Virus record (IMG/VR): IMGVR_UViG_3300034190_003093
Coordinates: 62,001 to 126,000 of that record
DNA length: 64,000 bases
Origin: an uncultured virus (IMG/VR IMGVR_UViG_3300034190_003093)
Taxonomy: Duplodnaviria > Heunggongvirae > Uroviricota > Caudoviricetes
Reading direction: 5' to 3' (one strand)
Below the pieces are notes generated by a model. That model searched no databases and was not told where the DNA came from. It saw only the letters and a list, made by a program, of their open reading frames with translations. A program made the translations under genes and the position numbers. This document shows, in pieces, positions 1 through 64,000 of the stretch (positions within the stretch are counted from its first letter, which is position 1; every line of letters starts with the position of its first letter).

Positions 1-1
1 G

Positions 2-1999
2 TTGAATGCCAAAGAGCATGGAGATCAAGTTTTAAGCATTGCTGTTAAAATGAAAGCAAACATGTGGAACGGTGATCCTATTGTTGTAACCCGTACCACT
101 GATGGTTATATGATTCTTGACGGTCACCACAGATTTGCCGCTGCAAAAAAAGCTGGGCTTGAAAGTTTGCCAGCAATTGTAGTAGATGCTAGCGAACTTG
201 AACATCGCAACGATATTCCCAAAGCTAAAGTTGAAGAAGCAAGTGGCTACATTCCAACTAAAGCACAAGCAAAAGATCCTCGATTTAGTAGTGCACTCAC
301 TGTTGACGTTAAGCCAGGTGAAACACAGCGCCAGGCTGCTAAACTAGGTATGAAGATTGACAAAAAGGGCAGTCCTCCACTACTGCATGCAACAGCAGCT
401 AAAAACACCAGTGCTAACAAGGCGTATAATCTAGGGTTAGTAGAAAGTTTACAAGCAAAGTATGATGCAATTAGATCTAGCAACGTAAACGAAGAAAGCA
501 TTAATGAAAGTGTCAACGAAGTATCTAAAGAAGAATTTGACGCTATCCGAAATGGATACGTAGATATCGAATTTGATAAGAAATGGTGGCCATTAAATAA
601 TGATTACCCATTAATCAAACATATCGGTAAAGCTATTGGTGCAACTAGTTGGACTAGTTGGGGTAAAGTTGGGGTCCCATGGTCAACAACAGAAATGATC
701 GGTGGTGGTGGCACGTATATGCTTAAAGGGGACTTTGGACATATACTATTAGATGCAGCAAAGAGTTATCGCCCAGAAAAAATCTTAATGTCACAAATCT
801 CAACGTCAGAACGAGGTGCGGGCATAGGCGGTAAAGTTATGAATGCAATAAAATCATATGCAGATCAAAACAAATTACCGTTGACAGTATATAAAGTAAC
901 TAACCGGAAGTTTTTCGACAAGTTTGAATGGTTAGAAAAAACAGGCACTGATACATACGAATACAAACTTAATGAAAGTGTTAACGAAGGTTACAAGCTA
1001 CAACTAGAACGTGATGCTGATATGATGGTGTTAAACATTACTGATACCGCAACTGGCAAGCGTACAGAAGTTCGTGGTAAGAGTGGCTATGAAAGTGGTA
1101 ACTACGATGCGAATGACAAACTACATCAGCTATTAGATAGAATTAGCAAAGCATCAAACATCTCAGACTTAATCAATGGCGAAGTTGTAGGTATCAATCC
1201 TAAGCATCCTGACGGTAAGAGTGCAAAGACTGCAACAGATACAGCATTTAACGAAGATGTAAATATAGACAACAAAGAAGGTTGGGGTGCTGTTCCTAAC
1301 AACCAAGAAGTTGACTATTTTGGCATGCGTGTTAAGATGAAACCAAGTGTGTTTTTGAAATTAGCAGAAAGCAGACGTGGTGTTCCGGCAGTTGATAAAG
1401 TAGTTGATCATATCAAAAATGGTGGTGCAATTGGAGCACCTTTTCTTATTATTAGTTACACAGAAGGCAGTACAGCAGAAATCATTGGGCATGAAGGTCG
1501 CAGCAGAATGATTGCCATACAACAAGTATTTGGCGACATTCCTGTTGAAGTACATTTATTTTTTAACAGTAACACTGTTAACCGTGCAAGACATTTAACT
1601 CCAGACATTATTGCTGATATTAACAAAGCAATGTTAAGCCAGGATGACCAAGAACTTAGTGGCCCATTTTTCACAGAAAGCATTAATGAGAAGATTACAA
1701 AGCGTACCCCAATGGGTGATGTTATTGATGATTTCTACCAAAGTGATGCTCCGCAATTCAAAGGTAAAAGTAAAGCAAAGCGTAGACAAATGGCTATTGC
1801 TGCAAAATTAGCCAAAATGGATGAAAACTTTGCAGACGGTAAAGTAAAAGGCAAAAGCAAACCGGGTCGTGTAAAAGCAGCAGGTGCAAGTTGCAACGGT
1901 AGTGTAACTGATTTACGTGCTCGTGCAAAGAAATATTCAGGCGAGCGAGCTAAGATGTATCACTGGTGTGCCAATATGAAGAGTGGAAAAAAGAAATAA
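2..1999 (+). CDS. Modular probable internal head polyprotein (5'-partial): ParB/Srx-like domain, GNAT-like domain, second ParB-like domain, basic tail
   Basis: ILDGHHRFAAA (ParB/Srx), ERGAGIGGKVM (GNAT acetyl-CoA motif), GHEGRSR; modules separated by NESVNE/ESINE linkers. Confidence 0.6.
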   Translation: MNAKEHGDQVLSIAVKMKANMWNGDPIVVTRTTDGYMILDGHHRFAAAKKAGLESLPAIVVDASELEHRNDIPKAKVEEASGYIPTKAQAKDPRFSSALTVDVKPGETQRQAAKLGMKIDKKGSPPLLHATAAKNTSANKAYNLGLVESLQAKYDAIRSSNVNEESINESVNEVSKEEFDAIRNGYVDIEFDKKWWPLNNDYPLIKHIGKAIGATSWTSWGKVGVPWSTTEMIGGGGTYMLKGDFGHILLDAAKSYRPEKILMSQISTSERGAGIGGKVMNAIKSYADQNKLPLTVYKVTNRKFFDKFEWLEKTGTDTYEYKLNESVNEGYKLQLERDADMMVLNITDTATGKRTEVRGKSGYESGNYDANDKLHQLLDRISKASNISDLINGEVVGINPKHPDGKSAKTATDTAFNEDVNIDNKEGWGAVPNNQEVDYFGMRVKMKPSVFLKLAESRRGVPAVDKVVDHIKNGGAIGAPFLIISYTEGSTAEIIGHEGRSRMIAIQQVFGDIPVEVHLFFNSNTVNRARHLTPDIIADINKAMLSQDDQELSGPFFTESINEKITKRTPMGDVIDDFYQSDAPQFKGKSKAKRRQMAIAAKLAKMDENFADGKVKGKSKPGRVKAAGASCNGSVTDLRARAKKYSGERAKMYHWCANMKSGKKK

Positions 2000-2193
2000 T
2001 GTTTAGTAAACAATGCAAACTACATTTAGAAGAAACAGGCAAAACTGGCTTAGAACATATGGGCCATGCACTCAAAATTGCTGTAAGACTACAGTTGTTA
2101 GTACCCGCTCTTGTTATACATGCAGTTGCGCCCCGCCTCTTTACTGATACAGCAACCAGCGTAATGAAGGATATACTAAATGAAAATCAATGA
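1999..2193 (+). CDS. Small hypothetical protein (DUF6356-like)
   Basis: HL..G.T..EH...A and IHAVAP motifs; ATG overlaps upstream TAA. Confidence 0.5.
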   Translation: MFSKQCKLHLEETGKTGLEHMGHALKIAVRLQLLVPALVIHAVAPRLFTDTATSVMKDILNENQ

Positions 2194-2380
2194 CGTTTTA
2201 AATGAATCAACAGAAATGATGACAGAAGCACAGTTTGATGAAGCCGCTGGCGAGAAAGATGCTTGCTATCACAAAGTAAAATCACGTTATAAAGTATGGC
2301 CAAGTGCATATGCATCGGGTGCGTTAGTACAGTGCCGCAAAAAGGGTGCCGCTAATTGGGGTAATAGTAAGAAGAAGTAA
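2180..2380 (+). CDS. Small basic probable head protein with MKINDVLNE leader
   Basis: WPSAYASGALVQCRK motif typical of T4-like marine phages. Confidence 0.6.
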   Translation: MKINDVLNESTEMMTEAQFDEAAGEKDACYHKVKSRYKVWPSAYASGALVQCRKKGAANWGNSKKK

Positions 2381-2381
2381 C

Positions 2382-2780
2382 ATGCTTATAGAAGAAATTG
2401 TCACAGAGAAGTGTTGGAAAGGCTACAAAAAAGATGGTATGAAAACCATGTTTGGAAAACGTGTGCCCAACTGTGTTAAGAACGAAGAAGTAGAAGTAGA
2501 AGAAGATCTCAAAGCGTGGTTTGGCAAAGGTAAAAAAGGCGGAGCCGGAGGCGGCGGATGGGATCGTTACAATACTAAAGGCGAACGTATTGGCAAATGT
2601 GGTGATAGCAGCGAAGGCGAGGGCAAGCCTAAGTGTCTCAGTAAAAGTAAAGCTGCAAGCCTAAGAGCTAAAGGCGGCAAGAAAGCTATAGCTACCGCGG
2701 TTAATAAAAAACGTAGGCAAGATCCTGACAAAGACCGTAAAGGCAAAGCAAAGAATGTAAGCAATACCAAAGGAAAATAA
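2382..2780 (+). CDS. Basic probable head protein with MLIEEIVTE leader
   Basis: CWKGYK...VPNCV motif, Lys-rich; start reassigned to ATG 2382. Confidence 0.6.
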   Translation: MLIEEIVTEKCWKGYKKDGMKTMFGKRVPNCVKNEEVEVEEDLKAWFGKGKKGGAGGGGWDRYNTKGERIGKCGDSSEGEGKPKCLSKSKAASLRAKGGKKAIATAVNKKRRQDPDKDRKGKAKNVSNTKGK

Positions 2781-2782
2781 TA

Positions 2783-3388
2783 ATGTACACGCCAAACAGT
2801 GCAGAAGATTTTGTTTGGCAAAACATAAATCCAGATCACATATGGGTAATGGATAAACTTATACTAGCACGTAAACTAAATTATAACTGTGGCCCGGTCG
2901 GACTTGATGTTCCGCATCCGGGTTTTTATATTGTGCGCCCTTGTGTTAACATGCAAGGACTTGGACTAGGTACACAAAAAATCTGGCTTGATCAAGAAAC
3001 AATGCATCTCCCAGTGGGACATTTTTGGTGTGAGTTTTTCGAAGGCGATCATTATAGTATAGACTATTTTGAAAGCAAGCAAATGTTGTGTGTACAAGGA
3101 CGCAAGCCTGAAGATACATTTACCAAGTGGATCGACTGGCGCAGAGACGACAAATCATTTGCATTTCCTACACTGCTAACTGAACTAGTAGAACATCACC
3201 CATGGGTGAACTGTGAGTTTATAGGCAACAAGCTAATTGAAGTACACCTAAGACGCAACGAAGACTTTGACGGTAATATCAATCATTTTATCCCTGTTTG
3301 GGAAGGCGAGGATACAACACCGCCCGAAGGGTACACTTATCGTGACTATCCAGATGTTCACGGACGTATAGGTGCTTGGGTTAAATAA
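2783..3388 (+). CDS. ATP-grasp-like phage protein
   Basis: RPCVNMQGLG, WCEFFEG, NCEFIG..LIEVHLR resemble ATP-grasp motifs. Confidence 0.45.
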   Translation: MYTPNSAEDFVWQNINPDHIWVMDKLILARKLNYNCGPVGLDVPHPGFYIVRPCVNMQGLGLGTQKIWLDQETMHLPVGHFWCEFFEGDHYSIDYFESKQMLCVQGRKPEDTFTKWIDWRRDDKSFAFPTLLTELVEHHPWVNCEFIGNKLIEVHLRRNEDFDGNINHFIPVWEGEDTTPPEGYTYRDYPDVHGRIGAWVK

Positions 3389-3526
3389 ATACGTACATAG
3401 AAGAAAAGTGAATAAAAATGGTAGACATACAACATTATGTAAAAAAACTGCTTGAACACGAAGTACGTAGAGCAACGACTAACGAGCGTAATACATATTG
3501 GAAAGAATACCAAGAGGCTAAAAAAT

Positions 3527-3715
3527 ATGAAAATAAATGACATAGTAAATGAAGACTTGACATACAAAGGATATCGTTGTACAATAGATTGTTCAGGCCA
3601 CAAAGCTGGATATGCATGGGCAGCAGCTCGTAACATACAGTCAACATCAGAATGCCCAATTGGTGCATCAAACAGTTTTACCGAAGGCTGTTACAGTTAC
3701 GCACAAGGCAGATAA
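3527..3715 (+). CDS. Small probable head protein with MKINDIVNE leader
   Basis: CTIDCSGHKAGYAWA; GAGG upstream of ATG 3527. Confidence 0.55.
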   Translation: MKINDIVNEDLTYKGYRCTIDCSGHKAGYAWAAARNIQSTSECPIGASNSFTEGCYSYAQGR

Positions 3716-3726
3716 AGGAATACAGT

Positions 3727-4074
3727 ATGAAAATGTTTGAAGTAATCAACGAAGATCGAGGCCCCGAAGATATAATGCCTGCTATTGCAAGAGCTATTAA
3801 AGATCTTAAAAAGATTGATCCACAAGGCGAAGTATCTGATGAAGTTATTGCCCAAGCTGCAAAACTGTCTCGTGAGGGACAAGCAGGTGTAGGCAAAGCA
3901 GCTGGATTGCTTATCAAACAATTTGATACTCGGACTAGACCAGCAAGTGCACAAGATGTATTTGATAATTTTGTTGATACTTTTTTTCCTCCGTCTTGGG
4001 ATGATCCATTTAGTTCTGCCAATCTCAAACGTGATAAACTTGCAGACAAATACCCTAGAAAATCACGTTACTAA
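3727..4074 (+). CDS. Probable head protein with MKMFEVINE leader
   Basis: AAGGA RBS; shared leader pattern. Confidence 0.55.
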   Translation: MKMFEVINEDRGPEDIMPAIARAIKDLKKIDPQGEVSDEVIAQAAKLSREGQAGVGKAAGLLIKQFDTRTRPASAQDVFDNFVDTFFPPSWDDPFSSANLKRDKLADKYPRKSRY

Positions 4075-4075
4075 T

Positions 4076-4363
4076 ATGACAACAGATTTTACTAAAATTG
4101 AATTTGATTTATATTGTGATTGGCAAACCAATCCGCCTGCATATAGAGTATATGTCAATGACGAGATGTTTACCGAGCGCAATTATATATGGAGTGGGCC
4201 GCAATACTTAACAGAGATGTTGCAACTTGATGCCCCTGCTGGTATTTACAAGATACGCATAAAAAAACTTGACAAAGGCAAATTTAAAATACGTGGATTA
4301 AAGTGCACCGAAGGACTGGTATCTATAATAGATAATGAAACATTTGAGATATTAGCATCATGA
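4076..4363 (+). CDS. Small beta-rich hypothetical protein
   Basis: PPAYRVYVND motif resembling ORFs at 33598, 36568, 38808. Confidence 0.55.
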   Translation: MTTDFTKIEFDLYCDWQTNPPAYRVYVNDEMFTERNYIWSGPQYLTEMLQLDAPAGIYKIRIKKLDKGKFKIRGLKCTEGLVSIIDNETFEILAS

Positions 4364-4527
4364 AGATTCGAGAGTTACTAGAAGATGTAAGTACAGGCGG
4401 AACAGCAAGTGGTAGTATTGCCACAGTTTCGGCACCATTAGGTTCAGTTATTTCTCGCAGCAAGCCCACTGTGAAAAAGATTAAACGAAAATATGCCAAC
4501 ACAGTACGGGCTGTTAAGTATGATTGA
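4360..4527 (+). CDS. 55-aa probable head protein with MKIRELLE leader (not in ORF track)
   Basis: Hand translation MKIRELLEDVSTGGTASGSIATV...KYD*; ATGA overlap with upstream stop. Confidence 0.6.
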   Translation: MKIRELLEDVSTGGTASGSIATVSAPLGSVISRSKPTVKKIKRKYANTVRAVKYD

Positions 4528-5554
4528 AATGTTTCCGGCTAAACAGTACCAAGGGAAGTACTGTTTGTCACCATTTGTTATGATCGAGGTTACCCTAGAG
4601 GGCGATGTTCGAATGTGTGGATGTAACCGATGGATGCCAACTACCATTGGAAATTTAAAAGAAAACACACTAAAGGAATTGTTGTCGTCTGAACTGGCAC
4701 AAAAAATTAGACAAAGTATCATTGATGGATCTTATGTTTATTGTGATGCAGATTGGTGTGCTGTAATTGCTAACAACGGGCTAAACAAGATCAAGTCAGT
4801 GCCGCCGAACATAAGAGAACTATTCGACGATCCATCAAAATTTGAAATGCCTCATCATATTAGTTTCAATGGGGACCAAACTTGTAATCTAAGTTGTCCT
4901 AGCTGCCGACGTCATATTATAAAAACTCCATTATCAAAACAAGAAGAACAGCGCAAGCTAGGCGAAACTCTTTCTAACAACTTGTTTGCTGACGCAACAG
5001 ATAAAAAAATAAAAATAGAACTTGGCGGGGCAGGTGAAGTGTTTGCTAGTCCTATGTTAATGGATTTTGTAAACTCAATTGATATTGATAAATTTCCCAA
5101 TGTAGAATTTGACTTTGGTACAAATGGGTTGCTGTGCGAACAAAACTGGCATCGATTCGGAAACAAAGTTAATAACATTAACAAAATAACTGTAAGTATT
5201 GATGCATCACAAGCCGACACATACGAAAAAATACGCCGCGGTGGGAAATGGCCAAAGTTACTACAAGCAATGCATTTTTTACAAAACAAGAAACATGAAT
5301 TAGGTTTTAAATTACATACCAGGATGATTTTACAACAGCAAAATTATCAAGAAATAGAACCATTTTACTATTTTTGCAAGGAATTTGATGTAGACATAGT
5401 GGAATATTCTAAATTGCAAATGTGGGGCTCTTGGTCGCTTGAGGAATACAACTTCCATCATGTGTTTAGTCCTGTGCACCCTGAATACGAACCAGCACAA
5501 ATCGAACTTGCTAAAGTTAGAGACTTTTCTGATACATGGTTTGCCGGATTATAA
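4520..5554 (+). CDS. Radical SAM protein with N-terminal SPASM/twitch-like domain
   Basis: CNLSCPSC motif; N-terminal C..PF...CGC...C..C. Confidence 0.85.
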   Translation: MIEMFPAKQYQGKYCLSPFVMIEVTLEGDVRMCGCNRWMPTTIGNLKENTLKELLSSELAQKIRQSIIDGSYVYCDADWCAVIANNGLNKIKSVPPNIRELFDDPSKFEMPHHISFNGDQTCNLSCPSCRRHIIKTPLSKQEEQRKLGETLSNNLFADATDKKIKIELGGAGEVFASPMLMDFVNSIDIDKFPNVEFDFGTNGLLCEQNWHRFGNKVNNINKITVSIDASQADTYEKIRRGGKWPKLLQAMHFLQNKKHELGFKLHTRMILQQQNYQEIEPFYYFCKEFDVDIVEYSKLQMWGSWSLEEYNFHHVFSPVHPEYEPAQIELAKVRDFSDTWFAGL

Positions 5555-5568
5555 AATAGGAGTTTTTA

Positions 5569-5733
5569 ATGAGTCAAAAAACTTGTGCTGCGTTTTTTTG
5601 CAGTAATCGAACTAATTCAAAGTATAGATACTGTTATAACTGTGCTAAACGCAAAGGGCTTGTCGGCAACAATGGCATTGGGATAACAGGATGGTTCATA
5701 CTTATTGTATTGTTAATAGCACTTTTTGGATAA
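5569..5733 (+). CDS. 54-aa Cys-rich membrane microprotein (not in ORF track)
   Basis: AGGAG RBS; C-x4-C...CYNC then a hydrophobic C-terminal helix. Confidence 0.55.
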   Translation: MSQKTCAAFFCSNRTNSKYRYCYNCAKRKGLVGNNGIGITGWFILIVLLIALFG

Positions 5734-5739
5734 TCATTT

Positions 5740-5765
5740 AATAAATACAAGCACAAGATAAATAC
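5740..5765 (+). promoter_or_regulatory. Tandem T4-like late promoters (ATAAATAC)
   Basis: Two ATAAATAC copies upstream of dps. Confidence 0.55.
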
Positions 5766-5792
5766 TCTTATAATAACCAAACAGGAAACATA

Positions 5793-6236
5793 ATGTTAGC
5801 AGATGATCTAAAAACGCTATTGGCAACAGAATACGCATTTGTAATTAAAGCACAGAACTTTCACTGGAATGTTGAAGGTCCAGACTTTGCACAGTACCAT
5901 CAGTTCTTTGGAGACTTGTACAGCGAAGTGTACGAAAACACAATTGATCAGACAGCTGAATATATTAGAACCCTCGACGTATACACTCCGGGATCATTTG
6001 AAAGATTTGGAGAGCTTAGTGTTATCAGTGGCCAGACAAAAATTCCACGGGCTATGCTAATGATACAAGAATTAGCCGACGACAACAATGCAATGTTGCA
6101 AATACTAACACAAACTTTCAAATCAGCCGTGGATGAAAACAACGAAGGCATTGCTAACTTTATTGCTGAAAGGCTAGATGCACATAACAAACACGGATGG
6201 ATGTTACGCAGTTTTCTCAAAGGAAGTAGAGCATAA
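5793..6236 (+). CDS. dps: Dps/ferritin-like DNA protection protein
   Basis: FHWNVEG.DF..YH, D..AE, H.K..WML ferroxidase motifs. Confidence 0.92.
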   Translation: MLADDLKTLLATEYAFVIKAQNFHWNVEGPDFAQYHQFFGDLYSEVYENTIDQTAEYIRTLDVYTPGSFERFGELSVISGQTKIPRAMLMIQELADDNNAMLQILTQTFKSAVDENNEGIANFIAERLDAHNKHGWMLRSFLKGSRA

Positions 6237-7336
6237 TGAGTAATGTAGACCCAAAAGAAGTTTCAAGTTTTGCAGACCTAGTCGCCAAGATGAATCAGCT
6301 AGAAAGCGGAGAAAGTGTTTCTTCGTCTAAGCCACATCATCTTGAAGAAGGTTTGGCAGCAAACGACATGAGTGCAATCCTTGAGAATATGTATCGTGAG
6401 ACACCTTTTGAAAGTGCCAAAGCTCTACCAGCAGAGTACGACATGCCAAATCAAAGTCCAGTACTGGGCAGCGACGAAGAAAAGAATGTTTATGGCGATT
6501 ACTTTGTTGGCGAAAATATCAATCCTGAAGATGTAGGTGAATACGATCAAGAAGGCGATATGGCCAAAGGCGATCTTAATAGAGCTGCGGATGCTGCACT
6601 AGAGCTCGAAAGTATCTTGTCCGATGGTGACAACTTGCCTGAATGGGTACAAGCAAAGATTACCAAAGCACTCGACTATCTTGACACAGCTCGTGATTAC
6701 ATGAAAAACGAATTGGACGAAGGCTATAAAGTTATGCCTCCAATGGATGACAAGTATCAAGCACGTAAAGGACTTGAAGGTCCATTCACTACACTGAGTG
6801 GCAAAGTTGTTTATTACGATCCAAAAGAAGGCATGTACTACGATCCGGACACTGATATGTACATTAGCTATGATGATTTTCAAGCATTGGATAACGATTA
6901 CAGTGATATGAAAGAAGGTTCCAACCCAGGCGACGAAGAGTCATGGGACGGTGTAAGCCCGGGTACTAGCCAAGTTGCCGGGGGAGGCAACAGTGGATAT
7001 AAAGGCCCAGTTGCCCCTGAGGGGTCAGTTGATCCTACACAATTATCAAAAATGACCAAAGAAGATCAAGTTAGCAAAAAGCGTAGTATTATGGACTACC
7101 TTAGAGATGTTGACACAAGTGCAGTACAAGAAGTAATCAAAGAACCAGTTAAGAGCTATAAAGCTGCTAACGGTAAATCACTCAAAATCTTCGGCAACGA
7201 AGATGACGGATATAGAGTAAAGATTAACGGAAAAGAATCTAAAAGTTCATTCGGTAAACTTGCGGATGCCGTACAAGCATGCGAGTCCTTTATACAAAAG
7301 ACTACGCCACACAATTTAGATTATATGGATGAATAA
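6236..7336 (+). CDS. Acidic modular probable internal head protein
   Basis: LPEWVQAKITKA and YYDPKEG.YYD modules; xxE linkers (LEEG, LDEG, MKEG). Confidence 0.5.
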   Translation: MSNVDPKEVSSFADLVAKMNQLESGESVSSSKPHHLEEGLAANDMSAILENMYRETPFESAKALPAEYDMPNQSPVLGSDEEKNVYGDYFVGENINPEDVGEYDQEGDMAKGDLNRAADAALELESILSDGDNLPEWVQAKITKALDYLDTARDYMKNELDEGYKVMPPMDDKYQARKGLEGPFTTLSGKVVYYDPKEGMYYDPDTDMYISYDDFQALDNDYSDMKEGSNPGDEESWDGVSPGTSQVAGGGNSGYKGPVAPEGSVDPTQLSKMTKEDQVSKKRSIMDYLRDVDTSAVQEVIKEPVKSYKAANGKSLKIFGNEDDGYRVKINGKESKSSFGKLADAVQACESFIQKTTPHNLDYMDE

Positions 7337-7338
7337 TA

Positions 7339-8067
7339 ATGCGTTTTTTAGATTTATTTGAAGATAATACACCAGTCTCTGAATCAGATATCCCGGCTAA
7401 GTTTGAAATTAACCCGGCACAAAGAAAGCTTGCAAACATTGGTCGCAAGCTAATGGATAAAGCGGCAACAACCAAGGACGATGCATTATCAACTGCACTT
7501 AGCCGAGTGGGCAATGAACTAACTTCTTACGGTGCATCATTTGGTGCTAGCAGCATTCAAGAACTAGAAAAGAGAACGGGCGTTAGTCGTACTAGTATCA
7601 TGAAGATGATGGACTACGGCAAGAAAATGCTGGAAAAAGAGGGCGTTAGCGAAGCAGAAGGCGATGTAGAGTACGACTCTGGATGGCAAGATTACAAAGG
7701 CGAAAAGAAAGACCAATTTGGCAATATTATTAAGACTAAAAATCTTGCCAAGTCTTTAGCAAAATCTGCCAAGAAAGACTTTGCTAACAAGAAAGGCGTC
7801 AACGAAGGCGCTATGTCACAAGACATGTGGGATAGTGTTAACCGTGGCGACAAACTTACAATTAGTTATGACTCAGCTATTAGCAAAGACAACAAGCGTA
7901 CATTTACTGTTGTTGCTAAGAACATTGTTGGCAAAGCCAAGGTTGGTAAAATTACAATGCGCCCTGATGAAGGAAACGGGAAGTTCTTTCTATACAATCG
8001 CAATGGAAGAATTAGTCTTGCAATGGGCGACATGGCCGCAGACATGACTGGTGTGGAACTTAACTAA
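7339..8067 (+). CDS. Probable head protein with MRFLDLFE leader
   Basis: Leader plus VSES/VSEA/VNEG linkers. Confidence 0.5.
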   Translation: MRFLDLFEDNTPVSESDIPAKFEINPAQRKLANIGRKLMDKAATTKDDALSTALSRVGNELTSYGASFGASSIQELEKRTGVSRTSIMKMMDYGKKMLEKEGVSEAEGDVEYDSGWQDYKGEKKDQFGNIIKTKNLAKSLAKSAKKDFANKKGVNEGAMSQDMWDSVNRGDKLTISYDSAISKDNKRTFTVVAKNIVGKAKVGKITMRPDEGNGKFFLYNRNGRISLAMGDMAADMTGVELN

Positions 8068-8104
8068 AATAATTCATCCTTAAAACTCCTATATAAGTAG
8101 TTGT

Positions 8105-8191
8105 GTAGCCTTAGGACCGATGTCTAATGGCTGCTGGCGGGACCTGCCCTGAACATTTAAGATATCGCTACCCTTAATGTTTGAAGTGCCA
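8105..8191 (+). ncRNA. Candidate structured ncRNA
   Basis: GC-richer intergenic multi-hairpin downstream of a TATAAGTA late-type promoter. Confidence 0.45.
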
Positions 8192-8223
8192 TAATCTAAT
8201 TTACGAGTAGGCAAACTATTCTA

Positions 8224-8252
8224 TTGACAATCTGCAACAACTGTACTACAAT
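8224..8252 (+). promoter_or_regulatory. Sigma70-type early promoter
   Basis: TTGACA-17nt-TACAAT. Confidence 0.75.
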
Positions 8253-8278
8253 AAACAAACAAACATAAGGATCATACT

Positions 8279-8530
8279 ATGAATTTTGACAGCAATTCTA
8301 AAACTAAACTAACACAGATTATCAATGAAGGCATGCAAGTTATGAGTGAAGTCGAAGCACTCAATGCAGGACTGTCAGACACAATCAAAGCCATTGGTGA
8401 GGAACTGCAAATCAAGCCCAGTGTCTTGAAAAAAGCAATTCGCATTGCACACAAAGCCAGCTATGCTGCTGAAAAAGAAGATCAAGAACTTCTTGAAGAA
8501 ATCCTAACAACAGCAGGCCGCACACTTTAA
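8279..8530 (+). CDS. T4 DsbA/GapR-like small dsDNA-binding protein
   Basis: 83-aa helical protein directly upstream of DNA polymerase; DTIK...E.....P..LKKAI pattern. Confidence 0.55.
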   Translation: MNFDSNSKTKLTQIINEGMQVMSEVEALNAGLSDTIKAIGEELQIKPSVLKKAIRIAHKASYAAEKEDQELLEEILTTAGRTL

Positions 8531-8557
8531 CTTAACTTATAGTATAATGGAATCATC

Positions 8558-11218
8558 ATGAGTTATGTTGACGCTCTGTTTGACAGAGAAAAAGATCGCA
8601 TTCATGTGGTAGAACGTGTAGAGGGACAACGGATATACAAAGAGTATCCGGCTAACTATGTGTTCTATTATGAGGATCCACGAGGTAAACACAAAAGCAT
8701 TTACGGCAGTCCTGTGAGTAGAGTAGGTACCCGTAACAACAAAGAGTTCCGCAAGGAACTACGCATGCATTCGGGTAAAAACATCTTTGAAAGTGATATC
8801 AATCCAGTGTTTCGCTGTTTTGAAGAGAACTACAAAGATCAAGCTGCGCCTACACTGCAAGCTGCATTTTTCGATATCGAAGTTGACTTTGACCCAGAGC
8901 GTGGTTATAGTCCAACAAATGATCCGTTTAATGCAATTACTGCTATCTCTGTGTACTTACAATGGATGGAACAACTAGTTACGCTGGTTATTCCACCAAA
9001 AGGCATGAGCTGGGAAACCGCACAGGAAATATGCAACGAGTTTGAAAACACTATGTTGTTTGAACGAGAAGAAGAAATGCTGAAGGTGTTTCTTGATCTT
9101 ATTGAAGATGCAGATGTGCTTAGTGGATGGAACAGCGAAGGTTATGATATTCCGTACACTGTTAATCGAGTAAATCGCATACTCAGCAAGGATGACACAA
9201 GACGTTTTTGTTTGTGGGGACAACTTCCTAAGAAACGCATGTTTGAACGGTTTGGTGCAGAGAATGTTACGTTTGATCTCATTGGCAGAGTACACATGGA
9301 CTATATGCAATTGTATCGAAAGTACACATACGAAGAGCGTCACAGCTACAGTTTGGATGCAATTGGTGAACACGAGCTAGGTGAACGTAAAACTGCATAC
9401 GAAGGCACACTGGATCACTTGTACAACCAAAACTTTAAAACTTTTATCGAATACAACAGGCAGGATACATTGCTGTTGGACAAGTTGGATAAGAAACTAC
9501 GCTTTCTTGCACTTGCAAACGAACTAGCACACGCAAACACAGTGCTACTACAAACTACAATGGGTGCGGTTGCTGTTACTGAGCAAGCAATTATCAACGA
9601 AGCGCACGAGCAAGGCTTGGTTGTTCCCAATCGTCGTGAACGAGACTCAAGTGAGGATACTGCGGCAGCAGGTGCATATGTTGCTTATCCTAAGAAGGGT
9701 ATACACGAATGGATTGGTGCCATTGACATTAATAGTTTGTATCCTAGTGCTATTCGTGCACTAAACATGGGCAATGAAACAATCATTGGGCAGTTGCGTC
9801 CAACTATGACTGAACGCTATATCCAAAACAAAATTGACAAAAAAAGCAGTTTTGCTATGGCATGGGAAGGACTGTTCGGATCGTTGGAATACACTTCGGT
9901 TATGAACAAAGAGATCGGCAGCGAGATTACAATCGACTGGGAGAATGGCGAAGAAAGTGTGCACAGTGCAGCCGAGATTTGGAAGATCATATTTGACAGC
10001 AATCAACCTTGGATATTAAGTGCAAACGGTACTATCTTTTCATATGAAAAAGAAGGCGTTGTGCCCGGGCTGTTAGCACGTTGGTATAGAGAACGCCAGG
10101 AGATTCAAGCAAAACTTCGTGCATCAACTGATCCCGAGGAGCGTGAATTTTTAGATAAACGTCAGCTGGTGAAGAAGATTAATCTAAATAGTTTGTATGG
10201 TGCTATTCTCAATCCTGGATGTCGATTCTTTGACAAACGTATTGGACAAAGCACTACACTAACTGGTAGGGCTATTGCACATCATATGGACAGTTTTGTA
10301 AACGAATGTATCACAGGCAAATACGATCACACTGGACAAAGTGTTATCTATGGTGATACTGACAGTGTATACTTTAGCGCCTGGCCAGTGATCAAGAAAG
10401 ACGTCGAAGACGGCAGAATGGAATGGAACAAAGAAACTTGTATCCAGCTCTATGATGCTATTAGTGATCAGCTAAATGAAAGCTGGCCAGGATTTATGGA
10501 ACAAGCATTTCATGTGCCACGAGAAAATGGTGCAATTATCAAAGGCGGTCGTGAGAGTGTTGCTGATCGTGGATTGTTTATTACAAAGAAACGTTATGCA
10601 ATCAACATCTATGATGACGAAGGCAAGCGACTTGATGTAGAAGGCAAACAAGGCAAAATCAAAGCAATGGGATTAGACTTGAAACGCAGCGACACGCCAG
10701 TTGTAATTCAAAAGTTCTTGCTAACATTGTTAACCAGCGTACTCGGGGGTGCTGAGCGCACTGAAATTGTTGAGATGATCAAGAGCTTTAAGTATGACTT
10801 TAAAGAACGCCCTGCATGGGAAAAGGGTGCGCCCAAACGTGTTAACAATTTAACCAAGTACGCAGCAGAAGAAAAACGTTTAGGTCGTGCAAACATGCCC
10901 GGGCATGTTAGAGCAGCAATGAACTGGAACCAGATGAAAAAAATGAATGGCGACAACTATTCACAAAGTATCATCGACGGTATGAAAACTATTGTTTGTA
11001 AGCTAAAGGCAAATCCGCTTAATTGGACTAGCATTGGGTATCCAACAGATGAGCTGCACATCCCATCTTGGTTCAAAGAGCTGCCGTTTGACGATGCTGA
11101 AATGGAAGCGGCTGTTGTTGATAAGAAAATTGATAATTTGCTTAGTGTGCTAGATTGGAATCTAAAGCAAGACACCGACACTAGCAACACATTTAACAGT
11201 TTATTTGAGTTTGAATAA
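8558..11218 (+). CDS. Family B DNA polymerase (gp43-like)
   Basis: Exo DIE and YDIPY; DINSLYPS, KINLNSLYG, YGDTDS, KKRY motifs; no intein. Confidence 0.97.
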   Translation: MSYVDALFDREKDRIHVVERVEGQRIYKEYPANYVFYYEDPRGKHKSIYGSPVSRVGTRNNKEFRKELRMHSGKNIFESDINPVFRCFEENYKDQAAPTLQAAFFDIEVDFDPERGYSPTNDPFNAITAISVYLQWMEQLVTLVIPPKGMSWETAQEICNEFENTMLFEREEEMLKVFLDLIEDADVLSGWNSEGYDIPYTVNRVNRILSKDDTRRFCLWGQLPKKRMFERFGAENVTFDLIGRVHMDYMQLYRKYTYEERHSYSLDAIGEHELGERKTAYEGTLDHLYNQNFKTFIEYNRQDTLLLDKLDKKLRFLALANELAHANTVLLQTTMGAVAVTEQAIINEAHEQGLVVPNRRERDSSEDTAAAGAYVAYPKKGIHEWIGAIDINSLYPSAIRALNMGNETIIGQLRPTMTERYIQNKIDKKSSFAMAWEGLFGSLEYTSVMNKEIGSEITIDWENGEESVHSAAEIWKIIFDSNQPWILSANGTIFSYEKEGVVPGLLARWYRERQEIQAKLRASTDPEEREFLDKRQLVKKINLNSLYGAILNPGCRFFDKRIGQSTTLTGRAIAHHMDSFVNECITGKYDHTGQSVIYGDTDSVYFSAWPVIKKDVEDGRMEWNKETCIQLYDAISDQLNESWPGFMEQAFHVPRENGAIIKGGRESVADRGLFITKKRYAINIYDDEGKRLDVEGKQGKIKAMGLDLKRSDTPVVIQKFLLTLLTSVLGGAERTEIVEMIKSFKYDFKERPAWEKGAPKRVNNLTKYAAEEKRLGRANMPGHVRAAMNWNQMKKMNGDNYSQSIIDGMKTIVCKLKANPLNWTSIGYPTDELHIPSWFKELPFDDAEMEAAVVDKKIDNLLSVLDWNLKQDTDTSNTFNSLFEFE

Positions 11219-12189
11219 TGGATTTAGTCAACCTTGTTAACTATAAACATCTGTTAGACGAGTTAGATTTAACGGAATCAAGGCAAGCAATTGAAAAATT
11301 ATTGCAGAAGTTTAACAACGATCTAAATACATACGATATTGATGTTAATAATCTTAAGAGCAATATACTGGACCGACATAAAAATATAATTAGAGAATTA
11401 GACGCAGTATACCAGGATATTTCTAAGTTTAGGGTGTGTCTAGGCCAAGAGCTCGGTGAAATAGAAGGTCCGTGTTTGAATGAGAAAAGTGAAGAGATTT
11501 ACCAAGAAGGGTTAAGGGACGATGCTGACTATAAACTTGATCGAGATAGATTTAAAAATCTACTAGGTGATCCCGAAATTCGAGATTTTCTTGTAGGACG
11601 AATTACAAAGCATGTTAACTGGAAACATTCTGCATTGCAACTCGGCCCTAGACTAGGTGATGTAACTGATCATCTAGTAAGTTGTGATCCGTTGTACCTA
11701 GTTGATGATCATCAAGATATGTTTAAGGAAGTTAAAAAATTATGGAAGACTGATTATCAGCGCCGAGTACGATACTACACTGTCGATGAAACAAAAGATA
11801 GTGTGTTACATGACTTACCAACTGGGCAAATTGGGTTAGTTGTTGCAATTGATTACTTTAATTTTCGCCCTCTGAGGCTCATTGAACAGTATCTATCCGA
11901 TATTTTTTCTGTTTTACAGCCAGGAGGTACAGCCATTTTTACCTATAATAATTGTGATTATCCAATTGGTATTGACAATTTTAGAAATTCGTATTACACT
12001 TATACTCCGGGCCACTTGGTAAAAGCAGCGTGTACCCGATATGGATTTAATGTAGTAGCAAGCTTTGATATGAAGAAGAACGTAAGTTGGTTAGAAATAC
12101 AAAAACCAGGAATTAGAACTAGCATCAAAGGCGGGCAAAGCCTGGGCAAAATTAAACACTTAATACAACACACCGGAGAAAATAAATGA
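11218..12189 (+). CDS. Class I SAM-dependent methyltransferase-like protein
   Basis: ALQLGP and LQPGG..IFTY motifs after an N-terminal coiled coil. Confidence 0.55.
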   Translation: MDLVNLVNYKHLLDELDLTESRQAIEKLLQKFNNDLNTYDIDVNNLKSNILDRHKNIIRELDAVYQDISKFRVCLGQELGEIEGPCLNEKSEEIYQEGLRDDADYKLDRDRFKNLLGDPEIRDFLVGRITKHVNWKHSALQLGPRLGDVTDHLVSCDPLYLVDDHQDMFKEVKKLWKTDYQRRVRYYTVDETKDSVLHDLPTGQIGLVVAIDYFNFRPLRLIEQYLSDIFSVLQPGGTAIFTYNNCDYPIGIDNFRNSYYTYTPGHLVKAACTRYGFNVVASFDMKKNVSWLEIQKPGIRTSIKGGQSLGKIKHLIQHTGENK

Positions 12190-12917
12190 GAGATTATCTA
12201 CTAGACTTGGTTGAACACAGTCATGATTTGGGCTGTATCCAACTTATTAAAATTACAGGCAGCGATACTGAAACAACTATTACTGGCTTAGCAGAAGACA
12301 AGAGTGTTGTCTTAGATGCAAAGTATCACACACCTGTTGCTGAATTTATAGGTACATTTGGTATGCCCAACTTGGGTAAACTAAAGATACTGTTAAACAT
12401 TGCTGAATACAAGGAAAATGCTGAAATTACCGTAACTCGGCAAGATCGTAACGGCGAATCAGCACCAGTTGGTATGCATTTTAAAAATGCCGCAGGCGAC
12501 TTTAAAAACGATTATCGCTTCATGGTAAGTGAAATTGTTAACGAAAAACTTAAAAATGCTAAGATGAAAGACATTCCATGGAATGTTGAGTTTGAACCTA
12601 CATCTGCTAGTATTATGCGTTTAAAAATGATGGCACAAGCAAATGCTGAAGAATTGACTTTTCAGACTAAAACTGAAGATGGGCACTTGAAGTTCTTGTT
12701 TGGCGATCATAGCACACACGCTGGTGATTTTGTATTTCATCATGATGTAGAAGGCAACTTAACACGATCATGGAGTTGGCCAGTTGCGCAGTTTATTGCA
12801 ATTATGAATCTAACTGGCGATAAAACTGTACGCATTTCAGATGGCGGCGCTGCTAAAATTACAGTTGATAGTGGGTTGGCAGTTTACAACTACATTCTAC
12901 CAGCACAAAGCAAGTAA
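12186..12917 (+). CDS. Probable sliding clamp (gp45-like)
   Basis: 243 aa, near polymerase; FG.PNL..L and terminal Y.Y.LPA pattern. Confidence 0.6.
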   Translation: MRDYLLDLVEHSHDLGCIQLIKITGSDTETTITGLAEDKSVVLDAKYHTPVAEFIGTFGMPNLGKLKILLNIAEYKENAEITVTRQDRNGESAPVGMHFKNAAGDFKNDYRFMVSEIVNEKLKNAKMKDIPWNVEFEPTSASIMRLKMMAQANAEELTFQTKTEDGHLKFLFGDHSTHAGDFVFHHDVEGNLTRSWSWPVAQFIAIMNLTGDKTVRISDGGAAKITVDSGLAVYNYILPAQSK

Positions 12918-13387
12918 TGAATTGGGGAGTAGTATTCATTGATTGCTGGGCAGCGAATTCTAAAGTAGACGGAATGCGTAACGAAACTGCAACAAGGCAG
13001 TTTTATACACGGGTTGTTGAACAATTAAACAATTTAACTATTGTGAGTAAAATCTGCTGCGGAAAGACTGAATCTGATCCTATAGATGCAATAATTGAAG
13101 AAACGTTTGACAATGATACTATCTATCTAAATAGTACCAGCGAGTTCTTGTCGCACCAACATAAAACAAACAATTGGATTATAGTTGGTGCGGCATGGAA
13201 CATCTGTATACATTATGGTCCAATGGGTGTTACTAAATTAAAGCACCTTGAAGATCATAATTTTTATATTTTTCCCGAATGGGGAATAGTCACTGAGGAT
13301 CAACAGTATGTTACTGTGGATGCTATAATAAACGATCATTGTCAATGGGCACTAATCAGTCCTGGATGCTATAAACTTGAAGGCTAA
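12917..13387 (+). CDS. Hypothetical protein, weak cysteine-hydrolase-like pattern
   Basis: VFIDCW...IVGAAWNIC. Confidence 0.35.
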   Translation: MNWGVVFIDCWAANSKVDGMRNETATRQFYTRVVEQLNNLTIVSKICCGKTESDPIDAIIEETFDNDTIYLNSTSEFLSHQHKTNNWIIVGAAWNICIHYGPMGVTKLKHLEDHNFYIFPEWGIVTEDQQYVTVDAIINDHCQWALISPGCYKLEG

Positions 13388-13389
13388 AA

Positions 13390-14913
13390 ATGCTAAAACA
13401 AGATAACCTAACACAAAAACAAAATGATTATGCAATATTTTTGCCTGCTATTAGCAGTTTTTATGCTGGATATATTGGCAAAGAACGATACCCAGATGAA
13501 TCAAAAAGCATAATCGGTGATCGATTGCCTAAAGGTATCCCTAATATGGAAAGCTTAAACTGGCTTAACAGCAAAGAAGGGTTGTTTCCATACAAATATA
13601 GTTTGTATAGTGCTGGGCATGCTGACATGGATCTATCAAAGCATGTGCCAAAAGAAGACATGGTTCGTAATAGAGAAGCAGACACTATCATGCTAGCCGA
13701 CAGCGGCGGGTTCCAGATTGCCAAAGGTGTGTGGCCCGGTGAATGGGCTAATCCCAAAGACAAAAATGCAGAAAAGAAACGTGAGCAAGTTATTGCATGG
13801 CAACACGGAATTGCTACACATGGCATGACTATGGATATTCCAACATGGACTTACTTGGATAAAAAAGCAAGTGCACTGTGCGGGATTCATAGTTATGATG
13901 ATGCAGTAACAGCTACACACTTTAACAACGAATTTTGGATGGCAAATCGCGGTGGCGACCTAAAGGTGTTAAACGTGCTGCAAGGATCAAATCACCAGGA
14001 AGCAGATCATTGGTATGACAAAATGAAAGGCTTTTGCAGTGACAAGATGGATCGACCATTCAACGGCTGGGCAATGGGCGGGCAAAACATGTGTGATGTG
14101 CATCTAGTTCTAAAACGTTTGGTTACACTTATACACGAAGGTTTGCTTGAAAAAGGGCAGCATGACTGGATGCACTTCCTGGGAACAAGCAAGCTAGAGT
14201 GGGCGTGTTTGCTTACTGATATTCAACGCAGCGTAAGACGTCATGCAAATGCAAACTTCACTATCAGCTTTGACTGTGCAAGCCCATTTCTTGCTACAGC
14301 AAACGGGCAAGTATACAATAGTATTCGAATTGAAGATCGTGGCAAGTGGAGTTACCAAATGGAACCCACAATTGATAACAAAAAATATGCAGGCGACACA
14401 ACACCATTCCGAGATGCAGTACTCAAGGACGGTGTGCACAAACTTTTTGAAAACAGTCCTATTACAGAACGTATGACCATCGGGGATATATGCCATTATG
14501 CCCCAGGTATGCTAAACAAAATTGGCAAAGAAGGAAAAACTTCATGGGATAGTTTTTCGTATGCATTGCTTATGGGGCACAATGTATGGATGCACATCGA
14601 ATCGGTGCAACGTGCCAACAGAGAATACGATGCTGGAGTTATTCCTGCCATGTTAGTACAAGAAACATTTGATAGAATATTGTTCCGCGATGTAGTCGAA
14701 CGTGTATTTGCAGCAAAAGACTTTAATAAAAGTATGAGCATCATCAATGAATACAGCAAATTTTGGGATAGTGTCAAAGGTACGAGAGGATTTACCGGAA
14801 AGCGTATTGTTAATGCAGCAACACAGTTTAATAGTTTGTTTGAAGTAGAAGAGCCAGAACAAGAAATAGATTTAGATCAAAATGCTCTAGATTTACTTGA
14901 CAGCATGGTATAG
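13390..14913 (+). CDS. TGT-family guanine transglycosylase-like protein (DpdA-like)
   Basis: DSGGFQ, MDIP, VLQG, HFLG, SFD motifs; no CxCxxC Zn site; clustered with folE/queD/queE. Confidence 0.75.
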   Translation: MLKQDNLTQKQNDYAIFLPAISSFYAGYIGKERYPDESKSIIGDRLPKGIPNMESLNWLNSKEGLFPYKYSLYSAGHADMDLSKHVPKEDMVRNREADTIMLADSGGFQIAKGVWPGEWANPKDKNAEKKREQVIAWQHGIATHGMTMDIPTWTYLDKKASALCGIHSYDDAVTATHFNNEFWMANRGGDLKVLNVLQGSNHQEADHWYDKMKGFCSDKMDRPFNGWAMGGQNMCDVHLVLKRLVTLIHEGLLEKGQHDWMHFLGTSKLEWACLLTDIQRSVRRHANANFTISFDCASPFLATANGQVYNSIRIEDRGKWSYQMEPTIDNKKYAGDTTPFRDAVLKDGVHKLFENSPITERMTIGDICHYAPGMLNKIGKEGKTSWDSFSYALLMGHNVWMHIESVQRANREYDAGVIPAMLVQETFDRILFRDVVERVFAAKDFNKSMSIINEYSKFWDSVKGTRGFTGKRIVNAATQFNSLFEVEEPEQEIDLDQNALDLLDSMV

Positions 14914-14955
14914 TTAGTGTATAATAAGTTTAATGTAGGAAGGAATTATTTAGTA

Positions 14956-15144
14956 ATGGCAACTCCAGAAACACGCTACGAATTCTTAGTCAAAGAACAC
15001 AAACGATTACACGACATGATCTCGTACCTTGAGAGTGATAGCACCTCTGTTGAAACTATTACCAGTATCAAGAAGAAAAAACTTGCAGTAAAAGACGAAA
15101 TGACAAAACTAAAAACACAGTTAGGAATCGAAGATGGATCGTGA
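14956..15144 (+). CDS. DUF465/YdcH-like coiled-coil protein
   Basis: H..L...I...KKKKL..KDE pattern. Confidence 0.55.
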   Translation: MATPETRYEFLVKEHKRLHDMISYLESDSTSVETITSIKKKKLAVKDEMTKLKTQLGIEDGS

Positions 15145-15640
15145 AGGACATGACGGTGTTAACTACTTTGTTGGAACCGAAGTAGAACGTACACCGGCCT
15201 ATGGATTAAAAACCTTGTTTGTAGTAGGTGTCCAGCCGGTTGATAGCATACTAGCCAAATATAAAGCTAACAACTGCCAGCATATCTTCTTTGGAGCTAA
15301 TCATAGTTATAATCCTCAAACAGCAGATGAGTTTGAAGCGTGGGAACAAATGCTAGTGCCTTTGCTAAAAAAGGATGTAATATGTAGTTTAGATATTCCA
15401 AGTAACATTAACTTAGAATGGTGTTTAGAAGGCGGTATGGTCGAATACGATAACTTCATTCCACAAATACGTGTATCTATTCCATATGTATCACAATGGG
15501 GATATAACGCAATGGTCAAAGTTGATGACATTGATTTCAATGAATCAAATCCAGGAGTGTGGTGCCATAGTTTGCACAACTTAATGGATAGAGAAAAATT
15601 CACTCCCTGGAGTGCTTACACACAAGATAAGGTAGTATAA
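15134..15640 (+). CDS. Hypothetical protein in the deazaguanine cluster
   Basis: Translationally coupled to the DpdL-like gene; no motif recognised. Confidence 0.6.
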   Translation: MDREGHDGVNYFVGTEVERTPAYGLKTLFVVGVQPVDSILAKYKANNCQHIFFGANHSYNPQTADEFEAWEQMLVPLLKKDVICSLDIPSNINLEWCLEGGMVEYDNFIPQIRVSIPYVSQWGYNAMVKVDDIDFNESNPGVWCHSLHNLMDREKFTPWSAYTQDKVV

Positions 15641-16059
15641 TGAATCAAGATGAACGCACCGTGATTGATGCAACGATGCAATCTGCACGTCGGCAAATTT
15701 GGGTAACCTTTCAAAAGGAAGGCATACACAAGTATCCAGCAGCATTAACTGATCCTAAATTAGCAACAGGCGATTGGGACGATGTATCGTTTCTAGGACA
15801 TCCGCACAGGCATATGTTTCATTTTCGTGTGGGAATTGATGTATTCCACAATGACAGAGACATCGAGTTTATTCAGTTTTCACGTTGGTTGCAAAAACTG
15901 TTTGGCGATGGAATTTTGTCACTGGATTACAAAAGTTGCGAAATGATTGCAGACGATATCTATCTTAATGTAGCTGGCAAATACCCAGGGCGAAATGTTG
16001 TCATTGAAGTTAGCGAGGATGGCGAAAACGGATGTACTATAAATTATAATAATTCATAA
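15640..16059 (+). CDS. QueD-like T-fold protein with LxxxHRHxF motif (DpdL-like)
   Basis: LGHPHRHMF replaces QueD CxxxHGH; SCE and VSEDGENG T-fold motifs. Confidence 0.75.
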   Translation: MNQDERTVIDATMQSARRQIWVTFQKEGIHKYPAALTDPKLATGDWDDVSFLGHPHRHMFHFRVGIDVFHNDRDIEFIQFSRWLQKLFGDGILSLDYKSCEMIADDIYLNVAGKYPGRNVVIEVSEDGENGCTINYNNS

Positions 16060-16139
16060 CACAAAAAAACAGTGTATAAATATATTTGTAGGCAAAAAAT
16101 TGACTACACTTATTTTAACTAGTCATCAAGGAATATACA

Positions 16140-16418
16140 ATGGCTACCTATAAAAATTCTCGAACAACCCAAGTGTGGAACGACCTCGAGTCATACATTT
16201 CATTCTGTCGCGATTATGGATATCGATATAATCCCGAAGATCTTTATAATAATAAAAAATATCCATATCAGCAATACCGTAAATTCCAAGCTGGAAAAAA
16301 CTGTAAAAATATGTGGGAAGAAGATGCCAAGCGTTTTGCAGGGCATAGTCCTCGCCGTTCAAATGACAATCGAAGCAACTCTAATCAAAGCCGTACTCCT
16401 TATAACGGCCGGAGATAA
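16140..16418 (+). CDS. Hypothetical protein
   Basis: AAGGA RBS; TATAAATA late promoter near 16076. Confidence 0.6.
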   Translation: MATYKNSRTTQVWNDLESYISFCRDYGYRYNPEDLYNNKKYPYQQYRKFQAGKNCKNMWEEDAKRFAGHSPRRSNDNRSNSNQSRTPYNGRR

Positions 16419-16421
16419 ACT

Positions 16422-17615
16422 ATGCGTAAACTCTTCTACATGGGCCTCGAAAGCTACGAGGCACGTTACACCCTTCAATTAACTGACTGGAACAAACGTG
16501 TCTTCGACCGTAGAGGACTTGATGTTGTTTATGTTCCAGGTGAAACAATTGATGATACACAAAGTATTAGCGTAGGGCAAGTGCTTGATGCACACGGACG
16601 CAGTTATTTTGGTATGAGTCAGATTATGAACCTAGTGCAAATGATGCGCAACGGAGAATGCACCGGCGAAGATGCAGTTTATTTTGAAGACATGTTTCAA
16701 CCAGGCATCGAAAGTCTTCCATACATCATGGACCAGATTCCAGCGGATCAACGTCCAAAAGTGTTTGTTCGATGCCTAGCACAAGCAATTGACCCTGATG
16801 ATTTTGTTCATGTTTGGGGCATGGCAAAGTGGATGGGATTGTACGAAAAGATGGTTTGCGAGTTTGCAACAGTGCTGGCTACCAATGAAGAAATGGTAGC
16901 ACACATGAAAATTGCAGGCTGGGAAGCACCTATCTACAATGTATCTGGGCTTGCATTTGGCAAACAAGAGGTGCAAGAACGTGTAGGAGAAGCAATAAAA
17001 CCTTTCTATGAACGTGCTAATCGAATTGTATTTACAGCACGATTTGATCAAGAAAAGCAACCTGACTTCTTTATGGATCTAGTAGAACGATATAGCGAGA
17101 TTTATCCAGGTAAGCAAACATTTGCTATTCTGCAAGGCGGTCCATTGCGATCGAACAATCCAGATTATATAACCCGTGCTAGAAAATTACAAGACCAAGG
17201 CATCTTAGAGATTCACGAAAATCTTAAAAAGGATGAGTATTATAAGATTGTTAACGACAGTCGTGTGCTGTTTAACTGTGCGTTACAAGACTGGGTATCC
17301 AACACAGTAAGCGAAGCAGACACACTAGGATGTAATGTGTTGTTTCCAGCATATAGAAGCTTTCCGGAAACATTTGCAAACGATCCTGATAGACTGTATG
17401 TTCCGTGGAGTATTGATGATGCTGAAAACAAACTAACTAACCTATTGCGTGAGCCGCATCACAACATGGGATTAATTAGCGACTGGACTGATGGCACAAT
17501 TGACCGAATTGTGGATATTATGGAAGGCAATGGCGAAGAATGGCTACGTACCGGCAATCGTTATAGAGACCATGTAGCTAGTGCAAAGTATGCAGTAAAA
17601 AAGATCGAGTCATGA
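16422..17615 (+). CDS. GT-B (GT4-like) glycosyltransferase, possibly DNA-modifying
   Basis: ARFDQEK and EA..LGC...P....FPE C-terminal GT-B motifs. Confidence 0.75.
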   Translation: MRKLFYMGLESYEARYTLQLTDWNKRVFDRRGLDVVYVPGETIDDTQSISVGQVLDAHGRSYFGMSQIMNLVQMMRNGECTGEDAVYFEDMFQPGIESLPYIMDQIPADQRPKVFVRCLAQAIDPDDFVHVWGMAKWMGLYEKMVCEFATVLATNEEMVAHMKIAGWEAPIYNVSGLAFGKQEVQERVGEAIKPFYERANRIVFTARFDQEKQPDFFMDLVERYSEIYPGKQTFAILQGGPLRSNNPDYITRARKLQDQGILEIHENLKKDEYYKIVNDSRVLFNCALQDWVSNTVSEADTLGCNVLFPAYRSFPETFANDPDRLYVPWSIDDAENKLTNLLREPHHNMGLISDWTDGTIDRIVDIMEGNGEEWLRTGNRYRDHVASAKYAVKKIES

Positions 17616-18577
17616 GTAAAACAGTAATTATTACTGGAGCTGCTGGATACATCGGTGGGCAAACAGCAATCTATTTCAAAGAACAAGGGTGGACAGTTGT
17701 TGGCATAGATCGCCGGCCGTTGAGTTCGCACCTTGTACAATGGTATGACTCATACTACGAAGAATCATATGCAACGCCTTCTGGTTTAGAATGTTTTAGT
17801 TTCCATTGCCCAGATGCTATTGTGCATTGTGCAGGATCAAGTTTAGTTGGGCCCAGTCTTATGGATCCAAAGACATACTATGACAACAACTTTATTGCTA
17901 CTAAAACGTTGTTGGATTATATGGTAGAACGCAAAATTCACAGCAAGTTTATTTTTTCAAGTAGTGCTGCGGTGTATGGAAATCCAATTGCAACACCTAT
18001 ACATGAAGACGACCCCAAGTTTCCAATCTCTCCTTATGGCATGAGCAAATACATGGTAGAGCAACTGTTGGAAACATATAGTCATGCATATGGCATTAAC
18101 TATGTTGGATTTCGTTACTTTAATGCTGCTGGTGCAGACCCACTTGGGCGGCACGGGCAAGAAAAGTCAGCTACACACATCATTGCACGAGTAATGGAAG
18201 CTATTAGAGATAATCAGGTGTTTACACTCAATGGTGTAGGATTGCCAACAGATGACGGAACTTGTGTGCGTGATTATGTACATGTTGCAGACATTGCCAA
18301 AGCGCACTATTATGCAACAGAACATCGAGTAACAGCTGGATTTTACAATCTATCAACCGGACTTGGTGCTAGCAATCTAGAAATTATCAACAAATGTTGT
18401 GTAGTATCTAACAGCAAGCCCCGTGAGATAATCGAAGGACCTATGCGTGACGGTGATCCTAACATATTAGTTGCTGACAACAAAAAGTTTTTTGAAGTAG
18501 CAAATTGGCAAAATGAATATCATACTGATGATATTGTTGAACATGCATGGAAGTGGTATACACGTGAGCTTCACTAA
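17612..18577 (+). CDS. galE: UDP-glucose 4-epimerase
   Basis: TGAAGYIG, SSSAAVYG, YGMSK, RYFNAAG, DGTCVRDYVHV. Confidence 0.9.
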   Translation: MSKTVIITGAAGYIGGQTAIYFKEQGWTVVGIDRRPLSSHLVQWYDSYYEESYATPSGLECFSFHCPDAIVHCAGSSLVGPSLMDPKTYYDNNFIATKTLLDYMVERKIHSKFIFSSSAAVYGNPIATPIHEDDPKFPISPYGMSKYMVEQLLETYSHAYGINYVGFRYFNAAGADPLGRHGQEKSATHIIARVMEAIRDNQVFTLNGVGLPTDDGTCVRDYVHVADIAKAHYYATEHRVTAGFYNLSTGLGASNLEIINKCCVVSNSKPREIIEGPMRDGDPNILVADNKKFFEVANWQNEYHTDDIVEHAWKWYTRELH

Positions 18578-19160
18578 GTTTACTGAATTCGAACAAGCAC
18601 TAAGCAAATTCACTGGCGCTCCTTATGTTGTATTAACAGATTGCTGCACACATGCAATTGAATTGTGTTTGAGACGGCAACAAAGGTTCCTACTAAGATG
18701 TAGAATTCCTACAAGAACTTATCTCAGTGTGCCAATGATATTTCATAAACTTGCAATACCATACTCAATGGACGAATATGATTGGGAAGGGGAATATAAA
18801 ATTTCTCCAACAAATATTTGGGACAGTGCAAGACGCTTTGAGCGTGATATGTACCGTCCAGGACAACAACAGTGTTTGAGCTTTGGTTACAGCAAAACAC
18901 TGGAAATAGGACATGGTGGCGCAATCTTGTTGGACAACGAAGAAGAATATCATTGGCTGAAACGTGCTAGTTACGATGGCAGAGATTTAAGTATAAGTCC
19001 TTGGCAAGACCAAATTAACTTTCAAGTTGGATACCATTATCGTCCTACCATTGAAGATTGTGTTAAAGGATTAGAAATGCTTGCCGCAAATCAACTCAAA
19101 GACCCAGATACACAAAAAGTAACTTATCCAGATCTCACTAAAATAAAAATTACCGACTAA
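18564..19160 (+). CDS. Short DegT/DnrJ-like PLP-dependent protein
   Basis: DCCTHAI, WDSA, SFGYSK..GHGG; GTG start overlapping galE. Confidence 0.7.
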   Translation: MSFTKFTEFEQALSKFTGAPYVVLTDCCTHAIELCLRRQQRFLLRCRIPTRTYLSVPMIFHKLAIPYSMDEYDWEGEYKISPTNIWDSARRFERDMYRPGQQQCLSFGYSKTLEIGHGGAILLDNEEEYHWLKRASYDGRDLSISPWQDQINFQVGYHYRPTIEDCVKGLEMLAANQLKDPDTQKVTYPDLTKIKITD

Positions 19161-19161
19161 G

Positions 19162-19190
19162 TTGACATCTGTCTAAATATACATTACAAT
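19162..19190 (+). promoter_or_regulatory. Sigma70-type early promoter
   Basis: TTGACA-17nt-TACAAT. Confidence 0.75.
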
Positions 19191-19233
19191 ATAAACAATT
19201 GTGGTCATCCACGACCCTAACTCGGAGAAACAA

Positions 19234-19932
19234 ATGACAAACAAAACAACATCGCAAATTCTGCGTGATAATATGACAGCAGAAGGCAAACGATACTGGG
19301 CCGGCGATAATATTTCAGATTATATTACACCTAACATTAAAGAAGATTTGATTAACGAGGCTACTACAGCGTTTGAAGGTGTGCTCGACACACTGTTGAT
19401 TGATCGAGAGAACGACCCTAACTCACACGGCACTGCACGTCGACTGGCTAAGATGTACTTTAACGAGATCATGGCAGGACGTTATGATCCTATGCCAAGT
19501 GCAACTGCATTTCCCAATGACAGCGACGATCGCTATGAAGGTATGCTAGTAGTGCGCAGTGAGCTAAAGAGCATGTGTAGTCATCACCACCAGCCAGTAA
19601 GCGGTGTAGCATACATTGGTATTATTGCTGCTGATAAACTTATTGGACTCAGCAAGTACACACGTATTGCACAATGGTGCGCTCGGCGTGGAACTCTACA
19701 AGAAGAACTTGCAAATGATATTGCACGGGAGATTTCCAGCGCCACCGGTGCAGAAAACCTGGGTGTGTATATCCAAGCAACACACGGTTGTTGTGAGAAT
19801 CGCGGCATTATGGCGAGTAGTAGTCTTACCCAAACAACTGTGCTTAAAGGTAGTTTCAGGGAAGACTCTGGTACAAAGAAAGAATTCTTTGACAACATCA
19901 AATTGCAACAAGAGTTTTCCTGTGGAAAGTAA
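19234..19932 (+). CDS. folE: GTP cyclohydrolase I
   Basis: SMCSHHH, GLSK..R, LQE, H.C..NRG; GGAGA RBS. Confidence 0.95.
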   Translation: MTNKTTSQILRDNMTAEGKRYWAGDNISDYITPNIKEDLINEATTAFEGVLDTLLIDRENDPNSHGTARRLAKMYFNEIMAGRYDPMPSATAFPNDSDDRYEGMLVVRSELKSMCSHHHQPVSGVAYIGIIAADKLIGLSKYTRIAQWCARRGTLQEELANDIAREISSATGAENLGVYIQATHGCCENRGIMASSSLTQTTVLKGSFREDSGTKKEFFDNIKLQQEFSCGK

Positions 19933-20805
19933 ATGATCTCGATATTTTTTGTGCCAGGTATGTTTGGCTCAACAGTTGAGTATATACTGAGAGAGTTTAG
20001 TAATAATTTTACAAATCCGGAACTGTTGGATCGTGGTTTACAACCCGACGGTTCTGTTCACGGGTTTGCAAAATCTTGGCATCCACTTAGTATGTCGGCT
20101 TATAATCAAACCATAGACGCAGAAATAGCCACTCCTATATATCCAACCAGAGACGGGACCCTTTCTAAAATTTTAGAAACGTATCCGCTTACCCCCTCTA
20201 GTAAAAATATATTAATATATGCAGAATCATTACGGGCAGCCGAACTCAACTTATTGTTCCAGTATCATAAAATTGCAGTAGGGAAAAGGCGTCAGCTAGG
20301 TCTCGAAACATTTGCCATTGGAAATGAATGTGATATTGTAAAATGGAACAGCGAGTATACACACTGGAGTCAAATGCAACCCTGGGAATGGCGAGAGTGG
20401 ATGAGTTTGTTTTATGTTACATACGTGCAACAATGGATTAATTCAAAATACGAAGTACCAGATAGTTTTTTAAAAATATCCACTACTGAGATGTTATTTC
20501 AGACCAAAGATGCTATCACCCGTATTTTTAGTTTTTGCAATGCACAAGCAATGGTCGACATAGATTTGTTCGTCGAAGAGTGGATAAAAAAACAACAATA
20601 TATAATAGACGAGTTTAATTTGTTAGATGTTGTCGTTGATAATACTATTAACGATGTTGCGTTTAGTTGGAAAGAACTAAACATAGTTGCTGCTTCAATT
20701 GTACAACAACGATTGCGATCTTTGGGTTACGAAATACGATGTGATGGCCTAAATATTTTTCCTACTGATTCTAAGTCACTGCACAGATTACTCGAAAAAG
20801 GTTGA
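19933..20805 (+). CDS. Hypothetical protein, possibly sulfotransferase/P-loop-like
   Basis: N-terminal FFVPGMFGST. Confidence 0.35.
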   Translation: MISIFFVPGMFGSTVEYILREFSNNFTNPELLDRGLQPDGSVHGFAKSWHPLSMSAYNQTIDAEIATPIYPTRDGTLSKILETYPLTPSSKNILIYAESLRAAELNLLFQYHKIAVGKRRQLGLETFAIGNECDIVKWNSEYTHWSQMQPWEWREWMSLFYVTYVQQWINSKYEVPDSFLKISTTEMLFQTKDAITRIFSFCNAQAMVDIDLFVEEWIKKQQYIIDEFNLLDVVVDNTINDVAFSWKELNIVAASIVQQRLRSLGYEIRCDGLNIFPTDSKSLHRLLEKG

Positions 20806-20830
20806 CATATACTATTAAACATAGTACAAT
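20802..20830 (+). promoter_or_regulatory. Sigma70-type early promoter
   Basis: TTGACA-17nt-TACAAT. Confidence 0.75.
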
Positions 20831-20855
20831 AAATCTATACACAACGGAGAATACA

Positions 20856-21242
20856 ATGGATAGACTAGATACGTTAGCCGTAGCACAAGCCGAAGGTCGA
20901 GCACCTTGGACTAATGTGCAGTTTGAAACTAGAGATTTTGTAATTTTCAACGATGGTTTTCCGGTTACTCCTGGGCATACTCTTGTTGTACCTCGTGATG
21001 CTACACTGGATAGCATTATGAAGTGTTTCAAATATGCATGCACCATGGGACACGAAAATGTTCAAGTACAAAATAATGAAATCACTGGATACAATGTTGG
21101 CATTAACATAGGCGAGAGCGCCGGGCAAACTTGTATGTATCCTCATGTACATTTAATTTTCCGTCGTGAAGGGGATTGCGCTGACCCAACTGGCGGTGTT
21201 CGCAATGTTATTCCGGGCGCAGGGAGTTATACAAATGGCTAG
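20856..21242 (+). CDS. HIT-family nucleotide hydrolase
   Basis: PVTPGHTLVVP, AGQT, YPHVHLI; GGAGA RBS. Confidence 0.9.
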   Translation: MDRLDTLAVAQAEGRAPWTNVQFETRDFVIFNDGFPVTPGHTLVVPRDATLDSIMKCFKYACTMGHENVQVQNNEITGYNVGINIGESAGQTCMYPHVHLIFRREGDCADPTGGVRNVIPGAGSYTNG

Positions 21243-21960
21243 TATTGAACAAAAAGAAGAACTAATTGACACTATCAAGGGCCCACGATATTATCGTCTT
21301 AGCATTGGAGGTTATGGTGGTGAAGCAGCATACATAAATATCACCAAAGAAGCATATGAATTTTGGAACGCACACTTAAAAGAGCATCACGACAGCGACT
21401 TGGTAGAGTATCTGATCAATGATGATCCAGACGATTGTGATTACGATGAACTAGGAACTATTCCGAAAGAAGCAGACTTTCTAACTGAATATGGCGAATC
21501 CGCATTTAAATCACCTTGGTACGAAGCACCTAATGAGTTTTGTCACCAAATGGGAGTTGAATACAGTAGTGCTTATCTTATTATCAACGAAGTTGACAGT
21601 GATGAATACATGAGCAAGCATGTTGCTGATGTAATTGACGACAAAGTAAGCGACCTAGTTGACAAGTTGCAAGAGGAAACCAATTACGAGGTTGAAGGCA
21701 CCGATTGGGGCGAAGGTGAAGAGTATGAGGAACAAGGCGAATACGTACTACAAATGTATAGCAGTGAAAAAGGCAGTTTTTTTGATGCTATCATCAAAAC
21801 AGTAGGCGAATTTGATCCTAAGAAACTGATGTTCCACTGCAATGAATATCCAAACGGGGAAGACATCATCGACGGTGTGTCTTACAATGGAGAAGAACTA
21901 GACAATCAGGGCGGGGATACCAATGGTAAAGGTTATTCTGCACACGTCTGGAAGAACTGA
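21235..21960 (+). CDS. Highly acidic hypothetical protein
   Basis: GYGGE and SSEKG motifs; D/E-rich. Confidence 0.6.
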   Translation: MASIEQKEELIDTIKGPRYYRLSIGGYGGEAAYINITKEAYEFWNAHLKEHHDSDLVEYLINDDPDDCDYDELGTIPKEADFLTEYGESAFKSPWYEAPNEFCHQMGVEYSSAYLIINEVDSDEYMSKHVADVIDDKVSDLVDKLQEETNYEVEGTDWGEGEEYEEQGEYVLQMYSSEKGSFFDAIIKTVGEFDPKKLMFHCNEYPNGEDIIDGVSYNGEELDNQGGDTNGKGYSAHVWKN

Positions 21961-22029
21961 TAACTATTATAGACGTCGAAGGATCATCCGTCTTAAAACA
22001 TTCTGACCTGTTACATTAAGGAAAATAGA

Positions 22030-22506
22030 ATGCCACATTATTCAACAAAAACTTACGGACACAACATCGGACTTTCAGCGGTGTTCCGTCAACCACATGC
22101 AGACCATTCACATTGTAAATTCTTACACGGATATAGTTTGGGTTTCAAGTTTACATTTGGATGTAGCGAGCTAGACAATAAAAACTGGGCCGTTGACTTT
22201 GGAGGACTTAAACCTCTTAAAGCATGGCTAGAAGATACATTTGATCATAAGACAGTAATTGATAGAGAAGATCCGTTCTTGTACAAGTTTGCAGAACTTG
22301 AAAACATGGGTCTAGCAGAAGTTACAGTACTAGACGGAGTGGGTGCAGAAAAGTTTGCAGAACACGCATGGAAGTTTGCTGATAAACTTATTAGAGAAGC
22401 AACAGACAATCGTTGTTGGTGCGAATCTGCAGAGTGCATGGAGCACGGTGCTAACAGCGCAATTTACACACCATTTATTGTACGCAAAGAAAGGTTTTCT
22501 GAATAA
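22030..22506 (+). CDS. queD: 6-carboxy-5,6,7,8-tetrahydropterin synthase
   Basis: CKFLHGY, VDFG, FDH, E..A, EHGANSA. Confidence 0.9.
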
Positions 22507-23123
22507 TGTCCTTAATTCCAATGGTAGTTGAAACTACTTCAAAAGGCGAACGTGCATACGACATTTACAGTCGATTACTGAAAGATCGTATTATCATGCT
22601 GAATGGTCCAGTTGAGGACAATATGGCTAATGCAATTATTGCACAACTGTTGTTTTTAGAAAGCGAAGACCCAGACAAGGACATCTTGCTTTATATTAAC
22701 AGCCCAGGAGGGCAGGTAAGTGCAGGACTTGGTATTTACGATACCATGCAATTTATCAAGTGCGATGTATCCACAGTAGTTATCGGACAAGCATGCAGCA
22801 TGGGCTCATTCCTTGCACAAGCAGGTGCAGCAGGCAAGCGTATTGTATTGCCAGAATCACGAACAATGATTCACCGTGTGAGCTCAGGTACACGTGGAAC
22901 AAGCGGTAGTGTGTATGTCCAAGAGCTACAGTTTGAAGATGCAGTACGCAGCATGGAAGAGAGCAAAAAAGTAAATCGACGCCTTACAGAGCTTTACGTT
23001 AAGCACAACACAGCCGGCAAGACATATGACGAAATGTCAGAGACTATGAAGTTTGATACATTCCTTACTGCGGCAGAAGCAGTTGAATGGGGCTTGGCTG
23101 ATAAAATTATAGAGAAACGATAA
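22506..23123 (+). CDS. clpP: ATP-dependent Clp protease proteolytic subunit
   Basis: [28 protein letters not shown]. Confidence 0.95.
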
Positions 23124-23959
23124 TGACATTTCAAATTAATCCAAGTAAGAAAATATCTGTAATGTTCCCAACTCGCGGGAGACCAGTACAAGCATTGAGC
23201 AGTATGCAGAGCATGATTGATACTGCTGATAACCCGCATGATATTGAATTCATGATTGCAATTGATGACGATGATCAAAAAACTATTGACTATGTTGAAA
23301 GTGACATGATTCCATATTTTGAAGAAGCAGATTTAGATCTGTATGTGTTTACACAACCTCGCATGGGATATCATCGACTAAACGAATACACTAATATATT
23401 AGCCCAACATAGTAAAGGCGAATGGCTGTGTGTTTGGAATGATGATGCTATAATGGTGAGCAAGGGATGGGACACTGAAATTCTCAGCCATTCAGGGCAA
23501 TTTGCAGTACAAAGATTCTCAGATAATCACGGTCATCCATATGCTATCTTTCCGGTTATTCCCCGAGATTGGTTGATACTTTTTGGCTGTGTATCTCCGC
23601 ATGTTATTACCGACGGATGGATTAGTCAAGTAGCATATATATGTGATGCAATGATTCAACTCAAAAGCGAGTGCATCCACGACAGAGCTGACTTAACTGG
23701 CAACAACGACGACGAAACATATGCAGAGCGACAGCCAGAACGACTCGAAGGCGACATGTCTAACCCCAAGGATTTTCTTTATCCCCCGACTGCGCAAACA
23801 AGGATTCTATGGGGTTACAAAATGGAATGGTTCCGCAAACGACTTGGTCAAGACAATGGATATTTAGATGGTGCACGTAAAGGCGGGTATGACGTCTGGA
23901 CACGCATGAGAGAAAACGACCCTCAAGGATTTTTAGGAACTTGGAAATATGAGCAGTGA
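23123..23959 (+). CDS. GT-A (family 2-like) glycosyltransferase
   Basis: PTRGR, IDDDD, WNDD. Confidence 0.75.
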   Translation: MTFQINPSKKISVMFPTRGRPVQALSSMQSMIDTADNPHDIEFMIAIDDDDQKTIDYVESDMIPYFEEADLDLYVFTQPRMGYHRLNEYTNILAQHSKGEWLCVWNDDAIMVSKGWDTEILSHSGQFAVQRFSDNHGHPYAIFPVIPRDWLILFGCVSPHVITDGWISQVAYICDAMIQLKSECIHDRADLTGNNDDETYAERQPERLEGDMSNPKDFLYPPTAQTRILWGYKMEWFRKRLGQDNGYLDGARKGGYDVWTRMRENDPQGFLGTWKYEQ

Positions 23960-24725
23960 TTTAAAACAACGCATTGCAGATTACTGGAATGCTCAGCCGT
24001 GTAATATCAATCATGGCACAAGCCCTGTTGGTACTAAAGAGTTTTTTGCCGAAGTTAGCAAGCGACGATTTAAAGTCGAGCCGCACCTACGTGAATTTGC
24101 TGGATATCACCAATGGCAAGGAAAACGAGTACTTGAAGTAGGATCAGGCATTGGAACCGAAGCTGAAGAATTTGCTAAACACGGAGCTGAATATGTAGGC
24201 ATTGATCTTTCTAGTGTAAGCATCGATCTTTGTAAACAGAGATTTGATGTACTAGGATTACCCGGAGAGTTTCATGTGCGTAATGTACAGGATGACCTTA
24301 GCGATCTTGGTAAATTTGACTTTGTATACAGCATGGGAGTAATACACCATTTTCCAGACATTGAATTGAGCTTGAACAACATGCACAATGCACTAGTTGA
24401 CGGCGGCGAACTGCGTCTTTTGGTATATGCTAAAAACTCTTGGAAAATGGCAATGATACAAAAAGGTCTGGATCAATACGAAGCACAAGATGCGTGTCCT
24501 TATGCACAAGCATATAGCAAAGACGAGATATATGAGTTGTTGCCTACTACAAAATGGACAATTGAAAGGTTGCGCCAAAGCCACTGTTTCATGTATAATA
24601 TAGAAGAGTACAAGAAGGGAAACTATGTGTTAGAACCCTGGTTTGCTGCTATGAGCGAGGAAATGCGTGAAGCAGTTAACGAATACCTGGGTTGGCATAT
24701 GATGGTAAAAGCGAGAAAAGTGTGA
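23949..24725 (+). CDS. Class I SAM-dependent methyltransferase
   Basis: VLEVGSGIG, GIDLS, FDFVYS.GVIHH. Confidence 0.88.
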   Translation: MSSDLKQRIADYWNAQPCNINHGTSPVGTKEFFAEVSKRRFKVEPHLREFAGYHQWQGKRVLEVGSGIGTEAEEFAKHGAEYVGIDLSSVSIDLCKQRFDVLGLPGEFHVRNVQDDLSDLGKFDFVYSMGVIHHFPDIELSLNNMHNALVDGGELRLLVYAKNSWKMAMIQKGLDQYEAQDACPYAQAYSKDEIYELLPTTKWTIERLRQSHCFMYNIEEYKKGNYVLEPWFAAMSEEMREAVNEYLGWHMMVKARKV

Positions 24726-25318
24726 AAAAAGTATTTGTAACATGGCATGATGTGCAACGGCAAACTCAAGACATATTGCGACAAATGCAAATTGACAATT
24801 GGCAACCAGATTATGTTGTCGGTATTACACGTGGTGGCTTAACAGTTGCAAACTTAATAAGTCAGTATCTCGATGTTAAGATGCACACATTGGATGTACG
24901 GTTGCGGGATGGTAAACCAGAAGATTGCGAAAGTAACTGCTGGATGGCCGAAGAAGCGTTTGGTTACAATGATGAAACTAAAACTGGTATGTCTGGCGCA
25001 CGATGGGATCCATCTCTTAAAAAGAAAATCCTTATTGTCGACGATATTAACGACAGTGGTGCTACGCTGAACTGGATCAAGCAAGATTGGGAAGCCAATT
25101 GTTCTCCTAGTCGAGACAACAGCGAACAGTTGTGGAATCTTGTGTGGGAGAACACAGTACGAGTTGCTGTGCTGTATGATAATACTGCAAGTGAAAGCAA
25201 ATTACCTATTAGATATTGCGCTGAAGAAATTAATAAAATCGACGACCCGTCTTGGATAGTATTTCCGTGGGAAGAATGGTGGAAACGTTGGGATCCAAAC
25301 GAAGAGGTATCGAAATGA
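24722..25318 (+). CDS. Purine phosphoribosyltransferase (Gpt-like)
   Basis: GITRGG, LIVDDINDSGAT PRPP motif, WIVFPWE. Confidence 0.88.
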   Translation: MKKVFVTWHDVQRQTQDILRQMQIDNWQPDYVVGITRGGLTVANLISQYLDVKMHTLDVRLRDGKPEDCESNCWMAEEAFGYNDETKTGMSGARWDPSLKKKILIVDDINDSGATLNWIKQDWEANCSPSRDNSEQLWNLVWENTVRVAVLYDNTASESKLPIRYCAEEINKIDDPSWIVFPWEEWWKRWDPNEEVSK

Positions 25319-26211
25319 AACTAAGATATAGTGAAGCATTTTATAGTGTGCAAGGCGAAGGCAAGTTTGTAGGAGTACCCAGTGTATTCCTACGCACCTT
25401 TGGTTGTAACTTGCGTTGTATGAACTTTGGCCTCGGCAAAGATGAGCCCAGTCGTGCAGAAAAACATGCAAACGGGCAGCGTTACAATGCAGAAGTAAAA
25501 GCATTATTGGACGCCGGCGTTGATAAAACAACTAAGGAGTTTAATGACTTGCCTATTATTCACACAGGTTGTGATACATATGCAAGTATCTATCCCGAGT
25601 TTAAGCACTTTAACAAAGAAGCAACAATTGACGAAGTAGTTGAACATCTATTATCGCTTACTCCCAATGGTAAGTGGGTGCAAGACAATGGACAAGACGT
25701 TCATCTTATCTTAACTGGTGGTGAACCATTGCTTGCTTGGCAACGATTGTATGTTGAACTATTTGAACACCCACGTATGCAGGACTTGAAAAATGTTACA
25801 TTTGAAACAAACACTACACAACACCTACACGATGATTTCTTCAACTATCTCAACAACAATGACGACTTTACAGTCACTTGGAGTTGTTCCCCAAAACTTA
25901 GTGTTTCGGGAGAATCTTGGGAAGATGCTATTAAACCTAATGTTGCTCATGAGTACAGCCTTGTTGACGGTAGTGACATTTATTTTAAGTTTGTTGTCGC
26001 TGATCAAGACGATTTTGTTGAAGTCAAAAAAGCTGTCAGTGCTTATCAAAGTGCCGGGGTACAATGTCCAGTATATCTTATGCCAATGGGCGGTCGCAGT
26101 GAAGAATATTCCCTCAATGTTAATGACGTTGCCCAAGCGTGTATGGACGAAGGATGGAGATTCACTCCCCGACTCCACATTAGTTTATTCGGAAATGCCT
26201 GGGGGACTTAG
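25315..26211 (+). CDS. queE: 7-carboxy-7-deazaguanine synthase (radical SAM)
   Basis: FYSVQGEG, FLR.FGCNLRC...CDT, TGGEP, ETN, SPK, PRLH. Confidence 0.9.
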   Translation: MKLRYSEAFYSVQGEGKFVGVPSVFLRTFGCNLRCMNFGLGKDEPSRAEKHANGQRYNAEVKALLDAGVDKTTKEFNDLPIIHTGCDTYASIYPEFKHFNKEATIDEVVEHLLSLTPNGKWVQDNGQDVHLILTGGEPLLAWQRLYVELFEHPRMQDLKNVTFETNTTQHLHDDFFNYLNNNDDFTVTWSCSPKLSVSGESWEDAIKPNVAHEYSLVDGSDIYFKFVVADQDDFVEVKKAVSAYQSAGVQCPVYLMPMGGRSEEYSLNVNDVAQACMDEGWRFTPRLHISLFGNAWGT

Positions 26212-26283
26212 CAAAGAAGACATGAATTATATTAAAGGCAAAAAGATTACCGAAGAGCAATACGAAAAAGTAAGAAAGCAATT

Positions 26284-27054
26284 ATGAGTGATTTAACAAA
26301 AGATATTCCGCAATGGATTAGAGAATATGCACTTAAAAACGGGATTGATCAATTAGTAGTTGGTGTTAGTGGCGGAATTGACAGTGCTGTTGTCAGTACA
26401 CTGTGTGCGTTATCCGGTGTGCCCACGTTGTGCTTGGTTATGCCAATTCGACAAAAAGCAGAGCAAACAGACTTGGGTGTTGATCATTGCTTGCGCCTAA
26501 ACACACAGTACATGAACGCCAGCTTTGAAACAATCGATCTTACAGATGTATTCGAGAAGTTTGAAGACTTGTTTCAACATGCTTATTCCCCACTAGCACT
26601 AGCAAACAGTCGTGCCAGATTACGCATGATGACATTGTATCAAAAAGCGCAAACGCATGGCGGTATTGTAGTCGGAACAGGCAACAAAGTAGAAGACTTT
26701 GGAGTAGGTTTTTACACTAAGTACGGAGACGGGGGAGTTGATATCTCTCCAATTGCAGACTTAACAAAAACTGAAGTATGGGCATTAGGTAAACAACTTG
26801 GAGTTAGCCAAGAAATTATCGATGCCAAACCCACAGATGGATTGTGGGATGATGGGCGTGTTGATGAGGATCAATTGCATGGCATGAGCTACAGTGATTT
26901 AGAAAAATGCATGGACATTGACGAGCAAGGTATTGATGTTGAGTCGCTTGGCGAAGAGGACAAAACTCAAGTAAAACAATATCTTGAGATTCGCAAACGC
27001 AATTTGCATAAGATGCAGCCTATCCCAGTATTTAAAAGGAACACGCATGTTTGA
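26284..27054 (+). CDS. nadE: NH3-dependent NAD+ synthetase-like protein
   Basis: SGGIDS, ARLRM, GTGN, FYTKYGDG, PTDGLW. Confidence 0.88.
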   Translation: MSDLTKDIPQWIREYALKNGIDQLVVGVSGGIDSAVVSTLCALSGVPTLCLVMPIRQKAEQTDLGVDHCLRLNTQYMNASFETIDLTDVFEKFEDLFQHAYSPLALANSRARLRMMTLYQKAQTHGGIVVGTGNKVEDFGVGFYTKYGDGGVDISPIADLTKTEVWALGKQLGVSQEIIDAKPTDGLWDDGRVDEDQLHGMSYSDLEKCMDIDEQGIDVESLGEEDKTQVKQYLEIRKRNLHKMQPIPVFKRNTHV

Positions 27055-27433
27055 TAAATTTAAAAAGACACTAGGCTTAACAAAACCAGAAGTTAAGCCT
27101 GCTGTTAAACCCAAGAAAGTAACTAAAACTGACAAAGAGATTGCCACTGAAAAGGGCGAGCCTTATGTTGCTATACTAAGCATGGAACTTGCCGAAGGTG
27201 ACATCGACCAGGGCGCATTTGAACTTGACTGGAATGAAAAGTTTATAGCAAATCTTGTAAGGGCTGGTTACCAAGGACAACCAAATGAACCTGACCACGA
27301 AATTGTTGATCGCTGGTTTCAAAATGTATGCCGTAATGTTGTTATGGAAACATACGAACAATTCCAAGCAGATCCTGAAGTACGCTTTACAAGAGAGCGT
27401 GATCTCGGAGACGGATACACAGAAGTAAAATGA
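27047..27433 (+). CDS. Hypothetical protein
   Basis: AAGGA RBS; FELDWN motif. Confidence 0.6.
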   Translation: MFDKFKKTLGLTKPEVKPAVKPKKVTKTDKEIATEKGEPYVAILSMELAEGDIDQGAFELDWNEKFIANLVRAGYQGQPNEPDHEIVDRWFQNVCRNVVMETYEQFQADPEVRFTRERDLGDGYTEVK

Positions 27434-28131
27434 TATTATACGTTAACGGCGACAGTCATACCGCAGCCGCAGAATGCGTAAATCCACATGCGTTTGCAGC
27501 CGATGATACAAAGTACTGGATGATGCAGAGACTACCGCATCCAGATAATATTGCACAAAGTTGGGGTAAATTACTAAGCCAGCGGCTCAGTTGCGGATTC
27601 AAGTGTGATGCAGAAAGTGCTAGTAGTAACGATCGTATTATCAGGACTACACGCAAATGGATAGAAGAAAATCCACACAATTTGTATAAAACATTAATGA
27701 TTATACAATGGAGTACATGGGAACGCCAAGAATGGTTAATTGATGGCGAGTACTATCAATTAAATGCTTCCGGAATCGACGATGTACCCGAGTCGCATCA
27801 ACAACAATACAAAGAGTTTATTGCAGACATAGATTGGAACACTATAACACAAGAATGGCATGAAAAAATCTGGCAGTTTCATTTGGAACTCGAGTCTCTA
27901 GGAATCAAGCATGTGTTCTTCAATGGAAACAACCATTTTGAAAAGGCTTCGCCACGCAAAGAATGGGGAAGTAGTTATATTGAGCCATATGACCCAGAAT
28001 CCACATACAACGCAGTGATAAGTAATACATGCAACACTGTTAGTCCAACAAGCTGGCATTACGGGCCAGATGGGCACAGGGTATGGGCACAATATCTAAC
28101 CAAGTATATAGCTGCTAACAATCTTGTATAG
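27430..28131 (+). CDS. SGNH-hydrolase-like protein
   Basis: NGDSH block I; C-terminal HYG..GH. Confidence 0.55.
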   Translation: MILYVNGDSHTAAAECVNPHAFAADDTKYWMMQRLPHPDNIAQSWGKLLSQRLSCGFKCDAESASSNDRIIRTTRKWIEENPHNLYKTLMIIQWSTWERQEWLIDGEYYQLNASGIDDVPESHQQQYKEFIADIDWNTITQEWHEKIWQFHLELESLGIKHVFFNGNNHFEKASPRKEWGSSYIEPYDPESTYNAVISNTCNTVSPTSWHYGPDGHRVWAQYLTKYIAANNLV

Positions 28132-28139
28132 GAGAATAA

Positions 28140-28322
28140 ATGAAGTATGCAATTAAAGCAATGCTAGCAAAAGATGATTGGATATACCTTACAGAAGATA
28201 CAGGACGTTGTGATTTACTGGTTCCTGTTTTATACACCAACATCAACCAAGCTCGTAATGCAGCCAAAGATTGGGGACAAAGTCATGGATGTAAAGTTAA
28301 AGTAGTTGAATATAACCGTTGA
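28140..28322 (+). CDS. Small hypothetical protein
   Basis: AGGAG RBS. Confidence 0.55.
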   Translation: MKYAIKAMLAKDDWIYLTEDTGRCDLLVPVLYTNINQARNAAKDWGQSHGCKVKVVEYNR

Positions 28323-28373
28323 CAACACCGTGTTATAGTGTTAGTATAGTACTATAACAACAAAGGGCTTAGT

Positions 28374-29375
28374 ATGAAATATCTACTTATTGACACTGCT
28401 AATATGTTTTTCCGTGCAAGACACGTTGCATTTCGTGCAAATGATCCTTGGGAAAAAGTAGGATACGCATTACACATTAGCATGGCAGCTATTAACAAAG
28501 TAGCCAAGAAGTTTGATGCAGACCATGTTGTGTTTTGTTTGGAAGGGCGCAGCTGGCGCAAGGATCACTACACACCTTACAAAGCAAACCGCAAGGCAGC
28601 TCGTGACGCTCTTACAGAAGCACAACAAGAAGAAGAACAACTTTTTTGGAGCACCTTTGATGACTTCAATAAGTACTTGCAAGATAAGACAAATTGCAGT
28701 GTACTAAGAGAACCTAACGCAGAAGCAGACGATCTTATAGCACGTTGGATACATTTACACCCTGATGATGAACACGTTATTATCAGCAGTGACAGTGACT
28801 TTTACCAGCTGCTATCAGATAAAGTAAAACAGTTCAACGGTATCACTGACCATTTGATTACTATAGAGGGTATCTTCGATAGTAAAGGTAAAAAAGTGCT
28901 AGATAAAAAAACTAAAGAACCAAAAGCTATACCTGACCCAGAGTGGTTGTTGTTTGAAAAGTGCATGCGTGGCGATAGCAGCGACAATGTATTTTCGGCA
29001 TATCCAGGTGTACGCAAGAAAGGCACTAAGAACAAAGTTGGTCTTATTGAAGCATTTGAAGATCGTGTTAAACAAGGTTATGCATGGAACAACATGATGT
29101 TGCAGCGTTGGACTGATCACAACGGTGACGAGCATCGTGTGTTGGATGATTACAATCGCAATCGGCAGCTAATTGATCTTTGTGCACAACCTGATGATGT
29201 TAAGAACAGAGTTGATCAAGCAATCATTACCCAAGTTACTAACAAAGACATTGGACAGGTTGGTTCAAAGTTCTTGAAATTTTGTGGTAAATACGAACTC
29301 AGTCGACTTAGTGATCAAGCTGAGCAATACGGTCGTTGGCTTAATCAACGATATCAAGGAGTATTGCAACAATGA
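28374..29375 (+). CDS. rnh: T4 RNase H-like 5'-3' exonuclease
   Basis: LID, YKANR, EADD, SSDSDF.QL, GDSSDN. Confidence 0.9.
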   Translation: MKYLLIDTANMFFRARHVAFRANDPWEKVGYALHISMAAINKVAKKFDADHVVFCLEGRSWRKDHYTPYKANRKAARDALTEAQQEEEQLFWSTFDDFNKYLQDKTNCSVLREPNAEADDLIARWIHLHPDDEHVIISSDSDFYQLLSDKVKQFNGITDHLITIEGIFDSKGKKVLDKKTKEPKAIPDPEWLLFEKCMRGDSSDNVFSAYPGVRKKGTKNKVGLIEAFEDRVKQGYAWNNMMLQRWTDHNGDEHRVLDDYNRNRQLIDLCAQPDDVKNRVDQAIITQVTNKDIGQVGSKFLKFCGKYELSRLSDQAEQYGRWLNQRYQGVLQQ

Positions 29376-29390
29376 CAAAGGAAAATTAAA

Positions 29391-29837
29391 ATGAATAAAA
29401 CTATTGCTAGACCAGTTGTTGCTGGTAAATTTTGGATTGTTAAAGATCAAGATCACAAAGTTGGAAGTGTAGAAAAAGCCCAAGGTGGTTATATACTGCG
29501 CACAAACAGTGGTGTTACAAACTATAAAACCATCAAATCACTTCGTGATATTACAAAGATTTCGTTTGAGGATGAGCAAGAGAAAGTTGTTAATCCCGAA
29601 AACCAAATCAACGGATACGAAACTGATGCAAAACCATACAATGCTGTTTATAATGTAAACACTCGTTTGCCTATCTATACCAAAGAACCTAAATCAAAAA
29701 GCTGGTATGCTGCTGGCTGGTACGAAATTATTGTCAACGGCAAAGCTACTATCGAGTTTTGTCCTAAACTTATTTTGCTTGAACGTTATCCTTATCGCGG
29801 TCCTGCAACAGATGAAGACGGATTTACTTACAAGTGA
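29391..29837 (+). CDS. Hypothetical protein
   Basis: AAGGA RBS; compact operon. Confidence 0.6.
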   Translation: MNKTIARPVVAGKFWIVKDQDHKVGSVEKAQGGYILRTNSGVTNYKTIKSLRDITKISFEDEQEKVVNPENQINGYETDAKPYNAVYNVNTRLPIYTKEPKSKSWYAAGWYEIIVNGKATIEFCPKLILLERYPYRGPATDEDGFTYK

Positions 29838-30037
29838 GTGGACTTTACATACGAAAATTTATTGATCGTGTGCAAACATGCGATGCTAAAGGAGTCAATG
29901 ACTTTGTCTGGCCACTTAGTGATGCAAAAAACTTACACGGAGACATTACTAAACTATTGTTAGATATTGAATTATTACAGCAAAATGCTAACAATCAAGA
30001 AGTAGTGCAAGTTGAAGTAAGCGGCGGAGATTGGTAG
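29834..30037 (+). CDS. Hypothetical protein
   Basis: GTGA overlap with upstream stop. Confidence 0.55.
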   Translation: MSGLYIRKFIDRVQTCDAKGVNDFVWPLSDAKNLHGDITKLLLDIELLQQNANNQEVVQVEVSGGDW

Positions 30038-30103
30038 TTAACTAAGCCGTTAACCTAGTTATCTACGCAGTTATCATAAATATAACTGTGGAGATAACAA
30101 ATC

Positions 30104-30400
30104 ATGAGCAGACCTAAACCTACTATATTAGCTGAGATCACCGATAAAGCTACCTACAAGACTGAACAAGTTCTTGGTAGTGAAGGTATTTGGGCAGTAT
30201 ACTACAACAAGTCACCGATCAATTTGAAAACATCAAACATGTTAGTACAATACCCTGGTCCTAAGTACAAGAAAGTCAGCTTTGCTAACCCAGGGCATGC
30301 TATTAGCCTAGCTAAAAAATTAAACATACAATTTAAAACAGATAAATTTAGTGTGGTAATGCTCACTAAGGGTGAAGTTGTTTACAGTGAAGAGAAATAA
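30104..30400 (+). CDS. Hypothetical late protein
   Basis: ATAAATA promoter near 30075; GGAG RBS. Confidence 0.6.
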   Translation: MSRPKPTILAEITDKATYKTEQVLGSEGIWAVYYNKSPINLKTSNMLVQYPGPKYKKVSFANPGHAISLAKKLNIQFKTDKFSVVMLTKGEVVYSEEK

Positions 30401-30752
30401 AGAAGAATTAACACATCTTCTTTTGGACTTGCACGGAGATTCTGCTAGCGGGCATGAATACAAGTCAGCTTTTAATAGCTGGTGGTACAACACTCGAGAC
30501 TCAGGCGGACTTAGATTAACTGCTACTGGCTTTCACATAATGAAAAAATTAAAATTTCAGCACTGGGATTTTGAGTTGCCCGAAGACTGGAACCGACATA
30601 ACAAGCGAGTCATATTAGGACTAGATCGCAAAATAAAATGGCCTTACTACTACGGTAAACATCGTATAAGTTTTTTTAATAGCCAAGATGCTATGATGGT
30701 TAACTTAACCGGTGATATTGAAAAATGGCTTACTAATAGTTTTGGTCCATAA
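30372..30752 (+). CDS. Hypothetical protein
   Basis: ORF coupled to upstream gene. Confidence 0.5.
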   Translation: MKLFTVKRNKEELTHLLLDLHGDSASGHEYKSAFNSWWYNTRDSGGLRLTATGFHIMKKLKFQHWDFELPEDWNRHNKRVILGLDRKIKWPYYYGKHRISFFNSQDAMMVNLTGDIEKWLTNSFGP

Positions 30753-31743
30753 TTTTGTATATCTGTTTTTGTGCACGTTGCTCGATGCTTTTTGTATAAT
30801 CATTCATTAAAAAATCAAAATTGCGTTCAGTTTTTTCAATTGCTACACTAGTATCCCAGTCTGGATCTTGCAGCATTGGCAAGTTTAACTCTATAGCCGC
30901 ATCCAATCTATGTGTTGCATCCAGTGTGTCGTAACTTAAATCTAATAGATCATCAAAATTTTCAAACCCTCGTTCAGCGATTTCTCGATGTATGTTCATG
31001 TGTCCTATGCACATAAACGGATGTTTAGCAGCAATGGCTAATAATGTTTTTTCGGTGATAATGCCAGGGCCGTCCGAATATATTGTTTCACTCACAATAC
31101 TAGCTTTGGCTTGTTGATACAATGGCATTAGGTTAATAAAGTTGTTGGTGTTGTTCCAGTCGTATTTCACATACAAAGCAAACGGCGCCGGGCACTTATG
31201 CCCGTGTGTGGCGTATACAGTTGGTTCATTCCGCAATAGGTCAAACAGTTTATTTCTATGCGGCTTTGGTTGCCCGTTTAAACAAATAAAATTATACTTG
31301 AAGTCTTTATTGTGTACATCCTTCCATTCGTTCCATCTTTCTTTGAGCTGATTGACTAGTTCATAACTATGACTTGGAAATTCAACAAATTGTATATTTC
31401 CTTCATAGTAGTCAGTTAGGCTGTGATCCCAATGTACGACTATAATTTTACGCTGTTGCTCGTATGTGTAATGTTTTTCAATCCACAGCAACTCGGGGCA
31501 AGATGTGTTATTGTGCCAGTTTACAAAGTCCTGTGCATGCAATATCAAACGAAAATTTGGTTGCTTCCATTTCTCTTCTGGCACTTCGGGTAGTTGCACA
31601 GTCCACATACCTCCAACGATTGGCCGCTGAAGTATTGAATATGCAATTATAGGATCAATTCCAGCACCGCGAAGTAGTGTTAGCAGTTTCTTGTTAAAAT
31701 TTGGTCCAGCGAACGAATCTGGAATATATGTACTCATTGACAT
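30733..31743 (-). CDS. GT-B-like protein of the TEK(T/S) paralogue family
   Basis: ICLNG..K.HR, IVSET, ITEKT, GF..F, SYD. Confidence 0.6.
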   Translation of the reverse strand: MSMSTYIPDSFAGPNFNKKLLTLLRGAGIDPIIAYSILQRPIVGGMWTVQLPEVPEEKWKQPNFRLILHAQDFVNWHNNTSCPELLWIEKHYTYEQQRKIIVVHWDHSLTDYYEGNIQFVEFPSHSYELVNQLKERWNEWKDVHNKDFKYNFICLNGQPKPHRNKLFDLLRNEPTVYATHGHKCPAPFALYVKYDWNNTNNFINLMPLYQQAKASIVSETIYSDGPGIITEKTLLAIAAKHPFMCIGHMNIHREIAERGFENFDDLLDLSYDTLDATHRLDAAIELNLPMLQDPDWDTSVAIEKTERNFDFLMNDYTKSIEQRAQKQIYKIMDQNY

Positions 31744-31765
31744 GTGCTTTTACCTGTGTTATACT
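31737..31765 (+). promoter_or_regulatory. Sigma70-type early promoter
   Basis: TTGACA-17nt-TATACT; overlaps start of the minus-strand gene. Confidence 0.7.
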
Positions 31766-31829
31766 ATAGTTATTGCTTGTAACAAAAGTAGAAAAAATAA
31801 GGTGTATTACACATTGGATAAATATTTTC

Positions 31830-31910
31830 ATGCAGCAAACAACATGTCCAGAATGTAGATCAGAACTAGACACTAACGACTTTTGTCCGGAATGTAGAGT
31901 AAGAAGATAA
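31830..31910 (+). CDS. 26-aa double-CPEC zinc-ribbon microprotein (not in ORF track)
   Basis: MQQTTCPECRSELDTNDFCPECRVRR*. Confidence 0.5.
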   Translation: MQQTTCPECRSELDTNDFCPECRVRR

Positions 31911-31915
31911 CTAAT

Positions 31916-31991
31916 GCCCCAATAGCTCAGCTGGTAGAGCAACTGATTTGTAATCAGTAGGTCGGGAGTTCGAGTCTCTCTTGGGGCACCA
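31916..31991 (+). tRNA. tRNA-Thr(TGT)
   Basis: Full cloverleaf, GTTCGA T-loop, encoded CCA. Confidence 0.95.
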
Positions 31992-32025
31992 TAACACAAA
32001 TATGCGATTAGCGGTAAATAGAAAT

Positions 32026-33579
32026 ATGAATAAAGATATTGTGTTAGTAATACCGCCGAGAATCGTTGACGATTTTGGGTATACTCCAGCAGGAGCAGCA
32101 TTGCTAAAGGGAAGTTTATCTGCACACGGATTTAGTAGTATTATCTTTGACCTTAATGCCGAAATTGATCAGCAGTTTCATAATCACGAACTACATAACG
32201 CCATTGACAACTTCTTTTTTTATCACACATTCTATAATAATAAAACATGGAAATTATTAGCTCCTGTTATCGAATCGTGGGCCGAAAAAATTGTTAATCA
32301 AAATCCAACATGGGTTGGTATGAGTGTGTTTAGTTATAATAGTCAACGAGCAACTCGCTTACTATCTGTTGCAATTAAAAAGCTCAACCCTGCTATTAAA
32401 ATTGTAATCGGAGGCGGCGGAATTGCTACAGATTTTAAATTTGCAGAGTCTCTGCACGAAAATCGTATCATTGACGCATATATACGGGGCGAAGGAGAAC
32501 TTGCATTAGTCGAGTTACTTAAAGGAAACATTGATTATCCTGGAATTAATGGCAAGCCTCCTCAGCAAATCGTAGATGTTGATAGTTTAGCTTTTCCCAA
32601 TTATGACGACTACGAACTAAAAACCTACACTAATTCCAAAGGGTTGGAAGCATTGCCGATTACTGGCAGTAGAGGATGTGTAAGAAAATGCACATTTTGT
32701 GATGTTGCAAGTATGTGGCCAAAGTTTTACTATCGCAGTGGCAAAAATATTGCTGACGAAATGCGTCAACAAGTTGAAGCATATGGTGCAACTGCATTTA
32801 GATTTACAGATAGTCTAATTAATGGTAGTATGAAAGCATTTAGGGAAATGACTCTAGAGTTAGCTGAATACAGAAAAACACTACCAGAAGAAAAAAAGTT
32901 TATATGGGACACCCATTTTATTGTACGTGGGCCAAAACAGATGCCACCCGAAGACTTTGATGTCATGAAGGCAGCTGGCGCGGGTACAATGTTAGTTGGA
33001 ATCGAAAGCGGTTCTCCGGCAGTGAGAGAACACATGAAAAAGGGATATAGCGAAGAAGATCTTAACTACAGCATTTCCCAACTAGATAGAGTAGGGATCA
33101 AAGTACGTATGTTAATGATTGTAGGGTATCCTACAGAGACCATAGAAGATTTTGATTTAACAAAAGAGATGTTTACTCGATACAAGCCATATCTAGATAA
33201 CGGCACAATCGAAGAAGTAAATTTAGGACTTACACTGAATCTATTAAAACGCACTCCATTATATGATGATAGAGAAAAATATAACCTAGTGCAGGACAAT
33301 GATCATGTTAATGATTGGGTTTGTGTTGATAATCCGACATTAACATACAAGGAACGATTGAAGAGAAGGATTATCCTACAATCACATGTTGAAGAATTGG
33401 GGTATCCAGTTTTCGAAGCAGCAAACTATACAAAGCAATTGCTGAGTAGCTGGAACGAAGTTCAGCTACTAACAGATAATACTGGAACTATGATTAACAA
33501 TGTAAAGTTTGATCGAGAACAGAACAGTTTATCAGCTGATATCATTGAACCATGGGCACATTCAAAGCAAAATTTTTAA
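32026..33579 (+). CDS. B12-binding radical SAM enzyme
   Basis: N-terminal B12 domain (GMS, VIGG, GEGE); SRGCVRKCTFC; GIESGS; G.P.ET. Confidence 0.9.
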   Translation: MNKDIVLVIPPRIVDDFGYTPAGAALLKGSLSAHGFSSIIFDLNAEIDQQFHNHELHNAIDNFFFYHTFYNNKTWKLLAPVIESWAEKIVNQNPTWVGMSVFSYNSQRATRLLSVAIKKLNPAIKIVIGGGGIATDFKFAESLHENRIIDAYIRGEGELALVELLKGNIDYPGINGKPPQQIVDVDSLAFPNYDDYELKTYTNSKGLEALPITGSRGCVRKCTFCDVASMWPKFYYRSGKNIADEMRQQVEAYGATAFRFTDSLINGSMKAFREMTLELAEYRKTLPEEKKFIWDTHFIVRGPKQMPPEDFDVMKAAGAGTMLVGIESGSPAVREHMKKGYSEEDLNYSISQLDRVGIKVRMLMIVGYPTETIEDFDLTKEMFTRYKPYLDNGTIEEVNLGLTLNLLKRTPLYDDREKYNLVQDNDHVNDWVCVDNPTLTYKERLKRRIILQSHVEELGYPVFEAANYTKQLLSSWNEVQLLTDNTGTMINNVKFDREQNSLSADIIEPWAHSKQNF

Positions 33580-33597
33580 AAAACAGGCTAGCACATA

Positions 33598-34191
33598 ATG
33601 GAAATAAAGATTAAGCTCCGTGGCAACTGTGCCAATGGAAAATCACCTAAGGTGAGACTATCTGTCAACGATACAGTATATGTTGATACTGAAATTTCTG
33701 AGATTAATGAACACACGTTAAACATTCAACCATTGTTGCAAAATGTATTGTCCATTGAACACTATAACAAAACCAACGACGATACCATTGTTGACGATAG
33801 TAATAATATTGTAGCTGATTTAAGTGTCGAACTACTAGATATAACAATAGATAATAATTCAATACTGCACACAGTGCTGCACACAATGCCGTTTTATGTT
33901 AACTGGCCTGAGAATATTGTTAGTGACTACCACGAAAAAAATGAAACCCCGCCTGAGTTCATTATTAACAACCTTTATTTTGGATTCAATGGTATATACA
34001 AGTTTAATTTTACAGACAACAGCGATATTGATTATTTTACCACGTTTTGGTTAGATGAAGCTCAGGCACATGTTAATCAAACAGAGACCGCAGATGGCGA
34101 AGAAGTGTTTGAACGAATGGGCGAAATAGTGACTATCGCCAAAGATAGTGATTTTACTATTCACGATTTAAAAAGAATGGTTGACGTATAG
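33598..34191 (+). CDS. Beta-rich hypothetical protein (paralogue family)
   Basis: PKVRLSVND...LYFGFNGIYKF. Confidence 0.6.
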   Translation: MEIKIKLRGNCANGKSPKVRLSVNDTVYVDTEISEINEHTLNIQPLLQNVLSIEHYNKTNDDTIVDDSNNIVADLSVELLDITIDNNSILHTVLHTMPFYVNWPENIVSDYHEKNETPPEFIINNLYFGFNGIYKFNFTDNSDIDYFTTFWLDEAQAHVNQTETADGEEVFERMGEIVTIAKDSDFTIHDLKRMVDV

Positions 34192-34234
34192 CAACTATCA
34201 GTGTTATTATATGTTTAACAAAACAGAGAGTCTG

Positions 34235-35761
34235 ATGAAAATATTTTCTATAGCAGTAAATCACCACGATCACAATACATACAACGGTCTGGTTCATAAC
34301 CAAATAGAACGGCACACCAGAGTAAAGCATAATCTTAATCCGGATTTCTTGCGTGACCCTGTGCCCTGTAGGGATTTTTTCGACGACCATTTCTTGCCTA
34401 ACTATAATAAAGAGCAAGTATTTGCATTTACTATTTCTAATTTAGGACATGAATATGTTGAAGACTTAGTAGAAGAGACCTTACCGGACACAGATTTTTT
34501 AAAGTTTAAGCCAAACAATCTATGGGATAGATTACACACAGATAGTTATTACTATATCGACCATCACCAAAGTCATGCTGCTTATGCATTTCTAAATTCA
34601 GGCTTTAAAGAAAGTGATGTACTAGCGATTGACGACAAGGGTTATAATTTTAATTGTATCTTTATTAATAAACACGGTACAATCACCGACTTGACCAAGG
34701 AACTGTCAATTGGCGGGTGTTGGAACACATTAGCACAGAATCTTGGATTTGAATTCCTCCAAGCCGGCAAGGTTATGGGCTTGGTAGGATTTGGAAAATA
34801 TAACGATGAAGTTTACACAATGATTCATCGTTATTTAGAAAATCCCAATCAACGACTCCCTGACGGTGCACATGATATTATACAGCGTGTTGCTAAAGAG
34901 GATGTAGCATTTACGCTACAACAAGTTACATTTGAACTTGTTACAAAACACGTATATCCTCTTAAAACATCAGACAATTTATGCATTGCAGGCGGAGTTG
35001 CATACAACGGTTATATGAATGAAGAGTTTACAAAGCATTACACAAATGTACATGTGCCGCCGGCTCCTGGTGACGAAGGCCAGGCATTAGGCGTTTACAT
35101 GCATGCTGATTACATTTTAAATGGTAACACACATATTCCTACAGTGTATGCAGGAGAAGACTACATTGTAGATACTGCTATATTCAACGGATTGTACTAT
35201 CAACAAAAATCAATGGAAGAAGTATACACTGAAGTTGCCGCTGCTATTGCCGATGGTGCAATAGTTGGATGGTATCAGGGTGCTAGCGAAAGCGGGCACA
35301 GAGCGTTAGGCAATCGGAGTATACTTGCAGATCCACGCAAGCCAGATATTAAAGATATTATCAACAGTAAAATTAAACTGCGTGAAGACTTCAGACCATT
35401 TGCGCCAAGTGTATTGTATGAACATTATCAAGATTATTTTGATACCAACCAGCCTAGTCCGTACATGAGCCGTATCATGCCAGTTACAAGTAATACTATT
35501 CCTGGTGTAACACATGTAGACGGCACAGCACGTATACAGACTGTACAGCGCGAGTTTAATTCTTGCTACTACGACTTAATAAATGCATTCTATACCCTAA
35601 CGGGAGTTCCTATGTTGCTCAACACCAGCTTCAACTGCCAGGAGCCTATTGTAGAAACACCCGAGGATGCAGTTGCCACATTTAAGAAATGCGGTCTTGA
35701 TGTATTAATAATTAACAATTATGTAATCAGGAAAGAAGATGGCAAAAAAGTACATATTTGA
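34235..35761 (+). CDS. NodU/CmcH-family carbamoyltransferase
   Basis: HHQSHA, GKVMGL, GGVAYN, PGDEG, RALGNRS, RPFAP, HVDGTAR, NTSFN. Confidence 0.92.
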   Translation: MKIFSIAVNHHDHNTYNGLVHNQIERHTRVKHNLNPDFLRDPVPCRDFFDDHFLPNYNKEQVFAFTISNLGHEYVEDLVEETLPDTDFLKFKPNNLWDRLHTDSYYYIDHHQSHAAYAFLNSGFKESDVLAIDDKGYNFNCIFINKHGTITDLTKELSIGGCWNTLAQNLGFEFLQAGKVMGLVGFGKYNDEVYTMIHRYLENPNQRLPDGAHDIIQRVAKEDVAFTLQQVTFELVTKHVYPLKTSDNLCIAGGVAYNGYMNEEFTKHYTNVHVPPAPGDEGQALGVYMHADYILNGNTHIPTVYAGEDYIVDTAIFNGLYYQQKSMEEVYTEVAAAIADGAIVGWYQGASESGHRALGNRSILADPRKPDIKDIINSKIKLREDFRPFAPSVLYEHYQDYFDTNQPSPYMSRIMPVTSNTIPGVTHVDGTARIQTVQREFNSCYYDLINAFYTLTGVPMLLNTSFNCQEPIVETPEDAVATFKKCGLDVLIINNYVIRKEDGKKVHI

Positions 35762-36455
35762 TGTAGACGGTACACTTACTGATAGCAGGCAGCACATGGA
35801 CAAACAATTTGCTGTGTGGTTTAGCAAGTTTTGTGAAAACAATCTTGTGTATCTTGTCACTGGGAGCGACAAACCTAAAACTGTCGAACAAATTGGCGAG
35901 TACATTTACCACAAATGTCAGCGTGTTTACCAATGTTCTGGTAGTGATGTGTGGCAAGGCGATAAAAATGTTCGTACTAGTAATTGGAGGTTACCCGATC
36001 TTGCCAGGTATTTCTTAGACAGTTGTGAGTACGAAAGTAAATTTCCAGTACGCACTGGCAATCACATCGAAGAACGATCTGGTATGGTAAACTTTAGTGT
36101 AGTAGGTCGTAACGCTAGTTTAACCGAACGTGCATTATACGTTACATGGGATAAAGCACAACGTGAACGTGCTAGGATTGTTAAATCATTTAACTTAATG
36201 TTTCCAGAGTTACTTGCTACATCGGGTGGGGAAACAGGATTAGATATTGCACCAAAAGGCAATAACAAAAGTCAGATATTAGTTGATTTTGCCGACACTG
36301 ACGAACTACATTTTTTTGGTGATGCGATTTTCTCCGGCGGCAATGACGCCCCTTTAGCAGATGCAATAGCTGAACAAAACAGAGGCAAATCATACAAAGT
36401 TGCTGACTGGAACGACACTTTTAGAATTTTAACCGAACAAGTAGATACAGTATAA
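35739..36455 (+). CDS. HAD-IIB phosphomannomutase-like enzyme
   Basis: FDVDGTL, VTGSD, EER..MVNFS, FFGD...GGND. Confidence 0.85.
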   Translation: MAKKYIFDVDGTLTDSRQHMDKQFAVWFSKFCENNLVYLVTGSDKPKTVEQIGEYIYHKCQRVYQCSGSDVWQGDKNVRTSNWRLPDLARYFLDSCEYESKFPVRTGNHIEERSGMVNFSVVGRNASLTERALYVTWDKAQRERARIVKSFNLMFPELLATSGGETGLDIAPKGNNKSQILVDFADTDELHFFGDAIFSGGNDAPLADAIAEQNRGKSYKVADWNDTFRILTEQVDTV

Positions 36456-36467
36456 CTAATACTACAA

Positions 36468-36542
36468 GCGGGTGTAGCTCAGTGGTAGAGCTCTTCGTTG
36501 CCAACGAAGTTGTCGTGAGTTCGAATCTCATCACCCGCTCCA
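36468..36542 (+). tRNA. tRNA-Gly(GCC)
   Basis: Cloverleaf, anticodon loop TTGCCAA, CCA. Confidence 0.95.
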
Positions 36543-36567
36543 ACACATGTGCAGGACGAAGAACGAT

Positions 36568-37107
36568 ATGAATAACCGATCATTGATTTTTTCACATAGC
36601 ATACCAATCGAAGTATATCATGAGAACACAGATGTTTTAATCAAAGTAAGCATTAATGATTCAGTGATGTTTGAAAAAGTATACTCGCCAGGCGTGGTGC
36701 ACAGCGAAACAATAAGATTTTACAACGAGTATGTTGAGTCTGAGCAAAACACAATCTGTTTTGAATTTTCAGGAAATGTAGAAGCACAGCACAAATATTT
36801 AAAAATAAATTCAATTTTGATCAACAATGCTTGGTTGAATTTTTATAATGCAGATTATAGACCTATACTAAACCAAGAATGGTGGAATGAGTTAACCGAA
36901 GACGAGCAGGAACATTATTTAGATATTATATATGGCATCAATGGAAATACGTTTGGATGGTTTGGTCAAATAATTTTTAAATTTGCAGCAGGATACGATT
37001 GGAAAAGTAAATTTGACAAAGAATCACCTATATCAAAAATACTTAGCAGCAAAGAAGACTGGGTATTCCTTGACGAGAATGCAAACAACCCTTGGGAAAA
37101 AAGATGA
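36568..37107 (+). CDS. Beta-rich hypothetical protein (paralogue family)
   Basis: IKVSIND...TFGWFGQIIF. Confidence 0.55.
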   Translation: MNNRSLIFSHSIPIEVYHENTDVLIKVSINDSVMFEKVYSPGVVHSETIRFYNEYVESEQNTICFEFSGNVEAQHKYLKINSILINNAWLNFYNADYRPILNQEWWNELTEDEQEHYLDIIYGINGNTFGWFGQIIFKFAAGYDWKSKFDKESPISKILSSKEDWVFLDENANNPWEKR

Positions 37108-38120
37108 CAATAAACTCGTTTAATACATTTGACACAGTTAAAGAAATAATGTTAGGTGATGTTGATCACAATGTGATAGATTTTTGCGATGCTGCACAAC
37201 GCCCAAGACTTACTCATATTTTTAACAAAACAAAAAAAGAACTCAATCAGATACAAAAAATCCTTGAATCAAGGAATATTAAAGTTCATCGCCCGGTTAG
37301 TATTAACAACACACAAGTTTGCACTCCTTATTGGGATAGCATGGGAACAAAAATACCATTAACCCCGAGAGATGTGTTTTTAGTTATGGGCAACGACATT
37401 ATTGAGTCAGCTAGTTGGCAAAAAGAAAGAACGTTTGAAACTTACTACTGGAGAGATTTGCTAATTGAAAAACTCCAAAGCGGCGCACGTTGGCTTAACA
37501 TGCCGTTGCCCAGACATGATTACAAAAACATAGAAGTTGACTATGACGACATTGTAGTAGAACAAGATCCGATATTAGACGGTGCTGCAATTTTAAGGTA
37601 CGGAAAAGACATATTTGTTAGCGGGTGCGGAAGCCATAATGAACTAGGGCGCCAATGGCTACAAGCAATGTACCCAGACTATCGATATCATCAGTTGGAT
37701 AAAAATGTTTTTAGTGGGCATTTGGATAGTCATTTGTCTATACTGAGACCAGGGCTGTTGCTCACTTATCATAGCAAAGAAAGCTTGCCAGAATACTTTA
37801 GAAATTGGGATATCATTCATGTTAATCCCGATCATGATAAATCGTTGAGTCTACCTCAGACTTTAGTAGACGATAAAATTCAAGACGATGACTTTGCTAA
37901 CACGGTTCTAGCAGTTAATACATTAAGCCTTGACACTAACACTGTTATGATGTACAGCCATTACAAAAACAATCAATACCTACTAGATCAGTTTAACAAG
38001 TATCAAATTGAAGTAATTTTTGTTGATTTTACATATTCTCATTTTTTCAACCAAGGCATGACCTGCCTAACAAATGAGTTGAATAGAGACACTGATGGGT
38101 GTATCGATTATTTAGGTTGA
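37104..38120 (+). CDS. Amidinotransferase-family enzyme
   Basis: F..VKEIMLG, TPRD, DGA, GHLDS, GMTC catalytic set. Confidence 0.8.
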   Translation: MTINSFNTFDTVKEIMLGDVDHNVIDFCDAAQRPRLTHIFNKTKKELNQIQKILESRNIKVHRPVSINNTQVCTPYWDSMGTKIPLTPRDVFLVMGNDIIESASWQKERTFETYYWRDLLIEKLQSGARWLNMPLPRHDYKNIEVDYDDIVVEQDPILDGAAILRYGKDIFVSGCGSHNELGRQWLQAMYPDYRYHQLDKNVFSGHLDSHLSILRPGLLLTYHSKESLPEYFRNWDIIHVNPDHDKSLSLPQTLVDDKIQDDDFANTVLAVNTLSLDTNTVMMYSHYKNNQYLLDQFNKYQIEVIFVDFTYSHFFNQGMTCLTNELNRDTDGCIDYLG

Positions 38121-38145
38121 CAACAGTAACACTATATCATATACT
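38117..38145 (+). promoter_or_regulatory. Sigma70-type early promoter for tRNA-Arg
   Basis: TTGACA-17nt-TATACT. Confidence 0.75.
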
Positions 38146-38158
38146 ATTATTATAACAT

Positions 38159-38235
38159 GGTCTCTTAGCTCAGCTGGATAGAGCAAGTGCCTTCTAAGCA
38201 CTAGGTCGCAGGTTCGAATCCTGCAGAGATCGCCA
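38159..38235 (+). tRNA. tRNA-Arg(TCT)
   Basis: Cloverleaf, anticodon loop CTTCTAA, CCA. Confidence 0.95.
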
Positions 38236-38254
38236 ATTTAGGACGCAAGTAAAA

Positions 38255-38485
38255 ATGTTCACAGTCGAAGAAGAGTTTGACGAAACCGTTGTTACAGTAC
38301 TGGACTCACAAGGTGAGTTTCAAGATGTAAAAATGTATTTTGGAGAGGAATCAGTGTTAATTACACAAGCCATTAATGACGATGATGTGTGGGTATCAGT
38401 GATTGAAATGTCGGACAGGCAGTGGGAAAAATTAATACTTGCATATAGTAGCACCGAAGGAACATATAAAACAATTCCGGAATAA
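38255..38485 (+). CDS. Small acidic hypothetical protein
   Basis: AGGA RBS. Confidence 0.55.
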   Translation: MFTVEEEFDETVVTVLDSQGEFQDVKMYFGEESVLITQAINDDDVWVSVIEMSDRQWEKLILAYSSTEGTYKTIPE

Positions 38486-38557
38486 GTTATGTATTGTAGA
38501 GTTTTTTTAACCGAGCAGGATTGACACTATAAGTAGATAGTATATAATGTAATACAT

Positions 38558-38641
<84 letters not shown>

Positions 38642-38807
38642 ATAGTGTAGCGACTTAATACGCTCGTATAAGCCCACGGTTAGCTTACACATATAGGGTT
38701 TTGTTCCTCTTGTAAAACAATTGAGCAAATGGTGCCCAGAGTGTCCTGAGCAAGACACAAAACTGCTATCCTTTACTAATAGGATTAATGCACAGCGGGA
38801 GTTAATT

Positions 38808-39230
38808 ATGAAGGTTGAATTAGAATTTATAGGATCAGTTGCTGGCGGCGATCCTAAAATCAGCGTTTCTAATAGACACAACAACACTACAGAATATGAT
38901 TCAGTACAAGACGGAAAGTTTACAGTAACAACTGAGATTGATTTTTCGCCAATTGATCAATTGAGAATACAATTTTTTGACAAAGTACACATACCCGATT
39001 CTGAAAAAGACACATTTGTGGAACTTGTAAAAGTAGTAATAGACGACATAAATCTACAACATCATTTTTACAAAGGAAAGTACTTTCCTTGCTATGATGA
39101 AAATTTTTATAGAGAATTTTTGCCACCTGATTACTATCAGCCTTGCAGCGTGTTTTATCACAATGGTACATTTGAATTAGATATCAAAACACCAATTTGG
39201 AAGTTTTTAATGGACGGTTACGATGCATAA
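38808..39230 (+). CDS. Beta-rich hypothetical protein (paralogue family)
   Basis: GGGAG RBS; DPKISVSN...FYHNGTFEL. Confidence 0.55.
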   Translation: MKVELEFIGSVAGGDPKISVSNRHNNTTEYDSVQDGKFTVTTEIDFSPIDQLRIQFFDKVHIPDSEKDTFVELVKVVIDDINLQHHFYKGKYFPCYDENFYREFLPPDYYQPCSVFYHNGTFELDIKTPIWKFLMDGYDA

Positions 39231-39945
39231 ATTCCCTAAACTAATCGAAGAACTAAGCAATAATAACCAGTTTGATCTTGACCATTATCTAGACAGCGGA
39301 GTACCTTGGACCAAGTTAAACATTGATGTCCCGGAGTTTGATCAAAATGTATTTGACCAAGCAGTAGAACAAAGCACCAACTGGAGACAGCAATGGCTGT
39401 TTACCAATGACAACGAACACATTGAGGTTGACTATCAAATCAAAGAATGGAACGGTCAAGTTTTGTTTGGCCCGGCAGACTGGGATGCATGGGTAAAATT
39501 TGCAGCAGACAAACAGAAAGCAAATGACGAAGACCGGCTGTGTATGTTACACCGCAATGACTTTAAATTTGAATGGCGACTAAATGTTGATCACCCTATT
39601 AGACAGTTTGTTGAGAAGCTTTTTCCAAACCCCCAGGATATCAACATTGTTAACTTTTATGTGTTGCCGCCAGGCGGATATCTTTTCCCTCACGTTGATC
39701 CTACCCAGGGTGCCCGTGCATTAAATAAAATTTACATTCCTCTAAAATGGAGTGAAGGCAATGAATTTGGTTTTTATAAATGGGGAAATCTTCCAATTGT
39801 TGAACGCAATGCATACTTGATTAATAACTATAGATATGCCCATTGGGTATTAAACAGAAGCAACGAGCCTAGAGTGGTATTAGATATTGGTGCTAACTTG
39901 CACACTATTAAAGATCTAATCGAGGACAGTTTTAAACAGGCATAA
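39223..39945 (+). CDS. Asp/Asn beta-hydroxylase-like 2OG-Fe(II) oxygenase
   Basis: LPPGG.L.PHVD, H.V.N.S..PR. Confidence 0.75.
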   Translation: MHKFPKLIEELSNNNQFDLDHYLDSGVPWTKLNIDVPEFDQNVFDQAVEQSTNWRQQWLFTNDNEHIEVDYQIKEWNGQVLFGPADWDAWVKFAADKQKANDEDRLCMLHRNDFKFEWRLNVDHPIRQFVEKLFPNPQDINIVNFYVLPPGGYLFPHVDPTQGARALNKIYIPLKWSEGNEFGFYKWGNLPIVERNAYLINNYRYAHWVLNRSNEPRVVLDIGANLHTIKDLIEDSFKQA

Positions 39946-39955
39946 TTTATTTAAT

Positions 39956-40384
39956 ATGAAAATTTTAATTTTTGGATTGCCAGGTAGTGGCAAGACTACA
40001 TTAGCAAAACCATTTGCAGATTTAATTGGTGGTGTGCATATCAATGCAGATGCAGTGCGTAAACATTACAACGATTGGGATTTTACACCAATAGGGCGTA
40101 TGCGTCAAGCAGTACGTATGCGACACTTGGCAGATGGTGTTGTTATGGCAGGCAAAATTGCTGTGGCAGACTTTGTTTGTCCTACTCGCAGGTTTCGATT
40201 AGAGTTTGATGCAGACTTTACAGTTTGGATGGATACCATCAAAGAGAGTCGATTTGACGATACAAATAAAATGTTCGAAGAACCACTGGAATGTGACTAT
40301 CATGTAAGTAAATGGTTCACTGACACTCCAACAGTGTTAACTAACGTTATTGCACGATGGAGGATAAAGAATGAGCTTGACTAG
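39956..40384 (+). CDS. Adenylylsulfate-kinase-like P-loop kinase
   Basis: GLPGSGKTT, NAD.VR, DF...GR, FEEP. Confidence 0.8.
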   Translation: MKILIFGLPGSGKTTLAKPFADLIGGVHINADAVRKHYNDWDFTPIGRMRQAVRMRHLADGVVMAGKIAVADFVCPTRRFRLEFDADFTVWMDTIKESRFDDTNKMFEEPLECDYHVSKWFTDTPTVLTNVIARWRIKNELD

Positions 40385-40550
40385 AACTTTACAAGACGGT
40401 ACAGAAGTACCCGCTATTGATGTAGCTGTTGAACTTAACGTAATTACCAAGTGCCCAAGTAAGTGGCGACTAATTGACGACGAAACGGGTGTAGAATACA
40501 GAGGGCGTTTACCGTTGGATGGCGAATTACATTGGAAAAGAATAAAATAA
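40371..40550 (+). CDS. 59-aa hypothetical protein (not in ORF track)
   Basis: GGAGG RBS; MSLTRTLQDG...TKCPSKW...KRIK*. Confidence 0.55.
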   Translation: MSLTRTLQDGTEVPAIDVAVELNVITKCPSKWRLIDDETGVEYRGRLPLDGELHWKRIK

Positions 40551-40637
40551 GTCAGTGCAGGTTTGCTAGCAGCATAGACACGACTAGGCGTCACGAGTCG
40601 CCGCTGTGGCAGGGTTCGATTCCCTGGCTTGACTCCA
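40551..40637 (+). ncRNA. Aberrant tRNA-like RNA
   Basis: T-arm CAGGG-TTCGATT-CCCTG, acceptor-like stem and CCA; non-canonical D and anticodon arms. Confidence 0.6.
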
Positions 40638-40641
40638 AAAT

Positions 40642-41136
40642 TTATAAATTAGGATTATCACCCATACCCCAAACAGTTACCGCCCAGCGTGTGCCACTGG
40701 TTGGCGGTAGCGCCCTGTGTTCGGCAGTTGACGGAATAATAACTGCTTCGCCTTGCTGTAGATCGAATGTATGATCTCTTGTTTCAAAATGTGCGCCTGG
40801 CGCTGTTTGAAGTGTGCATGTTAGTGTAAGTATTCGAGAGCTAGTTCTTTTATCCACTGATTGGTCTGTGTGCCAGTGATAGTACTGCTCTTTTTCATAT
40901 TTAGAAATTTGGATAGGTTCTTGTATCCAGGATATATTGTAATCCTCGATATCCATCATAAGATTGCGTAACTTTTCAATATCTTTATAATCTATCCAAA
41001 ATATTTTATTATTTCTTATACTAGTATTATATTTCCCCCCGGCAATACCATCACTTTCAGCAAGTTCTTTTGTATCTTTAATAATTTGCTCACATTCTTC
41101 GGGTGTAAACAGTTGGAATGGGGTGTATAGTTTCAC
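40642..41136 (-). CDS. Prolyl-4-hydroxylase-like 2OG-Fe(II) oxygenase
   Basis: WHTD, H..LP..SG.R.A.T.W; ATAAATAC late promoter on the minus strand near 41160. Confidence 0.85.
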   Translation of the reverse strand: MKLYTPFQLFTPEECEQIIKDTKELAESDGIAGGKYNTSIRNNKIFWIDYKDIEKLRNLMMDIEDYNISWIQEPIQISKYEKEQYYHWHTDQSVDKRTSSRILTLTCTLQTAPGAHFETRDHTFDLQQGEAVIIPSTAEHRALPPTSGTRWAVTVWGMGDNPNL

Positions 41137-41254
41137 AGTAAAAATCCTTTGTGCTGTATTTATTATTCAGTATTAAACAGGTATAACTTGTGCAAGTTTA
41201 CGCTAACATTGCGGAACCGTTGTAAATACAAATACAACAAGGAAAGGTCCCACC

Positions 41255-41497
41255 ATGTGCAGTCCATATGTACGTAAAGAAGCCAACCGTTTTAATTGGA
41301 TCATCAAAGGCCAATTAATTGACAAGTCCGAATCAGACACAACCATCAAAAAATTATACGATTCATATTTCAAAAGAATTTGGGGTAATCACGAAAATGT
41401 TGTGCACGAGGACGGGTTTGAACGAGCTTACAAATTTAGGCTAAATGAAATACACGAAGAAGAACGTGAAAAAGTTGCAGTGCTAGGCTACGATTAA
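41255..41497 (+). CDS. Hypothetical protein
   Basis: Late-type TAAATA and AAGG upstream. Confidence 0.55.
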   Translation: MCSPYVRKEANRFNWIIKGQLIDKSESDTTIKKLYDSYFKRIWGNHENVVHEDGFERAYKFRLNEIHEEEREKVAVLGYD

Positions 41498-41551
41498 GGT
41501 TGACAACATGTCTTTAATATGCTATATTAACGTATAACATAGAGGTGCAAT

Positions 41552-41755
41552 ATGTCAAAGTTTGGTCCAAAAGTTTACACCAGTGAGATCATCAATACTA
41601 AAAAGCATTGGTTGGTTAACACAGTGTGGAATGCTGTTGGCAGCAAAGGTAACATCTATAATATAGAAATGTTGGACAAAGGCTTTACTTGCGATTGTCC
41701 AGCTTTTAAAAAATGCAAGCATATAAAATCTGTAGAAGAAAAGTTATCAGCATGA
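41552..41755 (+). CDS. SWIM zinc-finger protein
   Basis: CDCP....CKH; GAGG RBS; early promoter near 41500. Confidence 0.75.
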   Translation: MSKFGPKVYTSEIINTKKHWLVNTVWNAVGSKGNIYNIEMLDKGFTCDCPAFKKCKHIKSVEEKLSA

Positions 41756-41931
41756 GTACCCAAACGTTCAATGAAGTCAGTACAGCAGATCTGCGTAAAA
41801 TATTCAAAGACAATGGATTAGAGTATCTTATTAAAAAACAAAAAGGCAATGTAGTAAAAGTATGCTTTTTAGTTAATGACGATGAATAATAATCAGCACT
41901 AAATATAGTAATACTATACAAGGAAATAAAA

Positions 41932-42096
41932 ATGAGTATGATTAAAAAACTATCAAGCAAAATTGCCAGTGTTTTTGGAAAAAAAGCACCTGCACCTGCT
42001 AAAAAGAAGCCAGCAGCTAAAAAAGCACCTGCTAAGAAGCCAGTGGCCAAGAAGCCAGCAGCTAAAAAAGCACCTGCTAAGAAGACTAAAAAATAA
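41932..42096 (+). CDS. 54-aa histone H1-like PAKK-repeat protein (not in ORF track)
   Basis: MSMIKKLSSKIASVFGKKAPAPAKKKPAAKKAPAKKPVAKKPAAKKAPAKKTKK*; AAGGA RBS. Confidence 0.75.
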   Translation: MSMIKKLSSKIASVFGKKAPAPAKKKPAAKKAPAKKPVAKKPAAKKAPAKKTKK

Positions 42097-42112
42097 CAGC
42101 CGGAGTGGCACG

Positions 42113-42529
42113 GTGGATATCCAACATCAACCAATCTTCGATACAGCAAAAATAGAAAAGCTCTACTCTGAAAAAGACAATGTAACAGTAAAGTATGTTT
42201 GCACAAGTGCAACCAACAAAAATGCTACATATGCAGCTGATGTTTATTATCGTGCCACTCCGCATCCTGAATATGGTAATCACTATTTCGGGTTATACAA
42301 AAACCCTCACGCTACTGGAAATGTAATAATTGCTAATGCCGACACCATTGAAGCATTGGCATTTGGCATGATTGAAGCTGATGGTAAATATCATTACAGT
42401 CAGCATCGACATGATTACAAAGTAATTGAAGACAAGATGATTGACGGTGGTCGTGCTTATATCCGTAGTGGTGCGCACGAAGTAGAAGTATTTAAAATAC
42501 AGGATGGAGAGTTTATAACCTCCAAGTAA
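42113..42529 (+). CDS. Hypothetical protein
   Basis: GGAG RBS and GTG start; C-terminal IDGGRAYIR. Confidence 0.55.
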   Translation: MDIQHQPIFDTAKIEKLYSEKDNVTVKYVCTSATNKNATYAADVYYRATPHPEYGNHYFGLYKNPHATGNVIIANADTIEALAFGMIEADGKYHYSQHRHDYKVIEDKMIDGGRAYIRSGAHEVEVFKIQDGEFITSK

Positions 42530-42538
42530 TCGTATAAC

Positions 42539-42979
42539 ATGCATGCCAGAATTGATTTAGACAAAACTAATTACAGCCCGGATGCTATACAGCAAATAGA
42601 CTTAAAAGTTCGATTAATACGAGCATTTAACACAGACGAACTTGACAAAATTTATATCTCATACTGTCAGTACAAGAAATTTCCCAGTGTTATGCCACTG
42701 TTCAGTGACGAATACTTGTACCCACAGTCAGATGTATTTGCATACTACGATAACGAAGTAATGGTAGGGTTTACATTGATGTTTCGGTATAATACAAAAA
42801 ATGTAGCTGCAAATCAATTTGCTTGGACATATCATAAACCTAAAATACGACTGGGTATTCGCAGTCTGCACTATATTTGTGCTTATTACAAACAAGAAGG
42901 ATTCAAACATTTGTACCTTGGTGATGCTGCTAGTTATAAACAATATCTCGATGGGTTTGAATTGTGTGGTCCAGCATGA
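42539..42979 (+). CDS. Aminoacyl-tRNA-protein transferase (ATE/Bpt C-terminal)-like GNAT
   Basis: W.Y..P..RLG..SL......K..G...LYLG....YK pattern. Confidence 0.55.
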   Translation: MHARIDLDKTNYSPDAIQQIDLKVRLIRAFNTDELDKIYISYCQYKKFPSVMPLFSDEYLYPQSDVFAYYDNEVMVGFTLMFRYNTKNVAANQFAWTYHKPKIRLGIRSLHYICAYYKQEGFKHLYLGDAASYKQYLDGFELCGPA

Positions 42980-43122
42980 ACAATTGGATTGATATAGATA
43001 ACTTCTTGCGTGGACTTATTGTTGCATCCAAGGACAACGAACAACTATATGCTGATGCTATGAAGAAGTTTAATTGGAATCGCAGTCAAGCAACGGCAGC
43101 AATTGAACCTTTAAAAAATAGG

Positions 43123-43153
43123 TTGACAAACAACTAATACTAGTGTATAAATA
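43123..43153 (+). promoter_or_regulatory. Dual early/late promoter of tmRNA
   Basis: TTGACA-17nt-TATAAA, extending to TATAAATA. Confidence 0.7.
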
Positions 43154-43159
43154 GATTGT

Positions 43160-43438
43160 AACGTTGAAGTGATGTGAATACGGACAGGACCGCGGGGCAG
43201 TACCGCGCTGCTCCACCATAATTACTTTGTAGCGTAAAAACTACAAATTTACGGCGTAGAGTAATTATGATGGGGCAGAACTAGGATCGACTGACGAGAT
43301 AGCAGAGTGGAGTTACCGGGATGTAAGCGCCGTTACCGCGAACAAACTTTCTAAATGCAAACGCAAATAGAGCGCCAGAAATGGCAATGGCAGCCTAGTT
43401 AGGCTCCCGGGGTGGATCACCTAGCAACAGAACGATCA
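43160..43438 (+). ncRNA. ssrA: Circularly permuted (two-piece) tmRNA; outer ends approximate
   Basis: T-arm and CTGCTCCACCA end at 43218; GGGGCAG 5' strand at 43272 with G3.U70; tag ANANRAPEMAMAA* at 43357-43398. Confidence 0.92.
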
Positions 43439-43439
43439 A

Positions 43440-43472
43440 GAGAGTGTTGCAGCAATGTGACATTCTCATTTT
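43440..43472 (+). terminator. Hairpin terminator after tmRNA
   Basis: GAGAGTGTTGCA-GCAA-TGTGACATTCTC followed by ATTTT. Confidence 0.6.
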
Positions 43473-43589
43473 ATCTTATTACAAAATCGCTGGATTTTGC
43501 ATTTTTACAAGGTAGGTCTACATAATTAATACGTTGAGCAAAAGAGAATCCTGCTCACGAGAAAATCATTAATTATGAGGAAATTTAAA

Positions 43590-44393
43590 ATGCGTACATT
43601 CGTACTAGCAACGGTAGCTGCAATGATTGCTACATCTGCACTAGCAGAAGACACAGCAACTCCGGTTGCTCCAGTATTGTCAGGTGCAATAAATCTTGAC
43701 TTTGCTGAAAACGGAAGCAACAAATACAAAGGCACAATGGGTGTTGAACTAGACATTGATGCAGGCGATGTTGCAACTGTTGACCTAGACTTTAAAGCAA
43801 CAGACGGCAATTCATTGACATTAGACACATGGACTGTAGGAACTACAGTAAACGGTCTCGACCTAGCATTTGGTGACAACAACAACCTAATGCCAGAAAC
43901 AACAGCGGCTGCAGGTGCTACTGGTACACTAACAAAACCAGCAATGACCGAGTCACTAATGGTAACATCAGGTGCAGCAAGTGTAGCAATTGGTCTTTCC
44001 AGCTACACAACAGACATTGCAGAAGTAAGCAACCTACAAGGTGCATACACAATGGATGCAGGTATTGCAGACGTAACAGCAAGTGTAGATTATAACCGTA
44101 CAAGTAAAAACTATGTATGGGGCGGTGAACTTTCCGGAATTAATGCAGGATCACTAGAATTGGGTAGTCTACTCACATATGACAATGATGCAAATCATTG
44201 GGCATACGAGGGTACGGTAAATGCTGATAATGGTCTCACAGCATACATCAACGGTGACGAAGATGACATGAGTCAAAACATTGGCGGCGAGCATGTAATG
44301 GGTTTCGCAGGTGCTGAATTAACATCGGGCATCAACTATGACCTTAACACTGAAGACCTAACACCAAAAGTAAGCCTATCCTTTAAATTCTAA
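43590..44393 (+). CDS. Outer-membrane porin-like protein
   Basis: Signal peptide ending ALA, alternating beta strands, terminal LSFKF. Confidence 0.75.
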   Translation: MRTFVLATVAAMIATSALAEDTATPVAPVLSGAINLDFAENGSNKYKGTMGVELDIDAGDVATVDLDFKATDGNSLTLDTWTVGTTVNGLDLAFGDNNNLMPETTAAAGATGTLTKPAMTESLMVTSGAASVAIGLSSYTTDIAEVSNLQGAYTMDAGIADVTASVDYNRTSKNYVWGGELSGINAGSLELGSLLTYDNDANHWAYEGTVNADNGLTAYINGDEDDMSQNIGGEHVMGFAGAELTSGINYDLNTEDLTPKVSLSFKF

Positions 44394-44422
44394 GAATTTA
44401 AAAATATAAAAACAACGGCACC

Positions 44423-44448
44423 AAGGGGCGTTTCGGCGCCCCTTTATT
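44423..44448 (+). terminator. Rho-independent terminator
   Basis: AAGGGGCG-TTTCGG-CGCCCCTT followed by TATT. Confidence 0.8.
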
Positions 44449-44464
44449 ACTGGCTAAATATTAG

Positions 44465-45055
44465 ATGCAAATAGTTTACATACACGGCGCAACTGCAAGC
44501 AATCGAAGTTTTGCTTATATACAGCAAAGCATTCAAGCAATGGATCCAATATATCTTGATTATGACAAGGAAGATAGTGCAGAAAATAATCTAGATCGTA
44601 TGATTAATAGGTTGACAAACATTAACAAACCAGTGTATTATATAACACACAGTTTGGGAGGTATATACGGAGTGCATTTGCAAAATTGTATACCAAACAG
44701 TGTAGGTGCTATAAGTTTGGCAACACCATTTAATGGCAGTGAAATAGCTGCATGGAGCACATTGTTTGTTCCGCATTATCAGTTGTTCAAAGATATAACA
44801 TCAAGAAGTAAATTTATCTCAACAAGCAAGGGGATAAATATCGACATACCATGGATGCAGATTGTTACCACTGTAGGAGATGTACCATGGTTGGTTGGGG
44901 AAAATGACGGTGTGGTTACTCGTTCCAGTATGACATGCAGGGATGATGTAGAATACGCAACAGTGGACCGCAATCACTACGAAATTGTGCAATCACAACG
45001 AGTAGTAGACTATATTAAAACACACATGACACACACAAAGGAAAAAATATCATGA
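44465..45055 (+). CDS. Alpha/beta hydrolase
   Basis: IHG, THSLGG, TPFNGS, NDGVV, NH. Confidence 0.85.
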   Translation: MQIVYIHGATASNRSFAYIQQSIQAMDPIYLDYDKEDSAENNLDRMINRLTNINKPVYYITHSLGGIYGVHLQNCIPNSVGAISLATPFNGSEIAAWSTLFVPHYQLFKDITSRSKFISTSKGINIDIPWMQIVTTVGDVPWLVGENDGVVTRSSMTCRDDVEYATVDRNHYEIVQSQRVVDYIKTHMTHTKEKIS

Positions 45056-45321
45056 ATAAGAACCCATTTGAAATCCGCCTTGAAACACTAAAGATGGCAA
45101 AAGACATGCTGGACAAACAAGTTGAAATGCAAGAGTCTTTTACAAAACAAGCACTTGACGTATGGAAAGAGCAAGGCAAAGATATTGCCGAATTTTGGGC
45201 TGATTTCACACCTAAAATGTATCAGCCAGAAGAGATTGTTGAAAAAGCCAACGAGCTGTACAGCTTTGTAAGCAGCAATCTACGCACTGTATCTGGCGGA
45301 AAAGGCAAAGACGCAGCCTAA
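45052..45321 (+). CDS. T4-like hypothetical protein
   Basis: NPFEIRLE.L.MAK and KA.ELY.FV motifs. Confidence 0.6.
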   Translation: MNKNPFEIRLETLKMAKDMLDKQVEMQESFTKQALDVWKEQGKDIAEFWADFTPKMYQPEEIVEKANELYSFVSSNLRTVSGGKGKDAA

Positions 45322-45459
45322 TTATTTGCGCTAATGTCAACAATAATGGTTGACATATTATTTACTAACCTATATACTAATACTATAAACAAGCATACAC
45401 AGTCTGGAGATTCTAGATTGTGTATGCAGTTAGTAACGACATATAATTAGGAGAATACC

Positions 45460-45717
45460 ATGGCTCGAATCAGTAACAATAAAGGCCGCAAAAACGTTGG
45501 TGGATCGCCATATGATCTCATTGTGATTGCAGTAGAACGTGCACGGCAAATTGGTCGCGGCGACCCTCCACTTATTACCAAGCCGGGCAACAAAGCTATG
45601 ACAGCACTTCGCGAAATTGAACAAGGGTTGGTTGGTCGTGAACTAATGGAAGAAATCATCACTAGGCATCAAGAAGAAAAAGACGAAGAAGAAGATAACC
45701 TGGCTAATTATGTATAA
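45460..45717 (+). CDS. rpoZ: RNA polymerase omega subunit homologue
   Basis: SPYDLIVIAVERARQI...K...ALREIEQG; AGGAG RBS; early promoter near 45350. Confidence 0.8.
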   Translation: MARISNNKGRKNVGGSPYDLIVIAVERARQIGRGDPPLITKPGNKAMTALREIEQGLVGRELMEEIITRHQEEKDEEEDNLANYV

Positions 45718-45740
45718 TAATTAGAACATGGAGACCGACA

Positions 45741-46331
45741 ATGAATTTCTTTAAAAAGCTATTGCAAGTTGTTGCAATTGTATTTGTAACCAGTCCTGCA
45801 TTTGCACAGGACACAGACGGATTAACTATTTGTAATGGACAGTTTGCATTGTGTGCTGCTAGCGCATGTGTGCCAACTGGCGGCACAATTACCAACAGTC
45901 AAGGTGTTGAATATCCGGAAGTTGAATGCTCGTGCCCAATTCTCAAAGGCAATAACATAGCAGATGTTAATGCAGGCAACATGCAAGGTTCATGTGAACC
46001 CACAGATGAAAATCATGTGTGGAGCACATTTTGGCCACGTTTCGAATATCCTCGCCAACAAAATGATTTTTCTCACAACAAAAAAGACATGCGAGCCAGT
46101 ATTCAAGAATGCCCAAGTGAGTTAAAGCAAGGTTACAATGCAAGCAATTGCTTTAGCTGGAACTGCGAAATTGGTAAGAACGGCTTAGCAAAGTGTAGTT
46201 GCCCAATGGGACAGTCACCAGCAGAAACTCCTTTCTTAATCGAAACGTTGCCAGAAGAATTTCCCAAACGTTGCTTCGAGCATCCAGTTAGTTTGCCGCT
46301 GGCGACTATAAAAAAGTTAGAATTAGAGTAA
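45741..46331 (+). CDS. Secreted cysteine-rich protein
   Basis: Signal peptide ending AFA; about 12 Cys. Confidence 0.65.
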   Translation: MNFFKKLLQVVAIVFVTSPAFAQDTDGLTICNGQFALCAASACVPTGGTITNSQGVEYPEVECSCPILKGNNIADVNAGNMQGSCEPTDENHVWSTFWPRFEYPRQQNDFSHNKKDMRASIQECPSELKQGYNASNCFSWNCEIGKNGLAKCSCPMGQSPAETPFLIETLPEEFPKRCFEHPVSLPLATIKKLELE

Positions 46332-46391
46332 AAAAAAGCAATATAGAGGTTGACATTTGGTACGTGAGCCACTATATTAGTATTAAGTTAT

Positions 46392-46466
46392 TCCGACGTA
46401 GCTCAGTGGTAGAGCAGTTGACTGTTAATCAATTGGTCGTAGGTTCGACCCCTACCGTCGGAGCCA
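46392..46466 (+). tRNA. tRNA-Asn(GTT)
   Basis: Cloverleaf, loop CTGTTAA, CCA. Confidence 0.95.
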
Positions 46467-46474
46467 GAATAAAT

Positions 46475-46562
46475 GGACAGTTGGCCGAGTGGTCGAAGGC
46501 AGCGGATTACTAATCCGCCGAACCGAAAGGTTCCGTGGGTTCGAATCCCACACTGTCTGCCA
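46475..46562 (+). tRNA. tRNA-Ser with unusual ACT anticodon
   Basis: Type II, long variable arm, G73, GCGGA-TTACTAA-TCCGC, CCA. Confidence 0.9.
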
Positions 46563-46741
46563 GACACGTTAGGTTGCTCCTAACTAGTATGGGTTACCAA
46601 ATCCCATATGATTGAAGTGATGTCGCAGTCACAAAAAAAAGGTCGATGCAAGTATGCCGGCAAGTGTATGTCGTTAGTGGGAAGCGTGGAGTAACCTCTA
46701 GAGGATTATTTTGAAGCGGTACTCACATACACCCCTAATTT

Positions 46742-46816
46742 GTCCCGTTCGTCTATCGGTTAGGACTACGGCTTTTCAAGCCGTCAAGAGGGGTTCGATT
46801 CCCCTACGGGATGCCA
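46742..46816 (+). tRNA. tRNA-Glu(TTC)
   Basis: ACGGC-TTTTCAA-GCCGT, CCA. Confidence 0.95.
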
Positions 46817-46834
46817 AAATACAAGGTTGATATA

Positions 46835-48028
46835 ATGAAAAAGTTGACGGAGAATTTTTGTGTAGCCCCGTTTATACAATGCACTACACATCCGTCAACT
46901 AGCTTTTCCCCTTGCCCGTATCTTGGTGGCACAACATGGAAAGCATCAGGCAACAGCATACTAGAGCAATGGCGTAGCAGCGAAATTGAACAACTGCGCC
47001 AGGACTTTATTAACAATAAAAAAAGCCCTGTGTGCAACCGCTGCTGGCACGAAGAAGAAAACAATAAAAAAAGCTTGCGGCAGCGATTGTTTGATCCAGT
47101 TAATTCAACAAGTGAATACTCTTTTATTGATTCCGAGACATATGCTGACGAATTAATTAACCGAGTTAACAGCGGTGACTATCTCAGTGGCCCAGAGGTG
47201 TTGACTATCAAGAATGGAAACATATGCAATGCTAAATGTAGAGTGTGTCATCCAGGTGATAGCAATCGCTGGATAGCCGATAGCGTAAAACTAAAAAAAC
47301 TTACCGGGAAAGAATACTATGTAACCAATCAGGCTGCAACAAATTGGTCAGATGATCAACTCGAAGAAATACTCAACATGGCTCCTGGGTTAAAGCGTCT
47401 TGAATTATTCGGCGGCGAGCCTATGTATAATAAAAAAGTAATCAAACTTCTTGAACAATTAGTAAAGACTGGACACTCATCTCATATTGTATTATACATC
47501 AATACCAATGGCAGTGTTAACATTGTGCACAAAATACCAAATATTAAACATTTCCAAGAAGTTGAAATTGGTGTAAGCATCGACGGTATTGCTGATCATT
47601 TTGAATACATACGTCATGGGTTAAAATACGAAGTTGTTAAGAACAATATCGCAGATTGGAAAAAATATTTTGAAGAGCATAATGTAAAATACTACATTGA
47701 TTGTATCTGCACTGTAGGTGTATTAAACATTTTCTATCTACCCGAAATTAAAGCAGCTATCATGAATATTCTGCCATTGCCACCGTACTGGAATTTGCTG
47801 GTCGAGCCGGCATACTTGTTTATTAAAAACATGCCTGAATCGGTAAAGACAGCCGTGATAGAAAAACTCAGTCAAGACGAAGAATTCCAAGACTTGACTA
47901 ATGTTATCCAACAACCTAGGGATCCTGCCGAATGGGACAAATTTCTAGAAGTAAACGGGGCGTTGGATCAAATTCGCAAAGAAAACTTTCAAAAAACTTT
48001 TCCTGAATTTGCAAAATTAATTTTCTAA
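46835..48028 (+). CDS. Radical SAM protein with N-terminal twitch-like domain
   Basis: CVAPF..PC..C.RCW; CNAKCRVC; GGEP; TNG; SIDG. Confidence 0.88.
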   Translation: MKKLTENFCVAPFIQCTTHPSTSFSPCPYLGGTTWKASGNSILEQWRSSEIEQLRQDFINNKKSPVCNRCWHEEENNKKSLRQRLFDPVNSTSEYSFIDSETYADELINRVNSGDYLSGPEVLTIKNGNICNAKCRVCHPGDSNRWIADSVKLKKLTGKEYYVTNQAATNWSDDQLEEILNMAPGLKRLELFGGEPMYNKKVIKLLEQLVKTGHSSHIVLYINTNGSVNIVHKIPNIKHFQEVEIGVSIDGIADHFEYIRHGLKYEVVKNNIADWKKYFEEHNVKYYIDCICTVGVLNIFYLPEIKAAIMNILPLPPYWNLLVEPAYLFIKNMPESVKTAVIEKLSQDEEFQDLTNVIQQPRDPAEWDKFLEVNGALDQIRKENFQKTFPEFAKLIF

Positions 48029-48107
48029 AAATGGCATTTAGAGGTTGACCTTTTCTTTAGTTTCGGCTATACTGTATGTAACAGTTAGGCAAACAGGAGA
48101 CTACAAG

Positions 48108-48533
48108 ATGGCATATGTTTCACAAGAAATGAAAAAAGAACTTGCTCCAGCTATTAAAGCGGTATTGAAAAAATACAACGTAAAAGCCAGTATTAGTGTT
48201 TACAACCATTCCACAATTTGCGTTAATATTAAAAGTGGCCCAATTGATTTTATCAGCGAAGCCAATAAAAAGAACATGGAATTTGCTGAGCGCACAGGTC
48301 GTTCATATTACGAGTGCACTGGTTACCTTCAAGTAAACGATTGCTACCCAGAAACATACGGTGCTGCAAGTGACTTTCTAGTAGAGCTAGTAGATGCTAT
48401 GAAAGGTCCCAAATATTTTAACAACGATGATTCTCAGTCAGACTACTTTAGCCGTAGCCACTACACCGACATCAATGTAGGCAAGTGGAACAAGCCATAT
48501 GTTTGCACAGCTACAGTTTTAGAGGCAGCATAA
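48108..48533 (+). CDS. Early hypothetical protein with D..SDYF motif
   Basis: AGGAG RBS; early promoter at 48045; DDSQSDYF. Confidence 0.6.
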   Translation: MAYVSQEMKKELAPAIKAVLKKYNVKASISVYNHSTICVNIKSGPIDFISEANKKNMEFAERTGRSYYECTGYLQVNDCYPETYGAASDFLVELVDAMKGPKYFNNDDSQSDYFSRSHYTDINVGKWNKPYVCTATVLEAA

Positions 48534-48605
48534 AAAAGGTTGACAGTGTATATCATTTGTAGTAATATAGTAATACAGTTAGAAAACAACAAAGGACAAT
48601 AGCCC

Positions 48606-49697
48606 ATGTCAAACGCAATTGAATATCGCACCGTAACTGCTAAAGGCGCTGCTAGCGCAATCAAAGTTGCATTTAAAGTAAAACGCCCAGTGTTCCTTTG
48701 GGGACCTCCAGGCATCGGTAAATCGGACGTGGTTACCAACATTGTTGAAAATATGGATGGTGTTGTGTACGATCTACGTTTGGGACAAATGGACCCAACT
48801 GATTTGCGTGGTATGCCATTTTTCAACAAAGATTTGGGATTGATGGATTGGGCTCCACCGATTGATCTTCCCACCGAAGAAGTTGCTGCACAATATCCTG
48901 TTGTTGGATTGTTCTTAGACGAAATGAACTCAGCAGCGCCTAGCGTACAAGCCGCAGCATACCAGTTGATTCTCAATCGGCGCATTGGCAAGTATAAATT
49001 ACCCGACAATGTTGTTATTATTGCAGCAGGCAATAGAGAAAGCGACAAAGGTGTTACGTATCGTATGCCTACTCCGCTTGCTAACCGCTTTATCCACATC
49101 GAAATGCGGGCAGACTTTGAAGCTTGGATGGATTGGGCTGTTAACAATGACATCCACGAAGATGTAGTTGGTTATTTGAGCTTTGCTAAACAAGACTTGT
49201 ATGACTTTGATGCTAAAAGTGTGAGCCGTAGTTTTGCTACGCCCCGCAGCTGGAGCTTTGTTAGTGAGCTGTTAAGCGAAGATGTAGATGATGTAACAAT
49301 GACCGATTTGATTGCTGGTTCCATTGGTGAAGGTCTCGCTGTTAAGTTTATGGCGCATCGACGCATCGCAGGCAAGCTCCCCAATCCAGAAGATGTGTTG
49401 AGTGGCAAAGTTAAAACACTCGAAGTTAAAGAAGTATCGGCTATGTATAGCCTGGTTATCTCCATGTGCTACGAACTCAAGCAAGCATTAGGCGAAGTTA
49501 AAGATGCAGAGTTTCACAAGATGAGCGACAACTTCTTCCGCTACGCCATGGACAATTTTGAAACTGAATTGGTCGTTATGGGTGCTCGAATTGCACTTAC
49601 TACATACAATCTGCCGTTCCAGCCAACCAAGCTAAAGAACTTCGACGAGTTCCATCAGCGGTATGGCAAATACATTCTAGCTAGCCAAGAGCGCTAG
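48606..49697 (+). CDS. MoxR-like AAA+ ATPase
   Basis: GPPGIGKS, LFLDE, AAGN, LANRF, TPRSW. Confidence 0.9.
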   Translation: MSNAIEYRTVTAKGAASAIKVAFKVKRPVFLWGPPGIGKSDVVTNIVENMDGVVYDLRLGQMDPTDLRGMPFFNKDLGLMDWAPPIDLPTEEVAAQYPVVGLFLDEMNSAAPSVQAAAYQLILNRRIGKYKLPDNVVIIAAGNRESDKGVTYRMPTPLANRFIHIEMRADFEAWMDWAVNNDIHEDVVGYLSFAKQDLYDFDAKSVSRSFATPRSWSFVSELLSEDVDDVTMTDLIAGSIGEGLAVKFMAHRRIAGKLPNPEDVLSGKVKTLEVKEVSAMYSLVISMCYELKQALGEVKDAEFHKMSDNFFRYAMDNFETELVVMGARIALTTYNLPFQPTKLKNFDEFHQRYGKYILASQER

Positions 49698-49755
49698 GTA
49701 GAACAAGTTATGGGTGAGATCCATCTTCTAACTGTAATCAAGAAAGCATAGGGCT

Positions 49756-50058
49756 ATGCAGGGTCTCACCCATATACAAGAAATACTGGACAAAACAGAC
49801 TTATTACTAGACAGGCACCTGGAAGGATATTACCGGGTGCGTTACTGTATCAGCCCGTATAATCACGAAACTTGGATGAACTTGTTAAAAGATGTACACC
49901 GTACATTTGGCAGGCCCAGTGAGCGTTGGCAATGGAGCAACGAACTCGACTTAATACAGCGGCCTGATCATGTCGTAGGCGACGAACCTGAATCACTTAA
50001 TGTAATATTTCATTTTCGAAAAGAATCAGATGCAGTGATGTTTTCACTTAAATACTAG
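49756..50058 (+). CDS. Hypothetical protein
   Basis: C-terminal FR.E.DA.MF.LKY, resembling ORF 51025. Confidence 0.55.
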   Translation: MQGLTHIQEILDKTDLLLDRHLEGYYRVRYCISPYNHETWMNLLKDVHRTFGRPSERWQWSNELDLIQRPDHVVGDEPESLNVIFHFRKESDAVMFSLKY

Positions 50059-50059
50059 C

Positions 50060-51025
50060 ATGAAACGTCTTTTTACATTTGGATGCAGTTTTACAAATTA
50101 TGCTTGGCCTACATGGGCTGACATCGTCGGCCAAGACTATGATTACTACGAAAATTGGGGAGAAAACGGAGCAGGAAACAAACATATCCATTCTAGTTTA
50201 ATTGAATGCAACCAACGTAATAATATTACTGCTGATGATACTGTTATTATAATGTGGAGTAGTCAAGCAAGAGAAGACAGATTCCTCAACGGCAAATGGT
50301 TTACACAAGGTAGTATATACAATAGTACATATCCTGCAGAGTTTGTTGATAACTTCACGGACTTAACTGGGTATCTACTGGATACTGTTACCTATATGCA
50401 AAGTAGTTATGATTTATTAACTCAAATTGGGTGCAAACAACATTTCTTTTCAATGATGCCAATTGATCTTGATTTTAAATCAAACAAATGGATGTCAACA
50501 GTTGAAAAGATAGTGCCTGCTATATTTACAAAACAATCTCCTGTTATATCCAAACAAATATTAGAACTATATGCGCATGTAATACAGCAAGTAAAACCTA
50601 GTGTGTGGGAAACAATCTTCAACGGCGACTGGCACAGTCGGGATTACCATGCTATAGGTAATTCTAAAATACAAGAAACAGAAGAATTGGAAAGATTTGC
50701 TGAACAATATAATGCAGTAGCAGGTAGCAGCTGGCCCGCTTTTAATGATTTTGTTGACGAAAAAGACGACAATGTAGATGCCAGTGTAATGAAAGAAATT
50801 GATGAAGAATTTGATTTTTTAACCTGGCGGCATTTTATTAAAAGTGGACGGATCGATCATCATCCTACTCCAATAGAGCATTTAGAATACCTCGATTGTG
50901 TGAAATTTCCAGTGAGCAATAAAGCAAGAAGCTTTGCTGCACATTGGGAGAACCAACTAAAAACCTTGCAATTTGAAGACAAATTTGTCTGGGAAAACGC
51001 AGTTGTAAAGCGGTTTGGAGTCTAA
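50060..51025 (+). CDS. SGNH-like hypothetical protein
   Basis: FGCSFT, GAGN, DHHPT. Confidence 0.55.
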   Translation: MKRLFTFGCSFTNYAWPTWADIVGQDYDYYENWGENGAGNKHIHSSLIECNQRNNITADDTVIIMWSSQAREDRFLNGKWFTQGSIYNSTYPAEFVDNFTDLTGYLLDTVTYMQSSYDLLTQIGCKQHFFSMMPIDLDFKSNKWMSTVEKIVPAIFTKQSPVISKQILELYAHVIQQVKPSVWETIFNGDWHSRDYHAIGNSKIQETEELERFAEQYNAVAGSSWPAFNDFVDEKDDNVDASVMKEIDEEFDFLTWRHFIKSGRIDHHPTPIEHLEYLDCVKFPVSNKARSFAAHWENQLKTLQFEDKFVWENAVVKRFGV

Positions 51026-51369
51026 TGCAATATATTACCAAAAAATTAGACGGTAGATACAGTCATAAGAAGTATTTCAAATATTTCTTGGAATTTAAAA
51101 AGGAACATGAAGGTCCGTTGCAATTCCATATTGCAACAAAATGGATGATGGATGTCTACGGTTACACTGCCGAAATACGTGACTGGCAGTACATATTAGA
51201 ATCACACAAACAACAGTTACTTTGGAACTTAACTGCCGAAGATACACCGAGCATGGTAAACTACAGCTGGAGTTGGGCCAACAGTTACAACGAACGGCGC
51301 ATATACATTAAGAGTGACAAAGAACTTGCATTCTTTAAACTCAAATGGCCAATTAACTCAAGAGTATAA
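51025..51369 (+). CDS. Hypothetical protein
   Basis: C-terminal IY.K.DKEL.FF.LKW. Confidence 0.55.
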   Translation: MQYITKKLDGRYSHKKYFKYFLEFKKEHEGPLQFHIATKWMMDVYGYTAEIRDWQYILESHKQQLLWNLTAEDTPSMVNYSWSWANSYNERRIYIKSDKELAFFKLKWPINSRV

Positions 51370-51370
51370 T

Positions 51371-51607
51371 ATGAGGACCATTGACTTGCACGGCTATGTA
51401 CTACATGATGCATGGAAGAAGTTTAATGTATTTGTCCAGGACAGTTATCATGCAAGAAAAAAACAAATACGAGTAATAACTGGCCAAGGTGCTATGATGA
51501 AAGAATTTCCGAATTGGGCATCGTCTAATAGATATGTCAGAAGCTACGAACAAGTAAAATTTAATTCTGGTGCCTGGATATTACAATTAAGACAGGAAAA
51601 AAAATGA
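51371..51607 (+). CDS. Stand-alone Smr-domain protein
   Basis: IDLHG, VITGQG, NSGA. Confidence 0.8.
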   Translation: MRTIDLHGYVLHDAWKKFNVFVQDSYHARKKQIRVITGQGAMMKEFPNWASSNRYVRSYEQVKFNSGAWILQLRQEKK

Positions 51608-52707
51608 AAATTGTTGTTTCTCGGGCCGAAGGAATGAATATCTTAACCAGCTACCTAGATTTTAATCAAATTGATTACACACTAGATGATTTGTGGGACA
51701 GTGATACTAATACATATAATTTGCAACCAAGTATAACACAAGACGATTCTACATTGCTAATTGTTAGTAATACTATTTTTTATGAACTATGTACATGGGA
51801 ATCATTGAGGGCGCAACTTATTAAATTTTGTAACAATGGCAACAAAATTTGGGTGTGGTCTGACATAGATAATTTGCCTAACATGATTCTTTATTTTTCA
51901 TTGATATCTAATCTCGATTTGCATGTATTACCCGGCTCAGTTACTCTATTCCCTGACGGAAGTTTAACTAACAATCATCCAGCAAATAATCTTAATAACA
52001 TACACATTCATACATTGCCAACTAATTTTTTCCTAGGATTAGGTTTGGGATTTGCAGCAAGAATATACAAGTCTACAGTAGATAAACACAATTGCTCAAA
52101 AGATTACTTGTTAACTACTAGCAAAAAAAGAAGACGTCCTCATCGTAATGTATTATGGAAACAACTTAATGATATTCCGGGATTACTTGATTGTGGGCAT
52201 GCAAGCTATACAACCAAGTCTCAAGTATACAACACACCAAGTTGGGCCGGGCATCAATTGCCACCTACTATCCCCGGAACATCAGATTTTCACCCGTCAA
52301 TGGATTTGTATTCAGACTCATGGTTAGAAATTGTTCCAGAGACATTGTATCATAGTGGATATTTTATCACTGAAAAAACAATAAAACCATTGATCACAAA
52401 AACTCCATTTTTATTAGTAACCACTCGTTACCAATTAGAATATATGAAACAACTTGGCTTTCGGACATTCAGCGGTATCATCGACGAAAGTTATGATAAC
52501 GAGCCACGTATCGAAGATCGTGTTAGATTAATGCTGGCACAATTACAGGACATTATAAAAAATGGCACACAATCATTTTATAGTGAATGTGCGGATATAC
52601 TAGAGCACAATCAAAACACAGTATTTGAATACAAAGGGCGACAAATATACACAATGGACTTGTTTTTAACTCAACATTTTGAATTAGCTGAGAAAGAATT
52701 AGGTTGA
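51604..52707 (+). CDS. GT-B-like protein of the TEK(T/S) paralogue family
   Basis: RPHR, IVPET, FITEKTIKP, LGFRTF...IDESYD. Confidence 0.6.
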   Translation: MKIVVSRAEGMNILTSYLDFNQIDYTLDDLWDSDTNTYNLQPSITQDDSTLLIVSNTIFYELCTWESLRAQLIKFCNNGNKIWVWSDIDNLPNMILYFSLISNLDLHVLPGSVTLFPDGSLTNNHPANNLNNIHIHTLPTNFFLGLGLGFAARIYKSTVDKHNCSKDYLLTTSKKRRRPHRNVLWKQLNDIPGLLDCGHASYTTKSQVYNTPSWAGHQLPPTIPGTSDFHPSMDLYSDSWLEIVPETLYHSGYFITEKTIKPLITKTPFLLVTTRYQLEYMKQLGFRTFSGIIDESYDNEPRIEDRVRLMLAQLQDIIKNGTQSFYSECADILEHNQNTVFEYKGRQIYTMDLFLTQHFELAEKELG

Positions 52708-52755
52708 CTTTGCATGCACATGTGTTACAATGTATATAACATTTAGGAGAAAGCC

Positions 52756-54003
52756 ATGAGCACTACCACAGTAAACAAAGATGTATCTGACCAGTTCAAA
52801 GACATCTTAGGCCCAATGGATCCCAAACTAGATCGAGAAGTGCGTGAATTGCTAGTAACTGCCCGGGTGGGCATGTTGCTTCGTGCCAGCTTTTTTGGTA
52901 ACCTTGCTACACGTTTAAAATTGGTCAACGCAGACGAATGGTGTTCAACCGCTGCAACAGACGGCAGAAACTTTTATTACAACACTAAATTTATCAAAAT
53001 GCTCAAGCCCAAAGAAGTTGAATTCTTGTTTGGACATGAAGTATTGCACTGTGTGTACGACCATTTTGGTCGTCGGGGGGAGCGTGACCCGCAATTGTTC
53101 AACATTGCTGCTGATTATTGCGTAAATGCTGATCTTAAAAAACACAGAGTGGGCGAGTTTATCACCACTGTTCCGTGTTTGTACGACACCAAGTACACTG
53201 ACTGGAGTGCAGAGGAAGTATACGATGACTTGTACGAAAATGCAGAAAAAATTGATCTACAAGACTTGTTAGATAAAATGCTGGATCAACATCTTGACGG
53301 TGAAGGTGAAGGCGACGGTGATGAAAAAGGCCCAGCACAGTACAGCAAGGAAGAACGTGAACAGATTAAACAAGAAATCAAAGAAGCAATGCTGAGTGCT
53401 GCACAAACATCAGATGCAGGAAACATACCAGGTGGTGTGAAACGACTTGTTCAGCATTTAACAGAACCCAAGATGGACTGGCGTGAATTGTTGCGCATGC
53501 AATTGCAAAGCACAATTAAAAGCGATTATACATTTACACGACTGAATCGTAAAGGTTGGGATTGTGATGCTATTCTACCGGGCATGGATTACGACGAGCG
53601 CATCGATGTTGCAATTGCAATGGACATGAGTGGATCTATTGGTGCAGAGCAGGGCATGGATTTTCTAAGCGAAGTAAAAGGTATTATGGAGGAGTTTAGT
53701 AACTTCAACATTCACTTGTTTTGCTTTGACACAAATGTTTACAACCCACAAGACTTTACTGCGGACAACTTAGACGACATCGGTGACTATGAATTAATGG
53801 GCGGCGGCGGCACTGACTTTGATGCTATATTCAACTATCTTAAACAAGAAGAAATTGAACCCAAACGCTTGTTGGTGTTTACAGATGGGTACCCATGGAA
53901 CAGTTGGGGAGATTCTAATTACTGTGACACAGTTTGGATTATTCACGGTGATCCTAATCCCGACCCGCCCTTTGGAACATGGGCACTATACAATGAAGGC
54001 TGA
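52756..54003 (+). CDS. Metallopeptidase-like plus VWA domain protein (DUF2201-type), MoxR partner
   Basis: TAATDG, HEVLH, DMSGS MIDAS, GGGGTDF, FTDG; own early promoter near 52703. Confidence 0.85.
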   Translation: MSTTTVNKDVSDQFKDILGPMDPKLDREVRELLVTARVGMLLRASFFGNLATRLKLVNADEWCSTAATDGRNFYYNTKFIKMLKPKEVEFLFGHEVLHCVYDHFGRRGERDPQLFNIAADYCVNADLKKHRVGEFITTVPCLYDTKYTDWSAEEVYDDLYENAEKIDLQDLLDKMLDQHLDGEGEGDGDEKGPAQYSKEEREQIKQEIKEAMLSAAQTSDAGNIPGGVKRLVQHLTEPKMDWRELLRMQLQSTIKSDYTFTRLNRKGWDCDAILPGMDYDERIDVAIAMDMSGSIGAEQGMDFLSEVKGIMEEFSNFNIHLFCFDTNVYNPQDFTADNLDDIGDYELMGGGGTDFDAIFNYLKQEEIEPKRLLVFTDGYPWNSWGDSNYCDTVWIIHGDPNPDPPFGTWALYNEG

Positions 54004-54248
54004 TACTCCGGGATGTGAATACGAATATCAACAGCCCGAGCAAAACGGCAACGAAATCTTGGTAGATTGGGATTGGGAGGTGTCGTTGGGTGCAGAGCGT
54101 TCATGGGTAATTGATAACAAGTACGAGTGGGGCGAACCATTTGAAACACCTTACTACATGGACAGGTAATTTTACCGAAATCATGGTCAAAACACTTTAT
54201 AACAGCAGATAAACTGCGCAGTTAACGATAACAACGATAAGTATTAGT

Positions 54249-54479
54249 ATGGAAAACGAAAACGATACACCCGCAGAAGAAATTGCTTTATCAGTACAGG
54301 ATATTGCATACTGTAAGCAAATAATTGAAACAGCAAGCACTAGAGGTGCATTTCGTGCAGACGAATTGCAAGTCGTGGGATTAACATACGATAAAATATC
54401 AAGCTGGTTAGCATCAGTTACTGAAACAACAAAGCCTGACGACGAAGATGTTGCAGAGCAAGGAGAAACAAATGATTAA
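54249..54479 (+). CDS. Hypothetical late protein
   Basis: RGAFRADEL motif; TAAGTA 5 nt before ATG. Confidence 0.6.
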   Translation: MENENDTPAEEIALSVQDIAYCKQIIETASTRGAFRADELQVVGLTYDKISSWLASVTETTKPDDEDVAEQGETND

Positions 54480-55239
54480 ACATGTTGGTAAACAAGGTGA
54501 TCGCAAAGTAGCAATTATCTTTAGAGAAGTGCCCGGTGATGAGCACATGTGCCTAGTGGTATACCCAGACACATTGCAGCAAAACATGCATAACACACTA
54601 ATGGCAGCAATTGAAAGCAATGAAGCACAACAAGCTGACAGTCTAGGCGATGCGCTTGGTAGTAAAATGTTCGGTGATGGTACAGTTATCTTGCAGCGAT
54701 TACACCAAGAAGGCATGATTAAGAAAGTACAAACTGCACAAGTTATTGTTACGCCTACTCCGCAGAGCCATGTTCGGTTAGACGAAATGAACAAGATTAT
54801 CAATGAAATGAAAACCGGCGAAGATGCAGTGCGCCGTATGGCCGAACTTGATGCAAACACAGGTTATACTGGTAAAGCAAGTCGCAGAGATGACTACGGT
54901 CGCGAAGTTGGTGCACCGCAGGATATTGCCAAAGGTTCGTTGAATGAAACATCTAACCCGGGTACACGCCCTTCTCCAATGGTTGCACCAACACAAGGTG
55001 CACTTGATGATGCAAGTATTGCAAACAACCTCAAAGCCCAAGCAGACCGCATGGCAGTTGAGGCAGCTAGTTTGATTGCCGAATCACAGCGCATGCAAGC
55101 AGAAGCAGCAAGTATGCTAGGTGAACCAGCACCTAAAGCCAAAGCAAAAAGAACTACCAAGACTACTACTAACACCACTGCTGACGGCAATGCTCCCAAG
55201 AAACGTGGACGTCCGTCTAAGAAAGCATCTGTTGCTTAA
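54472..55239 (+). CDS. Hypothetical protein with basic tail
   Basis: AGGAG RBS; MIKHVG start; KKRGRP AT-hook-like end. Confidence 0.6.
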   Translation: MIKHVGKQGDRKVAIIFREVPGDEHMCLVVYPDTLQQNMHNTLMAAIESNEAQQADSLGDALGSKMFGDGTVILQRLHQEGMIKKVQTAQVIVTPTPQSHVRLDEMNKIINEMKTGEDAVRRMAELDANTGYTGKASRRDDYGREVGAPQDIAKGSLNETSNPGTRPSPMVAPTQGALDDASIANNLKAQADRMAVEAASLIAESQRMQAEAASMLGEPAPKAKAKRTTKTTTNTTADGNAPKKRGRPSKKASVA

Positions 55240-55541
55240 TGAATCTAAGCGTCACTGAAACAGAAAAATGGGACGAAGTTATAAACAGTATCGATCAGGA
55301 CATGATTCCAATTGATTGTGTTAAAAAGGTAGTGTTTAAACTTCGTGGTGGCAAGCAACGAACAATTAATCTTAGTAAATTAAGAAAACAAGGTTTACTA
55401 ATAGAAGACATCGAAGTTGTAGTTAATCGCAATATTGGTGACTTCGGTAAAGACATTGTTAACTTAATGTTTGTTATAGATGTAGCTGCCGTAGCCGAGC
55501 AAATTCAACCCCTAACTAGAAAGTATTTGGCAAATTTATGA
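55239..55541 (+). CDS. Hypothetical protein
   Basis: TAATG coupling with upstream gene. Confidence 0.55.
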   Translation: MNLSVTETEKWDEVINSIDQDMIPIDCVKKVVFKLRGGKQRTINLSKLRKQGLLIEDIEVVVNRNIGDFGKDIVNLMFVIDVAAVAEQIQPLTRKYLANL

Positions 55542-56209
55542 GTGTGAAACTTATTTCCTATTCGAAGGCAACAGAAGACTTGGTATCCGAAGGATTGGAT
55601 GACCTTCAAGACTTGATTGCATTTTGCGCTAAGGTATCAAATCCCAGTGCACAGATCAACAACGAAACAAGCGAACGTCTTCTTAACTATCTTGTTAAAC
55701 ATCAGCATTGGTCACCATTTGAGATGGTTAGTGCTTGCTTGGAAATCGAAACGACACGTGATATTGCACATCAAATTGTGCGTCATAGAAGTTTTTCATT
55801 CCAGGAGTTCAGTCAACGTTATGCTAATCCTGCAGAAATGGGAGACATGTTTGTATTGCGTGAAGCACGTTTGCAAGATACAAAGAACAGGCAGAACAGT
55901 GTAGAAGTCGACAGCGAAGAAGATATTCACTATGCCTGGGCAACTGAACAGCAAAAAGTAATTGATGCAGCCAGCGAAGCTTACAACTGGGCCATCAAAA
56001 ACGGCATTGCCAAAGAACAAGCTCGTGCAGTGCTGCCCGAGGGTAATACAAAAACAAGACTGTATATGAACGGAACTATTCGTAGTTGGATTCATTACAT
56101 TGATTTGCGTGGTGCCAATGGCACACAAAAGGAGCATATGGAAATTGCTCATGCTTGTGCAAAAGTTATTAACTATATTTTTCCAAACATTAAAAACTAC
56201 ACAGCCTAG
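55538..56209 (+). CDS. thyX: Flavin-dependent thymidylate synthase
   Basis: HWSPFE, RHRSFSFQEFSQRY, KEQAR.VLP, QKEH. Confidence 0.95.
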   Translation: MSVKLISYSKATEDLVSEGLDDLQDLIAFCAKVSNPSAQINNETSERLLNYLVKHQHWSPFEMVSACLEIETTRDIAHQIVRHRSFSFQEFSQRYANPAEMGDMFVLREARLQDTKNRQNSVEVDSEEDIHYAWATEQQKVIDAASEAYNWAIKNGIAKEQARAVLPEGNTKTRLYMNGTIRSWIHYIDLRGANGTQKEHMEIAHACAKVINYIFPNIKNYTA

Positions 56210-56250
56210 AATTAAGCAACTAATTACTAGAATATAAAAGGTAAACAAAC

Positions 56251-57300
56251 ATGGCTAAAAAGAAGCACCCAAATCAAAAGAAAAAACAAACAGAAAAAGT
56301 AGCAACCGAAGCTACATTACCTGTAGGAAGTAAAGTACTAGTAACAGGCGGCTTGGGGCTTATTGGTCACAATGTTGTCGCAAAGCTGCAATCAGTAGGA
56401 CATGAAGTACAAATCATCGATGTACTCACAACCTACAACAGCATCAACAAAGAAGAACTAGAGTACCTATACAACGAACGTATTAAAAAGATTTCTCCAG
56501 ACACCCACATTTATAAATTAGATATTTGTGATGGCAAAGTTGATGAAGTCTTTGCAAGCTTTAATCCAGATTATGTTATTCACTTGGCTAGCTTTCCAAG
56601 AGAAAAAGCAGTAAAGCACAACCCAATTGATGCAGCACACACAATGGGCGAGGGCTTGATTAACATCATGGAATGTTGTGCACGACATGGTGTTAAAAAA
56701 GTATTGTATGCTAGTTCTAGCATGGTGTATGGCGACTTCGAAGATGATGTAAACGAAGATGCAGTACTAAATCCTCAAGGTGCATATGCAATTTGGAAAG
56801 CAGCTGGCGAGCAAATCATGCGTCAGTACAAACGTGCACACAACTTAGATTATGTGATTGTTCGTCCTAGTGCAGTGTACGGTCCGTTAGATGTAGGTGA
56901 TAGAGTTATCAGCAAATTCCTTATTAGTGCAATGTCCGGTGGAACACTTCAAGTTAATGGTGCTACAGAGAAACTGGACTTTACATATGTTGATGATGCA
57001 GCTGATGGCATGATTGCTGCTACATTCAGCGAGCACGTTGGCACATACAATCTCACCAAGAGTCATAGCTGCACACTGGAAGAGGCTGCAAATCTTGCAG
57101 TTAAACTAGCTGGTAAAGGCTCAGTTAGCATGCATGCAAAAGACGACGACTTCCCAAGTCGTGGTGCACTAAACATTGATGCAGCAAGAAAAGACTTTGG
57201 ATTTGATCCAAAAGTTGATATTGATGAAGGCTTTCAAATCTATTATGATTGGCTTACAAACAGTAGTTATTGGGCCGTTAATAAAGCACAAGTTGCATGA
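56251..57300 (+). CDS. NAD-dependent epimerase/dehydratase
   Basis: TGGLGLIG, SSSMVYG, YAIWK, DFTYVDD. Confidence 0.9.
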   Translation: MAKKKHPNQKKKQTEKVATEATLPVGSKVLVTGGLGLIGHNVVAKLQSVGHEVQIIDVLTTYNSINKEELEYLYNERIKKISPDTHIYKLDICDGKVDEVFASFNPDYVIHLASFPREKAVKHNPIDAAHTMGEGLINIMECCARHGVKKVLYASSSMVYGDFEDDVNEDAVLNPQGAYAIWKAAGEQIMRQYKRAHNLDYVIVRPSAVYGPLDVGDRVISKFLISAMSGGTLQVNGATEKLDFTYVDDAADGMIAATFSEHVGTYNLTKSHSCTLEEAANLAVKLAGKGSVSMHAKDDDFPSRGALNIDAARKDFGFDPKVDIDEGFQIYYDWLTNSSYWAVNKAQVA

Positions 57301-58382
57301 AAATACCATTTACTAACTTACAAGCCCAATATCAGGATTGTAAACAAGATATCGATGCAGCAATACAACGTTGCCTCGATATCGACAGTTTTATTACAGG
57401 ACCTGATGTTACAGAATTTGAACTAAAGTTTGCAGAATACCTTGGTGCCGATGATGTAGCAAGTTGCGGTAGCGGCACTACAGGACTTTATTGTGCAATG
57501 CGGGCATTGAACATCGGACCAGGTGATGAAGTAATCACAGTGAGCCATACGTTTGTTGCTACGCCCGAAAGTATTGTTATATGTGGAGCTACTCCGGTGT
57601 TCTGCGACATTGATCCAGACACTTGGCTAGTTGATCTTGATCAGTTGGAAACACTGATTAATAAAAACACTCGTGCTGTACTATTTGTAGACATTTACGG
57701 ACAATGCCCCGACATTGAGCGAGTGCGCAGCATATGCAATCATTACAATCTTGCAATGGTAGAGGATGCTGCACAAAGTGTGGGCAACCGGTGGAACGGT
57801 CGTCCGGTGGGAAGCCTCAGTGACATTACTTGTATGAGCTTTAATCCTGTGAAAAATTTGGGTGCAGTAGGTGATGCAGGCGCAGTAAGTGGCAGCAAGC
57901 ATTACATGAATGAAGTTCGCAAGTATAGAGATCATGGTAGAACTGGTCGTTACAACATTGTAGAAGTTGGATACAATGCTAGAATTGACAACATACAAAG
58001 CAATGTTGTTATGGCTAAATTGCCCAAGCTAGATGGCTGGCTTGAGCGCAAAAGAGAAATCTGTAACTATTACACCGAACAGTTATCAAGTGTGATTAAA
58101 ACGCCTGTTACTGTAGAAGGTAACAGTCATAGCTGGTATGTGTATGTAATACAAACTGCCAATAGGGAAAGTTTAAAAGCACATCTCAATGACGCTGGCA
58201 TTGGAACAAACATTCATTATATGAGAGCTGCTCACCAACAACCAGCATTTGCACAGTGGAGCCGTAGTTTGCCAGTCACTGAGCGCACTGTAGACGAAAT
58301 ACTCAGCATACCGTGTTGGTATAGCATGACTGACAGCGAAGTTGATTATGTAGTAGACAATGTTAAAGGTTGGAAATCATGA
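57297..58382 (+). CDS. DegT/DnrJ/EryC1/StrS sugar aminotransferase
   Basis: SGT.GL, EDAAQ, SFNPVKNLGA.GDAG, GYNAR. Confidence 0.92.
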   Translation: MKIPFTNLQAQYQDCKQDIDAAIQRCLDIDSFITGPDVTEFELKFAEYLGADDVASCGSGTTGLYCAMRALNIGPGDEVITVSHTFVATPESIVICGATPVFCDIDPDTWLVDLDQLETLINKNTRAVLFVDIYGQCPDIERVRSICNHYNLAMVEDAAQSVGNRWNGRPVGSLSDITCMSFNPVKNLGAVGDAGAVSGSKHYMNEVRKYRDHGRTGRYNIVEVGYNARIDNIQSNVVMAKLPKLDGWLERKREICNYYTEQLSSVIKTPVTVEGNSHSWYVYVIQTANRESLKAHLNDAGIGTNIHYMRAAHQQPAFAQWSRSLPVTERTVDEILSIPCWYSMTDSEVDYVVDNVKGWKS

Positions 58383-59248
58383 AAATGAATTTGGTCGGAG
58401 CGGGCTACTGGGGAAGTAAACTCCTTGAAAGCTTGAAGCAGTTCGATGTTGATGCAACAGTAATTGACATACGCAACGGCCAAACCATCAATGACATCAA
58501 CAACAGTGATCCAGTTATACTAGCAACACCATTGTGGCAGCACCACGAGCAAACAGTTGAGCTGGTTAAACGTGGGCACGATGTGTATGTCGAAAAGCCA
58601 ATGGCCGAAACTGCTGAACAAATTGAAGACATTGCCAGCCATCTTAAAGATGATCAATTGATAATGGTAGGTCACATATTCCTGCACCATCCTCAAATAC
58701 ATTTGATTAAAAGCATGCTGGATAACGGCGACATTGGCGACTTGACTTATATTCGCAGTGAAAGATCAAATTGGGGAATTTATCAGACTAAAACAGATCC
58801 AGTGCTGAGTTTAGCAACACATGATATCAGCATTGTGAATTATTTCCAAGGCCCAATGACTGTAACCAATGCACAAAGTTGGAACTACAGTAATAATGTA
58901 GTACCTGACAGAGTTTGGTTTAGTGGCACACCCGGTTACGATATTGATGTCAGCTGGTATAGTCCAGTGCGTATTCGTCGCACTGTGTTGCTAGGAACCA
59001 AAGGACAAATTGTTTGGGACCAAGATGCTAACACTGTTACTGTTAGCAAACACAGTATAGAAGATCGCAGAAGTATAACCGATGCTTCCCCTAAAGTATA
59101 TGAATACGATTACGAATATTCGCCCTTGGAATACGAATTAAAGCATTGGGTAGATTGTGTTGTTAATCGTACTACACCAAGCACAGGCATACGCAATGCA
59201 TTAGAAGTTGCTAATGTTATTGATTCCCTTAAAGGGATCCGTACTTAG
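58379..59248 (+). CDS. Gfo/Idh/MocA oxidoreductase
   Basis: GAGYWG, ATP...H, VEKPMA, HD. Confidence 0.88.
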   Translation: MKMNLVGAGYWGSKLLESLKQFDVDATVIDIRNGQTINDINNSDPVILATPLWQHHEQTVELVKRGHDVYVEKPMAETAEQIEDIASHLKDDQLIMVGHIFLHHPQIHLIKSMLDNGDIGDLTYIRSERSNWGIYQTKTDPVLSLATHDISIVNYFQGPMTVTNAQSWNYSNNVVPDRVWFSGTPGYDIDVSWYSPVRIRRTVLLGTKGQIVWDQDANTVTVSKHSIEDRRSITDASPKVYEYDYEYSPLEYELKHWVDCVVNRTTPSTGIRNALEVANVIDSLKGIRT

Positions 59249-60803
59249 AATCAAAGTACTGTCTCAGCCAGGTCCAATCAAATGCAGCCTTTAATTTAGG
59301 CAAATCTGGACCAGTTGCTTTAAAGAACTCCACACCATCGCGGGCACCATTTAACACCCATTCACTGTGTGGGCCGTATGCTTCGCTGGTCCATACATGC
59401 AATCGATGACGAGCTTCCATGTTAGGATTTCCATCCAAGAAGTAACTCAATTTACTAGCTTCTCTAAATGCAGTACGCCAAGCTTGATACGGACTAGTAG
59501 CAAAGTTTCCATAACAACTTAGCTCAGGAACTACTTCAACTGGAAAGCTCATTGTGAAGTCTAGTCCTAGCTCGCTGTAATCAGCACTTTCAATTACCAA
59601 GCGATTATTATATAATATAACTCCCATGTGCCCGTATACTAAATTGTTGCTCATGTTTTTGCAATTAAAAATATAGTGATTAGGTTGTTTCATATAATCG
59701 GGTACATAGTCAAACTTAAACTCTGGATTTAGTTCAGTTTTTGCAAACACATGATAACTCCAGGGTGTGTTGCTTTTTGAGCTTGCTGCCTGCAACGCTT
59801 GTTGCATGCCGTTGACTCCGTGCACACGATGCACAGTATTAGGCAAATCTTTTGTTATTTCTAATAATGTATTATAATTCTTTTCAGCATCAATTTCATC
59901 ATAACTGATATAAACAATATCCTGAGGCCGAGATGGAAGTGTAGGACGGCTTTTATCCAACCATGGATAGTCATAAATTTGCTCATTTAAATGATTCTTA
60001 ACTTCTCGCGGAATTAATACAGTACTTGCACCTGCTACTAATGGGACAACTGTCTTGGTTTGTTCTTGCCACAAACTAATTGCTGGCACATCAATCTGCG
60101 CATTGTCATAACGACGAAATACTGCATAAGGCTCAACAAATTCGTGTTGCCATACTGCATCAACCACAGTGTCTGCGTCGAAGTCAACAAAAGGCATAGG
60201 CTGACGTTTTACTGTCCAAACATCTGTAACAAAATGCAGTGTTTCAAACCATTCAAGTATTTTTAAGTTTTCTGTTTTAGCTAAAAAACTAGGCACATGC
60301 ACATAAAAAGTATCGCCAAACTTTTGTTCATTGCTAGGAAATACGTGCAGCATGTCGTGCTGGTATTCACTGTGATGCCAAGTGAAATCAAAATCTTCGT
60401 AATTGCAAACATCAGCTGTAACCCAACAATACTCCCAATCTACTTTCTTTAACACTCGACGCATTGTGCCCAAGTAATCACTGATATATCGTGTGTTGAT
60501 ATCACCCAAGTCCGGACTGGATGGGCTGTGTTTTATATGCAGTCTAGGTGCTTGCCCGGTGTGTCTTATAATGTCATGATTATAGTTTTTGTCCACAGCT
60601 CCTTGTTTTGGGACAAGCATAGTGCCAGAGTTTTCTTGGTGCTGACTGGGCCACACGTGTATTTGTTCACTTTCCCAAGGTGCCGGCTCCCAGGAGAAGT
60701 CAAAGTTAGAATAATCACACCGGTCATCTAATACCCATAAGTACCTAGTCCTGCTGAGTTTGCAGGCTTCATTAATGTCTATGGAATAAAATTTATCAAA
60801 CAT
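59229..60803 (-). CDS. Repeat-containing glycosyltransferase-like protein
   Basis: Repeated WV..D.C.Y..FDF.W...H(V)(W/F)PS; ISYDE; AWRTAFRE. Confidence 0.55.
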   Translation of the reverse strand: MFDKFYSIDINEACKLSRTRYLWVLDDRCDYSNFDFSWEPAPWESEQIHVWPSQHQENSGTMLVPKQGAVDKNYNHDIIRHTGQAPRLHIKHSPSSPDLGDINTRYISDYLGTMRRVLKKVDWEYCWVTADVCNYEDFDFTWHHSEYQHDMLHVFPSNEQKFGDTFYVHVPSFLAKTENLKILEWFETLHFVTDVWTVKRQPMPFVDFDADTVVDAVWQHEFVEPYAVFRRYDNAQIDVPAISLWQEQTKTVVPLVAGASTVLIPREVKNHLNEQIYDYPWLDKSRPTLPSRPQDIVYISYDEIDAEKNYNTLLEITKDLPNTVHRVHGVNGMQQALQAASSKSNTPWSYHVFAKTELNPEFKFDYVPDYMKQPNHYIFNCKNMSNNLVYGHMGVILYNNRLVIESADYSELGLDFTMSFPVEVVPELSCYGNFATSPYQAWRTAFREASKLSYFLDGNPNMEARHRLHVWTSEAYGPHSEWVLNGARDGVEFFKATGPDLPKLKAAFDWTWLRQYFDSKYGSL

Positions 60804-61914
60804 GATTAGAATCGACGAAGTTTACGATAATGTTTTTCTGCCACGTGCATTGGCACAGACCAACGAAGGCTGCAAAGATAATTGCAACTATCGAGTTGGT
60901 TTGCACTGGTTTGACCCCTTTGGTACAACGGATTTTCAAAACATACGTAGTCAACCGCCTGCCAATTGGAGCATGCTGCCAGAACAAACTGGAAATCCCA
61001 AAGATAGCACTAGAGTTATATTCTGGGATCAAGAAGTGTTGAATAGATTTAGATTTCATAATTTTATCACACCATTTTTAGATATGTTTGAGTCCAACAT
61101 CAAAAGACTTGTTACCAGTGAATACAATAGCGAAGATGCTCAGTGGGCTTGTGATACTTATGGACTCACTAGCGACTATTATTTTTTTCATGGATGGGCT
61201 GCACTTGACTGGTATCGGGGATATAACAGAACTAGTTTAGCACAACCTTTTGCAGAGCGCAAGCCATATAATACATTTCTTTGTCCTAATAATATAATTG
61301 GTGGTGAACGTCGACATCGAATTGAACTTTTAAATCAGTTTGCAAACAGAAATATGTTGGACCGAAATCTTATATCATTTCCAGACACATGCCCATATGA
61401 AGGGTTGTCGATTAATGCTATATGCAAAAAGTATAACTTACAGGTACCAAATGTTCGATTACCTCTTACCATTGACAATGGTAGTGGATACGCTGCACAA
61501 AGTCATAGAATTGATTTATGGGAACAAGCAAACAATAGTTTAATACAAGTTGTAACAGAAACAGCGTACGACGGTAACAAGCAACACTTAACTGAAAAAT
61601 CATTTAAGCCTATAGTAATGCAACAGCCGTTTATAATACAGAGTTGCAAAGGCAGTTTAGAATATTTGCGCCGTTACGGATTTAAAACATTCAGCGAATT
61701 CTGGGACGAAAGTTACGACGAGCACGAAGACGACAGACGAACTCAGGAAATCGGCAAAGTATTATACGATATTAACAATATGAGCCAAAAAGAAAAAGCC
61801 TCTCTGCAAAAGGCTGTAAGTAATACTGTACAACACAACTTCGACTGGTTTTATAGTGACAAGTTTGAGAACATACTATGGGACGAACTCAACGAAATGA
61901 CAAATCAATGGTAA
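60802..61914 (+). CDS. GT-B-like protein of the TEK(T/S) paralogue family
   Basis: RRHR, VVTET, LTEKSFKP, GFKTF..FWDESYD. Confidence 0.6.
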   Translation: MIRIDEVYDNVFLPRALAQTNEGCKDNCNYRVGLHWFDPFGTTDFQNIRSQPPANWSMLPEQTGNPKDSTRVIFWDQEVLNRFRFHNFITPFLDMFESNIKRLVTSEYNSEDAQWACDTYGLTSDYYFFHGWAALDWYRGYNRTSLAQPFAERKPYNTFLCPNNIIGGERRHRIELLNQFANRNMLDRNLISFPDTCPYEGLSINAICKKYNLQVPNVRLPLTIDNGSGYAAQSHRIDLWEQANNSLIQVVTETAYDGNKQHLTEKSFKPIVMQQPFIIQSCKGSLEYLRRYGFKTFSEFWDESYDEHEDDRRTQEIGKVLYDINNMSQKEKASLQKAVSNTVQHNFDWFYSDKFENILWDELNEMTNQW

Positions 61915-63083
61915 CATTTTGTGCAGATCAATTTAAAGGCGATGTGCCTTTTCCTAACTGTGCTACTTGGGATGCAGCTCCGTACACACCAGAATGGCGC
62001 AAATTTAGTTTGAACAGCCCGTTTAGCGAACCAGTGCATTTTTACGAATATCTAAAACAAGAAGGCATTGACTACACTGTGGTCAAAACTGATGATGCAC
62101 CCAATGGCAGCATATATCCAATTAGTCTTAGCTTTTTTGATTTCACTGTGGAATGGTTTGATATTATCCCAAAAAACGTTGTAAAACGTCTCGTAGACAA
62201 CCAACTAAAAATTTGGTTTTTCTACAGCGAAGGAGATAACCCTTTTCGCATAAAAAAACATATTAAAAAACAAATGGTTACAGCAGGCATTTCGCCAGAA
62301 AACCTGCATTTTACCACCGCAAACACTAAAAGCCATGATCTTGCACAATTCAGCTACTTATGTGACGACGAGCTGTTATACCGGCTCCGTAATGAAGGTT
62401 TAGCAACTGAATTCCATGACCGTCCACGCAGTAAAAATTTTACTGCACTTGTGCGCACACACAAATGGTGGCGGGCTAATACAATGACCAGACTGTGGAT
62501 GAAAGGGTTGCACGAAAAAGGATTCTTTAGTTACAATGCTGATATTAGTGTGGGTGATTTACCAGAAGATAATCCAGTCGAAGTTGATAGCTTTGGTAGC
62601 CTTAGACATCACACCGAATTCTTTTTAAAGCTATGCCCGTTCCATGCTGACCTGTTGAGCAGCAACGAACATAATTTGTACCATCACACTGTGGCAGCAC
62701 ATCACGACGATGCATACTTTAATTTTGTAATTGAAACACATTTAGATGTAGATCAAAGCAATGGTGTGTTCTTAACAGAAAAAACATTTAAACCTATTAA
62801 GCATGCACAGCCATTTGTAATTGTTGGTGCCGCTGGTAGTATACAACAGTTACGTGACATGGGATACAAGACATTCGATCATGTGGTTGATCACAGCTAT
62901 GACAACATCTCTAACAACACCGAGCGCTGGAATGCAGTGTGCAACGAAATGGAACGAATTGCAAAATCTAAAAAAATACATCAAATGTATATAGATTGTA
63001 AAGAAGATTTGCTGCACAATCAACAGTTATTCTTGGCTAGCAAAGCCAATAGATTAGAAACAATATTAGGAAAATTAAAATGA
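61908..63083 (+). CDS. GT-B-like protein of the TEK(T/S) paralogue family
   Basis: VIET, LTEKTFKP, GYKTF...DHSYD. Confidence 0.6.
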   Translation: MVTFCADQFKGDVPFPNCATWDAAPYTPEWRKFSLNSPFSEPVHFYEYLKQEGIDYTVVKTDDAPNGSIYPISLSFFDFTVEWFDIIPKNVVKRLVDNQLKIWFFYSEGDNPFRIKKHIKKQMVTAGISPENLHFTTANTKSHDLAQFSYLCDDELLYRLRNEGLATEFHDRPRSKNFTALVRTHKWWRANTMTRLWMKGLHEKGFFSYNADISVGDLPEDNPVEVDSFGSLRHHTEFFLKLCPFHADLLSSNEHNLYHHTVAAHHDDAYFNFVIETHLDVDQSNGVFLTEKTFKPIKHAQPFVIVGAAGSIQQLRDMGYKTFDHVVDHSYDNISNNTERWNAVCNEMERIAKSKKIHQMYIDCKEDLLHNQQLFLASKANRLETILGKLK

Positions 63084-64000
63084 GCAAAGTAAGCAGCTAT
63101 ACTAGTTGGCAACCATTGGAAGAAGTTATTGTTGGTCGTGCATACACACCTGACTACTTTGACTTTATCGACGATGCACAAGTTCGTAACCAGCTACAAC
63201 AAATTTTAGCAGAAACAAACGAAGACTTGGACAACTTGCAAAAGACTTGTGAAGAATATGGTGCTGTTGTAAAACGCCCTAGTTTACCCGATAAAGACAA
63301 TTTCCAAGGAGGCCAAGTCGCCGACGGTGGCGCACCATTGCCTCCGCTTACACCACGTGATTGGCAGATTAGTTTAGGTGACAAGCTGTTGCGAGTATTG
63401 CCAGTTGACGAATTAAATGATATTTGTGCCGAATACGGAGATCAAGTTATTAACCCACACGGTGAAACATTTGATCCTGATTGCATTTTAAATGGTGCTA
63501 GTGCTAGTTGCATCGTGCGTGTTGGTCGTGACGTGTTCTTTGACAATAGCGATTATTTACAACCGCATCAAACTAAATGGATTGTAGAAAATGCATTAGG
63601 CCCAGAATATCGTGTACACGAAGCAATTACAGACGGCCACGGCGATGCTGTATTTGCCATTCTCAAACCAGGTGTTATTCTTTCAAGCAAGTGGGATGAT
63701 CAACTCAACTTAGCCGAAGACTTTCCGGGATGGGACGTTTGTAAAATATGGGATAGTAGTATCTGGGCTGCAATGGAAGTTGGTAAGTTTAAAGAAGAAA
63801 ACTTCAACGGCTCTTGGTATGTGCAAGGACAAACCCCAACACAAGAATTCAGCAACTTTGTAGACCAGTATCTCAGTAAATGGGTTGGCTTTGTCAGCGA
63901 CACAGTGTTCGATGTTAACTGCCTTGTGTTAGACGAAGAAAATGTTGTCTTTAGTGCGTATAATAAAGAAGTATTTGATTATTGCGCCAAGCACAAAATC
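63080..64000 (+). CDS. Amidinotransferase-family enzyme (3'-partial, not in ORF track)
   Basis: Hand translation MSKVSSYTSWQPLEEVIVG...LTPRD...DGHGD...FDVN; open to window end. Confidence 0.8.
   Translation, partial: MSKVSSYTSWQPLEEVIVGRAYTPDYFDFIDDAQVRNQLQQILAETNEDLDNLQKTCEEYGAVVKRPSLPDKDNFQGGQVADGGAPLPPLTPRDWQISLGDKLLRVLPVDELNDICAEYGDQVINPHGETFDPDCILNGASASCIVRVGRDVFFDNSDYLQPHQTKWIVENALGPEYRVHEAITDGHGDAVFAILKPGVILSSKWDDQLNLAEDFPGWDVCKIWDSSIWAAMEVGKFKEENFNGSWYVQGQTPTQEFSNFVDQYLSKWVGFVSDTVFDVNCLVLDEENVVFSAYNKEVFDYCAKHKI

Follow-up and report, generated by a model that had tools for sequence, protein, structure and literature searches.

A tRNA-shaped and probably non-decoding RNA gene with an invariant loop, representing an uncatalogued family in the tRNA arrays of large uncultured phages

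The closest known RNAs to the element described here are the tRNA-like stable RNAs of phages T4 and T5, which have been known for decades, and the tRNA-like domain (TLD) of tmRNA. RNA C and RNA D of T4 (rnaC, rnaD) and RNA1 and RNA2 of T5 are presented, in the passages that two published accounts devote to them, as tRNA-like stable RNAs of unknown function (PMC3014915, PMC9697503), and the notes in the T5 record itself say the same of RNA1 and RNA2. For mycobacteriophage DS6A, one report describes a TLD-only tmRNA and states that a molecule of this kind inhibits tmRNA whether it is chargeable or not, a titrating or inhibitory role having been proposed for it (PMC4131195).

The element under study is an 87-nt tRNA-shaped RNA gene on the plus strand of the window, by which we mean the whole stretch of 64,000 nucleotides that was analysed, in the record of a marine jumbo phage. 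The sequence quoted for this interval in the first-pass annotation reads as claimed, and the match to our own covariance model of the family ends exactly at 40551 and 40637, with a score of 108.2 bits; there is one copy per genome. Its parts are listed in Table 1. In the window the gene begins with the base directly after the stop codon of a 59-aa open reading frame and is flanked by convergent genes.

Like the element, the T4 and T5 RNAs are encoded in phage tRNA clusters or next to them, on the strand of the tRNAs, and T4 RNA C likewise combines a T-arm with an acceptor-like 3′ end. However, they are longer (106-172 nt) and have neither the AGGCGTCA loop nor the GCAGGTTTGC D-region, and they show no homology to the family in sequence or by its model, their scores (17.3 bits for T4 rnaC, 12.4 for T5 RNA1 and 14.5 for T5 RNA2) all lying under those of ordinary tRNAs of the same loci, which score up to 25.6 bits. 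The TLD of tmRNA, which like the element is carried by phages, resembles it in the acceptor stem and its NCCA, the T-arm, the stemless but GG-bearing D-region and the long helix that stands in for the anticodon arm; the helix of the TLD leads into the coding domain, whereas that of the element is capped by an invariant loop. A G3:U70 pair defines the alanine identity of tmRNA, and over 33 aligned rows pair 3:70 of the element is C:G in 26, U:A in 3, U:G in 3 and G:U in 1. The phage has a tmRNA of its own, a two-piece permuted molecule at 43106-43441 that scores 101-105 bits in Rfam. Canonical tRNAs (RF00005) resemble the element in their acceptor stem, T-arm with a TTCRAWT loop, encoded CCA, D-region GG and position and spacing in the array, but have a 5-bp anticodon stem with a 7-nt loop and a D-stem of 3-4 bp, where the element has 4 + 6 bp with an internal loop and, in the window, an 11-nt apical loop, no conserved D-stem in its lineage, a 3-nt connector, and scores below the ARAGORN and Rfam thresholds. 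The bacterial Y RNA YrlA and vertebrate mascRNA also put a tRNA-like fold with a T-arm to a non-decoding use; their termini are of a different kind, the mascRNA match lies far under its gathering score, and a search of 4 phage records found no Ro60 gene.

Table 1. Parts of the tRNA-shaped RNA gene, with positions in the window
Feature	Position	Strand	Basis or remark
Whole tRNA-shaped RNA gene (87 nt)	40551..40637	+	Sequence; covariance-model match
Acceptor stem 5′ strand, nt 1-6	40551..40556	+	Pairs 1-6 covary in the family
D-region motif GCAGGTTTGC	40557..40566	+	Invariant GG at 40560-40561
Variable linker TAG	40567..40569	+	Differs among members; G19A in variant E
Outer stem 5′ strand CAGC	40570..40573	+	Partner 40603-40606
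Internal loop 5′ side ATA	40574..40576	+	Polymorphic (T25C, T25AA), no partner change
Inner stem 5′ strand GACACG	40577..40582	+	Partner 40594-40599; A30 opposite A46
Apical loop ACTAGGCGTCA, 11 nt	40583..40593	+	Invariant core AGGCGTCA at 40586-40593
Inner stem 3′ strand CGAGTC	40594..40599	+	Covariation
Internal loop 3′ side GCC	40600..40602	+	Holds G50A (variant E) and C52A (variant D)
Outer stem 3′ strand GCTG	40603..40606	+	Manual and covariance-model alignments
3-nt connector TGG replacing the variable loop	40607..40609	+	Segmentation
T-arm: stem CAGGG/CCCTG, loop TTCGATT	40610..40626	+	Sequence; compensatory pairs; 99.4% paired
Acceptor stem 3′ strand GCTTGAC	40627..40633	+	Sequence and alignments
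Discriminator T and encoded CCA	40634..40637	+	Sequence

In the fold supported by the family the acceptor stem is followed by a D-region that stays unpaired, then by an arm made of two parts and about 10 bp long, and last by a 3-nt connector with a T-arm, the two-part arm being capped by a loop of 9-13 nt whose 3′ side is the invariant AGGCGTCA and whose 5′ part varies in length and sequence. Across 33 distinct rows, in an alignment that was fitted to the covariance model and in which conserved motifs were partly fixed by the search patterns, 91.6% of cells are paired as against 67.4% in shuffles and 37-45% in slid controls, and 20 of the 22 pairs, over four helices, change on both sides, a result matched by none of 500 shuffles. 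Within this alignment the outer stem is paired in 94.4% of cells with all 4 pairs changing on both sides, the inner stem in 92.1% with all 6 doing so, and the T-stem almost throughout, with 3 such pairs. The inner stem GACACG/CGAGTC with its 11-nt loop was also examined in a gap-free alignment fitted to no model, where 90.9% of cells are paired, two-sided changes are seen at 5 of 6 pairs, and not one shuffle in 500 reaches its score. Manual alignment gave paired cells in 103 of 119 cases for the acceptor, 70 of 70 for the outer stem, 98 of 106 for the inner stem and 82 of 85 for the T-stem, and three compensatory pairs turn the T-stem of variant C into TGAGG/CCTCA. Homologue covariation, one of the checks that the first-pass annotation proposed, has thus been run and has found relatives with compensatory changes.

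Folding of the single sequence is uninformative. Its minimum free energy (MFE) is -26.9 kcal/mol (z 0.36), 126 of 200 shuffles fold equally well, and the MFE fold disrupts the T-arm; the family fold, at -18.3 kcal/mol, is not favoured by thermodynamics alone. The MFE fold and a GGCG/CGCC pairing were set aside, as variants D and E disrupt them. When whole elements were aligned with MAFFT, the 5′ halves came out misaligned, and RNAalifold run on these alignments recovered the T-stem only. A small hairpin, ACGN-CUAG-NCGU with a CUAG tetraloop, is paired in 79.5% of cells, one side being invariant so that covariation is silent on it.

The outer shape of a tRNA is kept, with acceptor stem, NCCA, canonical T-arm and D-region GG, and where the anticodon arm would be there is a helix in two parts, about 10 bp long, whose enlarged loop carries the invariant 8-mer AGGCGUCA on its 3′ side. 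As first annotated, the element has a T and CCA after the acceptor and a canonical T-arm. The bulged acceptor GTCAG(T)GC drawn there can be formed in the lineage of the window, but elsewhere G7 is an unpaired conserved base, and acceptor pair 7 is non-standard in 21 of the 25 cells that hold letters in the 33-row alignment. The family has six covarying acceptor pairs followed by the unpaired G7 (pair 5, for example, is GC in 12 rows, AU in 10 and GU in 9); in the window five are formed, nt 1-5 (GTCAG) pairing with the GCTTGAC strand, T6 faces C, and positions 6 and 7 are mismatched. Other members of the same lineage have C at nt 6.

The inner anatomy that had been proposed fares differently. 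Taken as a whole it is paired in 67.2% of cells, as against 64.7% in shuffles. The anticodon stem CGACT/AGTCG with a 10-nt loop, drawable in the lineage of the window only, is paired in 45.5% of cells over 11 distinct sequences, shows no two-sided change, and is disrupted without compensation by variants D (A46C) and E (G50A). The D hairpin, as drawn, reaches 70.6% with 1 double change and competes with the outer stem, while the variable hairpin stands at 59.1%, and neither covaries much. That pairing is kept therefore holds as a general statement, but the D, anticodon and variable-arm pairs named in its support are not the conserved ones. The claim that the D-region lacks GG does not hold, as all 17 sequences that were collected with this region left unconstrained have G10 and G11; the full GCAGGTTTGC is present in all members from later pattern searches, where it was itself part of the patterns.

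Standard annotation tools pass over this gene. ARAGORN at default settings called 7 tRNAs elsewhere in the window and Rfam at gathering score gave 9 matches in it, none of either at the element, so that the two checks suggested at the outset agree in making no call. With lowered thresholds or introns allowed, all that ARAGORN returned was a forced "tRNA-Pro(agg)" whose stems were mismatched, which we rejected, and the only Rfam match at E<=10 between 40400 and 40800 was mascRNA-menRNA on the T-arm half (17.5 bits, E 0.58; gathering score 42.5). None of 5 further members checked reached the Rfam tRNA gathering score.

Members of the family were found at 16 of 22 loci and at 28 of 40 metagenome loci, with 17 distinct sequences in four or five lineages. 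A pattern that did not specify the loop matched at least 118 loci, and the AGGCGTCA core is present in 63 of the 118 listed and in 29 of 29 distinct family rows. These relatives come from many uncultured phage contigs in marine and other metagenomes, nearly always within tRNA arrays, and members stand 2-9 nt from the adjacent tRNA on the same strand. Among cultured phages, BLAST searches of 50,697 phage records with two members found no member, as did an earlier 601-nt query, and the family model gave only tRNA-level scores (<=30.4 bits) in Sinorhizobium phage Phosso, Agrobacterium phage Atu_ph07, Vibrio phage 2.275.O and T4. A bacterial origin was considered and rejected, the 25 matches to a 16-mer of the loop region (one genome per species) all being unrelated sequence with no tRNA-like context. 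The family is uncatalogued and is carried in the tRNA arrays of large uncultured phages; a literature search, made mostly among papers outside subscription, found no description of it.

Constraint on the element is stronger than on the true tRNAs of the same contigs. Between the window and one related contig (L003) the element is 99% identical, compared with 73% for tRNA-Ser and 79% for tRNA-Thr, and between the window and a second contig (L004) it is again 99% identical, compared with 88% for tRNA-Arg. A copy truncated to its last 26 nt in two contigs (L002 and L008) shows what decay looks like. Because the element is more conserved than the tRNAs beside it and coexists with tRNA-Asp, it is neither a decaying pseudogene nor a substitute tRNA, and the first-pass view that it reflects something other than simple decay is borne out by compensatory changes in all four helices in several lineages.

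We consider it probable that the element encodes a tRNA-shaped RNA that is stable and does not decode, as part of this phage tRNA-array family, and its product is most likely a processed tRNA mimic that works through its loop. It would be transcribed with the tRNAs, and in the window with the upstream protein genes, and excision by RNase P and the enzymes that process tRNA 3′ ends would let an L-shaped RNA ending in CCA accumulate. Codon reading by this RNA is almost certainly ruled out, judging from the arm and the loop: for decoding on the ribosome the arm would be too long, and the loop would be too large and would lack a U33-type context. The tRNA-like body would give processing, stability and access to tRNA-binding factors, and the invariant loop would be the working surface that captures a partner. 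Our best guess for this partner would be a host protein that recognises the anticodon loops or the ends of tRNAs, with the RNA acting as a decoy or titrating agent, a role that would parallel that of the TLD-only tmRNA, for which titration of SmpB has been proposed.

Two of the roles first suggested, an amino-acid donor acting outside the ribosome and a nuclease decoy, are both possible, and sequence alone cannot separate the proposed roles. It seems unlikely that the RNA is aminoacylated, with an aminoacyl-tRNA synthetase or a dedicated enzyme reading the invariant loop as an identity element and the amino acid being donated outside decoding or, in a variant of this idea, that it is an odd tRNA-Asp, its loop having GUC followed by A. 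Acceptor stem, NCCA and T-arm have been conserved intact, and CCA is encoded in 25 of the 29 distinct family rows, but the discriminator in those 25 is A in 19, T in 5 and G in 1, and pair 1 is G:C, G:U or A:U, hence neither is constant; moreover, an arm about twice the normal length would misplace the loop and the CCA end for a synthetase. The Asp variant draws on the 11-mer CTAGGCGTCAC, which is also the 5′ stem strand and 7-nt loop of a genuine tRNA-Asp(GTC) in another contig (L096), and on the phage of the window (G001, 86% complete), which has 9 tRNAs, none of them for Asp. Against this, the base after GUCA, the would-be position 38, is C, G or T, and member-bearing arrays, including those of L272 and L273, also hold an ordinary tRNA-Asp(GTC); among the phages with such arrays, G003 has 34 tRNAs covering all 20 amino acids and G004 has 33 tRNAs. 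A role as a replacement for the phage's tRNA-Asp was accordingly rejected, the Asp-like letters after GUCA not being conserved and arrays with a member having that tRNA. Because CTAGGCGTCAC sits in unrelated tRNA positions too, namely the D-arms of a tRNA-Gly (L088), a tRNA-Val (L095) and a tRNA-Cys (L034), where it occurs by chance, the Asp link may be coincidental. We also regard as improbable a TLD-only mimic that modulates trans-translation, for example by titrating SmpB. The layout is the same as that of the TLD, from acceptor stem and stemless GG-bearing D-region to long helix and T-arm, the phage's own permuted tmRNA is 2.5 kb away, another member (in L273) lies 2 kb from a permuted tmRNA, and the TLD-only tmRNA of mycobacteriophage DS6A, as the relevant sections of its report describe it, is a precedent (PMC4131195). 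Yet the alanine identity pair is absent, given the distribution at 3:70 above, the Rfam tmRNA models do not match the element even at E<=10, a search of 4 phage records turned up no SmpB gene, nothing in the TLD corresponds to the invariant apical loop, and a tmRNA and its own inhibitor in one phage would be odd.

There is likewise only a small chance that the element is a processing or stabilising module and nothing more, providing RNase P and RNase Z punctuation and a protective 3′ structure with no trans-acting role. tRNA-like punctuation is an established principle in organelles, and both the position in the window, right after a stop codon and between convergent genes, and the lack of a predicted intrinsic terminator at the site would suit such a module. 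An acceptor and T-arm would suffice for this purpose, however, leaving the invariant 8-nt loop, the covarying arm and the above-tRNA conservation unexplained, and most genomes already have tRNAs around the element that could serve as punctuation. Rejection by tRNA finders, the acceptor mismatches at positions 6 and 7 in the lineage of the window and the truncated copy in two contigs are what a tRNA pseudogene in decay, or a tRNA disrupted not long ago, would offer, but this reading is very unlikely, already contradicted as it is by the covariation across lineages, by conservation exceeding that of co-resident tRNAs, by a loop core without exception among the distinct rows, and by the wide spread in marine and other metagenomes. 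Least credible of all is a bacterial Y-RNA-like (YrlA-type) tRNA mimic partnered with Ro60, a version of which had been put forward in the first-pass annotation. YrlA RNAs do contain a tRNA-like module with a T-arm, according to one report (PMC4201824), but the element ends in an acceptor stem and NCCA rather than a Ro-binding stem and has no Y-RNA match in Rfam, and the gene for the TROVE domain of Ro60 was found in 0 of 4 phage records by a search that, as a control, detected TROVE in 2 of 14 known genomes.

Several searches for a partner or target of the loop, and for promoters and terminators, gave null results within their scope. No recurrent adjacent protein gene was seen in 5 further contexts. 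Neither the phage tmRNAs nor the GOLLD RNAs contain the complement of AGGCGTCA, and its exact occurrences in the phage genome (0 and 3 on the two strands, with about 2 expected per strand) are at chance level, as is the outcome of a 10-mer search within the window. A promoter and terminator scan gave nothing above shuffles, with no intrinsic terminator predicted at the element. Two RNA runs contain material from a 90-95% relative as contigs, not reads, that comprise neighbouring genes only.

The preferred reading, a processed and non-decoding tRNA mimic acting through its loop, admits a more specific and decidedly tentative version, to which we give a rather low probability. The element would here represent a widespread and undescribed class of phage "display" RNAs, in which a tRNA-shaped scaffold with the invariant D-region GCAGGUUUGC, matured and stabilised in the manner of a tRNA, presents the invariant 8-nt loop AGGCGUCA and traps a tRNA-directed host factor, such as an anticodon nuclease or some other defence protein that targets tRNA, as a counter-defence decoy. 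If the loop does capture such a factor, the family would be an RNA-based device for counter-defence or translation control, and it would account for some of the stretches in phage tRNA arrays that now lack annotation. Beyond the T4 and T5 RNAs, the family shows the same design in many uncultured phages from marine and other environments. The short invariant loop is a direct experimental handle, and as tRNA finders and Rfam miss the family, a covariance model would improve phage annotation. Finally, other tRNA-shaped sequences with the same D-region carry different arms, which suggests a modular scaffold with exchangeable heads.

The 87-nt sequence quoted in the first-pass annotation agrees with the window at 40551-40637 (+). 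ARAGORN called seven tRNAs and Rfam nine RNAs in the window, none of them at this element. The sole Rfam model touching the element at E<=10 was mascRNA, which covered the T-arm half with 17.5 bits. Folding of the single sequence was uninformative (z of 0.36, with the T-arm lost in the MFE fold).

Viral and metagenome contigs were scanned for relatives with both exact and degenerate patterns, and many uncultured phage contigs were found to contain the element. Family members accounted for 16 of the 22 loci in viral contigs and 28 of the 40 loci in metagenome contigs, yielding 17 distinct sequences from these scans, distributed over the lineage of the window (seven variants), L107, the L085 group, and the L031/L035/L084 and L099/L119 groups, the last two having a length of ~109 nt. 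A second, independent pattern, with the D-region (GCAGGTTYG) and T-loop fixed and the arm left free, matched at least 118 loci; among the matches listed, 63 of 118 carry the 8-nt core AGGCGTCA in the apical loop, representing 27 distinct sequences when two flanking bases are counted. Members sit in tRNA arrays with a same-strand neighbouring tRNA 2-9 nt away, often directly preceded by tRNA-Arg(TCT), and each of the three records searched contains a single copy of the element. A search of its central 16-mer against one genome per prokaryote species yielded 25 matches, all unrelated, so no cellular copy is known within that scope.

Manual segmentation of the 17 sequences, with pairs counted per helix, showed pairing in 103/119 cells of the acceptor, 70/70 of the outer stem, 98/106 of the inner stem and 82/85 of the T-stem, with several pair types per position in every helix. 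In a gap-free, model-independent alignment of the loop and 13 nt on either side (11 distinct sequences), the stem adjoining the loop was paired in 90.9% of cells and five of its six pairs had two-sided changes; none of 500 shuffles equalled this score, and slid controls reached 17-52%. The anticodon stem CGACT/AGTCG originally proposed was paired in 45.5% of cells of the same alignment, with no two-sided change. Covariation among homologues, the check suggested for the element, was also found in a covariance-model alignment of 52 matches (33 distinct), where 22 pairs were formed in 91.6% of cells compared to 67.4% after shuffling and 20 showed two-sided change, in an alignment that is fitted to the model and biased in its favour, with the unfitted manual and gap-free results agreeing in direction. 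None of 500 shuffles equalled any measure, and slid controls gave 37-45%. The D hairpin and variable hairpin of the first-pass annotation were paired in this alignment in 70.6% and 59.1% of cells, respectively, with little covariation. The outer frame of that anatomy stands, whereas its inner arms give way to those in the table.

Within the lineage of the window, all substitutions are either outside supported pairs or compensated (T6/C6, T12C, G19A, T25C or T25AA, G50A, C52A, G68A, A46C at an A-A mismatch, and three compensated T-stem pairs). Across the family, the apical loop ranges from 9 to 13 nt with a variable 5' part and a variable closing pair, and its 3' eight bases, AGGCGTCA, are unchanged in 29/29 distinct rows, about half of which came from a pattern requiring the motif and the other half from a pattern without it. 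CCA is encoded in 25/29 rows.

Coordinates of the element, its parts and other features (window coordinates unless a contig is named)
Feature	Position	Strand	Remark
Acceptor, 5' strand	40551-40556
D-region	40557-40569		conserved, mostly unpaired, invariant GG
Outer stem	40570-40573 with 40603-40606
3x3 internal loop	40574-40576 and 40600-40602
Inner stem	40577-40582 with 40594-40599
Apical loop	40583-40593		11 nt
Connector	40607-40609		3 nt
T-arm	40610-40626
Acceptor, 3' strand	40628-40633		40627 opposite unpaired G7
TCCA	40634-40637
Radical SAM protein	4493-5554
Carbamoyltransferase	34181-35761
Asp/Asn-hydroxylase-like protein	39223-39945
P-loop kinase	39956-40384		142 aa
2OG-Fe(II) oxygenase	40642-41136	-
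Permuted (two-piece) tmRNA	43106-43441	+	Rfam tmRNA_permuted 104.6 bits, alpha_tmRNA 101.3 bits
tRNA-Ser(ACT)	46475-46562	+	ARAGORN and Rfam
Radical SAM protein	46811-48028
Aminotransferase	57297-58382
tRNA-Ser(ACT)	L003 1344-1434		ARAGORN and Rfam
Truncated element copy	L002 and L008, ~1497-1521	-
Permuted tmRNA	L273 6150-6556
GOLLD RNA	L139 15295-15758
GOLLD RNA	L273 8029-8494
GOLLD RNA	L138 7549-8012
tRNA, anticodon CTA	L272 392-467	-	ARAGORN
tRNA-Asp and adjacent 'SeC(tca)' call	L096 390-462 and 654-724	-	ARAGORN

A pseudogene was rejected as an explanation, as true tRNAs are less well conserved than the element between the same contigs, which supports the earlier view that it is kept for a purpose and is not decaying. 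Between the window and L003, it is 99% identical compared to 73% for tRNA-Ser and 79% for tRNA-Thr; the corresponding values are 99% and 88% (tRNA-Arg) for L004, and 94% and 87% (tRNA-Arg) for L013. A decayed, truncated copy does occur in L002 and L008, where the final 26 nt are left (T-loop, 3' acceptor strand and TCCA), preceded by 35 nt of unrelated AT-rich sequence that follows tRNA-Arg(TCT).

The loop of the element has an A directly after GUC, and in the contig L096 a real tRNA-Asp uses the 11-mer CTAGGCGTCAC of the loop region as its stem plus loop; a role as stand-in for tRNA-Asp was therefore considered. The window's phage has nine tRNAs, none for Asp. Member-bearing arrays nevertheless own tRNA-Asp, including two phage genomes, G003 (34 tRNAs for all 20 amino acids, two for Asp) and G004 (33 tRNAs, one for Asp), and the contigs L272 and L273, and substitution was rejected on this basis. 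As the base after GUCA can be C, G or T, and CTAGGCGTCAC is found at other positions of tRNA-Gly, tRNA-Val and tRNA-Cys, the Asp link is at most a clue to origin. From tRNA geometry, ordinary decoding is very unlikely, because the arm has about double the usual length and the loop comprises 9-13 nt.

The comparisons show a conserved tRNA-shaped fold with covariation, a place among tRNAs, a mostly encoded CCA and an invariant loop core. Enzymes of tRNA processing would release the element as a stable L-shaped RNA, its tRNA-like body would provide stability and access to tRNA-binding machinery, and the loop would serve as the working surface. Neither the tmRNAs nor the GOLLD RNAs of the phage contain the complement of the loop, its frequency in the phage genome is that expected by chance, and no recurrent neighbouring protein gene was found around family members; with neither a nucleic-acid target nor such a neighbour, we favour capture of a protein partner by a decoy or titration mechanism. 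There is precedent in phage DS6A, whose TLD-only tmRNA has been proposed to titrate SmpB (PMC4131195). Less likely alternatives are charging by a synthetase, a purely processing role and a role in trans-translation. In favour of the last, the layout resembles the tRNA-like domain of tmRNA in having no D-stem and a long helix instead of the anticodon arm; however, acceptor position 3:70 holds C:G and not G:U, tmRNA models give no match to the element, and the phage owns a tmRNA. This tmRNA was missed by ARAGORN, and an SmpB gene was found in none of four phage records. A second permuted tmRNA lies 2 kb from the family member of its contig.

Among known RNAs, those that come closest are the tRNA-like stable RNAs of phage tRNA clusters, RNA C and RNA D of T4 and RNA1 and RNA2 of T5, the latter two bearing the annotation 'tRNA-like stable RNA with unknown functions' in the T5 record; PMC3014915 and PMC9697503 describe the roles of such RNAs as still unknown. 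These RNAs score 12-17 bits in the family model, under ordinary tRNAs, so the family is not homologous to them. No match to the family was found in Rfam 15, none by BLAST among 50,697 GenBank phage records, and no member with the family model in four related or classic isolates. Full-text literature, covering few subscription journals, yielded no description of the family, which may nevertheless have been published. The family is new and widespread, and belongs to a kind of phage RNA that is known but unexplained.

The window comes from a 137.5-kb virus record. The same phage is represented by a 300-kb record, identical to it at 99.96% of 129,678 aligned bases and with an estimated completeness of 86%. 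Its family-B DNA polymerase is nearest to jumbo phages of alphaproteobacteria (51.7% identity to Sinorhizobium phage Phosso and 45.7% to Agrobacterium phage Atu_ph07), and the region occurs in sequencing runs from marine or seawater metagenomes and in one from wastewater. The only RNA runs consist of contigs from a relative, none covering the element. The element begins one base past the stop codon that ends a 59-aa ORF, with the 2OG-Fe(II) oxygenase gene convergent on its other side. Modification-type enzymes are abundant around the element (39223-41136), and the window encodes more of them elsewhere. The 142-aa kinase aligns with only the first half (positions 2-128) of its 230-position PHROG profile; the 59-aa ORF after it matches the C-terminus of another profile of 559 positions. 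In the DNA metagenome runs X1 and X4, summed contig depth over 40505-40638 is 76.7 and 72.8 compared to 4-13 in adjoining bins, and contigs end at the edges of the element, one loose end having another tRNA 3' end immediately upstream; co-occurring phages of several genotypes therefore share the element, each in its own context.

Other tRNA-shaped sequences in viral contigs combine the D-region motif GCAGGTTTGC and a T-arm with other arms lacking AGGCGTCA (L152/L212/L234/L245/L253, L161, L202, L210, L255 and L260), scoring 22-36 bits in the family model; these sequences may make up a wider scaffold superfamily. At three of the seven loci scanned, the member-bearing tRNA arrays also include a GOLLD RNA (201-208 bits). 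The tRNA-Ser copies of this phage and of a relative share the unusual anticodon ACT at just 73% identity. In the family-bearing array of L272, ARAGORN also calls a tRNA with anticodon CTA ('Pyl', amber-suppressor type), and the tRNA-Asp called in L096 has C, not T, before the anticodon in its loop and adjoins a 'SeC(tca)' call.
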